Source: Oscillospiraceae bacterium (GTDB lineage: Bacteria; Bacillota; Clostridia; Oscillospirales; CAG-272). Taken from it: DNA of 45,617 nucleotides. Each line of letters begins with the position of its first letter. The first letter of the stretch is position 1. The stretch spans positions 1-45,617 of the forward strand of contig SVQL01000003.1 of assembly GCA_015065365.1 (NCBI GenBank), written 5' to 3'. Made by a program: the position numbers and the translations under genes. Below the pieces are notes generated by a model. That model was given only the letters and a program-made list of their open reading frames with translations, was not told the DNA's origin and did not search any database. Positions 1-45,617 of this stretch are shown here, in pieces.

Positions 1-1
1 C

Positions 2-1795
2 GTGGTCAACGAGCATGGAGTTATGATAGTCGATACCTTTACGGGACGTCTTATGCCCGGAAGAAGATATTCAAACGGTTTGCATCAGGCGATCGAAGCT
101 AAGGAAGGCGTTAAGATAGAGAAAGAGAATAAGACTCTTGCAACTATTACGTTCCAGAACTATTTCAGAATGTATTCAAAGCTCTCGGGTATGACGGGAA
201 CTGCTCTTACTGAGGAAACAGAGTTCCGTGAAATATATCAGCTTGATGTTATCGAGATACCTACCAACAGACCTATGATCAGGGACGACCACAACGACGT
301 GGTCTATAAGACTGTCAACGGAAAATACGATGCGGTAGTCAGGCAGATAATCGAATGTCACGAAAAGGGACAGCCCGTGCTTGTCGGTACGGTTTCCATA
401 GATAAGTCAGAGGAGCTTTCGCGCAGACTTAAGCGCGAGGGAATAAAGCATACCGTTCTCAACGCTAAATACCATGATAAAGAAGCAGAAATAATTGCTC
501 AGGCAGGAAAGCTCGGTGCAGTTACGATTTCTACCAACATGGCAGGACGCGGAACCGATATTATGCTTGGCGGTAACCCTGAATACATGGCGAAGAAAGA
601 AATGCGTAAGCTGGAAATAGACGAGGAGCTTATCGCTATGGCAACGGGAACTGCTGAAATAGACGACGAGGACGTAAAGAACGCAAGAGCCGTCTACCAT
701 GACCTTTACGAGCGCTTCAAGGAAGAAATAGCTCCCGAGGCGCAGGCTGTTAAGGACGCAGGCGGACTCTTTATTCTCGGTACTGAAAGACACGAAAGCC
801 GCCGTATAGACAACCAGCTTCGCGGACGTTCGGGACGACAGGGAGACCCCGGTGAGTCACGCTTCTTCCTCTCACTGGAGGACGATCTTATGCGTCTGTT
901 TGGTTCTGAGAGAGTTCTCGATATGGTTGAAAGACTCGGACTTCCCGAGGATGCGCCTATCGATGCGAAGATACTTTCGGGCAGAATAGAGTTTGCGCAA
1001 AAGAAGATAGAGGATCAGAACTTTAAGCGCCGTAAGTACGTTCTTACCTACGACGACGTAATGAATCAGCAGAGAAATCTAATTTATAAGCAAAGATATG
1101 ACGTTCTTAACGGTGAGGATATAAGCGATACTATACGCAAGATGATAATCGGAACTGTCAGCGATACGGTAGATACGTATTTACAGGGCGACGAGCCGAT
1201 GCATTGGGATCTCTTGGGGCTTAAGAACGTTTACATCGGTCTGCTTACGACTCCGGAGGATTTTGATTATTCCGAGAGCGAGCTTAAGCACCTAAAGAAG
1301 AACGATATTGTTGATATGCTTTGTAATAGAGCAATCAAGGTTTACGAGGACAAAGCAACGGTTATCGGCGAGGAGCGCTTCAGGGAAATTGAACGCGCAG
1401 TATTGCTTCAGAATGTTGATAGGAACTGGATGGAGCATATCGACGCTATGGATGACCTTAAGGACAGCATCAGACTTCAGTCGTACGCGCAAAGAGATCC
1501 CGTAAACGAATACAGACTCCAGGGTGCGGATATGTTTGACGCAATGGTAGCAGATATACGTGACAGAACCTCAAGAATGATTCTTTCCGTAACGGTAAAG
1601 ACTCCCGAGGTTAAGAGAGTACAGCTTGCCAAGCCGCTCAATGAGGGATTTGAGGGCGACGGAGAAAAGAAAATAAAGAAGGTTACGGTTGTAAAGAAGG
1701 CTGCAGAGAGCGTAGGCAGAAATGATCTCTGTCCTTGCGGATCCGGTAAAAAATATAAAAAGTGTTGCGGAGCGCCTTCAAACGCACAAAATTGA
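2..1795 (+). CDS. secA: Preprotein translocase ATPase SecA, C-terminal part (5' truncated by window)
   Basis: Motifs GMTGTA, TNMAGRGTDI, HESRRIDNQLRGRSGRQGDPG and C-terminal SEC-C GRNDLCPCGSGKKYKKCC. Confidence 0.99.
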   Translation: MVNEHGVMIVDTFTGRLMPGRRYSNGLHQAIEAKEGVKIEKENKTLATITFQNYFRMYSKLSGMTGTALTEETEFREIYQLDVIEIPTNRPMIRDDHNDVVYKTVNGKYDAVVRQIIECHEKGQPVLVGTVSIDKSEELSRRLKREGIKHTVLNAKYHDKEAEIIAQAGKLGAVTISTNMAGRGTDIMLGGNPEYMAKKEMRKLEIDEELIAMATGTAEIDDEDVKNARAVYHDLYERFKEEIAPEAQAVKDAGGLFILGTERHESRRIDNQLRGRSGRQGDPGESRFFLSLEDDLMRLFGSERVLDMVERLGLPEDAPIDAKILSGRIEFAQKKIEDQNFKRRKYVLTYDDVMNQQRNLIYKQRYDVLNGEDISDTIRKMIIGTVSDTVDTYLQGDEPMHWDLLGLKNVYIGLLTTPEDFDYSESELKHLKKNDIVDMLCNRAIKVYEDKATVIGEERFREIERAVLLQNVDRNWMEHIDAMDDLKDSIRLQSYAQRDPVNEYRLQGADMFDAMVADIRDRTSRMILSVTVKTPEVKRVQLAKPLNEGFEGDGEKKIKKVTVVKKAAESVGRNDLCPCGSGKKYKKCCGAPSNAQN

Positions 1796-1807
1796 TAAAT
1801 TACAAAA

Positions 1808-1843
1808 GCCAGCCGCATTGTTAAAGCAAATAATGCGGCTGGC
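1808..1843 (+). other. 15-bp stem-loop after secA with no + strand U-tract (stabiliser or weak terminator)
   Basis: gccagccgcattgtt / aaagca / aataatgcggctggc, followed by ggattt; the A-run lies on the 5' side. Confidence 0.7.
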
Positions 1844-1861
1844 GGATTTAAAGGTGAAAAA

Positions 1862-2569
1862 ATGGGATTTGGATTACTGTTTATTGGGTATTTTGTTGCT
1901 ACGCTTATGTCAATAAATATGATTGGTCCGTTTATACGCGTTATTGGGTATGGAATTGTATGCATCGCCACAGCAAAACTCAGCAATTACAATCGGTATT
2001 TCAGACTCGTACAAATAGCATCTGTGATTATGATTTTAGTATCGCTGCTGCTTTCTGTATCTACGGTGACTGATTTTCTTTATAATGAGCTTTTGATCAG
2101 TAAAAATATATTCGACTCACTTTATAAGGCAGTGATCGGGCACGTTGAATCCGTATTATCCTTTTTGTTCGGTACGGTGATGCTTTACGCAATAAGAAGT
2201 ATAGCAGTTGAAACGGAAGACAGTAAAATCGCAATAAATTCAATACGAAATTTTGTATTTATGTGCATATATATGGCTTTGTATATTGTCACGTGCTTAC
2301 CGTTTACCTATACGAATTACTTTGGAATACCTACGTTACTCGCGCAATTTACTTACATAATACTTAATCTGATTTTACTGTTTATGTGCTATACGAGAAT
2401 TTGCGATGAGAGTGATGTTGACATGAAGCGTAAGCCGTCTCGTTTTGCTTTTGTTAACAAAATGCGTGCAGAGCTCGATAAAAGAGAACAGCAAGCACTT
2501 GAAAGTCAAGCTCAGTACAATGAGGAAAAAAGGCGAAAAAAAGAAGCTCGAAAAAAGAAGAAAAAATAA
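1862..2569 (+). CDS. Hypothetical multi-pass membrane protein with basic coiled-coil C-tail
   Basis: SD aaaggtg; about 6 hydrophobic segments; K/R-rich tail. Confidence 0.85.
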   Translation: MGFGLLFIGYFVATLMSINMIGPFIRVIGYGIVCIATAKLSNYNRYFRLVQIASVIMILVSLLLSVSTVTDFLYNELLISKNIFDSLYKAVIGHVESVLSFLFGTVMLYAIRSIAVETEDSKIAINSIRNFVFMCIYMALYIVTCLPFTYTNYFGIPTLLAQFTYIILNLILLFMCYTRICDESDVDMKRKPSRFAFVNKMRAELDKREQQALESQAQYNEEKRRKKEARKKKKK

Positions 2570-2578
2570 GGAGCAAAT

Positions 2579-3955
2579 ATGAAAAATCAAAGCAAAATAA
2601 ATTTTTTGCCAATAGGACTGTCGTTAATATTTTTATTTAATCCCAATATTGCGGTTATTGACCTCTTTCCGGATTTTTTAGGATATATTTTTCTTTCGCT
2701 GGCAATAGTTAAGTTAGCCGATATAAATGAATCGGTCGCAGAGGCGGCATCAATATTCAATAAAATGATACTCGTTGATGCAGCAAAGCTTTTTGCAATC
2801 GTTTGGATATTTTGGATATCTCCTCCTTCGGAGGAAAATTCCGCCGTGCTTTTATGGTCGTTTATATTCGGAGTTTTGGAAATGGTATTCATTATTCCTG
2901 CATTTATAAAATTGTATAAGGGATTTGCAGAGCTTGGATATTTTCACGACAATTATTCAATACTTGGGGCAAGGAACAGAAAAAACAGTAAGATATCAAG
3001 AAGAAATTACACAGAAAAAATACGCTCCTTCACAATTTTTTTCATAGTTGTAAAAGCGACGTTGTCATTTTTACCTGAACTTATTACTATAAGCTTTTCG
3101 GAATATCTTGAATCACACGGTAACGGAATACTCTATGTTCTTCGTATGTTTTCGTTTATTCCCGTTTTTATTGTTGGACTCATATGGATAATTAAAATAA
3201 TTGTATACTTTGGCAGAATAACTAAAGATACTAAGTTGATAAATTCGCTTTCGGCAGCTTATAGAGAAAAAGTGTTACCGCAGAAGGGAATTTTTATAAA
3301 AAGAAACGTAAAAATTTCTTTTGTGATATTATTGGTTGCAGTTGTTTTATCCTTTGACTTCAGAGTACAAAACATTAATATCTTTCCGGACATTCTTTCG
3401 GCATTGCTTCTACTCGTATTCTTTTTATTTATTCGCAGAAAAACAAAGATAAATCTTATTGTACCGATAATACTGTCAGTGTTCGGTGTTATCAGCGGTC
3501 TTGTATCTATGATTTTCGAAATAAGGTTTTTCGAAGAATATACTTGGGATAGTATTTACAGAACAGTACCGGCAATGAATGCGTATACTTTAATGTGTAT
3601 AACGTCAATTACCAATTGTCTCGTATTTGCCGCAATATTTGTGTTCGTGCTTAGGGCTCTAAATTCAACAGTAACAGAGCACACGGGTATTATAGCTTCA
3701 AATAGCTCTGTGAATGAAGCGGCACGTAAAAGCATTAACAAATCGATCCACGCTGAGCTACGGCGGACGCTAATAATTGATGCGTGCGTTATGCTTGTGT
3801 ATACCGCTACTGATATTCTTTACGTACTACTTGCAAAGAATTTTGGAGCTATGATGCTTATAAATGTGATCGGAGCTGCAGCATTTTTTGCTATGCTTAT
3901 TAAAACCTATTTTGACCTTTACGAGGCAGTAATCTCAAGATACGCACTGGAATAA
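2579..3955 (+). CDS. Hypothetical polytopic membrane protein with internal duplication (two FPD motifs)
   Basis: SD aaggag; many hydrophobic segments; DLFPDFLGY and NIFPDILS repeats. Confidence 0.88.
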   Translation: MKNQSKINFLPIGLSLIFLFNPNIAVIDLFPDFLGYIFLSLAIVKLADINESVAEAASIFNKMILVDAAKLFAIVWIFWISPPSEENSAVLLWSFIFGVLEMVFIIPAFIKLYKGFAELGYFHDNYSILGARNRKNSKISRRNYTEKIRSFTIFFIVVKATLSFLPELITISFSEYLESHGNGILYVLRMFSFIPVFIVGLIWIIKIIVYFGRITKDTKLINSLSAAYREKVLPQKGIFIKRNVKISFVILLVAVVLSFDFRVQNINIFPDILSALLLLVFFLFIRRKTKINLIVPIILSVFGVISGLVSMIFEIRFFEEYTWDSIYRTVPAMNAYTLMCITSITNCLVFAAIFVFVLRALNSTVTEHTGIIASNSSVNEAARKSINKSIHAELRRTLIIDACVMLVYTATDILYVLLAKNFGAMMLINVIGAAAFFAMLIKTYFDLYEAVISRYALE

Positions 3956-3973
3956 TATTACATCAAAATCAAC

Positions 3974-4003
3974 GCATATTTGTTAATACAAAAGCAAATA
4001 CTT
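3974..4003 (+). promoter_or_regulatory. Putative forespore sigma (sigF/sigG-type) promoter
   Basis: gcata-N15-gcaaatactt resembles GYATA-N15-GGnAAnAHT. Confidence 0.4.
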
Positions 4004-4143
4004 TTAACGTGCGAGAAAGAAATTCCGCACACCTTTGGTAAGTGCATTTAGATTGACTGCAAACGCCTCCTTTTTCCAATAGCGAACGGTGCCGATTCCG
4101 TCAATGAGGGTATCTTCGTTGATTGATGCATTTGGAGGGTAGA

Positions 4144-4344
4144 ATGCGTAAAAAGGATGTTAAACAAAAGCACGACCAAAACAAATCGATCGATAATGAG
4201 TTCAGATGCGATAATATTTTCAAAACTTCCCAAGAACAGCCATATCTCGATTCGACAATGGCAGGCAAATGGGGAAGAGGTAAAGACGATTCGCCCGTAA
4301 ATCCGGACGAATATCCAGAAAATAATAATCCGCTGCCTTATTAA
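4144..4344 (+). CDS. Small hydrophilic hypothetical protein (66 aa)
   Basis: SD ggagg at 4134-4138, ATG 4144, GC-rich terminator directly after the stop. Confidence 0.55.
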   Translation: MRKKDVKQKHDQNKSIDNEFRCDNIFKTSQEQPYLDSTMAGKWGRGKDDSPVNPDEYPENNNPLPY

Positions 4345-4355
4345 ATTTCGATCGT

Positions 4356-4390
4356 ATCGCCCGCCGAATTTCGGCGGGCGATGTGTTTTA
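4356..4390 (+). terminator. Rho-independent terminator of the small ORF
   Basis: atcgcccgccga/att/tcggcgggcgat followed by gtgtttt. Confidence 0.75.
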
Positions 4391-4393
4391 TAT

Positions 4394-4424
4394 AAAAGAA
4401 AAACAGCCCTCAAACGAGGGCTGT
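4394..4424 (-). terminator. Terminator of tRNA-Leu
   Basis: acagccctc/aaac/gagggctgt with an A-run at its left (U-tract on - strand). Confidence 0.8.
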
Positions 4425-4425
4425 C

Positions 4426-4512
4426 TGGTGCCGGTGGTCGGGGTCGAACCGACACGGTATCGCTACCACTGGATTTTGAGTCCAGCACGTCTGCCAATTC
4501 CATCACACCGGC
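4426..4512 (-). tRNA. tRNA-Leu (anticodon CAA), long variable arm, encoded CCA
   Basis: Reverse complement GCCGGTG...ctgga-ctCAAaa-tccag...gtcgg-ttcgacc-ccgac-CACCGGCA-CCA. Confidence 0.97.
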
Positions 4513-4530
4513 AAGTTATCAACGACAAGT

Positions 4531-4560
4531 ATTATACCATAAAACATAATTAAAAGTCAA
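4531..4560 (-). promoter_or_regulatory. Sigma-A promoter of tRNA-Leu
   Basis: TTGACT-N18-TATAAT with extended TG on - strand. Confidence 0.75.
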
Positions 4561-4642
4561 TAGGTTTATCAAAATTATTTTTTAGAAAGTTTTTTTGTTT
4601 TCTTTACATAATATTGTTTTTTTTAAACCGTTATAAATATGT

Positions 4643-4671
4643 TTGACTTTTAGCATGATTAGTGTTATAAT
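4643..4671 (+). promoter_or_regulatory. Sigma-A promoter of alr
   Basis: TTGACT-N17-TATAAT with extended TG. Confidence 0.8.
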
Positions 4672-4708
4672 ATTTTTGTTAGTATATATACTTGGAAAGG
4701 ATACTAAA

Positions 4709-5896
4709 ATGTATAGCTATTGGAAAAGAACGTGGGCGGAAATAAACCTTGATAATCTTTTACATAATTTCAATACATTGAAAGCAAATTTACCCCCTGA
4801 TACCGCTACTTGTTGTGTTATAAAGGCAAATGCCTACGGTCATTACGCGCCCACACTTGCAAAAGTACTTGAACGCGAAGGTACAGATTCCTTTGCTGTT
4901 TCAAATATCGAAGAAGCATTACAGCTTAGAGAGGTAGGGATAACCAAACCGATACTTATTTTGGGCTACACACCAACAGAATGCGCTTGTTTGTTGGCAA
5001 AAAAAGGCATATCGCAGTGCATTTATTCTTACGATTATGCTATGGAATTAGCTGAATTTGCAGCCGCTTCCGGCGTTCGTGTAAGAGTACATGTAAAAAT
5101 AGATACGGGAATGGGCAGAATCGGTTTTAACTGTGTTGACGGAATTGATAATTCGCTTGAGGAGATTTTAAAGTTAAGTAGACTTGATTCGTTTGAATAT
5201 GAGGGAATTTTTACTCATTTTGCCGTTGCTGATATGGGCGAGTCGGGAAAAAACTTTACAGAGGCACAATATAAAAGATTTATATACGTAACAGAGGCAT
5301 TAAAGGAAAAGGGAATTACTTTTAAATACACGCACTGCGCAAATAGCGCAGCGGTTATTGACTACCCTACGATTGGCATGAATATGGCTCGATTTGGGAT
5401 AGCATTGTACGGTCTGGCTCCGTCTGAGCAATTAATAAACCAACCTTTACTCAAGCCCGTAATGTCATTGAAAACGGTCGTTTCGCACGTAAAATTTATC
5501 GAGGCAGGCGCGACTGTGAGTTACGGATGCGAGTTCGTTGCCCAAAAGCGCACTAAAGTTGCAACTGTACCCATGGGATACGCAGACGGATTTTGGCGAG
5601 CGAATAAGAAAATGTCACTTACTCTAAACGGTGTAAAAGTGCCGATAATCGGAAGAATATGTATGGATCAGCTAATGCTTGATGTAAGTGACTTGGAAAA
5701 CGTGCGAGTCGGGGACGAGGTTACGGTTTTCGGATACGGCGAGGGAGTAAACACAGCTGACGATTTTGCAACTGCAAACAGTACTATTAATTACGAAATA
5801 GTATGCTCGGTTGGAAAGCGAGTACCGAGAGTATTCATTGAAAACGGCGAGGTTATCGGAGTACATTTGGGAGTCCTTGATACCGTTATAAATTAA
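4709..5896 (+). CDS. alr: Alanine racemase
   Basis: VIKANAYGH (PLP lysine), HVKIDTGMGRIG, GYADG, GRICMDQ, TINYE; start moved to ATG 4709 after SD aaagga. Confidence 0.97.
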   Translation: MYSYWKRTWAEINLDNLLHNFNTLKANLPPDTATCCVIKANAYGHYAPTLAKVLEREGTDSFAVSNIEEALQLREVGITKPILILGYTPTECACLLAKKGISQCIYSYDYAMELAEFAAASGVRVRVHVKIDTGMGRIGFNCVDGIDNSLEEILKLSRLDSFEYEGIFTHFAVADMGESGKNFTEAQYKRFIYVTEALKEKGITFKYTHCANSAAVIDYPTIGMNMARFGIALYGLAPSEQLINQPLLKPVMSLKTVVSHVKFIEAGATVSYGCEFVAQKRTKVATVPMGYADGFWRANKKMSLTLNGVKVPIIGRICMDQLMLDVSDLENVRVGDEVTVFGYGEGVNTADDFATANSTINYEIVCSVGKRVPRVFIENGEVIGVHLGVLDTVIN

Positions 5897-5901
5897 ATTG
5901 G

Positions 5902-5949
5902 ACAAAAAACACCGCTTTGGTTAAAGAAAAACCGAAGCGGTGTTTTTGT
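5902..5949. terminator. Bidirectional terminator between alr and ruvB
   Basis: aaaaaacaccgctttggtt...aaccgaagcggtgttttt. Confidence 0.85.
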
Positions 5950-5950
5950 G

Positions 5951-7027
5951 CTATTCCGTAAAAATATCTAATTGATTTGCGTTTTGATTGACTTTTTGAG
6001 AGTGAGGGGGATTGTAGGTGAGTCCGAGATGCTCATATGCAAGACGTGTTACGCAACGTCCGCGGGGAGTACGGCTCATATATCCGATTTGAAGAAGATA
6101 CGGCTCATATACGTCCTCAAGAGTAATAGCTTCCTCGCCCACAGTTGCTGCAAGAGTATCAAGACCTACCGGACCGCCATCATAGAACTTGATAATTGTT
6201 TCAAGCATTTTTCTGTCTGTATTATCTAGTCCAAGTTGGTCGATTTCGAGCTTTTGTAACGCGTAGTTAGCGATACTACTGTCAATTTGCGACGAGCCGC
6301 GAACCTGCGCAAAATCGCGAACTCTTTTTAAAAGTCTGTTGGCAATACGGGGAGTTCCTCGAGATCTTGATGCGATTTCATAAGCTCCGTCATCAGTTAT
6401 TGGTAATCCGAGGATTCCGGCGCTGCGCTTGACGATTGTCGTAAGCTCCTCCGGAGAATATAGCTCCAGCTTTAGCATGACTCCAAAACGATCGCGCAAA
6501 GGAGTGGTTAGTTGACCTGCGCGTGTAGTAGCTCCGATCAGCGTGAACCGCGGCAAGTCAATTCGTATGCTTCTTGCAGCAGGTCCCTTGCCTATAATTA
6601 TGTCCAATGCATTATCTTCCATTGCAGGATAAAGTATTTCTTCTACCGAGCGTGAAAGACGGTGAATCTCGTCAATAAAAAGCACGTCTCCCTCGGAAAG
6701 ATTTGTAAGCAACGCCGCAAGATCTCCTTGCTTTTCAATCGCGGGCCCTGAAGTAATGCGGATGTTAACTCCCATTTCGTTAGCTATAATATTTGAAAGC
6801 GTAGTCTTACCAAGACCGGGAGGGCCGTAAAGAAGCACGTGGTCAAGATTCTCGCCACGTAGTTTTGCGGCTTCTATGTATATCTTTAGATTTTCTTTTG
6901 CCTTCTCCTGCCCTATATAATCATCAAGTGTTTTCGGGCGCAGTGAAACTTCCGAATCATTATCTTCTCCTAAAGACGCGGTACTCATTATTCTATTTTC
7001 AAAATCGTATTCCTGTGAAAAATCCAT
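5951..7027 (-). CDS. ruvB: Holliday junction branch migration helicase RuvB
   Basis: [39 protein letters not shown]. Confidence 0.99.
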
Positions 7028-7054
7028 ATGTTTTACCTCGAAAGCTTAATTTGA

Positions 7055-7672
7055 TTATCTCATCAGCTTTTTAAGCGCGAGCTTTATTATTTCATCCAAT
7101 TCAAGTGAATTCAAATCTATGCCGCGCAAAGCGGAGAGTGCTTCGTTTTTAGAATATCCAAGAACTGCCAACGCATCCTGCGCATCAGATAATTTAGAAC
7201 CGGATGCTACGCTTACAGCAGTGGTATCGGACTCATCGAAATCGTCAATAACTGTATTCTTCAGCTTATCCTTAAGTTCAAGAATAATTCTTGCCGCAGT
7301 TTTAGGGCCAATTCCGTTTGATTGTGCAATAGCCTTTTTATCATCAGTGCATATAGCCACAGCAAGCTTGGCGGGAGAAAGTTGAGAGAGAACTGATATT
7401 GCCGCTTTAGGGCCAACACCCGATACGGTAATCAACATTTTAAAGGCTGACAGTTCCTCTTGTGAAATAAATCCAAAGAGCTCAACGTCATCCTCACGTA
7501 CCGCCATATAGCTATATAACCTTACCATAGGCATTTCCGTAACACTTCTATGAGGAGGCATAGCAGAATAGGTATTTTGTGAAATTGTCATTTTGTATCC
7601 GACACCGCCTGCATCAATTACCGCAAAAGCAGGTTCAAGTGCCGCAAGCTTTCCGCTGATGTAATAAAACAT
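7055..7672 (-). CDS. ruvA: Holliday junction branch migration protein RuvA
   Basis: GGVGY, VRED..LFGF, VSGVGPKAA, GIGPKTAARIILELKDK, ALAVLGY. Confidence 0.98.
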   Translation of the reverse strand: MFYYISGKLAALEPAFAVIDAGGVGYKMTISQNTYSAMPPHRSVTEMPMVRLYSYMAVREDDVELFGFISQEELSAFKMLITVSGVGPKAAISVLSQLSPAKLAVAICTDDKKAIAQSNGIGPKTAARIILELKDKLKNTVIDDFDESDTTAVSVASGSKLSDAQDALAVLGYSKNEALSALRGIDLNSLELDEIIKLALKKLMR

Positions 7673-10554
7673 TAGTTTTCTCCGTTTTCTTCTTTATTTT
7701 CTTGATTTTCTTTCTTTTGTAATTCACATACTTTTTCAATGTCCGATTTCAACAAGTACTCCTCGTCAAAGTCCTCTAAAACCCACGGTGTATCGCTTAT
7801 CTTTAACTGCTTATTAGCGAAAACTGTTCGTTTAAGAACGTAATCGGTACAACACATTATGGCAAAAGTGCATATTCCAATAATTGAAAGAGCAGCACCT
7901 AATATATAAATTTTCGGCATATATCTGAATTCAACACTATGCTCACCCACCTTCTCTATATCGAAGGCAATAAGCGCATCAAGCGTCTGGTAGGTTTCGA
8001 CCTGCTTTCCGTCAACGTATACGTTCCATCCCTCGTCGTATGCGATGGTGGAAAGTATCATTGTATTTGCCTTATCGGTTTTGATCGTTCCCGTAAGATG
8101 ATCTTCTTTGTAATTCTCGTCGATTATAAACTGTGAATTGTCCAGAAGGTCAGCAAAGCTTTCCTCAAAAACGGTGCGGTCAAGATACCAGATATAATCA
8201 CAAGCTCCTTTCAGTACAAGAGAGTCTTCCTTGAATTCTATTTTTACCGTTACGCTTTCGCCTTTCTCAAACCAGCCTAGAGAGAAAATATGCTTTGTGT
8301 TGCTTCCAAGATAATTTCCAAGGCTCGATCCGTTTACGTAAAGTGTACAGTCCTTAGTCTTTTCCGTTGGCGTATAGAAAAAATATTCTGCCGCTGTATC
8401 GGCGACAAAGGAATAGGTTACGGTAGCCTTTTCTGTTTCATTAAATGGCTCGTACGTAGTTCTGAAATAGTTTGATATTTTATCACAACCCATGTAAGAA
8501 TCGGAATAATTATTTACGGGCTTGAATATTTCGGGCGTATCATTTGTACCTTGCATTGCACCCACTAAAGCGTTCAGCTTTTCAAAGTAGGTTGAATGGT
8601 CGTCAAAGCTATAGTCATTTAAATCAGAAGAAACCTCGTACGCAATTGAAAGAGCATACGGATTTTTGTATACATCATATTTTTCGCTTGTAAACGTGTT
8701 TTCGATCTTGTTGAAATAATTTACAAGCCTGTCGGATTCCTTTGAATCGATTATATATTTAATGCCTAGAAGAGAATCGTTTACGGGCGTACCGCCGTTG
8801 TACTGAGAAAGATGCGACCTCGACGTGTATCCCATATTTGACAAAAATTTAATGGCAGATGCATTTAGAGTTGAGGTGGAGTTAGAAAGACCTCTGAGTC
8901 CTAATGCCATATTGTCGTTATACTTTCTGTGGATCTTCTTTTCTGCGCGATAGAAGGATGAGTCATATTCCTTTAATTCTTTTACTACGGGACGAAGGTC
9001 ACCGATAAAATTATTGTATCCGCTATAGCTTGAATATACAACGTCGGAATCAAATTGAACTACCATAGTAAGAGAATTGCAAAACACCTCTATGCATACG
9101 AGTGCAGCAAGTATAGCAACGATTCCTTCTCGCTTTTTGCGATTTCTCGTACGGATAATAAGACAAATTATTGCGAACAGTGCAATAGTAATAGCAACCG
9201 TAAACCAAACGGTAAAAATTGGGCTGAGCTTCTCGTTTGAAACAACATACGTTTCAAAATCAAGCTTTTCACTGACGCAAACAAAGAGTACTATAAACGC
9301 GCATATTGCGAGAATGAACTTTTCGTTTACACGTCTTAAATTTCCAAATCCCTTATAACCGACAACGAGCAATATAAAGCAGAACATAAAGCTATAACGG
9401 TGATTAAGCCAGTTTGGATTTTGAAATCCGTGCCATACAAGGTCAAGCGGGGAAATAAAGCAGAGGACAAAAAATGCAAGGAGCGCAAGAGTTGCTATCT
9501 TCTCTCTTGATTTTATATTTTTTGTCATGAAATAAACGGGAGCGAGTATTACGGAAAGCATTCCGCAATAAATAAAAGGAAGCCCCTCGGGACGAACGGT
9601 ATCATAGCTTCCGGGAAGGAATTTCGTGAAGAAATCCAACAAATTGAATTTAGCCTTAAGTGATATGTTTGGAGAAGAAAAATCATTCTTACCAAAGCTT
9701 AAGGAATAGTATGCCGCAAGTATAATAAATGCTGCAATAGCAGCGGCAAGCACGGCAAAAAACGCAAACCTCAAGAAAGACTTAAGGGTGTGACACTTCT
9801 CATTATGAGGATTACATATATCACTATCGTGTGCAAGAAGATAATAGAAGAAATATACAAGGCAGTAAATACATATCATGTAGCCGATATAGTAATTACT
9901 CATCATAGAAATTGCCAAGGAGACAACGAAAAGCTTATATTTGCGGTGCTTTATAAGCTGCTCAATTGAGTAGGTAACAATCGGTAACCAGAATATGGAA
10001 TCTATCCACATAATGTTGTTTTGATGAACTACCGCAAACGAACAGAGGGCGTACATTACCGAAAAAGCAACAACCATTATCTTATTTGGATTTGCCGAAT
10101 GCCTATGAAGATAAAAACCGAAGGTTAAACCGCATAAACCTGTTTTTATAAGAATAATCGTCAGCAGTGCTTCAAGTATTCTACTTGCCGGAAAAAGCGC
10201 TACGAGATATGAAAGAGGACTCGCAAGATAATACGCATACATTCCCATATACTCGCCGCCGAGTGCACGGAAAAATGTATATAAAAAGCTACCGTCACCG
10301 TAAATTGCATTACGTAATGATTCGTAAAAATATACGTATTGTCCGTTCAGATCAAGAACGAGAACGGAGCCGTTACCGAAAGGATGTATACCCATGGAAA
10401 GGTATACAAGATACATGAGTGTAACCGGAACTAAAAAACAAAACCAAAGATATGCAGAGTTGGATAGTGAGATTTTATTTTGCATTATCTTCAGTGTAGA
10501 AGCAAATCCGCGAGAGTCTTTTTCGGGTAAAAGCTCAGATGAAGAATTATTCAT
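7672..10554 (-). CDS. YfhO-family (GT-C) polytopic membrane glycosyltransferase
   Basis: DLNGQY, YYLASP, PNWLNHRYSF, YRAEK, AYDEGW..VDG motifs; start ATG 10554 after SD ggagga. Confidence 0.9.
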   Translation of the reverse strand: MNNSSSELLPEKDSRGFASTLKIMQNKISLSNSAYLWFCFLVPVTLMYLVYLSMGIHPFGNGSVLVLDLNGQYVYFYESLRNAIYGDGSFLYTFFRALGGEYMGMYAYYLASPLSYLVALFPASRILEALLTIILIKTGLCGLTFGFYLHRHSANPNKIMVVAFSVMYALCSFAVVHQNNIMWIDSIFWLPIVTYSIEQLIKHRKYKLFVVSLAISMMSNYYIGYMICIYCLVYFFYYLLAHDSDICNPHNEKCHTLKSFLRFAFFAVLAAAIAAFIILAAYYSLSFGKNDFSSPNISLKAKFNLLDFFTKFLPGSYDTVRPEGLPFIYCGMLSVILAPVYFMTKNIKSREKIATLALLAFFVLCFISPLDLVWHGFQNPNWLNHRYSFMFCFILLVVGYKGFGNLRRVNEKFILAICAFIVLFVCVSEKLDFETYVVSNEKLSPIFTVWFTVAITIALFAIICLIIRTRNRKKREGIVAILAALVCIEVFCNSLTMVVQFDSDVVYSSYSGYNNFIGDLRPVVKELKEYDSSFYRAEKKIHRKYNDNMALGLRGLSNSTSTLNASAIKFLSNMGYTSRSHLSQYNGGTPVNDSLLGIKYIIDSKESDRLVNYFNKIENTFTSEKYDVYKNPYALSIAYEVSSDLNDYSFDDHSTYFEKLNALVGAMQGTNDTPEIFKPVNNYSDSYMGCDKISNYFRTTYEPFNETEKATVTYSFVADTAAEYFFYTPTEKTKDCTLYVNGSSLGNYLGSNTKHIFSLGWFEKGESVTVKIEFKEDSLVLKGACDYIWYLDRTVFEESFADLLDNSQFIIDENYKEDHLTGTIKTDKANTMILSTIAYDEGWNVYVDGKQVETYQTLDALIAFDIEKVGEHSVEFRYMPKIYILGAALSIIGICTFAIMCCTDYVLKRTVFANKQLKISDTPWVLEDFDEEYLLKSDIEKVCELQKKENQENKEENGEN

Positions 10555-10750
10555 TTTTCTCTCCTCCCGAAATAAATCTCTTAGTTGCTTTTTCAAGCTT
10601 AATTCTATCAATGGTCATATCGTGATCGCAGCCAAGACACAAAATGCGCATTTCTCCGCCAACACGCAAAATTTTAAATTGTTTATTCCCGCAAGGGTGA
10701 GGCTTTTTTAATTCAATTACATCACCCACTTCAAATTTTAAAAATTGCAT
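10547..10750 (-). CDS. DUF951 family small protein
   Basis: GDVIELKKPHPCG...ILRVG...CLGC pattern. Confidence 0.9.
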   Translation of the reverse strand: MQFLKFEVGDVIELKKPHPCGNKQFKILRVGGEMRILCLGCDHDMTIDRIKLEKATKRFISGGEKNE

Positions 10751-10781
10751 ACTACCACCAAAACAGAATATATATATTATT

Positions 10782-10810
10782 ATTTTATCATAATATTATT
10801 ATTTTGTAAA
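10782..10810 (-). promoter_or_regulatory. Sigma-A promoter for DUF951-yfhO-ruvAB
   Basis: TTTACA-N17-TAAAAT with extended TG on - strand. Confidence 0.6.
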
Positions 10811-10846
10811 TACTATTCAAAATTTTTACAAATTGATAAATTCTGT

Positions 10847-10875
10847 TTGACTTAATGAGATATATGTGTTATAAT
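10847..10875 (+). promoter_or_regulatory. Sigma-A promoter for the ruvC operon
   Basis: TTGACT-N17-TATAAT with extended TG. Confidence 0.8.
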
Positions 10876-10904
10876 AAAAAATGGATTATTGTGGAGGTGT
10901 GCTG

Positions 10905-11405
10905 ATGATCATACTTGGTATTGACCCCGGGCTTGCCATTGTTGGTTGGGGCGTGGTAGAATATAAAGCTTCGCATTTCAAGGTTTTGGGGTATGGGGCT
11001 ATTGAAACTCCTGCGGGTACTCCCACCGAGGAACGCCTATCCATGATATTCGACGGGATACGTCAGCTCATAGAAACCTATCGTCCTGAGCACGTTGCTG
11101 TGGAGGAGCTTTTCTTTAACACGAATATAACCACTGGTATTCGGGTAGCAGAGGCGCGCGGTGTCATAATTATGTGCGCCCATAAGCTTGGTGTTAAGGT
11201 TTATGAATACACTCCGTTGCAGGTAAAACAATCTGTCGTAGGCTTTGGTAGAGCGGAAAAGAAGCAGGTGATAGCAATGGTTACAATGCTGCTTGGACTA
11301 AATAAGCCACCAAAACCTGATGACACGGCAGACGCGTTGGCGATAGCAATATGTCATGCCCATTCGGGAGCATCAAGACTTGCTGGATATTATAACTTAA
11401 AATGA
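10905..11405 (+). CDS. ruvC: Holliday junction resolvase RuvC
   Basis: ILGIDPG, AVEELFF, EARGV, YTPLQVK, PDDTADALAIAICH; SD ggaggtg. Confidence 0.98.
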   Translation: MIILGIDPGLAIVGWGVVEYKASHFKVLGYGAIETPAGTPTEERLSMIFDGIRQLIETYRPEHVAVEELFFNTNITTGIRVAEARGVIIMCAHKLGVKVYEYTPLQVKQSVVGFGRAEKKQVIAMVTMLLGLNKPPKPDDTADALAIAICHAHSGASRLAGYYNLK

Positions 11406-11425
11406 GTGTGAAACTTGGAGGAAAT

Positions 11426-12292
11426 ATGTGGGTAGCAGATAATTGGAAGGACTACGAGCTCTTGGACGCATCTGACGGTGAGCGCCTTGAGCGTTGGGGC
11501 AGCTTTATTTTAAAGCGTCCCGATCCTCAGATAATTTGGAAAAACAGCGCCATACATAAAAAATGGAATACTGCTGATGCAATATATACACGTTCTGCAA
11601 AGGGCGGCGGTGAATGGACAAAAAACAATCTCCCCGAGCAGTGGACGATTTCTTACGGCAATCTTAAATTTAATCTTAAGCCTATGGGCTTTAAGCATAC
11701 CGGACTTTTTCCCGAGCAAGCTGTAAATTGGGATTGGTTTTCTTCGCTTATACGTAGCGCAAACAGACCTATAAAGGTGCTTAATCTTTTTGCTTATACA
11801 GGTGGAGCGACGCTTGCGGCAGCTGCTGCCGGGGCATCTGTCGTACACGTTGATGCGTCTAAGGGAATGGTTGCGCAGGCTAAGCTTAATGCAAAGATTT
11901 CGGGACTTGAGGACGCGCCTATCCGTTACATAGTTGACGATTGCAAGAAGTTTGTTGAGCGCGAAATCAGACGAGGAAACAAATATGATGCCATAATTAT
12001 GGACCCTCCGTCATACGGCAGAGGTCCATCAGGCGAAATATGGAAAATAGAAGACAGTGTTCACGAGCTTGTTTCTCTTACTGCAAAAATTCTTTCAGAA
12101 GATCCTTTGTTCTTCTTGATAAACTCATATACGACAGGGCTTTCACCTGCCGCGATGCAGTACATAATGGGACTCACCGTTGCCTCAAAGCATGGGGGGA
12201 TTATTGAGTCGGGAGAGCTCGGATTAAAGGTTACCGCAACCGAACTCTGTGTTCCTTGCGGTGCAAGCGCAAGATGGTATTCAAAAAAATAA
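11426..12292 (+). CDS. Class I SAM-dependent methyltransferase (RlmI/COG1092-like)
   Basis: FKHTGLFPEQ, VLNLFAYTGG, MDPPSYG; SD ggagg. Confidence 0.9.
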   Translation: MWVADNWKDYELLDASDGERLERWGSFILKRPDPQIIWKNSAIHKKWNTADAIYTRSAKGGGEWTKNNLPEQWTISYGNLKFNLKPMGFKHTGLFPEQAVNWDWFSSLIRSANRPIKVLNLFAYTGGATLAAAAAGASVVHVDASKGMVAQAKLNAKISGLEDAPIRYIVDDCKKFVEREIRRGNKYDAIIMDPPSYGRGPSGEIWKIEDSVHELVSLTAKILSEDPLFFLINSYTTGLSPAAMQYIMGLTVASKHGGIIESGELGLKVTATELCVPCGASARWYSKK

Positions 12293-12311
12293 ACTAAAAA
12301 GAGGACTGTTA

Positions 12312-13193
12312 ATGAATCCGTTTATAAAGGTAAAAGGCCTTACCTACTGTTACGATGACAACGATAACGGAAAGGGTTGTACCCAGCCTACACTCAAAAA
12401 TCTCGATCTTGAAATAAACGAGGGAGAGTTTGTGGCTGTTCTTGGCCATAATGGCTCGGGGAAATCGACGTTTGCCAAGCTTCTGAATATGATTCTCGTT
12501 CCAACTTCGGGAGAGATATACGTTGACGGTAAAAACGTAAGCGACCCTAATATGACTGACGACGAGGTGCTTGCGCTCAGAAAGAACGTAGGAATGGTAT
12601 TTCAGAATCCGGACAATCAGCTTGTAGCTACCATAGTAGAGGATGATGTTGCGTTCGGACCTGAAAATCTCGGTATTTCGAGTCAAGAGATACGTCAGCG
12701 TGTCGATAATGCATTGAAGGACGTTGGAATGCTTGAATATTCACAGCATGAGCCTCACAGGCTCTCGGGCGGACAAAAACAACGAGTAGCGATTGCAGGC
12801 GTAATTGCTATGATGCCAAGATGCATAATTTTTGACGAATCCACCGCTATGCTTGATCCAATGGGGCGCAAAGAGGTTATGAATACAATAATTCGCCTCA
12901 ATAAAGAAAAGAAAATTACCGTTATTATGATAACGCACTATATGGAAGAAGCTGCTATGGCAGACAGAATAGTAGTTATCAACGATGGAAATCTTGTAAT
13001 TGACGGAACGCCTAATCAGATTTTTGAACGCTACGACGTCCTTAAATCATGCGGCCTTAATGTCCCTCAATGCACTGAGCTCGTACACCGTTTGCGCAGT
13101 GAAGGCTTCACAATTGAAGGCGATTGCGTTACAGTAGAGCAATGTGCAGACACATTAGTGGCATTCTTGACAAAGGAAGAGAGAAATGTCTAA
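12312..13193 (+). CDS. ecfA1: ECF transporter ATPase EcfA1
   Basis: GHNGSGKST, FQNPDNQ, LSGGQKQR. Confidence 0.95.
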   Translation: MNPFIKVKGLTYCYDDNDNGKGCTQPTLKNLDLEINEGEFVAVLGHNGSGKSTFAKLLNMILVPTSGEIYVDGKNVSDPNMTDDEVLALRKNVGMVFQNPDNQLVATIVEDDVAFGPENLGISSQEIRQRVDNALKDVGMLEYSQHEPHRLSGGQKQRVAIAGVIAMMPRCIIFDESTAMLDPMGRKEVMNTIIRLNKEKKITVIMITHYMEEAAMADRIVVINDGNLVIDGTPNQIFERYDVLKSCGLNVPQCTELVHRLRSEGFTIEGDCVTVEQCADTLVAFLTKEERNV

Positions 13194-14046
13194 AATTGTA
13201 CTTGAAAACGTAAGCTTTTATCACGGCAAGGGTACACCTTACCAGATACAAGCCCTAAAAAATGTAAATCTTAATATTCCCGAAGGTTGTATAACCGGAA
13301 TTATTGGACACACAGGCTCCGGAAAGTCAACATTGGTTCAAATGTTTAACGGACTTCTTGCTCCGCACGAAGGGCGAGTTCTTATTGACGGTAATGATAT
13401 TTGGAGCAACAAAAAGAAAATCCGTGACGTGAGATTCAAGGTTGGACTTGTTATGCAATATCCGGAATATCAGCTTTTTGAAGAAACCGTATATAAAGAT
13501 ATAGCCTTTGGACCATCCAATATGGGGCTCGACGAAAACGACGTTAAGTACAGAGTCCTTGAAGCCGCAGATTTTGTTGGAATAGATAGAGAGCTTCTCG
13601 ACAAATCTCCCTTTGATCTTTCAGGGGGGCAAAAGAGAAGAGTGGCTATTGCCGGTATAATTGCTATGCGTCCTGAGGTTCTCGTTTTGGATGAGCCCGC
13701 CGCAGGTCTTGACCCTCGTGGACGCGATGCTATATTTGCTAATATAGCAGATTACCAAAAAAAAAGCAAAAGTACTGTAGTAATAGTCAGCCACAGTATG
13801 GAGGACATGGCAAAGCTATGTGACAATCTCGTGGTTATGTCCGGTGGTGAAATTCTCATGACGGGCGACAGGGGTACGGTTTTTGCGCAAGCGGACATGC
13901 TTACAGACGTAGGACTTGGTGTTCCTCAGATCACTCGTCTTATGAATCTCATTAAAGCTCGCGGAATAGATGTAAGTGACGGAATTTTCACCGTTGACAT
14001 GGCGTTTGATTTTTTGAAAAAATATATAAGGGAAAACGGTAACTAA
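13186..14046 (+). CDS. ecfA2: ECF transporter ATPase EcfA2
   Basis: GHTGSGKST, QYPEYQLFEETV, SPFDLSGGQKRR. Confidence 0.95.
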   Translation: MSKIVLENVSFYHGKGTPYQIQALKNVNLNIPEGCITGIIGHTGSGKSTLVQMFNGLLAPHEGRVLIDGNDIWSNKKKIRDVRFKVGLVMQYPEYQLFEETVYKDIAFGPSNMGLDENDVKYRVLEAADFVGIDRELLDKSPFDLSGGQKRRVAIAGIIAMRPEVLVLDEPAAGLDPRGRDAIFANIADYQKKSKSTVVIVSHSMEDMAKLCDNLVVMSGGEILMTGDRGTVFAQADMLTDVGLGVPQITRLMNLIKARGIDVSDGIFTVDMAFDFLKKYIRENGN

Positions 14047-14049
14047 AAA

Positions 14050-14868
14050 ATGAAAGGTATTGCTCTTGGGCAGTATTATCCCGCCAATTCGTTTTTGCAT
14101 AAAACAGATCCGAGAATAAAAATAATTCTATCGATTTTATTTATTATATGTTCTTTCATATGTAAAAACGTATTCAGCTTTGCGCTTTTGGCACTTGGGT
14201 CAATTGCTTTGATAATAATAGGAAAAATCCCATTGAGGATAGTATTCAAGGGACTTAAACCAATTTTAATAGTCTTAATTATAACTTCGCTATTCAATAT
14301 TCTTTGGACTGCCGGAGAAACAAGCTTACTTAGTTGGTGGATCTTTGATATTTATCTTGAGGGTATATACGCTGCCGTGTTTATGGTGGTTAGAATCACC
14401 TCGTTGGTTATAGGAACTACGATGTTTCTTACCTATACTACAACTCCGATAGCTCTTACAGATGCTATTGAGGATCTTTTGTCACCTTTGAAAAAGCTTC
14501 GAGTTCCTGTTCATGAATTTGCAATGATGATGACTATTGCATTGCGATTTATCCCTACTCTGGTCGAAGAAACTGATAAGATAATGACCGCGCAGAAGGC
14601 AAGAGGCATTGACTTCTCAAGCGGAAGTCTTATCAAGCGCGCAAAGGCGCTTATACCGATACTTATACCTTTATTTGTGTCGGCATTCAATCGAGCATCT
14701 GATCTTGCAACCGCAATGGAATGCAGATGCTATCACGGCGGAGAAGGAAGAACGAGAATGAAGGTCAGATATCTGAAGTTTTCTGATTTTATTCCGCTTA
14801 TTATTATGGTTGCTTTTTCAGCCGGATTAGTTACGTTTAATATTCTCGGTTGGATATATACTATGTGA
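14050..14868 (+). CDS. ecfT: ECF transporter transmembrane component EcfT
   Basis: DPRIK, ALRFIPTL, AQKARG, AMECRCY. Confidence 0.95.
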   Translation: MKGIALGQYYPANSFLHKTDPRIKIILSILFIICSFICKNVFSFALLALGSIALIIIGKIPLRIVFKGLKPILIVLIITSLFNILWTAGETSLLSWWIFDIYLEGIYAAVFMVVRITSLVIGTTMFLTYTTTPIALTDAIEDLLSPLKKLRVPVHEFAMMMTIALRFIPTLVEETDKIMTAQKARGIDFSSGSLIKRAKALIPILIPLFVSAFNRASDLATAMECRCYHGGEGRTRMKVRYLKFSDFIPLIIMVAFSAGLVTFNILGWIYTM

Positions 14869-14888
14869 CGTATAAGGAGCAAATTAAT

Positions 14889-15647
14889 ATGAAAATATTG
14901 CTCGATATTTCTTTTCTTGGAACTTTATATCGAGGATATCAGGTTCAGCCAAATGCAAAAACGGTGCAAGGCGAGCTGACGAGGGCGGCAAAAGAATTGT
15001 TTGGGTTTGACTGTGATATTGTAGGATGTAGCCGTACGGATAGCGGAGTTCATGCAATGCATTTTATGGCGACAATAAATCAAAAAGGAAGCGATGGAAT
15101 AGTCACTGCGATTGCTTTAGAAAAAATTCCTTCCGCGCTTAATTTTTATCTTCCTACCGATATTACCGTAAATTCAGCTTTATGGGTTGGAGATAGCTTT
15201 CATCCAAGATATGACGTAAGGAACAAAGAATATATATACAAAATTTGGAACGGAAGAAACAGAAATCCTTTTTTGCAGGGAAGAAGTTGGCATTATCCTC
15301 GTAAAATAGATGATGCTGCGTTGCAAAAAATGAATCTTGCAGCTCAAAGATTTGTGGGAACGTATGATTTTTCGGCATATATGTCGGCAAATTCAAACGT
15401 AAAAAGCACCGTCAGAACCATATTCTCCGCTTGTGTTGAACGTGAGGGTGACGTTATTTCCTTTCGTATATGCGGAAGCGGATTTTTATACAACATGGTT
15501 CGTATCATGATGGGAACGTTGATAGCTGTATCGGAGAATAAAATTACTCCTGATGATATTGAAGCTATTACACAATCAAAAGACCGCAATCGTGCGGGAA
15601 TTACTGCTCCCGCCGAGGGGTTGTATCTTAATAACGTTACATATTGA
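14889..15647 (+). CDS. truA: tRNA pseudouridine(38-40) synthase
   Basis: GYQVQPN, SRTDSGVHA, GFLYNMVR, TAPAEGLYL; follows ecfT as usual. Confidence 0.97.
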   Translation: MKILLDISFLGTLYRGYQVQPNAKTVQGELTRAAKELFGFDCDIVGCSRTDSGVHAMHFMATINQKGSDGIVTAIALEKIPSALNFYLPTDITVNSALWVGDSFHPRYDVRNKEYIYKIWNGRNRNPFLQGRSWHYPRKIDDAALQKMNLAAQRFVGTYDFSAYMSANSNVKSTVRTIFSACVEREGDVISFRICGSGFLYNMVRIMMGTLIAVSENKITPDDIEAITQSKDRNRAGITAPAEGLYLNNVTY

Positions 15648-15701
15648 TTTTGATTTTAATTTAATTCAAATTTTAATATTTTTGAAAGGGGTCGAAGTTC
15701 T

Positions 15702-16988
15702 GTGTTAGGTAAAAACAATAAAAACAAAAAAGAGCAATCAGCGAATTTTCGCTCAAAATTCGGCTTCTTGGGTAAGCTTGGTAACTATTTCAACCCCGAA
15801 CCACAAAAGGAACGTGTTCTTCGTCACGAGGACTTTAATGCAGCAGGAGACGTGTTCTATGCATCTGTTTCCGCAGGATATAAGATTTCTCAAAGAATTA
15901 TCGTAATAATTCTTATCGTGTTTTTGCTCTTTTCGCTTATAACGAATTTTAATCATATTACCTATGATAATTTCTTCTACATTTTGAAGGATTTCGTAGC
16001 CGCGGCGGACGTAGAATCTACCAATTACGAAACGCTTTCATATACGTCCAATCCAAGGAACTTTTTTGCACTATACAGAGGCGGCTTAACCGTAGCAAAT
16101 CCATCAAAAATAACTGCGTTTACCGCCACGGGCAGACAGACCATAAATTCTTCCGTTCAATTTTCATCACCATGTATTAAAAGCTCGGATAGATATTTCG
16201 TTGTTTACGACATATCGGGTACGACGTTTGCCGTATATAATTCATTCGCAAGAATTTATAAAGAGGATTTAGAATATCCTGTTACTGGTGCTTGCTTTGC
16301 CCAAAACGGTAATATGGCTATTATGACAAGGGATATTGACCACAAATCCATAGTACACGTTTACAATGATAATTTTAAAAAGCTCTTTACTGTGCCTTCT
16401 TCAACAAAATATGCTTTTGATGTGTCAATGAACAGCGAAGCTGATAGGCTTGCTATAACCTATTTTGACATAGGCATGGGAATGGGAAGAATAACAGTTG
16501 ACGTATATAATCTCTCGGGTAAGGAAGTCACCGATATTGTTATTGATGGTGAATACGTACTGTCAACGGGATTTATTTCGGAAAATATTTTTGCCGTTGT
16601 AACTGATAGAGCAGTTCATCTGTACGACAAGAATTTTGAAGATATAGATGATTACTACGATTACGGTGGCGGAACCGTTACGGGATATCGTGTAAACGAG
16701 TATGGAGTTGCCGTAGCTTATACCGTAAATTCTCAAAATATAGCTATTGCATTTGACAAATCCGGAAATATGTTATATAATGAAAATATTGACAGTAACA
16801 TAAAAGACGTTGATATTTTTGGAGAATATATTTTCTTTAGAACAGATTCCGGAGTTGTGCGTATCAATACATCAAGCTTTGATGAACAGCAGCTGACATC
16901 GGGACAGGGCGATATGCTTATATACAGTGAAGATACCGCGTTAATTTGTGGAGATTCAAAAGCTGAATATTTAGTATTCGGAGAATGA
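15702..16988 (+). CDS. Single-TM protein with predicted beta-propeller ectodomain (DUF5711-like)
   Basis: GTG after SD aaagggg; one N-terminal TM then repeated short beta-strand units; position after truA. Confidence 0.75.
   Translation: MLGKNNKNKKEQSANFRSKFGFLGKLGNYFNPEPQKERVLRHEDFNAAGDVFYASVSAGYKISQRIIVIILIVFLLFSLITNFNHITYDNFFYILKDFVAAADVESTNYETLSYTSNPRNFFALYRGGLTVANPSKITAFTATGRQTINSSVQFSSPCIKSSDRYFVVYDISGTTFAVYNSFARIYKEDLEYPVTGACFAQNGNMAIMTRDIDHKSIVHVYNDNFKKLFTVPSSTKYAFDVSMNSEADRLAITYFDIGMGMGRITVDVYNLSGKEVTDIVIDGEYVLSTGFISENIFAVVTDRAVHLYDKNFEDIDDYYDYGGGTVTGYRVNEYGVAVAYTVNSQNIAIAFDKSGNMLYNENIDSNIKDVDIFGEYIFFRTDSGVVRINTSSFDEQQLTSGQGDMLIYSEDTALICGDSKAEYLVFGE
16753..16781 (+). promoter_or_regulatory. 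Perfect-consensus sigma-A promoter inside the DUF5711-like CDS
   Basis: TTGACA (16753-16758)-N17-TATAAT (16776-16781). Confidence 0.6.
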
Positions 16989-17010
16989 TTTTAAGTAAAG
17001 GAGGCAAAAA

Positions 17011-17478
17011 ATGACTGTTAAAAAAAGAAATAAGCAACGTTTTAAAACGGTACTGTTTGTATTTGTATCATTGCTTTCTGTATTACACGGTCTTGATTTT
17101 GGCGACCTTTTGCTTCCCGATCTTATTGACATAGGTACTGAAATATTAAGTATAAGCTTTTCTGAAAAAATTTACAGCACGTTAGTCGCGGTTTTGGGGA
17201 CAATTATATTATTGATATCTGTTTGCGTACTGTTAAAACGTGTTTTTAGAATAATAGACGGAAAATCTGACAAAAGAATCAAAAAAGCCCTGTTGCACAG
17301 AATCTGTACGGCACTCAGCGCATTCTTTGAAAAATTTACCGTTAAGTTTGTTTACAGAAAAGCTATACGTATTGTAAAAAAATATGTAATAGATTTAAAA
17401 GCCAAAGCAATCTTCGACAAGCAAATGAAAATGCCCAGACAACTGCTTGTCTTGCGATTCTCGCGAATTTTAATTTGA
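17011..17478 (+). CDS. Hypothetical basic membrane protein, possibly divergent CvpA-like
   Basis: Strong SD aaaggagg; two hydrophobic segments; K/R-rich C-half. Confidence 0.7.
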   Translation: MTVKKRNKQRFKTVLFVFVSLLSVLHGLDFGDLLLPDLIDIGTEILSISFSEKIYSTLVAVLGTIILLISVCVLLKRVFRIIDGKSDKRIKKALLHRICTALSAFFEKFTVKFVYRKAIRIVKKYVIDLKAKAIFDKQMKMPRQLLVLRFSRILI

Positions 17479-17535
17479 TAAAAACCTCTTTAAGCAATTT
17501 TACAAATAAACTATTTGATTAGAGGTAAAAACAAA

Positions 17536-18120
17536 ATGAAGTTAAAAAACATTCCAAATATTTTGTCAATTATCAGAATATTATTGGTTTTTGTATTCGT
17601 AATAATTCTTTTCGTATTTGATAATTTACCGCTTGCATTGCTTACGTTTTTAATCGCTGGACTTACGGATGTTGTTGACGGATATCTTGCACGAAGAAAC
17701 AACTGGATAACAAATCTCGGCAAAATTCTTGATCCTGTTGCTGATAAACTGATGCAATGTACCGTACTTGTAAGCCTTTTGATTAAGGGAATAGTTCCGT
17801 GGTGGTTTGTAGTTCCTTTCTTTGTGAAGGAAATACTTACGCTTATACTTGGTGCGGTAGTTATTCGCCGCAGGAGCGTTAACGTAGTAAGCAAGTGGTA
17901 CGGTAAATTTGCGGTTTGTCTGTTCTACGCAACCGTGGCGGTAGCTATTTTGTTCAATAATTTCCTTGTAAAGCATCCTCTTATTTATGTTTTAATATTC
18001 ATTCCCGCAATTGTTTTTGCAATAGGTGCAATGATAGCTTATATCAAGCACTATGCATATCTAAAAAAAGAAGAGATAAACAAAAGCGGTATTATAGATA
18101 ATATCCGAAAGGGCCAGTGA
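17536..18120 (+). CDS. pgsA: CDP-alcohol phosphatidyltransferase (PgsA-like)
   Basis: NIPNILS..R, TDVVDGYLAR, LGKILDPVADK. Confidence 0.9.
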   Translation: MKLKNIPNILSIIRILLVFVFVIILFVFDNLPLALLTFLIAGLTDVVDGYLARRNNWITNLGKILDPVADKLMQCTVLVSLLIKGIVPWWFVVPFFVKEILTLILGAVVIRRRSVNVVSKWYGKFAVCLFYATVAVAILFNNFLVKHPLIYVLIFIPAIVFAIGAMIAYIKHYAYLKKEEINKSGIIDNIRKGQ

Positions 18121-18149
18121 CGCTATTGCGTACTGAATTGTAATTTGTA

Positions 18150-20450
18150 ATGGTAATGTGTTCAAGATGCCACAAAAGAGTGGCGGTGGTTTTCGTAACC
18201 AAATTAGAAAATGGAAATAAAATAAACGATGGCTTGTGCTTAAGATGCGCCAAGGAACTGGGATTGCCGGTTGATAATATGCTTGGCAACGTAATGAATC
18301 AGTATGGAATATCTGCTGACGATCTTGAAGCTATGGAGGATAATCTCAATAACATGATGCCGGCTCCGTCAGATAATGATGACGTTGAGGAAGGTGGCGC
18401 TCCCGCTATTGACCTTCCTAAGCTTTTTGAGGATGCCGGACTTCCATCAAACACTCCCGAATTGCAGAATCGCACTAAAAAGAAAAACGGTGACGACAGC
18501 TCAAAGCAAAAGAAATATAAATTTCTTGATACCTATTGCCGCAATCTTACAAAGCGCGCAGCAGATGGAAAGCTTGACAGAATTATCGGCAGAGATAAGG
18601 AGCTAGACAGAGTTATACAGATTCTTTGCCGAAGACAGAAAAACAATCCTTGTCTTATAGGCGAGCCGGGAGTTGGAAAGACCGCAATAGCAGAGGCTCT
18701 TGCGCAAAGGATTGCTGACGGAAACGTTCCGTATAAGCTTAAAGAGAAGCAGATATATCTCGTTGATCTTACGGCACTTGTTGCAGGAACGCAATTCAGA
18801 GGTCAGTTTGAGTCAAGAATTCTCGGGCTTCTCTCTGAGGTTAAAACGGCAGGGAACGTAATTCTCGTTATTGACGAGGTGCATAACATCGTAGGAACAG
18901 GAGATGCCGAGGGAAGTGTAAATGCAGCAAATATTCTTAAACCAGCACTTTCTAGGGGCGAGGTTCGCATTATAGGCGCAACCACACTTAACGAATACCG
19001 CAAATATATTGAAAAGGATACCGCGCTCGAAAGGAGATTTCAGCCTGTAACCGTAAACGAGCCTTCAATAGATGAAACAATCGAAATGCTTGAAGAAATA
19101 AAGCATTATTACGAGGAATTTCATTCTATAAAGATACCGGATGGGGTAGTTCGTCGAGCTGTAATTATGTCTGAAAGATATATAATGGACAGATATTTAC
19201 CCGATAAAGCAATAGATTTGCTTGACGAAGCAGCGTCAAAGCTTTCTCTTACAAGCTCGGTGTTGAACGAAGCTCAGGAAATTAGAGAAAAGCTCCTTAC
19301 ATTTAAGGAGCAGCGTGAGAACCTCGAATCACAGACTCCCGCTGATGAGAATGCCTCCCGCCGTTGCTATGAAGAGATTGCTGAAATCAAGGCTAAGGAA
19401 ATACAGCTTTCAGCAAAGCTTCGTGAAATTGAGCCTTCATGTGAGCAGGTGGTTCTTTCAGAGCAGGATATTGCAAACGTAATCGAGCTTTGGACAGGGA
19501 TTCCTGCAGTTGATATATCTAAGAATGAGTTTGAGCAGATAGATAATCTGGAAAACAGACTTAAGAGTCGAATTATAGGTCAGGATACCGCCGTTGAAGC
19601 AGTTGCAAGGGCAATCAAGCGTAACAGAGCGGGAATTTCCTATAAGAGAAAGCCAGTATCCTTTATATTTGCCGGTCCTACCGGCGTTGGAAAAACGGAG
19701 CTTGTTAAGACACTGGCAACCGACCTTTTCCATTCTCCGGAAACGCTTATAAGACTCGATATGTCTGAATTTATGGAGAAGCATTCAGTATCAAGAATTA
19801 TAGGAGCGCCTCCCGGATACGTTGGCTACGATGAGGCAGGTCAGCTTACTGAGAAAATACGTCGCCGCCCTTATTCGGTAGTGCTTTTTGACGAGATTGA
19901 AAAAGCGCATCCCGATGTGCTTAATATTCTTCTTCAGATACTTGATGATGGAAGAATTACGGACGCAAGAGGTAAAACCGTAAATTTTGAAAACACGGTT
20001 ATAGTTATGACTACTAACGCAGGCTCTGACAGCACCGCGTCAACCGTAGGCTTCTTTTCCTCAGAAGATACAGGGAAAAACAATAAGACAATGAAGGCAT
20101 TATCGGTATTCTTGCGCCCTGAATTTATAAACCGAGTTGATGAAATCATAACCTTTAATTCACTTACGGTTGATAATTTTAAAAAGATAGCCATAATAAT
20201 GCTTGAGGAGCTGAAGGCGGTTCTTAGTGAAAAGGATATACGCTTTACGTATTCCGATAAAGCGGTAGCTTTTATTGCACAAAAGTCGTATTCTCAAAAA
20301 TACGGTGCTAGAAATATGCGTAGATTCATTTGTACGCATGTTGAAGATCAGCTTGCCGAAAAGATCATTTCCGATTACGACAGAAGAATTTGCGGTGTTT
20401 CTCTGAAATATTCCTCAAAGGAAGATAAATTGATAATTGAGAGTATCTGA
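18150..20450 (+). CDS. Class I Clp/Hsp100 ATPase with N-terminal Zn finger (ClpE/ClpC-like)
   Basis: CSRC...CLRC; GEPGVGKT and GPTGVGKT Walker A; RRFQ; GAPPGYVGY; VGF ClpP-docking loop. Confidence 0.95.
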   Translation: MVMCSRCHKRVAVVFVTKLENGNKINDGLCLRCAKELGLPVDNMLGNVMNQYGISADDLEAMEDNLNNMMPAPSDNDDVEEGGAPAIDLPKLFEDAGLPSNTPELQNRTKKKNGDDSSKQKKYKFLDTYCRNLTKRAADGKLDRIIGRDKELDRVIQILCRRQKNNPCLIGEPGVGKTAIAEALAQRIADGNVPYKLKEKQIYLVDLTALVAGTQFRGQFESRILGLLSEVKTAGNVILVIDEVHNIVGTGDAEGSVNAANILKPALSRGEVRIIGATTLNEYRKYIEKDTALERRFQPVTVNEPSIDETIEMLEEIKHYYEEFHSIKIPDGVVRRAVIMSERYIMDRYLPDKAIDLLDEAASKLSLTSSVLNEAQEIREKLLTFKEQRENLESQTPADENASRRCYEEIAEIKAKEIQLSAKLREIEPSCEQVVLSEQDIANVIELWTGIPAVDISKNEFEQIDNLENRLKSRIIGQDTAVEAVARAIKRNRAGISYKRKPVSFIFAGPTGVGKTELVKTLATDLFHSPETLIRLDMSEFMEKHSVSRIIGAPPGYVGYDEAGQLTEKIRRRPYSVVLFDEIEKAHPDVLNILLQILDDGRITDARGKTVNFENTVIVMTTNAGSDSTASTVGFFSSEDTGKNNKTMKALSVFLRPEFINRVDEIITFNSLTVDNFKKIAIIMLEELKAVLSEKDIRFTYSDKAVAFIAQKSYSQKYGARNMRRFICTHVEDQLAEKIISDYDRRICGVSLKYSSKEDKLIIESI

Positions 20451-20452
20451 TA

Positions 20453-23179
20453 ATGAACGAAAAATGGTTTCTGTTAAGCATTGCTGAAATAGAAAAAAAA
20501 TTAAAAACCAATGCCGCCTCGGGACTTACCCGTAAGGCGGCTCGTTCTGCTTGGTATCGTTTCGGTAGAAAAAGCGGTAATTTGTTTATAACCCAAAGAA
20601 AGAGCTTAGGTAAAATGCTCGGAGAGATTTTCGCGGATTTTTCTTTGATAATGCTTTTGCTGGCAGCGTTGTTTGCTATACTTTTCGACGAAGGTCACAT
20701 GGGCTGGACAGTAATGAGTATCGCTTTGATAAGTTTGATTTTTTCATTTGCTGTGTATTACAATCTTCAGCGAAGTATGGAACAGCTCAATTTATATTTT
20801 CAGCCAACCGCCAAGGTCATTCGTGGCGGAAAGCTATATAAAATTGCCTTTGACAACGTGGTTCCCGGTGACGTTATTCTTCTTGAAAAGGGTGATGTTG
20901 TCTGCGCTGACGCTCGTTTGGTTACATCTGATAGCCTAAAAGTATCAATGCGCGTAAATAAAAGCAAATACATATCCTTGGACAAGCAATCAAACGGAGT
21001 TATTTCTCCCGATGAAAATAATCCTGCAAAATTTCTTAATATATTGCACGGCGGCTCCGTAATAGCGGAAGGAAGTGCGAGAGCGATAGTTTACGCCACT
21101 GGAAAGTATACGTATCTTGGCGCTATGACGGGCGGTATTGTGCAGCCTTATAACGATAATGTTCCCCAAGAGTTAAAGAAAATGAGAAAAATATGTGCCC
21201 GTATAAGCATGTTTTCTCTTGTTGCAATACTTCCATTTTGTGTCATAAGTATTATTTTAAGTAAAATGACAGGTGAGGGTGCTGTTCTTTCCTCGACGTT
21301 TCTTACTGCTCTTGCAATAGCAGCGTCATCAATGACACAGCTATCGTGTACATTATGCAAAGTATTCTTTATAAGTAAAATAAAAAGCGCATTTAACGAA
21401 AAAAGCGCCGTTGCGATTCGTACAACAGATGCTTTTGATAAGCTTCATAGCGTAAATTATTTGTTTATGCTTGACGGAGCGGCGGTTACAGACGGCGTTT
21501 TACATTTTGATGATGCATTTACAGCTGATGGTGAAATCGCAGGATTTGTTAAGTGCAATCCAACAGTAAAATTACTACTGGAAATGGCAGAGCTATATAA
21601 CACGGCCGACTCAAATATGCTTACGGTTGGAATAAATCCCCCCAATAGATTTAAAAAGGGACTTAATGAATTCGTTTCAAATGGTAACCTTGATACACAG
21701 GTTTTAAAGCTTAGATGTCAAATAAAATCATATCTTCCTGGAACTGCTAAAGCGCCCACAGATCAAGTATTTTATTCTGATACCGGCAGACAATCTGTTT
21801 TATGCGTGTCAACCTCGCACAGCATTTTGTCCGAATGCTCACACGCGTATGTTTCCGGAAGTGTGCAACCGCTTTCAAGCATGGGCATAGACAAGCTTAG
21901 GCATACCTATGAGCTTCATGCTGCTAAAGGCAAGACTGTACTGATTTTCACTCTTACAACTCCCGAAAAAGCAGGAAGCGCATTTGGAAAAATATTTGTA
22001 GGCTGTGTCGTTTTGCGCGAAGGTATTGACTCAAATGCATACAAGGGTATTGCGGATTTGCAGAAAAAGGGAATTAAGCTTATTTCGTTTGTAAGTAATG
22101 AGTTGAATTCAAACGCCCCTAAAATTCCTATTGAATATCATTCAAAGGCTTCGGCGCATAAACAGGAATTTATAAATAACGGCGTACCTATTACTTATAA
22201 ATTTGGAGAAATAAATACTTATTACGGCGTATGTGTTACAGATGTAGAGGAGCTTCTTGACTATGCTCATAAAAAAGGCGAATCGGTCGCGCTGATAAGC
22301 TTTTCGGAAACTTCGCAAAAAATAATTCAGTCTGCGGATGTTATTATTTCCTGCGCGTCGCTCGTAAACGTATTTTCCGCCAAAAATGAAGAAGAGCTTT
22401 ATAGCATGGAGATGGCAGGCTCGCGCACAAGTACTTCGTGCGAGCAAGGTATAAAATCCAAGGCTGATGTGTTGCTATCGCGTCCGCGAAATAACAAGGG
22501 AGGAATATCCTCGTTGGTCTCTGTGCTGTCTTTTGCTGAAATGGCTTACAGAAATATCAATAGTTTTTTCAAATATATGCTGTGCGCACAGCTATTAAGG
22601 CTTATTATCGTAGCATTACCAATGGTTTTAGGAAATCCCGCCTTGGATGCCCGCCACGTAATAATTTGTAGCTTTTTAATAGATATTATTGTTCTGTTAA
22701 TGCTCGCATCAAACAAAACTCCCGTTGCTCCATCAAGACGGCAACAATATAAAATGAAATCCTTAAAGCAACACTTGATCAATGAGGGACGGTTATTATT
22801 GTGTTCGCTTGTTTCTGGGATTATTGCAATTATTGTCCCCGTTGTAATGAATACTGTCGGAATATTCGGTCAGCTGTTATATGACGCAGAATTTTATTTA
22901 TGCGCTTTGATATGGCTACACTTGATATTGGCATATTACATTCGATTTGGTAGCATACGAAACATTATTTATGCTGTAAAAAACAAATTCTTTTTAGGTC
23001 TTACCTTGGGGACCGTTGCGTTTTTAATCCTTGCTTCAATGATAAATGCGATAGGTATATGGTTTAATATAGACACTCATCAGCTACCGTATTTTATTGC
23101 ATCGTTTGTTCCGTCTGTTGCCTTTGGAGCAATTTATGAATTGTTCGTAATCACTCGTAAAGCTCAAAAGCGTCAATGA
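20453..23179 (+). CDS. P-type (Ca-ATPase/P2-like) ATPase homologue lacking all catalytic motifs (pseudoenzyme)
   Basis: Cation_ATPase_N-like start, VVPGDVILL..GDVVCADARL, ATG..T.LG and P2-like TM layout retained; TGES, PEGL, DKTGT, TGD and GDGxND absent. Confidence 0.85.
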   Translation: MNEKWFLLSIAEIEKKLKTNAASGLTRKAARSAWYRFGRKSGNLFITQRKSLGKMLGEIFADFSLIMLLLAALFAILFDEGHMGWTVMSIALISLIFSFAVYYNLQRSMEQLNLYFQPTAKVIRGGKLYKIAFDNVVPGDVILLEKGDVVCADARLVTSDSLKVSMRVNKSKYISLDKQSNGVISPDENNPAKFLNILHGGSVIAEGSARAIVYATGKYTYLGAMTGGIVQPYNDNVPQELKKMRKICARISMFSLVAILPFCVISIILSKMTGEGAVLSSTFLTALAIAASSMTQLSCTLCKVFFISKIKSAFNEKSAVAIRTTDAFDKLHSVNYLFMLDGAAVTDGVLHFDDAFTADGEIAGFVKCNPTVKLLLEMAELYNTADSNMLTVGINPPNRFKKGLNEFVSNGNLDTQVLKLRCQIKSYLPGTAKAPTDQVFYSDTGRQSVLCVSTSHSILSECSHAYVSGSVQPLSSMGIDKLRHTYELHAAKGKTVLIFTLTTPEKAGSAFGKIFVGCVVLREGIDSNAYKGIADLQKKGIKLISFVSNELNSNAPKIPIEYHSKASAHKQEFINNGVPITYKFGEINTYYGVCVTDVEELLDYAHKKGESVALISFSETSQKIIQSADVIISCASLVNVFSAKNEEELYSMEMAGSRTSTSCEQGIKSKADVLLSRPRNNKGGISSLVSVLSFAEMAYRNINSFFKYMLCAQLLRLIIVALPMVLGNPALDARHVIICSFLIDIIVLLMLASNKTPVAPSRRQQYKMKSLKQHLINEGRLLLCSLVSGIIAIIVPVVMNTVGIFGQLLYDAEFYLCALIWLHLILAYYIRFGSIRNIIYAVKNKFFLGLTLGTVAFLILASMINAIGIWFNIDTHQLPYFIASFVPSVAFGAIYELFVITRKAQKRQ

Positions 23180-23207
23180 ATATATACCAATCTCCTTTGC
23201 ATAAATT
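23178..23207 (+). promoter_or_regulatory. Putative sporulation-sigma promoter for ylmC (sigE or sigG; cannot tell which)
   Basis: gaata-N17-cataaatt upstream of SD aaaggag. Confidence 0.35.
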
Positions 23208-23237
23208 ATATTGATTTTTGCAAAGGAGATTTTGGTT

Positions 23238-23537
23238 GTGGACAGATTTAACACTTGTGAGCTTAGAGATAAAGAAGTAATAAATTTGTGTGACGGTGCG
23301 CGTCTTGGCTGCCCATCGGATTTTGAATTCAATAGCTGTGACGGAAAAATCACCGCAATAATTTTACCGGGGCAGGGCGGTTTTTTGGGATTTGGAAAAT
23401 CAAGGGATATTATAATACCTTGGAATAAAATCGAGTGTATAGGTGAAGATACGATACTTGTAAGACTGCCACACAACGAATTTTTTATTCCTGACGAGGA
23501 TAGAAAGAAAAAGAAAAAAGGTTTTTGGCAACTATAA
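23238..23537 (+). CDS. YlmC/YmxH family sporulation PRC-barrel protein
   Basis: ELRDKEVIN..DGARLG, IIIPWNKI..IGEDTILV. Confidence 0.93.
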   Translation: MDRFNTCELRDKEVINLCDGARLGCPSDFEFNSCDGKITAIILPGQGGFLGFGKSRDIIIPWNKIECIGEDTILVRLPHNEFFIPDEDRKKKKKGFWQL

Positions 23538-23570
23538 TTGTAAATAAAATGTAAATATTACAAAAAGCGC

Positions 23571-23599
23571 TTGAAATGTAATATACTATATGTTACAAT
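23571..23599 (+). promoter_or_regulatory. Sigma-A promoter of rpsB-tsf
   Basis: TTGAAA-N17-TACAAT with extended TG. Confidence 0.8.
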
Positions 23600-23605
23600 A
23601 TATTG

Positions 23606-23713
23606 GTTGCGTAATTTGAGATTTGCGCAATTAAATTAAATACACACACACGGCACCTGCGGTGCGATTAATCGCTTGCTGTGTGGTGGAAAAAACCAAA
23701 GGAGGACATAAAA
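23606..23713 (+). promoter_or_regulatory. Structured rpsB 5' leader (probable S2 autoregulatory element)
   Basis: cacacacggca pairs with tgctgtgtg; inner hairpins gcacc/ggtgc and gcgat/atcgc. Confidence 0.5.
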
Positions 23714-24451
23714 ATGTCTATTATCTCAATCAAACAGCTTCTCGAAGCAGGCGTCCATTTCGGACACCACACAAGAAGATGGAATCCTAAGATGCAGGAA
23801 TACATCTTTACCGAAAGAAACGGCATCTACATCATCGATCTTCAGAAAACAGTAAAGAAGTTTGATGAAGCGTACGCTTTCGTACGTGACGTTGCAGCAC
23901 AGGGCGGCAATATTCTTTTCGTTGGTACCAAGAAGCAGGCTGCTGATGCCATCAAGGAAGAAGCAACTCGTTGCGGAATGTACTACGTTAACGTTCGTTG
24001 GCCCGGCGGAATGATGACCAACTTCAAGACCATCAAGCGTTCTATCGGTCGTCTTAACGCTCTTGAAAAGATGCAGGAGGACGGAACCTTCGATCTTCTT
24101 CCCAAGAAGGAAGTAGCTACTAAGCAGAAGGAAATTTTCGACCTTGAGAAGAACTACGGCGGTATCAAGAACATGGATACTCTCCCCGCAGCTATTTTTA
24201 TCGTTGATCCCAAGAAGGAAAGAAACGCAGTTCTTGAGGCAAAGAAGCTTGGTATTCCGGTAGTGGCTATCGTTGATACCAACTGTGATCCTGATGATGC
24301 TGATTACATCATTCCCGGTAATGACGACGCTATCCGTGCAATCAAGCTTATCTCTTCTGTTCTTGCTGACGCAGTTATCGAAGGCAGACAGGGCGAGCAG
24401 CTCGTTGCTGAAGAAGTTGCAGAGGAAGCTGTTGAGGCTGACGCTGAGTAA
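23714..24451 (+). CDS. rpsB: 30S ribosomal protein S2
   Basis: [28 protein letters not shown]. Confidence 0.99.
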
Positions 24452-24486
24452 TTAAACACTTTTAATTTTTGAAAGGAAGTAAAAAA

Positions 24487-25413
24487 ATGGCTAATATTAC
24501 TGCAAAGGACGTTGCTAATCTTCGTGCTCAGACCGGTCTTGGTATGATGGAGTGTAAGAAGGCTCTCGTTGAGGCTGAGGGCGATTTTGAGGCAGCAGTT
24601 AAGATCCTTCGTGAGAAGGGACTTGCAACCGCCGAGAAGAAGGCTGGTCGTATTGCTGCTGAGGGTCGTGTCGATATTCTTTCCAAGGACGGCTATACCG
24701 CTATGGTAGAGGTAAATGCTGAGACTGACTTCGCTGCTAAGAGCGATGCATTCAAGGAGTTCGTGTCCGGAGTGCTTGAAACTATTATAGCTAACAAGCC
24801 TGCTACTCTCGAGGAACTTCTCGCAACCAACTACTGCGATACCGCAAACACTGTACAACAGACTCTCATCGAGCAGATCGCTATTATCAAGGAGAACCTT
24901 TCCGTACGCCGTTTTGTGTTGGTTGAGGGTGTTACTTCTTCCTACATTCACGGCTTTGGTTCTACCGGTGTTATCGTTAAGTTTGATACCGACGTTGCTG
25001 ACAAGGAAGACTTTGCTGTGTATGCAAAGAACATTGCGCTTCAGATTGCTGCCGGCAACCCTCCTCAGTATGTGAATATTGAGGATGTTCCCGCAGAGGC
25101 AGTTGCTGAGGAGAAGGCTGTTCTTATCGCGCAGATGAAGAACGATCCTAAGAACGCAAACAAGCCTGATGCAATTCTTGAGAAGATCGTTTCCGGTCGT
25201 CTTGGTAAGTTCTACGAGCGTGTTTGCCTTGTAGAGCAGGCTTACGTTAAGGAAGATGATATGACCGTTGGAACTTACACCAAGAATACTGCTAAGGCTC
25301 TTGGCGGCACTATCAAGATCGTTTCCTTCGACCTCTTTGAAAAAGGCGAGGGTATTCAGAAGAAGGAAGAGAACTTCGCTGACGAAATCGCTAAACTCAC
25401 CGGCAATAACTGA
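24487..25413 (+). CDS. tsf: Elongation factor Ts
   Basis: LR..TG.GMMECKKAL, EVNAETDFAA, SYIHG. Confidence 0.99.
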   Translation: MANITAKDVANLRAQTGLGMMECKKALVEAEGDFEAAVKILREKGLATAEKKAGRIAAEGRVDILSKDGYTAMVEVNAETDFAAKSDAFKEFVSGVLETIIANKPATLEELLATNYCDTANTVQQTLIEQIAIIKENLSVRRFVLVEGVTSSYIHGFGSTGVIVKFDTDVADKEDFAVYAKNIALQIAAGNPPQYVNIEDVPAEAVAEEKAVLIAQMKNDPKNANKPDAILEKIVSGRLGKFYERVCLVEQAYVKEDDMTVGTYTKNTAKALGGTIKIVSFDLFEKGEGIQKKEENFADEIAKLTGNN

Positions 25414-25422
25414 TTACAGTTC

Positions 25423-25460
25423 AAATCGGATACACTTTTTTGAGGTGTATCCGATTTTTT
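25423..25460 (+). terminator. Terminator after tsf
   Basis: aaatcggatacactt...aggtgtatccgatttttt. Confidence 0.9.
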
Positions 25461-25472
25461 GTTATATAGTAC

Positions 25473-25501
25473 TTGAAATTACAGCATAAATGTGGTAAAA
25501 T
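25473..25501 (+). promoter_or_regulatory. Sigma-A promoter of nfnAB
   Basis: TTGAAA-N17-TAAAAT with extended TG. Confidence 0.75.
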
Positions 25502-25539
25502 ATTGGTTGTGCAATTTTAGTTCAAGGAGTTAATTCTCT

Positions 25540-26397
25540 ATGTATAAGATATTAAAAAAAGAAGCGCTTAACGATACTGTAACAATGATGGATATATATG
25601 CCCCGTTTGTTGCAGCCAAAGCGGAGCCTGGTCAGTTTATAATTTTAAGAGTGGACGATGATGGAGAAAGAATCCCTTTGACTGTTGCAGGGTTTGACAG
25701 ACAAAAGGGAAGTATTAAGATTATTTTTCAAATCGTCGGTGCTACAACAAAAAAACTTAATGAAAAAAATGAAGGTGAATATATATCCGATTTTGTAGGA
25801 CCGCTTGGCAAACCCACAGAGCTTGACGGGCTAAAGAAGGTATGTATCGTAGGCGGCGGTGTAGGTTGTGCAATAGCATTGCCCATTGCGGAGCGTTTAC
25901 ACGAGCTGGGCTGTCACGTTACATCTGTAATTGGATTTAGAAACAAGGATTTGGTCATACTTGAAAATGAATTTTCAAATGTATCAGATAAACTTTACGT
26001 AATGACCGATGATGGAACCTACGGCACTCAAGGCAACGTATGCGCACCGCTTAACAATATGTTTGCAAACGGCGAAACCTTTGATGAGGTAATAACGATA
26101 GGACCATTGGTAATGATGAAATTCGTCGTTGCGGCAGTACGTCCAACTAAAATACCATGTACAGTTTCTATGAACCCCATTATGATCGATGGAACGGGAA
26201 TGTGTGGTGGATGTCGTTTAACGCTTGTTCGTGAAGGCAAGAGAATTACTAAATTTGCCTGTGTTGACGGCCCCGACTTTAATGGCTATGAAATAGATTT
26301 TGATGAAGCTATAACAAGATCGAATATGTATGTTGATTTTGAAAGGCACGCATACAAAGAAACGTGCAATTTGTTCAATAAAAAAGAGGAAAAATAA
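25540..26397 (+). CDS. nfnA: Electron-bifurcating transhydrogenase small subunit (FAD, [2Fe-2S])
   Basis: PGQFIILR, GERIPLT, GPLG, MIDGTGMCGGCR, FACVDGPDF. Confidence 0.93.
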   Translation: MYKILKKEALNDTVTMMDIYAPFVAAKAEPGQFIILRVDDDGERIPLTVAGFDRQKGSIKIIFQIVGATTKKLNEKNEGEYISDFVGPLGKPTELDGLKKVCIVGGGVGCAIALPIAERLHELGCHVTSVIGFRNKDLVILENEFSNVSDKLYVMTDDGTYGTQGNVCAPLNNMFANGETFDEVITIGPLVMMKFVVAAVRPTKIPCTVSMNPIMIDGTGMCGGCRLTLVREGKRITKFACVDGPDFNGYEIDFDEAITRSNMYVDFERHAYKETCNLFNKKEEK

Positions 26398-27813
26398 ATG
26401 CCTAATATGTCACTAAAAAAGAATCCCATACCAACACAGGAGCCTGAGATTCGTGCGCATAATTTTGACGAAGTTGCAATGGGCTATTCCGAAGAAATTG
26501 CAATAGAAGAAGCAAATAGATGTTTAAATTGCAAGAATATGCCTTGTGTTAACGGTTGTCCTGTAAATATTCATATTCCCGAATTTATAGCCAAAATACG
26601 CGAAGGCAATTTTGAAGGTGCATATCAGATAATCAGTAAATCCTCAAGTCTTCCGGCTGTTTGCGGTCGCGTATGTCCTCAGGAAACGCAATGCGAAAGT
26701 AAGTGTGTACGTGGAATTAAAGGTGAGCCTGTTGGAATTGGCAGACTTGAAAGATTTGTTGCTGATTGGCACAACGCACATTCGGAGGAAAATATTCTAA
26801 TACCGTCTTTTAACGGCCATAAGATTGCAGTTGTCGGATCAGGACCATCCGGTCTTACCTGTGCGGGGGATCTTGCGAAAAAAGGCTACAAGGTAACTGT
26901 ATACGAGGCACTTCATGCTGCCGGGGGCGTCTTGGTTTATGGTATCCCCGAATTTAGACTTCCAAAGGCAATAGTTCAAAAAGAAATTGACAATCTTATA
27001 AAAATGGGAGTAGACATCCAAACCAATATTGTTATAGGAAAAACTCTTACTGTTGACGAGCTATTCGGTATGGGCAATGAGGCGGTATTTATTGGTTCAG
27101 GTGCAGGCCTTCCTAACTTTATGGGAATTCCCGGTGAATCCCTTAAAGGAGTTTATTCTGCAAACGAGTTTCTCACAAGATCCAACTTAATGAAAGCATA
27201 TAAATCTTTTCCGCAAACACCTATTATGAAGGGGGGCAGGGTTGCTGTCGTGGGCGGTGGAAACGTAGCAATGGATGCCGCAAGAACGGCGCTGCGCCTT
27301 GGTGCGGAAAAGGTATATATAGTTTATCGCCGATCCATGGAAGAGCTTCCAGCAAGGCGGGAGGAGGTCGATCACGCAATTGAGGAGGGAATTGAGTTTA
27401 GACTCTTAAATAATCCCATCGAGATTCTTGGATACGAAAATCCCAATGACAAGCGCGATCCTAAAAACGGATTTGTTAAGGGAATTAAGTGCGTAAAAAT
27501 GGAGCTTGGTGAGCCTGACGAAAAAGGGCGCAGACGCCCAATGGCGGTAACAAACAGCGAGTTTGTGATCGACGTTGATTGTGTAATAATGTCAATCGGA
27601 ACATCGCCCAATCCTCTAATCAAAATGACCACAGATGGTCTTGAGGTTAACAGCAGAGGGGGAATAATAGTTGAAGAAACAACCGGAGCGACGACTAAAG
27701 AGGGTGTTTATGCCGGTGGAGATGCTGTTACCGGTGCTGCTACAGTAATCTCTGCTATGGGCGCAGGAAAGCTTGCGGCAAAAGCAATTGATGAATATTT
27801 ATCAGATAAATAA
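26398..27813 (+). CDS. nfnB: Electron-bifurcating transhydrogenase large subunit (GltD-like)
   Basis: RCLNC..PC..GCP, CGRVCPQETQCE, GSGPSG, GGGNVAMDAAR, AGGD; adjacent to nfnA. Confidence 0.93.
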   Translation: MPNMSLKKNPIPTQEPEIRAHNFDEVAMGYSEEIAIEEANRCLNCKNMPCVNGCPVNIHIPEFIAKIREGNFEGAYQIISKSSSLPAVCGRVCPQETQCESKCVRGIKGEPVGIGRLERFVADWHNAHSEENILIPSFNGHKIAVVGSGPSGLTCAGDLAKKGYKVTVYEALHAAGGVLVYGIPEFRLPKAIVQKEIDNLIKMGVDIQTNIVIGKTLTVDELFGMGNEAVFIGSGAGLPNFMGIPGESLKGVYSANEFLTRSNLMKAYKSFPQTPIMKGGRVAVVGGGNVAMDAARTALRLGAEKVYIVYRRSMEELPARREEVDHAIEEGIEFRLLNNPIEILGYENPNDKRDPKNGFVKGIKCVKMELGEPDEKGRRRPMAVTNSEFVIDVDCVIMSIGTSPNPLIKMTTDGLEVNSRGGIIVEETTGATTKEGVYAGGDAVTGAATVISAMGAGKLAAKAIDEYLSDK

Positions 27814-27818
27814 CTTAA

Positions 27819-27866
27819 CAAAAAATCCGATTTTGCTATAATTTGATAGCAAAATCGGATTTTTTG
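27819..27866. terminator. Bidirectional terminator
   Basis: caaaaaatccgattttgctat/aatttg/atagcaaaatcggattttttg. Confidence 0.9.
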
Positions 27867-27872
27867 ATTATT

Positions 27873-28874
27873 TTACTCCGTATCCGCATCAGCAGTATCA
27901 GAAGCAATCTCACCGCTGTTTTCGGTAACATTATTGGGTTGATAAGAATCTATCATATATTTTTGAATTACGGGAAACGCAGCATAGGTCGCAATAAATC
28001 CAATCGTAGATACTATATACACGAAGGGAAGTACCAAGGGAATTGATATTCCATACGGTAAGAGTAGAATTATAAGGAATATGTGAATTGCTAAAAGCAA
28101 CGCAATTCCTATGAGAGCTACAACGTTTCGAAGAATTCCAAGAACTGAGAAAATAAGCGCGTTTTTTAGTATTTTCAAATTTTTGAGGTTGAAGGTAACA
28201 AGAAGATTGTATATATAAAATCTCATCATTATCCAGATAATAGAAAGTGCGAGAATCGCAATATACATGAAGTCAAATCCAAATGACCCCGTGAGATTAT
28301 AGAAATACATGAAGTCCACCACAAGAACGGCGCTACATATAAAATCTATAAGCCCAAGAAAAAATGCTTGTTTAAAATTCTTCTTTACTCCGTATACGTA
28401 ATCAGAAAATACAAACACGGGATCTCCTCTGAAAAGTCCGCGCAGAACGTATGCAGAGCCTACGTTTTGCCAGCCCCAAGTTATAGCCAAAATAATAAAC
28501 ATTGCTATAATTATTATGTTTACAACCGGACTAAATACAGGGATTTCCATCTGTATAAACGATAAATCCAGCATTGCAGAAGCGGACGGAGAATCAACAA
28601 TCGAGTTTATTCCATAAAGCGGCGCGTACAAAACATCCGGAGCTGTTGGGGTTTTTTCTCCAAGCAGGAAAATAAACAAGACAACAAGGAGCGGTACTAC
28701 CATAAGTAGCATTAAAAGATTTAGTTGCAAAAGCTGCGTAAATTTTCTAAATAGCAGTTTAAAGAAAAATATTAGATTGGGTTTTCTGCTTTCAGCCTCA
28801 TAAACACCCTTGCCATCGCGGTTCATATCGAACAGCTTAAATTTTTTTTTCTTGTTTTCGTTTGTTCTTTTCAA
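27873..28874 (-). CDS. YesL/DUF624-like membrane protein
   Basis: TTG after SD aagga; QLNLL, DYVYGVKKNFKQA and KNALIF patterns; multiple TMs. Confidence 0.75.
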   Translation of the reverse strand: MKRTNENKKKKFKLFDMNRDGKGVYEAESRKPNLIFFFKLLFRKFTQLLQLNLLMLLMVVPLLVVLFIFLLGEKTPTAPDVLYAPLYGINSIVDSPSASAMLDLSFIQMEIPVFSPVVNIIIIAMFIILAITWGWQNVGSAYVLRGLFRGDPVFVFSDYVYGVKKNFKQAFFLGLIDFICSAVLVVDFMYFYNLTGSFGFDFMYIAILALSIIWIMMRFYIYNLLVTFNLKNLKILKNALIFSVLGILRNVVALIGIALLLAIHIFLIILLLPYGISIPLVLPFVYIVSTIGFIATYAAFPVIQKYMIDSYQPNNVTENSGEIASDTADADTE

Positions 28875-28897
28875 TTTTTAACATCCTTTATTATTAA

Positions 28898-29497
28898 TTA
28901 TAAAACGTATATTAAAAGACAGTAAATTCCGTCAATTATAAGTGTAACGACAATAGTACTAAGCGTATATAAGATGATGCGGAATAAAGACTTATTATTT
29001 ATTGTGGTTCTTCTGTTTGCGCCTATTTTTCTAAATTCCAACGATTTGAATGCCGCCAAACAAGCATATAAAACAACAGCAAGCAACAACACTCCTTTGA
29101 ATATCCAAAACACAAGGGAATTACCGATTCCAAGCTGTTCAAATCCCGCCAGCTTTATAACTGCTGAATTTACTCCAAATCTGAATCCAAGGAAAAGTAT
29201 TACAATATCTGATATTACGTAGTTTATGAACGAAAAAGAAAACACGAACAGCACCAAGATACAAGCTATATCTACTAACGCTATCTGCGAAAAAATATCC
29301 CAAAAAGATACCTCGGGCGAAGATGCATTAAAGCTTATATAAAGCTTCGCCGTAAACCGCTGTATAGCAGTCGGTGTAAGCATATTTGAAAAGCAAATTC
29401 CACCAATTACGGACACTATAAGCATTACGGCAAATTGAAAAACAATTTTTGCTTTTTCAGTTTCCGTGCTGTTTTTTAAATAACTTCTAAACACCAA
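28898..29497 (-). CDS. Membrane protein, probable divergent SpoIIM
   Basis: 199 aa, about 5 TMs, IGGICF, FLGFRFG, IIDGIY end; SD ggaggt; sigE-like cataatt upstream. Confidence 0.5.
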   Translation of the reverse strand: MVFRSYLKNSTETEKAKIVFQFAVMLIVSVIGGICFSNMLTPTAIQRFTAKLYISFNASSPEVSFWDIFSQIALVDIACILVLFVFSFSFINYVISDIVILFLGFRFGVNSAVIKLAGFEQLGIGNSLVFWIFKGVLLLAVVLYACLAAFKSLEFRKIGANRRTTINNKSLFRIILYTLSTIVVTLIIDGIYCLLIYVL

Positions 29498-29555
29498 GCT
29501 TAAACCTCCGCATAAAATTATTTAATCAATAATTATGCGAAAGTTCTATAATATA

Positions 29556-30368
29556 TTACTTATTCTCACCTAACTCGTCTGCACGTTTTGTACATTCTAA
29601 CATTGCTTCAAGAATAATATTATCTATGTCAGCATTTTCAAGGCAAAGCAGAGCCTGCTCGGTGGTGCCGCCCTTTGAAGCAACCTTTGACACAAGCTGA
29701 TCAGGAGATTCACCAGATTGCTTAAGAAGTAATGCGGAGCCTATAAAAACGTCGCATATTGCTTCTACAAGCCCTTCCGAGGGTAACCCCTGCGCTTGTG
29801 CTCCTTTGTAAATGGCATTGATGAATTTAAAGACGTACGCCGGAGAGGACGAGGTGACTCCGATAATTCTGTTCATTTGGGACTCGTCGATAATCAAAAT
29901 GCTTCCGGTAGGTGTAAAGATAGAACAAATAAAGGAAAAATCTTCTTTCGTTATATCGTCGTTTCTGCAAATAACGGATACTCCGTGTCCCACAGTCATG
30001 GGGAGATTTGGGAGAACTCTTACGGTTCTGGCGTTTCCAAGTGCGCCCGAAACAAAGCTTACGGAAACACCCGCCGCAATGGTTATATACAGTTTTTGAG
30101 CATGTTCTTCCACTTTAGAGATTTCATTAAGAATATCAGACATATTCTGTGGCTTTACGGAAAGAAGAATGCAGTCAGCACTATTTACCGTATCATGAAT
30201 GGAGTTGGAAATTTTATATGGACACGTTTCTTCGGGAAGATTTGAATACTGCTCCGAATTTTTGTCAAACAGTATAATTTCCGATATGTCGATATCAGCC
30301 TTTTGAATACCGGATATTATTGCCTTTGCCATATTCCCAACACCGATTACACCTAATTTATACCCCAT
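29556..30368 (-). CDS. proC: Pyrroline-5-carboxylate reductase
   Basis: IGVGNMA, VKPQ, RVLPN, SSPAY, VASKGGTT. Confidence 0.96.
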   Translation of the reverse strand: MGYKLGVIGVGNMAKAIISGIQKADIDISEIILFDKNSEQYSNLPEETCPYKISNSIHDTVNSADCILLSVKPQNMSDILNEISKVEEHAQKLYITIAAGVSVSFVSGALGNARTVRVLPNLPMTVGHGVSVICRNDDITKEDFSFICSIFTPTGSILIIDESQMNRIIGVTSSSPAYVFKFINAIYKGAQAQGLPSEGLVEAICDVFIGSALLLKQSGESPDQLVSKVASKGGTTEQALLCLENADIDNIILEAMLECTKRADELGENK

Positions 30369-30447
30369 TTCAATTACTCCAAACAAATTATCAACATATT
30401 ATAACAGAAATATTTTAACAAATAGTAACGACTTATCTGTTATTTTA

Positions 30448-31221
30448 TTATTTTTTGTTATATCTTAAAATTTCAAATGCAAAAACTGCCGCTGAAGCAG
30501 ATGCAGACAGAGAGCCAAGAAATTCTGTGCCGTAATCAATTCTGACGATTTTATCTGCTTTTTCAAGAATCGCTCCAGATATACCGCGCTTTTCTCCGCC
30601 CAAAACTACTAAGAGCGGTGTTGATAGATCAGTGTCAAACAATGATTCAGAATTTCTTATTCCTGCGCAAATCACTTTATAGCCGCAAGACTTGAAGATA
30701 TTCACAGCATCAAGAGGGGAACACACATAGCAGGGAAGCAGCTCCGAAGTACCTGCAGAGGAGCGCGCAACCGTCCCCGCAACTCCCATCCAATTTCGTT
30801 CTCCCAAAACAATGCCGTCAGCACCCGAAGCATATATGGAGCGAACGGCATTGCCGAAATTATAAGGGTCCTCAATTCCTTCAAGAAAATAGTAAACACC
30901 GTTTGCCTTGACATCATCAGTGGATAGCCGAGGAATTTCACGCTCTGTACACATAGCAATAATACCGCCGTGAGTATTTCCTATACTCAAGTCGTTTATG
31001 TATTTCGCATCTTTAAATTCAATGCCAAAGCCAAGACTGTGAGATTTTGCAACTAAAAAAGAAATTTCACGCGACTTACTTATCCTTTTTTGAGCATCAA
31101 TAAACACAGTTAGTATTTTTCTGGTGCTAATTCCGCTTTCTATTGATTTAATCACCGCAGAGATGGAGGGAATACCTTCAAAAATATTTGTGTTTTCAAA
31201 TTTCAATTCTTCTTTTAACAT
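30448..31221 (-). CDS. TrmH/SpoU family RNA 2'-O-methyltransferase
   Basis: HGGI, EDPYNFG, GGEKRG, SLSAS. Confidence 0.92.
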   Translation of the reverse strand: MLKEELKFENTNIFEGIPSISAVIKSIESGISTRKILTVFIDAQKRISKSREISFLVAKSHSLGFGIEFKDAKYINDLSIGNTHGGIIAMCTEREIPRLSTDDVKANGVYYFLEGIEDPYNFGNAVRSIYASGADGIVLGERNWMGVAGTVARSSAGTSELLPCYVCSPLDAVNIFKSCGYKVICAGIRNSESLFDTDLSTPLLVVLGGEKRGISGAILEKADKIVRIDYGTEFLGSLSASASAAVFAFEILRYNKK

Positions 31222-31247
31222 TTTAATATTAATCCTTTTTTGGAGTT

Positions 31248-31275
31248 AATAAATAGCAGTTATCATTCATATACT
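31248..31275 (+). promoter_or_regulatory. Putative sigE promoter of spoIIID
   Basis: aataaat-N13-catatact; spoIIID is sigE-dependent in studied Firmicutes. Confidence 0.45.
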
Positions 31276-31307
31276 GTACAGAACAAATGAATGGAGATAG
31301 CTTTGAT

Positions 31308-31574
31308 ATGATGTATATTTCAGCCGGCAAAGAGCGTTGTGTAATACTCGCATCTTATCTTGTAGAAAATAATACAACCGTAAGAGGAGTCGCAGCGCAT
31401 TTTGGTATCAGCAAAAGTACGGTACATAAAGATATTACCCAAACGCTCAAGCGCGTAAACAAACCGCTTTATTATCAGGTAAAGCACATACTGGGTATTA
31501 ACAAACAAGAACGTCATATACGCGGGGGAGAGGCAACACGAAGGAAATATAAGCAGCTTAACAGTATTAATTAA
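31308..31574 (+). CDS. spoIIID: Sporulation transcription regulator SpoIIID
   Basis: TVR..A..FGISKSTVHKD, NKQERHIRGGEATRRKY; start uncertain (31287, 31308 or 31311). Confidence 0.96.
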   Translation: MMYISAGKERCVILASYLVENNTTVRGVAAHFGISKSTVHKDITQTLKRVNKPLYYQVKHILGINKQERHIRGGEATRRKYKQLNSIN

Positions 31575-31591
31575 CAGTATTCTTTTATAGA

Positions 31592-31627
31592 CTCAATTAT
31601 ACAAAATGCAAATTTTGTATAATTGAG
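31592..31627. repeat. Perfect 16-bp inverted repeat with GCAA loop
   Basis: ctcaattatacaaaat/gcaa/attttgtataattgag; no U-tract. Confidence 0.85.
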
Positions 31628-31683
31628 GGAATGGGAAATTAATATAAAAAGCCCCGTAATATCAAAGATTTACAAAATGTTTA

Positions 31684-31711
31684 TTGCTTTTTTCTATTAA
31701 TGTGCTATAAT
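31684..31711 (+). promoter_or_regulatory. Sigma-A promoter of the flavodoxin-fold gene
   Basis: TTGCTT-N16-TATAAT with extended TG. Confidence 0.6.
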
Positions 31712-31750
31712 AGATGTATAATAAAGACTTTTTGGAGGATTTTAACTGTT

Positions 31751-32182
31751 ATGGCACTTAAAATGAGATTTCTTTACTACTCAAACAAATCTAAAATGAA
31801 GACCATTGCCGAGTCTGTTAAGAATGAATTTGACCTTGCGGCGGCAAACGCTATTGATGTTATTCCGCCCGCATATTCATGCGAAAATGAGAGATTGGTA
31901 ATTCTCGCGGTTTCCGGCAAAGGTGAGCCCAATGACATACTGCGTCGCTTCTGCCTGGAGCTTAATAAAAAGAAGGCTCAGAATGTAGCATTGCTCGTAG
32001 ATGGTGACGAAAAATTGGGTGCTAAGCTTACCGAGGCCGTTAAGCAAACCGGTACAAACTTCATTGATGACGTTAAGTACATAAAGATCGGCGGATTACC
32101 TTTCTTTGGCGGAAAGCTTACTGATGACGAAAAAGCAGATATACTCGCGTGGGTTCACAATATAGTTAACAATATTCAATAA
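31751..32182 (+). CDS. Flavodoxin-fold protein with degenerate FMN-phosphate loop
   Basis: LYYS...K.IAE start, alternating beta/alpha pattern, C-terminal DDEK..I.AW helix; SD ggagga. Confidence 0.7.
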   Translation: MALKMRFLYYSNKSKMKTIAESVKNEFDLAAANAIDVIPPAYSCENERLVILAVSGKGEPNDILRRFCLELNKKKAQNVALLVDGDEKLGAKLTEAVKQTGTNFIDDVKYIKIGGLPFFGGKLTDDEKADILAWVHNIVNNIQ

Positions 32183-32190
32183 ATCTTCTG

Positions 32191-32216
32191 AAACCGCCTG
32201 TTTGGGCGGTTTTTTT
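32191..32216 (+). terminator. Terminator after the flavodoxin-fold gene
   Basis: aaaccgcct/gttt/gggcggttttttt. Confidence 0.85.
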
Positions 32217-32217
32217 G

Positions 32218-32247
32218 TTGATTATACAAAATTTTGATTATACAAAA
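32218..32247. repeat. 14-bp direct repeat ttgattatacaaaa x2
   Basis: Copies at 32218-32231 and 32234-32247. Confidence 0.85.
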
Positions 32248-32248
32248 C

Positions 32249-32914
32249 TTATTTAAATTGAGGTGTTACGGTTACAAGCGAGTCAATTTTTATATCACCT
32301 GAGTCTTTTGTCAATATTATATATTGCTTTTTTGAACCATTCAAAATGTCATTTCGGAACGTACCGTTATTCTTTAAAATCTTATATTCCAAACAGTACA
32401 TAGTTCCGTTTCCCGTTTTGTTTTCAGCTTGCGCATAGGTTATCGTTACGTCATAAACCTTTTGCTTGGTGAATTTTTCAACGGGCGCATTGCTACTATA
32501 ATATTTTTCACTGAATCTTGCATTGTATGACTCATAATCTCCATTGATTATATCATAAATCATGTCTACAAGAAAGACCACTTCCTCGCCCTTCTTGTTT
32601 ACGTTTTCTTCATTTATACCAACAATTCCCTCGTTATTCTGACCGTCGTATCTGATAAATTCTCCTGCGACAATATCACTGTAATCCTTGTCTGCATATA
32701 TATCCTCATCCCAAATCACCGGATAAAACTCATCGGGCGAAATGGTTTGTATACCTGAATTTTCTTCATTTACAGCCCCTTCAAAATAATCGATAACAAA
32801 AACTGCCGCAAACAGAACACACAAAGTGACAAGCACGCATACTAGAACTATAATGATGCGTTTCTTTGCGTTTTTTGACGAGCCGCTAAACCCGTTTCTC
32901 TCATTTTCGTTCAT
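32249..32914 (-). CDS. Hypothetical membrane-anchored protein with acidic extracytoplasmic domain
   Basis: SD aagggg; basic N-terminus plus one TM. Confidence 0.85.
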   Translation of the reverse strand: MNENERNGFSGSSKNAKKRIIIVLVCVLVTLCVLFAAVFVIDYFEGAVNEENSGIQTISPDEFYPVIWDEDIYADKDYSDIVAGEFIRYDGQNNEGIVGINEENVNKKGEEVVFLVDMIYDIINGDYESYNARFSEKYYSSNAPVEKFTKQKVYDVTITYAQAENKTGNGTMYCLEYKILKNNGTFRNDILNGSKKQYIILTKDSGDIKIDSLVTVTPQFK

Positions 32915-33026
32915 TATTTTCCCCTTAAAGCTAAGTTATGAGTATATATTATCATATTATCAAATTTTTTTCAACATTTAATGATTATTTTTATTTAAAT
33001 TTTTATTGAATAATTTAAGAAATTCA

Positions 33027-33055
33027 TTGTAAATATCGCGAATTTGTGGTATAAT
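33027..33055 (+). promoter_or_regulatory. Sigma-A promoter of the apgM...thrC run
   Basis: TTGTAA-N17-TATAAT with extended TG. Confidence 0.75.
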
Positions 33056-33087
33056 AAACTATATTTTTACATAAGAGGTGCTTACCT

Positions 33088-34302
33088 ATGAAATATTTGA
33101 TACTTATTCCTGACGGAATGGCCGATTATCCCGTAGAAGATCTTGGAAATCTTACGCCTATGCAGAAGGCAAATAAGCCTGCGATGGATTATCTCGCATC
33201 TAAATCTTTGGTTGGAACAGTTTCCAACGTTCCCGAAGGCATGGTTCCCGAAAGTGATACTGCGAACATGGCAATTCTCTCTTTTGATCCCAAGATTTAC
33301 TCTAAGGGGCGCTCCCCCCTTGAGGCTGTAAGTATGGGTATTGATATGAAGTCTGATGAAACTGCATACAGATGCAACGTTGTTACACTTACAGAAGATC
33401 AGGACAAGTATGAGGATAGAATAATTCTTGATCACAGTGCAGATGAAATTTCAACAGAAGAAGCAGATCAACTTATCAAAGCCCTTGAAAAAGAGCTTGG
33501 CAATGAAATGCGCAAGTTCTATACGGGTGTTAGCTACCGTCACTGCTTGATATGGAAGAATAGCGACGACAAATATAATTTTATGCGTCCTCACGATATT
33601 CTCGGAAAGCGCATCGGCGAGTATTTGCCACGCATCGAGGACGGTGGAGCTGAGTTCCTTGAGCTTATGAAAAAGTCTTACGATATTCTTAAGGATCATC
33701 CCGTAAACAAAGCAAGAAAGGCAAGAGGACTGAAGCCTGCAAACTCTGCTTGGCTCTGGAGTCCCGGTAAAAAGCCTCAGCTTCCCTCCTTTAAGGAAAA
33801 ATGGGGAATGAACGCAGCCGTTATTTCCGCAGTTGATCTTATTAAGGGTATTGGACTTTGCGCCCAAATGAATTCTATCGACGTTGAGGGCGCTACGGGC
33901 AACGTACATACCAATTACGATGGCAAGGCTCAGGCTGCTATTGATGCATTTAAGAATGGAGCAGAGCTTGTTTACGTTCACGTTGAGGGTCCGGATGAGT
34001 GCGGACATCGCGCTGAAATCGAAAACAAGGTAAAATCCATTGAGCTTATCGATCAAAAGATACTCGCTCCTGTCTATAAATATCTTTGCGAATCCGGCGA
34101 GGATTTTAAGATTATGGTATTACCCGATCATCCTACTCCAATTTGCAGAAGAACTCATACCATGGATCCTGTTCCCTTCTTTATCTACTCTTCAAATAGT
34201 TCGCTTGAGGGGTGTGATACGTTTAATGAATTCACCGCAAAGGATATGGGATATTACGTTGAAAACGGATATACATTGATGGAATTGCTTACAAAAAATT
34301 AA
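33088..34302 (+). CDS. apgM: Cofactor-independent phosphoglycerate mutase, ApgM type (family also proposed as homoserine kinase)
   Basis: PDGMAD, PESDTAN, GRSPLEA, HVEGPDECGH, LPDHPTP, RTH..DPVP. Confidence 0.92.
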   Translation: MKYLILIPDGMADYPVEDLGNLTPMQKANKPAMDYLASKSLVGTVSNVPEGMVPESDTANMAILSFDPKIYSKGRSPLEAVSMGIDMKSDETAYRCNVVTLTEDQDKYEDRIILDHSADEISTEEADQLIKALEKELGNEMRKFYTGVSYRHCLIWKNSDDKYNFMRPHDILGKRIGEYLPRIEDGGAEFLELMKKSYDILKDHPVNKARKARGLKPANSAWLWSPGKKPQLPSFKEKWGMNAAVISAVDLIKGIGLCAQMNSIDVEGATGNVHTNYDGKAQAAIDAFKNGAELVYVHVEGPDECGHRAEIENKVKSIELIDQKILAPVYKYLCESGEDFKIMVLPDHPTPICRRTHTMDPVPFFIYSSNSSLEGCDTFNEFTAKDMGYYVENGYTLMELLTKN

Positions 34303-34321
34303 ATTTAGCGAGGTGACGTTT

Positions 34322-34909
34322 ATGGATGAGCAAAACAAGAAAGATAAAATGCTTTCTGGCTTTATTGATTATGTAGAGCTCTTTGTTATTGCAATTTGTA
34401 TCGTTCTGATTATATTTTCGATGGCATTCCGCACCTGTACTGTTGACGGTGACTCGATGAATAACACCTTAAACAGTGGCGAGGTACTTATCGTTTCTGA
34501 TGCATTCTATATTCCAAAACGCGGTGATGTAATAGTATTCCATATGACTGACGATTCGGGCAATCCCAACGATAATAAGCCGCTCGTTAAGCGTGTTATT
34601 GGAGTTGGCGGAGATACCGTAGAAATCAACTATAACGGAAATCAATATATGACAGTGAAAATCACCGACAAAAATGGCAATGTTATGGAGATTCAAGAAG
34701 ATTATGTATATCTTGATCCTGACAGAAGACCTATTCTCGGAAATAACGACGGAATTTACAAAGTGCCCGAAGGACACGTGTTTGTTCTTGGCGACAACCG
34801 CAACAACTCTAAAGACAGCCGTATGATTGGATGCGTTGACGAGAGAAGCATTCTCGGCAAGGCAATTGTGCGTGTAGCACCTGTTTCTAAATTTGGATTT
34901 ATAGGTTAG
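34322..34909 (+). CDS. lepB: Signal peptidase I
   Basis: VDGDSM..TL, RGDVIVF, LVKRVIG, GDNRNNSKDSR. Confidence 0.97.
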   Translation: MDEQNKKDKMLSGFIDYVELFVIAICIVLIIFSMAFRTCTVDGDSMNNTLNSGEVLIVSDAFYIPKRGDVIVFHMTDDSGNPNDNKPLVKRVIGVGGDTVEINYNGNQYMTVKITDKNGNVMEIQEDYVYLDPDRRPILGNNDGIYKVPEGHVFVLGDNRNNSKDSRMIGCVDERSILGKAIVRVAPVSKFGFIG

Positions 34910-34954
34910 CCATAAGGGACTCGAATACATTGTATTATAGTTCCTTATGACTAA
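34906..34954 (+). other. Long imperfect intergenic hairpin without U-tract
   Basis: ttag-c-cataagggact..aatac / gtatt..agttccttatg-a-ctaa. Confidence 0.65.
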
Positions 34955-34983
34955 CGTAAAATAAAGGCAAAGGAGATTGTGTG

Positions 34984-35853
34984 ATGCCGTCACAGTTTAT
35001 TCAATGGTTTCCGGGTCACATGGCTAAAACCAGACGTCTGATAACCGAAAATTTAAAAAACGCAGATGCCGTAATAGAAATACTTGATGCGAGAATACCT
35101 TATAGCTCGCGAAATCCCGAAATATCCCGTATATGCGAAAACAAGCCTTCCCTGCTCTTGCTGAACAAATCTTCATTAGCAGATCCGCAGGTTACGGCAC
35201 TTTGGTCTGACAAATACACCAATGAGCATACAGTCTGCATTGAAACTGACTGCATAAGCGGATATGGAATATCCAAAATCGCTCCTGCTCTCAAGGAGCT
35301 TTGTAAGGAAAAGCTTGAACGTTATGAGAGCAAAGGAATGCACGGAAGACCTATTAAGGCGATGGTAGTCGGTATTCCTAACGTAGGAAAATCCTCGCTC
35401 ATAAATAAGCTTTGCGGAAGCAAAAAAGCAAAGGTCGAAAACCGTCCCGGTGTAACGCTGGACAAGCAATGGGTCACCACGAGCATTGGAATTCAACTGC
35501 TTGATATGCCCGGAGTGCTTTGGCCCAAATTTGATGAACGTAGAGTTGGGGAAAATCTTGCAATAACGGGAGCTATTAAGGACGACGTTCTTGATATTGA
35601 GGAGATAGCGGCAATTCTTTGCGGCAGACTTCGTGAAGTATATCCTGATTTGCTTATGCAAAGATACAAGCTTGAGGCGGTTCCCTCAAAAGAGGAGCTT
35701 AATGATTACGAGCTTTTAGAGCTTATTGGAAAAAAGCGTGGATTTTTAGTTTCAGGTGGTGAGATAAATACCGAGCGCACCGCCAATATGCTTGTTGACG
35801 AGTTCAGAGCAGCAAAAATCGGTAAAATATCATTGGACGTCTGTGAGGAGTAG
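34984..35853 (+). CDS. ylqF: Ribosome biogenesis GTPase RbgA/YlqF
   Basis: QWFPGHM, LDARIP.SSRNP, GIPNVGKSS, LLDMPG. Confidence 0.98.
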   Translation: MPSQFIQWFPGHMAKTRRLITENLKNADAVIEILDARIPYSSRNPEISRICENKPSLLLLNKSSLADPQVTALWSDKYTNEHTVCIETDCISGYGISKIAPALKELCKEKLERYESKGMHGRPIKAMVVGIPNVGKSSLINKLCGSKKAKVENRPGVTLDKQWVTTSIGIQLLDMPGVLWPKFDERRVGENLAITGAIKDDVLDIEEIAAILCGRLREVYPDLLMQRYKLEAVPSKEELNDYELLELIGKKRGFLVSGGEINTERTANMLVDEFRAAKIGKISLDVCEE

Positions 35854-35857
35854 TCTC

Positions 35858-36466
35858 ATGCTTGAATATACACTTGAATCTCAATTACAAAGCCAAGGTT
35901 TTAAATATGTCTGCGGAGTGGACGAGGCAGGCAGAGGTCCATTGTGCGGTCCCGTGGTTGCCGCGGCAGTTATACTTCCCACGGATCTCCAGATAGAAGG
36001 ACTTAACGACTCCAAAAAGCTTACAGAAAAGCGCCGAGAAAAGCTTTTTGATATAATTTGTGAAAAAGCAATCGCCTATTCTATCACTTACGGTACAGTT
36101 GAGCAGATTAATCAAACCAATATACTTGCGGCGACACTTGACGCTATGCACCGTGCGGTGGATTCTATTTCGGTATATGCCGAGCACGCGTTAATTGACG
36201 GAAATATCGCAAAAGGCTTTTCCATACCCGCAACGGCAGTAGTGCACGGAGATGCAATATCGCCGTCTATTGCTGCAGCATCTATTCTTGCCAAAGTAAC
36301 ACGTGACAGACTTTGCATTGAGCTTGATGCCGAATATCCTATGTATGGAATTGCAAGGCATAAGGGATACGGTACCAAGGAACACATGGAAGCTCTCCGA
36401 AAATACGGACCTGCGCCGATACATAGAACTAAATTTATAAGGTTTCTTGACGAGGGAAATCAATGA
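35858..36466 (+). CDS. rnhB: Ribonuclease HII
   Basis: GVDEAGRGPL, DSKKL, IAAASILAKVTRD, HKGYGT. Confidence 0.98.
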   Translation: MLEYTLESQLQSQGFKYVCGVDEAGRGPLCGPVVAAAVILPTDLQIEGLNDSKKLTEKRREKLFDIICEKAIAYSITYGTVEQINQTNILAATLDAMHRAVDSISVYAEHALIDGNIAKGFSIPATAVVHGDAISPSIAAASILAKVTRDRLCIELDAEYPMYGIARHKGYGTKEHMEALRKYGPAPIHRTKFIRFLDEGNQ

Positions 36467-36843
36467 GTACAATTGAAATTGGAAAATTTGGAGAGGACTC
36501 TGCCACATCATATCTGAAAAAGAACGGATATCGAATAGTTGACAGAAACGTACACGTTTCTCACAACGAGATAGATATAATAGCAAGAGATAAAACTTAT
36601 TTGGTATTTGTCGAGGTAAAAACACGAAGCACAGACAACTCGCTATATTCCGATTATGGAACACCTGCGTCTGCGGTTACAAGGTCAAAACAGCTACGAA
36701 CTCTTGAAGCGGCAAGAAAATATCTTGCAACCACAAAATATTCAAGGCTACAGCCTCGCTTTGACGTGCTTGAGATTTACATTGACAAAAACGAACGTAA
36801 GGTTATCAAAATAAACCACATAACCAATGCATTCGGCGCATAA
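36463..36843 (+). CDS. YraN family putative nuclease
   Basis: G..GE, EIDII, VFVEVKTR, RFDV, NAF. Confidence 0.95.
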   Translation: MSTIEIGKFGEDSATSYLKKNGYRIVDRNVHVSHNEIDIIARDKTYLVFVEVKTRSTDNSLYSDYGTPASAVTRSKQLRTLEAARKYLATTKYSRLQPRFDVLEIYIDKNERKVIKINHITNAFGA

Positions 36844-36892
36844 ATAGCCGAAAGTTACATAAATAAACCGATAAATTGAAAGGAATATTCAA

Positions 36893-38371
36893 ATGAAGTA
36901 TTTTAGCACCAGAGATGCGGAAAAGAAAAGCTTTGATTCCGCGGTAGTAATCAAAAAAGGACTTGCAAGCGACGGCGGACTTTTTGTACCCGACTCTCTT
37001 CCCTCGCTTACACGTGAGGATATTGAGAAGCTTTGCGGCTTGTCTTATCCTGAAAGAGCAGCTACTGTTCTTTCGAAGTACCTTACCGATTATACATACG
37101 ATGAGCTGCTTGCAGACTGTGAAAAGGCTTATTGTGAGTCTTCTTTTCCCGGCGGTGCAGCGCCTCTCCGAAAAGTAACGGATACGCTTTATTCGCTTGA
37201 GCTTTGGCACGGACCTACCGCCGCGTTTAAGGACATGGCACTTCAGATAATGCCTCGTCTTCTTTCACGCGCTCTTACAAAGACGGGAGAAAAGAATACA
37301 GCACTAATTCTCGTTGCAACCTCCGGAGACACCGGTAAAGCTGCACTCGAAGGCTACAAGGACGTCGATGGCGTAAAAATCATGGTATTCTATCCTATTT
37401 CAGGTGTAAGTAAGGTACAAAAGCTTCAAATGGTTACACAGACGGGTAACAACGTTAACGTTTGTGCTATTGAGGGGAATTTTGACGACGCTCAAAGCGG
37501 TGTTAAGAAGATATTCTCCGATGAAGATGCAAAAAAGATACTTCTTGAAAATTCCTATATTCTTTCAAGTGCTAATTCCATAAACTGGGGACGACTTGCT
37601 CCGCAGATCGTTTACTATGTTTCCGCATACTGCGATATGCTCAACAGCGGCGAAGTTACTTATGGCGAGACGGTTAACGTTTGTGTGCCTACTGGAAACT
37701 TCGGAAATATTTTTGCCGCATATCTTGCAAAGCTCATGGGACTTCCTATCGGAAAGCTTATTTGTGCTTCAAACGACAATAACGTTTTAACCGAGTTCTT
37801 GTCAAGTGGAACATACAACAGAAACCGCACGTTCCACACAACTATATCTCCTTCGATGGACATACTTATATCCAGCAACCTTGAGAGACTTCTCTATTTC
37901 ACTGCAGGTTCCGAAAAAACCGCTACATATATGAAGCAGCTATCCGAAAACGGAGCATATACTGTAAGCGAAGAAATTATGAGCGTAATTTCGGAAAACT
38001 TTGACGGATATTTCGCAGATGAAACGAGTACAAGAAAGACACTCAAGCATTTCTATGACGATTACGGTTATCTTGCAGACACACACACCTCTGTTGCTCT
38101 TGATTGTGCTGAACAGTATATTTCCAAAACGGGCGATACAAGAAAAATGATCGTTGCTTCAACCGCTAGCCCATATAAGTTTGCAGCTGACGTATACGAA
38201 GCAATAGCTCATAAGAAAGCCTCTGCTGATACGGGCGCGTTGGATGATCTTTCCGCTCTTACAAACACTGAAATAACCTATCCTCTTAAAGGACTTGCAG
38301 AAAGAAAAGTAAACTTTGATACTGTTATTCCCAGCGAGGATATGCTCAAGGAAGTTTACAAATTTATGTAA
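36893..38371 (+). CDS. thrC: Threonine synthase
   Basis: GLASDGGLFVP, HGPTAAFKD, ATSGDTG, SANSINWGRL, PTGNFGN, SPSMDILISSNLER. Confidence 0.98.
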   Translation: MKYFSTRDAEKKSFDSAVVIKKGLASDGGLFVPDSLPSLTREDIEKLCGLSYPERAATVLSKYLTDYTYDELLADCEKAYCESSFPGGAAPLRKVTDTLYSLELWHGPTAAFKDMALQIMPRLLSRALTKTGEKNTALILVATSGDTGKAALEGYKDVDGVKIMVFYPISGVSKVQKLQMVTQTGNNVNVCAIEGNFDDAQSGVKKIFSDEDAKKILLENSYILSSANSINWGRLAPQIVYYVSAYCDMLNSGEVTYGETVNVCVPTGNFGNIFAAYLAKLMGLPIGKLICASNDNNVLTEFLSSGTYNRNRTFHTTISPSMDILISSNLERLLYFTAGSEKTATYMKQLSENGAYTVSEEIMSVISENFDGYFADETSTRKTLKHFYDDYGYLADTHTSVALDCAEQYISKTGDTRKMIVASTASPYKFAADVYEAIAHKKASADTGALDDLSALTNTEITYPLKGLAERKVNFDTVIPSEDMLKEVYKFM

Positions 38372-38379
38372 AAGTAGGA

Positions 38380-38406
38380 GGGGTTGTCGCATTTTGCGAC
38401 AGCCCC
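38380..38406. terminator. Hairpin between convergent thrC and DUF1540 genes
   Basis: ggggttgtcgc/atttt/gcgacagcccc; weak U-tracts. Confidence 0.6.
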
Positions 38407-38419
38407 CACCGTATGAGAT

Positions 38420-38608
38420 TTATTTTCTTTCCTTAAAAGTGTCGCAAGCAGCTTCAGTACCGCTGTTTCCAACTGCGATTTGATTTGCAGTACAGTGAGT
38501 ATCGCAATCGTGATATACGCAGTTCTTTACCTCACACTTGATTCCTTTAATGTGGTCCTTGGTTATATCACAAGCACCCTTACTTGAGCATTTTTCATTT
38601 TTATACAT
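38420..38608 (-). CDS. DUF1540 family small Cys-rich protein
   Basis: IKCEVKNCVYH...CTA..I.V...CDTF; SD aaggagg. Confidence 0.9.
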   Translation of the reverse strand: MYKNEKCSSKGACDITKDHIKGIKCEVKNCVYHDCDTHCTANQIAVGNSGTEAACDTFKERK

Positions 38609-38681
38609 TCTTTCAAAACCTCCTTGATAAGAATACTATTATTGTTATCAAAAACATTATTTTTATACATGAGGTGACGAT

Positions 38682-39398
38682 ATGTCAGTTTATGTTATTG
38701 CCGACCTCCATCTGGCTACTGCCGACTCACAAAAATCCATGGAGGTTTTTGGCAAAAGATGGAAAAATTATATTCAAAGAATACGCGACAATTGGCAACG
38801 AGTGATAACCGACAGCGATACTGTTATCATACCAGGTGATATTTCATGGGGACTTGCTACGTCAGATGCTCTTGATGATCTTTTATGGCTTGAATCTCTT
38901 TCGGGCACGAAGGTAATAATGAAGGGGAACCATGATTTTTGGTGGTCGACCGTTTCCAAGCTTAACAGCTTTTTTGAGCAAAACAATATCAAAACTATAA
39001 AGATATTGAACAATAATGCTTTGGAGATTGAAAACTATATAATAGCAGGCTCACGCGGTTGGTTTACCGATAAATCAATGCAAAACACGGAAGAAGACGT
39101 TGATTATGATAAGATAGTAAACCGCGAATCAATAAGACTAAAGATGTCACTTGACGAAGCAATTAAGCTTCGCGGTGAAACCGACAGAGAGATAGTAGTA
39201 TTTTTACACTTCCCTCCTGTTTGGGGAGAATTTGTGTGTAGACCAATAATTAACTTATTGAAAGAATATAATATTAAAAGATGTTATTTCGGACATATAC
39301 ACAGTGTTTATTCATATCCCGAGACGTTTGAGTTTGAAAACGTAAAATTTCATATAATTTCCGCAGATTTTCTCGATTTTCTTCCAAGAATTGTGTGA
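38682..39398 (+). CDS. Calcineurin-like metallophosphoesterase
   Basis: ADLH, PGD, KGNHD, HFPP, GHIH. Confidence 0.93.
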   Translation: MSVYVIADLHLATADSQKSMEVFGKRWKNYIQRIRDNWQRVITDSDTVIIPGDISWGLATSDALDDLLWLESLSGTKVIMKGNHDFWWSTVSKLNSFFEQNNIKTIKILNNNALEIENYIIAGSRGWFTDKSMQNTEEDVDYDKIVNRESIRLKMSLDEAIKLRGETDREIVVFLHFPPVWGEFVCRPIINLLKEYNIKRCYFGHIHSVYSYPETFEFENVKFHIISADFLDFLPRIV

Positions 39399-39414
39399 TT
39401 TTTCGGAAAATCTA

Positions 39415-39443
39415 TTGACAAATCGCAGTAAAAAAAGTACAAT
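39415..39443 (+). promoter_or_regulatory. Sigma-A promoter of tig-clpP-clpX
   Basis: TTGACA-N17-TACAAT. Confidence 0.8.
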
Positions 39444-39490
39444 ATATAATGTATGCAAAAATTTATTATACAACCGGAGGTTTAAACCAA

Positions 39491-40774
39491 ATGAGTTTAA
39501 CAAAATCTGAATTGATCGAAAAGAACAAATATGAATTGCAGTTCTCGGTAGATAAAGCAACCTTTGACGCAGCTGTTGATAAGGTTTACCGCAAGCAAGT
39601 AAAGTCCATTACCGTTCCCGGATTTAGAAAGGGCAAGGCTCCTAAGTCCATTATCGAAAAGATGTACGGTAAGGGTGTTTTCTATGAGGATGCTATTAAT
39701 GACCTCATTCCCGCAGCTTACACCGATGCTCTCGCTGAGTCGAAGCTCGACGTTGTAAGCCAGCCCGAGTTTGACGTTGTTTCCATCGACGATAACGGTC
39801 TTTTGCTTTCCGCTAAGGTTTACGTAAAGCCCGACGTTGAGATCAAGGACTACGTTGGTATCGAGGTTGAAAAGGAAGTTGTCGCAGTTACCGACGAGGA
39901 TGTAAACAAGGAAATAGAGATCGTTCGTGAGAGAAACTCCAGAGAGATCGAGGTTACCGACCGTGCTGCTGAAATGGGCGACACCGCAGTTATCGATTTC
40001 GAGGGCTTCTGCGACGGAGTTGCATTTGAGGGCGGAAAAGGAACTGACTACGCTCTTAAGCTCGGCTCCGGTTCTTTCATTCCCGGATTTGAGGAGCAGG
40101 TAGCAGGAAAGAATATAGACGAGGAATTTGACGTTAACGTTACCTTCCCAGCTGAGTATCACGCTGCTGATCTTGCAGGCAAAGAAGCGGTATTCAAGGT
40201 AAAGATCCATTCTATTACCAAGGTTGAACTTCCCGAGCTTGACGACGATTTTGCAAAAGATGTTTCCGAATTTGATACCTTTGATGAATATAAAGCTGAT
40301 TTGAAGGCTAAAATTGAAAAGAGACACGAGACCTCGGCTGATAACGCAGTTGAGGAAAAGCTCGTTGAGGCTCTTATTGAGAAGCTCGATGCAGACATTC
40401 CCGAGGCTATGTTCGTTGCTGAGACCGAGAACTTCGTTCGCGACTACGATAACAGACTCCGTTCTCAGGGACTTGATCTCAATACTTACTTCAAGTATAC
40501 CGGTCTTACCCTCGATACCCTTCGCACTCAGATGCGTCCTCAGGCAGAGCGCCAGGTAAAGGCAAGACTCGCTCTTGAGAAGATCGCGGCTCTTGAGAAA
40601 CTTGAGGCTACCGAGGAGGACATCAACGGCGAGTACGAGAATATCGCTAACGCTTACGGTGTTGAGCTTGAGCAGGTTAAGGCAAGCATTGATTCCGAGG
40701 CTATTGCCGCTGACATGAAGGTTAAGAAGGCAATGGACCTCGTTAAGGAAAAGGCGGTTATCAAAACCAAGTAA
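39491..40774 (+). CDS. tig: Trigger factor
   Basis: [32 protein letters not shown]. Confidence 0.99.
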
Positions 40775-40803
40775 TTTATTTGCATTATAGCAAGGAGGCA
40801 GTT

Positions 40804-41415
40804 ATGTTTAACATGGATAACAATATGTATAGCGCTCTCGTACCTATGGTCGTAGAGCAAACCGGCAAGGGTGAACGTTCATTTGACATATTTTCGCGTT
40901 TGCTCAACGACAGAATTATTTTTCTGTCCGATGAGGTAAATGACACAACTGCCTCTCTTGTTGTTGCACAGCTTCTGTTTTTGGAAGCGCAGGATCCCGA
41001 CAAGGATATAAGCTTTTATATTAACAGCCCCGGCGGTTCTGTTACTGCGGGTATGGCTATTTATGATACCATGAATTACGTTAAGTGCGACGTCTCCACT
41101 ATCTGTATAGGTATGGCGGCAAGCATGGGTGCGTTTCTGCTTAGTGCAGGAGCTAAGGGCAAAAGAATTGCCCTGCCTAACAGTGAGATCATGATACATC
41201 AGCCTCTCGGCGGCGCAAGAGGTCAGGCTACCGATATAAAAATTCAAGCAGACCTTATTCTTCGTACAAGAGATAATCTTAACAGAATTCTCGCCGAGAA
41301 CACGGGCAAATCTATCGAAGAAATTGCACGTGATACCGAGCGTGATAACTTTATGACTGCAAAGCAGGCTCTTGAATACGGACTTATTGATAAGATCTTT
41401 GAAAGAAGAGCTTAA
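40804..41415 (+). CDS. clpP: Clp protease proteolytic subunit
   Basis: [38 protein letters not shown]. Confidence 0.99.
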
Positions 41416-41439
41416 AACTTCCCTTGAAAGGATATTCAA

Positions 41440-42783
41440 ATGGCTTCAAACAATTCAAATGGCGGCGGTAGCGGCTCGAATTTGAGATACTGCTCATTTT
41501 GCGGCAGACGTGAAAATCAGGTGAATTTCTTAATTCCCTCCCCTACCGGCGTATATATTTGCGATTTTTGCGTAGACGAGTGTCAGGAATTAATATACGA
41601 AAATTCAGTTGCCATAAGCTCTGTCGGCGACGAGCTTTCCTTTGAAACTCTTCCCAAGCCCGCAAAGATCAAGAGCATGCTTGACGATTACGTTATCGGG
41701 CAGGACGAGGCAAAGAAGGTACTGTCGGTTGCCGTATATAACCACTACAAGCGAATTCTCTACAACAAGGAAAGAACGGATGCGCAAGGCAAGGCTTCAA
41801 AGGCTGAAGCTAATGAAAACGACATCGAGCTTCAAAAGAGCAACGTGTTGCTGATTGGTAACACCGGTGTCGGAAAGACTTATCTCGCGCAGACACTTGC
41901 AAAATCCCTTAAGGTTCCCTTTGCTATTGCCGATGCCACGACTCTTACAGAGGCGGGATATGTCGGCGAGGACGTTGAAAATATTCTCCTCCGCTTGATT
42001 CAGGCGGCTGACTATGATATTGAGCGTGCGGAAAAAGGTATAATCTATATCGACGAAATAGATAAGATTGCAAGAAAGAGCGAAAACCGCTCTATCACGC
42101 GCGACGTTTCGGGCGAGGGCGTTCAGCAGGCGCTCTTGAAGATTCTTGAAGGTACTGTTGCAAACGTTCCCCCGCAGGGCGGACGCAAGCACCCCAATCA
42201 AGAATTTATACAGATAAACACTAAAAATATTCTGTTTATCTGCGGCGGTGCTTTTGAGGGGCTCGATAAGGTTATCGAAAAGCGTCAAGGAAATCAGACT
42301 ATCGGCTTTTCAAGTGAAATAAAGAAAAAAGCCGAGCGTCAAAGCAACGGCATTTATAAGGGCGTTGTTCCCCACGATATCGTTAAGTTCGGTCTTATTC
42401 CCGAGCTTGTCGGAAGAATACCCGTTATAGTTCCGCTTGACGACCTTGATAAGGATGCGCTCGTTCGCATTTTAAAGGAGCCTAAAAACTCTATTGTCAA
42501 GCAGTATATAAAGCTTATCGAGATGGACGGCGTTGAGCTTAAGTTTGACGACGAGGCGCTTGAAGCGGTTGCAAAGCTTGCTATCGAGCGAAATACCGGC
42601 GCGCGCGGACTCCGTTCCATTATGGAAAATCTCATGATGTCCGTCATGTACGATATTCCGTCAAGAGATAACGTGGCAAGCGTAATAATCGGCGCAGACT
42701 GCGTAAACGGACTTGCAGCTCCTCAATTGGTTGAAAAAGAGCTTGTTAGCTTGGATAATCCTATTGCAGGCAGTCTTGAATAG
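41440..42783 (+). CDS. clpX: Clp protease ATP-binding subunit ClpX
   Basis: CSFCG...[33 protein letters not shown] loop. Confidence 0.99.
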
Positions 42784-42785
42784 TT

Positions 42786-42816
42786 AAATCCCCGTGCTTA
42801 ATAACACGGGGATTTT
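42786..42816 (+). terminator. Terminator after clpX
   Basis: aaatccccgtg...cacggggatttt. Confidence 0.85.
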
Positions 42817-42822
42817 ATAATT

Positions 42823-42861
42823 AAAAACTCCACACTTGAAAGTTTACAATCAAGTGTGGAG
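42823..42861 (-). terminator. Terminator of the AT-rich orphan gene
   Basis: aaaaa-ctccacacttga...tcaagtgtggag. Confidence 0.8.
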
Positions 42862-42867
42862 AAAATT

Positions 42868-43572
42868 TTATCCGTATACCCAGCCTATTTGCTTCTTTAA
42901 GTTGGCTATCTGCTTGGGATAATTTTCGTTAACCTCAACGATAACGTATTTAATATTATAATTATTATCGCATACTACTGCATAAACCTCACGAGTGTCG
43001 CCTTCGTGAACGTACATATTCAGGCAATTTCCTTTAACATCAACATCAATGTTTAACTCATAGGTTATTTCATCTTTAGAAATTCCCGTTTTTTTAGCAA
43101 ACTTATCAAGCATCAAAGTCATATCTATTTCGGTTTGATTCGATTTTTTTACTTGTAATGATTCATATGAGCCTTTTTTATAAGACATTTTAGTTTCATC
43201 TAACGGAGTATTCCAATCATTTAGAGCTTTTAAATCTTCAATGTTTCCGTATTCGGCTATAAAATAATTATTATCTTCATAAATATACACGCCGCCATCG
43301 TCATATTTTTGAATTATTGCATATATATCTTCAACCTTGTTGGTAGGTAGAAAATAAACTTGCCCTTTAACTAATTCTCGGCCGTACTTATCTTTTTGCA
43401 GATGCTCGTAAATAGAACCTGGTTGCTCATTAGAAGAAACTCCAGGGATAAATTCAAAAAAAATAATGGTTGCATTGAACTTTTCGTTTGCCTTATTCAA
43501 AAACGCAACAAATCCGAAAATAATACTAACTGTTAAAATAAAACATAATGATATTAATAATATTTTTCCCAC
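42868..43572 (-). CDS. Hypothetical AT-rich secreted or membrane-anchored protein
   Basis: GTG 43572 after SD gaggt; N-terminal hydrophobic segment; own promoter and terminator. Confidence 0.8.
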   Translation of the reverse strand: MGKILLISLCFILTVSIIFGFVAFLNKANEKFNATIIFFEFIPGVSSNEQPGSIYEHLQKDKYGRELVKGQVYFLPTNKVEDIYAIIQKYDDGGVYIYEDNNYFIAEYGNIEDLKALNDWNTPLDETKMSYKKGSYESLQVKKSNQTEIDMTLMLDKFAKKTGISKDEITYELNIDVDVKGNCLNMYVHEGDTREVYAVVCDNNYNIKYVIVEVNENYPKQIANLKKQIGWVYG

Positions 43573-43606
43573 TGTTGTAATACCTCGTTTTGAACTCTGT
43601 TTAATT

Positions 43607-43635
43607 ATTATAACATACTTTGGTAGAATTTGCAA
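43607..43635 (-). promoter_or_regulatory. Sigma-A promoter of the orphan gene
   Basis: TTGCAA-N17-TATAAT with extended TG on - strand. Confidence 0.7.
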
Positions 43636-43637
43636 GT

Positions 43638-43670
43638 AAAAAAACTCTGTTGATTTTCAACAGAGTTTTT
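43638..43670 (-). terminator. Terminator after the CobW pair
   Basis: aaaaaaactctgttga/ttt/tcaacagagttttt. Confidence 0.85.
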
Positions 43671-43675
43671 AATAA

Positions 43676-44617
43676 TCAATAAAACGTCGCAACTACTTGT
43701 TTTGGCGGAACAGCAAATTCGGTTGATTCTACGTACAATACGGGGCCTTGCGAGCGATAAAGCTTATGCTTTTCGATTTTTACAGTTCCCTTTACCGTAA
43801 CCCAATCTTCATTCTTAAGAGCGATATTCTTTGAAAAGATGCTGATAAGTCCGCCGTACTGAATATCGTCAGCGCAGCACGTCATAATAGGTCTGCCAAG
43901 TACGCGAGAGTTCGCTCCAAGGCGCTCGTCCTCGGCAACCAACGCTTTAAACTTAACGGTCTTTCCGTTATAATCCACCATATTTTCGGAAATATCTCTA
44001 TACCATATAGCATAATCCTCGTCGGCAATTTCAATCACGTCGGCGTTTATATCGAACGGCAACGGATCTTCAAGCTCGTCATACTCCACGTGTCCGTCGG
44101 GATAGTCATAAACGATTGCGGCACGTCTTGTAATACCGCGAATTATCTTATGGATTTGTTCTTTATCAATAGTATCCGAGGTGCGGTTAAGAACAACCAT
44201 TTCGGCATCTCGTATTTTATCAACCGTAAGCTGACGCATATTGTTATTATAGTTTATAAAGGTATTTGCATCTGCAAACATCATATTCTGATAAATAGCC
44301 CAGTTTAAGGGGAAGCTATCGTAGAGTGTCTGCATTTCCCACATTCCGTTATATTCAATAATAACTCTATCAATTTTTCGGTTTTTAATAAGCGCCTCGA
44401 GATTTCCGCGGGTAAGCTCCGATTTATCCTCAATGTTGTGAATAAACACGTTTTTACCCCAAAATTTCGAGGAATCAAGCTCGACCTCGCCCTCCTCGCA
44501 CATAATAACCAGAGTTTTCTCGCCGCTGTTGAATTTTTCATCGTTAAGCGATTCCTGTATTATCGAGGTCTTACCGCCCTCAAGAAAGCCCGTAAAAATA
44601 TAAACAGGTGTTTTCAT
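43676..44617 (-). CDS. CobW-like P-loop domain fused to DUF1980/TIGR03943-type C-terminal domain
   Basis: TGFLEGGKT, IEYNG, VLNRT; C-terminal MTCCADD and WVTVKG. Confidence 0.8.
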   Translation of the reverse strand: MKTPVYIFTGFLEGGKTSIIQESLNDEKFNSGEKTLVIMCEEGEVELDSSKFWGKNVFIHNIEDKSELTRGNLEALIKNRKIDRVIIEYNGMWEMQTLYDSFPLNWAIYQNMMFADANTFINYNNNMRQLTVDKIRDAEMVVLNRTSDTIDKEQIHKIIRGITRRAAIVYDYPDGHVEYDELEDPLPFDINADVIEIADEDYAIWYRDISENMVDYNGKTVKFKALVAEDERLGANSRVLGRPIMTCCADDIQYGGLISIFSKNIALKNEDWVTVKGTVKIEKHKLYRSQGPVLYVESTEFAVPPKQVVATFY

Positions 44618-44629
44618 ATTCTACTCCAA

Positions 44630-45616
44630 TCACGCCCCGAAAAGCTCGGCAATAGCCGCCTCATTTATCTTTGATCCGATAACGCATATTTTTCCGATAG
44701 TTGACGCACTTCCACTTCTTACGTCCTTTTCCTCGGGAACGTAGTCAAAATGGATCCACTTGCCGTCCGTACCCTCGACGATACCCTTTGCGCGAAGAAT
44801 AAAGCCGTACTTTTCGTTGTTTTCAAGCGCGGAAAGTATATCCTCAATTTGCTCTGCGGAATATTTTACGACCGTTTCCCTACCCCAGCTTGTGAATACG
44901 TCGTCAGCGTGGTGGTGATGGTGGTGATGCTCATGGCAGTCGCAATGCTCGTCATGATCGTGATGGTGGTGCTCGTGGCAGTCACAATGCTCGTCGTGAT
45001 CGTGGTGATGATGCTCATGATGGTGGTGCTCGTGGCAGTCACAATGCTCGTCATGGTCATGGTGGTGATGCTCATGCTCACAATGCTCACCGTGCTCGTG
45101 GTGATGCTTATGCTCATGGTGATGTCCGCACACGGGGCATTCTTCTTCCTCTATAAGCTCGTTTAACAGATCATTAAGCGTTTTTCTTTTCTCAAAAGCA
45201 GTTATTATAGAATCAATATCGAGCTTATCAATAGGTGTCGTAATGATCTCTGCAGTAGCGTTATGCGCTCTTACAAGCGCGACCGCCTCTGCAATTTTTA
45301 CGTCAGTCGCTTTGTCGGTATGACTGAAATAGATACAGCCTGCATGCTCGATCTGATCGTTAAAGAACTCGCCGAAGTTCTTCATATACATCTTGCATTT
45401 ATTAACGTCAACGACAACGACTGCGCTGTTTATTACTGCGCCCTCAATATCCGCTTCAAAAACAGCCTTGGTGACGTCGCTGAGCTTTCCGACACCCGAG
45501 GGCTCTATAAGAATTCTGTCGGGGTTATAGGTTGCTACGACCTCATGGAGTGCCTTACTGAAGTCACCAACGAGCGAGCAGCAAATGCAGCCCGAATTCA
45601 TTTCGGTGATCTCAAC
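44630..45616 (-). CDS. COG0523/CobW-family G3E metallochaperone GTPase with His-rich insert (5' truncated by window)
   Basis: EMNSGCICCS, IEPSGVG, QI, His tract, ILRAKG, ICVIG; ORF open to window end. Confidence 0.95.
   Translation of the reverse strand, partial: VEITEMNSGCICCSLVGDFSKALHEVVATYNPDRILIEPSGVGKLSDVTKAVFEADIEGAVINSAVVVVDVNKCKMYMKNFGEFFNDQIEHAGCIYFSHTDKATDVKIAEAVALVRAHNATAEIITTPIDKLDIDSIITAFEKRKTLNDLLNELIEEEECPVCGHHHEHKHHHEHGEHCEHEHHHHDHDEHCDCHEHHHHEHHHHDHDEHCDCHEHHHHDHDEHCDCHEHHHHHHHADDVFTSWGRETVVKYSAEQIEDILSALENNEKYGFILRAKGIVEGTDGKWIHFDYVPEEKDVRSGSASTIGKICVIGSKINEAAIAELFGA
44909..45139 (-). repeat. His/Cys-rich tandem repeat coding region (3 x HDHDEHCDCHEHHH)
   Basis: 35-nt identical copies at 44961-44995 and 45018-45052; diverged third copy at 44919-44953. 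Confidence 0.9.
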
Positions 45617-45617
45617 G

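Follow-up and report, generated by a model that had tools for sequence, protein, structure and literature searches.

The closest solved relative of the protein described here is LMCA1, the Ca2+-ATPase of Listeria monocytogenes (lmo0841; PDB 6zhf, 6zhh, 9euq), which it matches over residues 24–545 with an E-value of 4.8e-24; LMCA1 and the clostridial P2A pumps have the same length and domain order. SERCA1a and the Na,K-ATPase, both working pumps, are 14–16% identical to it in sequence. The plasma-membrane H+-ATPases of plants and fungi have a built-in Arg in M5 that faces an Asp in M6 (R655 and D684 of AHA2). For eukaryotic TMEM94/ERMA, a structural study reports no sign of a phosphorylation-dephosphorylation cycle (PMC12134183). 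Our literature searches found no bacterial counterpart described, in agreement with an initial annotation of this DNA that knew of no characterised bacterial example, and no membrane partner or P-type-like neighbour described for ClpE, the unfoldase encoded next to the gene.

The window, by which we mean the whole 45,617-nucleotide stretch analysed (contig SVQL01000003.1, from an Oscillospiraceae bacterium), contains the gene and, within it, two segments that set its family apart.

20453..23179, + strand: pseudo-pump gene, a homologue of P2-type ATPases with the catalytic motifs replaced (ORF, Pfam/NCBIfam, LMCA1, AlphaFold2, Foldseek, dN/dS).
20453..20560, + strand: N-terminal 36 residues (MNEKWF..KTNAASGL..KAARS), with the A domain the most conserved stretch of the family.
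22346..22447, + strand: family-specific P-domain insertion of about 26–34 residues (632–665), a gap in 8/8 canonical sequences.

The reading frame runs for 908 aa from an ATG without interruption, as initially annotated, and the P2 Ca-ATPase architecture then assigned to it agrees with Pfam, the LMCA1 match and a fold model. The E1-E2_ATPase domain (PF00122) is found at 5.4e-17 (62.3 bits against a cut-off of 28.1), and the N- and C-terminal cation-ATPase domains match weakly, below their own cut-offs. The Pfam scan did not find the HAD/hydrolase domain (PF00702) or the Cation_ATPase N domain (PF13246), and PF00702 is present in none of the 120 listed homologues with precomputed domains. NCBIfam models of P2 and P3 pumps match the first ~250–385 residues only and remain far below their cut-offs, including the best partial match, to the H+-ATPase model TIGR01647 (80 bits). 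Mean pairwise identity is 0.57 at residues 1–60 versus 0.24–0.38 in the membrane segments, and the N-terminal invariants in alignment A1 are W5, E14, L17, T19, A21, A22, G24, A30 and R31.

The AlphaFold2 model (pLDDT 93.3, pTM 0.90) has ten membrane helices and A, P and N domains, with the secondary-structure elements in pump order; its sole low-confidence stretch is residues 642–644 in the P-domain insertion, for which omega is 0.02. A Foldseek search of the PDB with this model gave at least 270 matches at E≤0.001, and those listed are all P2 or P3 pumps, with a best TM of 0.74. The best structural matches are to SERCA and the Na,K-ATPase in E1 states (PDB 4h1w, 4y3u, 8jfz; query-normalised TM 0.72–0.74) and pumps in E2 states reach 0.57–0.60, although this likeness to E1 is a property of the predicted model and we draw no inference from it. 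P-type profiles and AlphaFold superposition had been suggested as checks, and with PF00122 above its cut-off and matches of up to TM 0.74, the predicted structure is that of a complete P-type pump, in which a membrane domain of ten helices bears the A, P and N domains.

The catalytic motifs present a different picture. When 33 members of the family were aligned with eight canonical clostridial P2A pumps (MAFFT L-INS-i), other residues stood at every one of them (TGES, PEGL, DKTGT, KGA, DPPR, TGD, the P-domain Lys and GDGVND).

20960..20971, + strand: former TGES dephosphorylation loop, now K170-S-K-Y173 (alignment with eight canonical pumps).
21458..21505, + strand: former phosphorylation site, now YLFMLDGAAVTDGVLH (residues 336–351; HMMER alignment to LMCA1, MAFFT).
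22019..22030, + strand: DPPR replaced by EGID (523–526; MAFFT with canonical pumps).
22085..22099, + strand: MITGD replaced by SFVSN (545–549; MAFFT with canonical pumps).
22295..22315, + strand: TGDGVND, with the Mg2+-binding aspartates, replaced by ISFSETS (615–621; MAFFT, columns of relatives).

These assignments reproduce almost letter for letter an alignment made by eye in the initial annotation; its claim that MITGD is replaced holds, but the counterpart is SFVSN and not ISFVS, a shift of one residue. The canonical (I)EESSLTGES corresponds to VSMRVNKS-KY, in loop columns that are variable across the family (134 relatives), KGA with the N-domain Lys corresponds to VST, and the conserved P-domain Lys is V598. 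ICSDKTGTLT corresponds to LFMLDGAAVT, with L340 (21470–21472) in the column of the phospho-Asp and D341 (21473–21475) in that of the Lys, and no Asp is found at column 340 among the residues listed (the eight commonest, covering 124/134 relatives). The old site instead carries a family-specific motif of D341, D347, G348 and H351, of which D347 is present in 110/134 relatives and G348 in 113/134. VPGD (137–140), GDVVCAD (147–153), ATG (215–217) and ADV (628–630) are kept, again as annotated. None of the pump-defining motifs that we looked for in the protein (DKTGT, TGES, the HAD P-domain motifs, and KGA and DPPR of the N domain) was found, and DKTGT is absent from 265/265 collected relatives (P0002–P0266) and from 40/40 genomic copies read full length. 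The motif loss is far beyond chance, and the same losses are common to all relatives examined. Lacking a phospho-Asp, the TGES loop, the HAD Mg2+ and phosphate motifs, the N-domain ATP Lys and the M4 PEGL, such a protein would have lost the pump cycle, and we regard it as very probable that this is a folded membrane homologue of P2-type pumps, maintained by selection and unable to run that cycle.

The genes on either side suggest a context for a protein of this kind.

17515..18120, + strand: pgsA-like CDP-alcohol phosphatidyltransferase (PF01066 1.1e-33; TIGR00560 short of its cut-off, at 99.7 bits against 109.1).
18150..20450, + strand: ClpE-type AAA+ unfoldase of 766 aa, with two rings and a zinc finger at the N-terminus (Pfam AAA, AAA_lid_9, AAA_2, ClpB_D2-small).
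23211..23537, + strand: YlmC/YmxH-family small protein (TIGR02888 73 bits against a cut-off of 44.2), followed by rpsB-tsf.

The unfoldase has a CxxC...CxxC zinc finger (Cys4, 7, 30 and 33, invariant in 21/21) and two AAA+ modules, which we take to be the hallmarks of ClpE, together with a VGF (within 'STVGFFS') that is presumably the ClpP-docking loop of this type of Hsp100; we label it ClpE on the assumption that the name applies as in Bacillus and Lactococcus. A GGAPAIDxPKLF linker motif is also conserved in its family. The clpE stop codon lies 2 nt before the pseudo-pump ATG, and the pgsA-like gene, 29 nt upstream of clpE, is a possible operon mate. A promoter scan of the window was at background (33 found, 30.4 expected); a perfect −35/−10 lies at 16753–16781 and a strong terminator after tsf. 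Matches to the consensus of a CtsR-operator-like repeat numbered four at three mismatches where 6.3 are expected by chance, none of them near clpE, and there is thus no sign of shared heat-shock control.

A clp gene of the zinc-finger ClpE type is directly upstream of the pseudo-pump in 45 of the 47 relatives' loci whose upstream flank was read, from at least three GTDB families. It is on the same strand in 28/29 loci of the family, and 11 further divergent copies are all directly downstream of clp (11/11); the exceptions are a copy that shares a contig with clpE but lies ~80 kb away from it (G587) and a locus with no clp in its flank (L052). Viewed from clpE, 10 of 30 order-wide loci have a motif-less P-type-like ORF right after it, namely the window's own, 3/5 from the window's family and 6/24 from two other GTDB families. 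Of 29 loci of canonical pumps, read with flanks of 1.5 kb, none has clp next to the pump. This adjacency is nonetheless weaker evidence than the counts suggest, because related genomes of one order inherit gene order.

Because of the coupling, the near-constant position after clpE and the presence of clpP and clpX in the same window, we propose a partnership with ClpE-ClpP. The pseudo-pump, translationally coupled to the unfoldase, might act as an anchor or adaptor that brings it to the membrane, or as a regulator whose large A/P/N headpiece is a docking surface. In the most specific form of this proposal, gut and rumen Clostridia of one order would have recast a complete P2 pump fold as a receptor in the membrane, itself without catalysis, for the ClpE-ClpP protease; the headpiece would serve for docking or gating, and AAA+ unfolding would be directed to, or controlled from, the membrane. 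We put the best explanation as a whole, mechanism included, at roughly one chance in three; a role as membrane partner of ClpE-ClpP is itself tentative, and the specific receptor form is doubtful. ClpE does not need the pseudo-pump: it is present in 148/151 genomes of the family, and 5 of 20 loci examined pass from clpE straight into rpsB-tsf with no pump, including genera with the ClpE closest to that of the window. The ClpE N-terminal features (zinc finger and GGAPAIDxPKLF) are the same with and without the pump, so no co-variation between the two proteins is shown. Identity between loci is 22–48% for the pseudo-pump where the adjoining Clp protein keeps 58–82%, a disparity unlike what is usual in a tight obligate complex. 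A complex prediction with pseudo-pump residues 1–900 and ClpE 1–100 scored 0.00, but was run without controls and counts neither way.

An alternative explanation, which we also consider possible rather than probable, is a non-catalytic membrane protein unrelated to ClpE, for instance one that senses a ligand or an ion, or one with a structural part in the envelope or in sporulation, in which the remodelled D341, D347, G348 and H351 would bind a ligand and adjacency to clpE would be inherited gene order only. The placing of family-specific invariant polar residues exactly at the old active site fits this, as do the conservation peak in the A domain and N-terminus and the occurrence of ClpE without a pump. 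The YlmC/YmxH sporulation-family gene follows the pump here and in 12/29 related loci (within a 1.5-kb flank), and the window has a SpoIIID-like ORF. This explanation is harder to reconcile with adjacency that persists across three GTDB families despite ~22% pump identity, with the 2-nt spacing, and with the lack of conservation of D341 in the wider family.

A ClpE partnership and a ClpE-independent role both concern a family that is easily undercounted. A genome-wide search with profile A1 found the pseudo-pump in at least 57/151 genomes of the family, and this is a floor because, among 16 genomes without a match that were picked in the order of the listing, 11 held a divergent copy directly after clp. 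Profile A2 scores canonical pumps at 340–400 bits full length, above some divergent dead copies, and is unable to separate dead from live pumps; we therefore used position beside clp and motif checks. Homology search with the single protein returned one locus only, that of an 88%-identical orthologue (L005). A class-wide search gave no full-length match beyond the window's genome among 150 listed, with 224 further matches, but sets no limit on the range of the family because the A1 search undercounts. The family is large and fast-evolving, and within a single order of uncultured gut and rumen Clostridia it spans at least three GTDB families. Within one genus the pseudo-pump is 33–48% identical versus 95–96% for rpsB, and in a tree (midpoint-rooted, with an unreliable root, and used only for the contrast in branch length and the tight canonical clade) the canonical pumps form a tight clade and the pseudo-pumps have much longer branches.

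Many pseudoenzymes regulate their own active relatives, and the dead pump could likewise pair with, and modulate, an active P2A Ca2+-type pump of the same genome. A canonical P2A fragment with TGES, PEGL and DKTGTLT is present in the same genome (contig C17), other genomes of the family have canonical pumps alongside the dead copy (e.g. G447 and G402), and dimeric P-type pumps exist, with MgtA dimer entries among the Foldseek matches listed. We nevertheless find this improbable: none of the loci read has a canonical pump next to the dead copy, nothing points to heteromers, and the slow canonical clade is a poor match for the very rapid change of the dead copy in sequence.

The former ion site bears on whether the membrane domain could still conduct.

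21332..21349, + strand: M4 ion-site motif IPEGLP replaced by MTQLSC (294–299; alignment), with the helix still broken in the model.
22598..22600, + strand: Arg716 in M5, in the column of a canonical ion-binding Glu (canonical NIGE is QLLR).
22682..22684, + strand: Asp744 in M6, the sole retained ion-site residue (alignment with canonical pumps).

From the ion-binding set examined (M4 PEGL, M5 Asn and Glu, M6 Asn, Thr and Asp), only D744 is retained; the M5 Asn is Q713 and the Glu is R716, in a column that we take to be that of SERCA E771. Arg716 is present in 33/33 close and 74/101 wider relatives, and column 744 is D in 33/33 and D or E in 83/101 respectively. R or K at 716 and D or E at 744 tend to occur together, with both in 110, neither in 17 and a mixture in 7 of 134 relatives. 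Because this pair fills what was the cation pocket, the membrane domain is, on the alignment, probably closed and neutral and not a channel, which argues against the passive channel that the initial annotation had offered as one option. Passive, ATP-independent passage of cations through the membrane domain, as in a channel or uniporter, might draw on the ten helices and the unwound M4 of the model (helices 279–292, 296–301 and 304–315), and on the M4-site Glu that remains in 40/101 wider relatives. Other residues have taken the place of the ion ligands in M4, M5 and M6, however, and purifying selection extends through cytoplasmic domains that a bare channel would not need (omega 0.03–0.14, compared with 0.02–0.14 over all ten domain segments, among them the dead P and N domains), so that we consider a channel very unlikely.

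Slighter still is the prospect of an enzyme with unorthodox chemistry, in which Asp341, one position beyond the canonical Asp, would be phosphorylated or would hydrolyse another substrate. Asp341 and Gly342 are present in 33/33 and 31/33 of the close clade, and this hydrophobic-Asp-Gly arrangement resembles what we assume to be the second Asp of HAD motif I. Asp341 is, however, Gly in 74/101 wider relatives, and since it is invariant only in the close clade it is no conserved nucleophile; moreover nothing is left of TGES, of the Lys residues of the P and N domains or of the two Mg2+-binding Asp, and Pfam gives no HAD profile match. The aligned columns thus do not point to a working phosphorylation site at 21473–21475, which the initial annotation had named, together with measurable ATPase activity, as fatal to its own view.

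Slow neutral decay of a pseudogene that is still open by chance would fit the fast divergence and the absence of the gene from some related genomes, but is refuted by the selection measures. Against the 88%-identical orthologue dN/dS is 0.079 with a dS of 0.79 (neighbour genes 0.016–0.039), and 48 columns are invariant across 33 family sequences of 32–88% identity. Frames of at least 880 aa are present in 38 of the 40 full-length genomic copies (29/29 in L036–L064 and 9/11 further copies), and the remaining two, at 845 and 707 aa, are shorter but still in frame. We found no frameshift in these 40 copies, and no intact or frameshifted copy among the clp-linked relatives; one genome-search match carried a flagged TGA. 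Homology to an enzyme, loss of its catalytic residues and purifying selection, which together define a pseudoenzyme, are thus all present. That the gene is a pseudoenzyme under selection and not a decaying pseudogene had been inferred at the outset, to be judged by orthologue dN/dS below 1, shared motif loss and a search for intact or frameshifted relatives, and this view is supported on each count, by the family's own invariant residues and by the confident fold. Transcription may occur, as two metatranscriptome runs each yielded one near-identical contig inside the gene, of 325 nt (2 differences) and of 172 nt (1 difference), although DNA carry-over is possible and the strand is not given; most of the metatranscriptome pieces come from the Clp genes of other organisms, in their conserved Walker region, and the parts of the pseudo-pump gene without cover count neither way.

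Databases name members of the family 'cation-transporting P-type ATPase' or 'hypothetical protein', and if they are taken for pumps, too much cation transport is predicted for Clostridia of the gut and rumen. An Atlas cluster resembles the family: its 1,543 members all carry PF00122, and the domain families listed for it include no hydrolase domain. As far as literature searches show, no family of dead P-type ATPases of full length has been described from bacteria before, and this one would be the first. It is also a natural experiment on the P-type fold, with hundreds of highly diverged sequences in which the architecture is kept and the chemistry is gone, and it separates residues for folding and packing (VPGD, GD..ADAR, the M6 Asp) from catalytic ones. 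The lasting pairing with ClpE opens a way to test for a function at the membrane in a Clp unfoldase that is poorly understood; if true, a receptor for ClpE-ClpP would add a type of protease adaptor and a way of using the P-type fold of which we have found no description. The family bears as well on the dispute as to whether eukaryotic TMEM94 is a pump, for which a later paper reportedly argues that it is a true Mg2+-ATPase.

Set beside these known systems, the pseudo-pump shares with the LMCA1-type pumps the N-terminal GL..R, VPGD, GD..ADAR, the M6 Asp and ten membrane helices, but differs from them in that every catalytic and most ion-binding motifs are replaced, and in its P-domain insertion, an RP....GG motif before M5 and much faster evolution. 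TMEM94/ERMA likewise has a P-type-like architecture without TGES (PMC12134183), but it is eukaryotic and much larger, with extra domains and a candidate Asp, D417, that is kept. The window's ClpE resembles that of Bacillus and Lactococcus in its zinc finger, paired AAA+ modules and VGF loop. The AHA2-type H+-ATPases are active and have all motifs, whereas the Arg716/Asp744 pair of the pseudo-pump is deduced from alignment and co-occurrence alone; in both, a positive M5 side chain would lie opposite a conserved M6 Asp.

The protein encoded at 20453–23179 on the forward strand is, with a probability of roughly 0.9, a folded, selected and catalytically inert homologue of P-type pumps. The region is a single open frame of 908 codons with an ATG start. 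Pfam recognizes an E1-E2 ATPase domain (5.4e-17, residues 117–292); its matches to the N- and C-terminal cation-ATPase domains are weak and fall short of threshold, and it has none to the hydrolase (HAD) or nucleotide-binding domains, both universal in working pumps. Matches to NCBIfam pump models are confined to the first 250–385 residues, with 50–80 bits against cut-offs of 500–975. The best relative among solved structures is the Listeria Ca2+-ATPase LMCA1 (E 4.8e-24, residues 24–545), whose phosphorylated Asp is aligned by HMMER with Leu340.

For a yardstick, canonical pumps were taken from genomes within the class; the 29 best matches outside the family all have DKTGT. Eight of these were aligned with 33 family members (the close clade), unambiguously over the whole length. 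Together with the LMCA1 match, this alignment bears out the initial annotation of an uninterrupted 908-aa P2-type ORF with its catalytic motifs replaced, and the motifs said to survive (VPGD, GDVVCAD, ATG and ADV) are present; MITGD is replaced as claimed, although the aligned letters are SFVSN and the proposed ISFVS lies one residue off.

Canonical motifs and the pump residues aligned with them (alignment with eight canonical pumps).
TGES: KSKY, residues 170–173
IPEGLP: MTQLSC, residues 294–299
ICSDKTGTLT: LFMLDGAAVT
KGA: VST
DPPR: EGID
MITGD: SFVSN
P-domain Lys: V598
TGDGVND: ISFSETS

The alignment also shows a family insertion of 26–34 residues after ADV, and an RP....GG motif ahead of M5. 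Judged by what defines P2A pumps, the protein is a homologue, yet it retains only the fold and the M6 Asp among the functional features. An AlphaFold2 model built on a larger alignment (134 sequences, of which 101 fall outside the close clade) has a pLDDT of 93.3 and a pTM of 0.90. It predicts the A, P and N domains plus ten membrane helices, all arranged as in a pump, with the M4 break kept at the former PEGL position. Foldseek gives at least 270 PDB matches to this model at E≤0.001, all of those listed being P2 or P3 pumps, and the top TM-scores (0.72–0.74) are to SERCA E1-sarcolipin, SERCA-phospholamban and Na,K-ATPase E1.Mg2+.

The pump ATG lies 2 nt from the stop codon of a clp gene, within a string that has a pgsA-like gene upstream of clp and a YlmC/YmxH-family gene, then rpsB and tsf, downstream of the pump; tig, clpP and clpX are further genes of the window.

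Features around the pump and elsewhere in the window.
16753–16781 (+), perfect TTGACA-17-TATAAT promoter consensus, within the 3′ part of the ORF at 15702–16988
18150–20450, 766-aa double AAA+ Clp protein with a VGF loop
18393–18428, GGAPAIDxPKLF motif, residues 82–93 of the Clp protein
23211–23537 (+), YlmC/YmxH sporulation-family ORF, above cut-off
31287–31574 (+), SpoIIID-like ORF, 97 bits, under the cut-off of 111.5
1862–3955 (+), 15702–17478 (+) and 27873–29497 (−), ORFs of 235, 458, 428, 155, 333 and 199 aa with no NCBIfam match at 1e-8, in a region otherwise of housekeeping genes

The N-terminal CxxC...CxxC zinc finger of the Clp protein is invariant in 21/21 orthologues, and we take the zinc finger and VGF loop to mark it as ClpE-type. 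The promoter consensus lies upstream of the orf155-pgsA-clpE-pump string and could drive it; the interval from the pump to the ymxH-like gene yielded no strong terminator-like site. The SpoIIID-like and YlmC/YmxH ORFs point to a lineage that forms spores or once did.

In 28 of 29 related loci (all but L052) the gene immediately before the pump, on its own strand, is a Clp gene, and no clp gene was found beside a canonical pump in 29 loci (1.5-kb flanks). Genome searches found ClpE in 148 of the 151 genomes of the GTDB family and the pump in at least 57; the latter is a floor, because divergent copies are present after clpE in genomes scored as having no match. When the DNA after clpE was read in 20 such genomes (16 by listing order and 4 by high Clp identity), a divergent copy lacking the motifs turned up in 11, five ran straight into rpsB-tsf and four had other genes. 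Across the order, a P-type-like ORF directly follows clpE in 10 of 30 sampled loci (the window's own, 3/5 from the same GTDB family and 6/24 from two other families), and DKTGT, TGES and PEGL are absent from all ten.

Among the 20 best out-of-family matches to a wide profile, 19 are canonical and one, in genome G587 of another GTDB family in the same order, is dead. This 890-aa degenerate P2-type ATPase (locus L105, 4990–7659) is more pump-like than the window's protein, with TGTR for TGES, PESV for PEGL, NSGKY for DKTGT and TDE for TGD, and is separated from the clpE of its contig by about 80 kb; relatives of it follow clpE in three loci of that family (L133, L134 and L140). The window's own genome also encodes a canonical P2A pump with TGES, PEGL and DKTGTLT (contig C17, locus L002, 3–1802, reverse strand), which after about 430 residues runs in frame into ABC-transporter-ATPase-like sequence and off the contig end; this may be a chimeric join made in assembling the genome (129 contigs).

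The persistent, translationally coupled place after clpE, kept across three GTDB families despite drift of the pump to about 22% identity, suggests a partnership with ClpE-ClpP, in which the pump would be a non-catalytic membrane anchor, adaptor or regulator. We hold this reading only tentatively: ClpE often occurs in genomes that lack the pump, conserved ClpE N-terminal motifs are alike whether or not a pump is present, rates of evolution differ greatly between the two proteins, and gene order common to relatives is weak evidence. In two same-genus comparisons identities are 48% and 33% for the pump, 82% and 77% for Clp, and 96% and 95% for RpsB. The GGAPAIDxPKLF motif occupies an acidic linker that is variable elsewhere and joins the zinc finger of ClpE to its first AAA+ ring, with A84, P85, A86 and D88 invariant in 21/21 whether or not the genome has a pseudo-pump, and looks like a docking motif for some partner. 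A sensor or structural protein acting independently of ClpE is about as likely a reading as the ClpE-ClpP partnership, and a regulator of an active paralogue is unlikely.

Replacement extends to the former ion site. The canonical M5 Glu is Arg716 in the pump, and Arg occupies this position in 33/33 close and 74/101 wider relatives; at the M6 Asp, 116 of the 134 keep an acidic residue (D or E). Both charges are present in 110 of the 134 sequences, neither in 17 and a mixture in 7 (Fisher p ~1e-15, for relatives that are non-independent). From sequence we read Arg716 as a probable built-in cation that pairs with the M6 Asp and fills the pocket, an arrangement presumably analogous to that of plant H+-ATPases. 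Such filling would speak against the protein transporting ions or being an open channel, and we regard a passive channel as very improbable.

The 33 family sequences (32–88% identical) have 48 invariant columns, many common to live pumps, mainly in the A-domain core; others are family-specific.

Family-specific invariants (33-sequence alignment).
A domain: H199, R210, Y221
Old active site: D341, D347, G348, H351
Ahead of M5: R677-P678, G683-G684
M5: R716
M5-M6 interval: D732-A-R-H735
M6: D744
Further position: E813

Unorthodox catalysis through Asp341 would fit its invariance in the close clade, but the column is Gly in 74 of 101 sequences outside it, and we give this explanation very little credence. 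The [ST]-D-G..H motif is kept more widely (D347 in 110/134, G348 in 113/134, H351 in 95/134).

Compared with its closest orthologue compared as DNA (L005, 88% identical), the pump has dN 0.062, dS 0.785 and omega 0.079, and omega is 0.02–0.14 in each of ten segments, including the 'dead' P and N domains, as the prediction of dN/dS<1 had it. For the neighbouring genes of this pair omega is 0.028 (clp), 0.033 (pgsA), 0.039 (ymxH-like) and 0.016 (rpsB). A word-index protein search returned 904 hits, the best 120 being 883–924 aa and 36–99% identical, and an exhaustive search of representatives gave 216 clusters at E≤1e-30; DKTGT is absent from all 265 relatives collected in these searches. Frames are kept in 29/29 genomic copies (L036–L064; 880–1232 aa, stop to stop) and in eleven further ones (707–1160 aa), DKTGT being absent from all 40, so that the anticipated motif loss is common to relatives; a match in genome G423 has one flagged TGA and a longest frame of 904 aa. 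Omega, the absence of DKTGT and the kept frames uphold the proposed pseudoenzyme and leave neutral decay a negligible probability. A FastTree phylogeny, whose root is unreliable, groups the canonical pumps into a tight clade with short branches and puts the dead proteins on very long ones.

Two copies, placed by coordinates in clp-downstream orientation, differ in architecture while staying in frame. Locus L076 (378–2498, genome G420) encodes a 707-aa in-frame form without approximately profile positions 350–525, most of the N domain, and L068 (543–4022, genome G407) a 1160-aa stop-to-stop frame in which long unmatched stretches separate the matched parts. The nucleotide-binding domain can be lost or expanded within the family.

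Two animal-gut metatranscriptome runs each contain one short near-identical contig within the pump gene (22791–23115 with two differences and 21770–21941 with one); this is only a hint of expression because contigs from RNA libraries can come from DNA.

No catalytically dead bacterial P-type ATPase was found in the full-text literature, a scope that excludes most subscription journals and TCDB. The eukaryotic protein TMEM94 is reported to lack TGES and a phosphorylation cycle (PMC12134183). Within the literature covered it is the closest published parallel to the pump. A later TMEM94 paper reportedly contests this account (PMC13322241). The two proteins have the reported absence of TGES in common; TMEM94 is eukaryotic and the pump bacterial.
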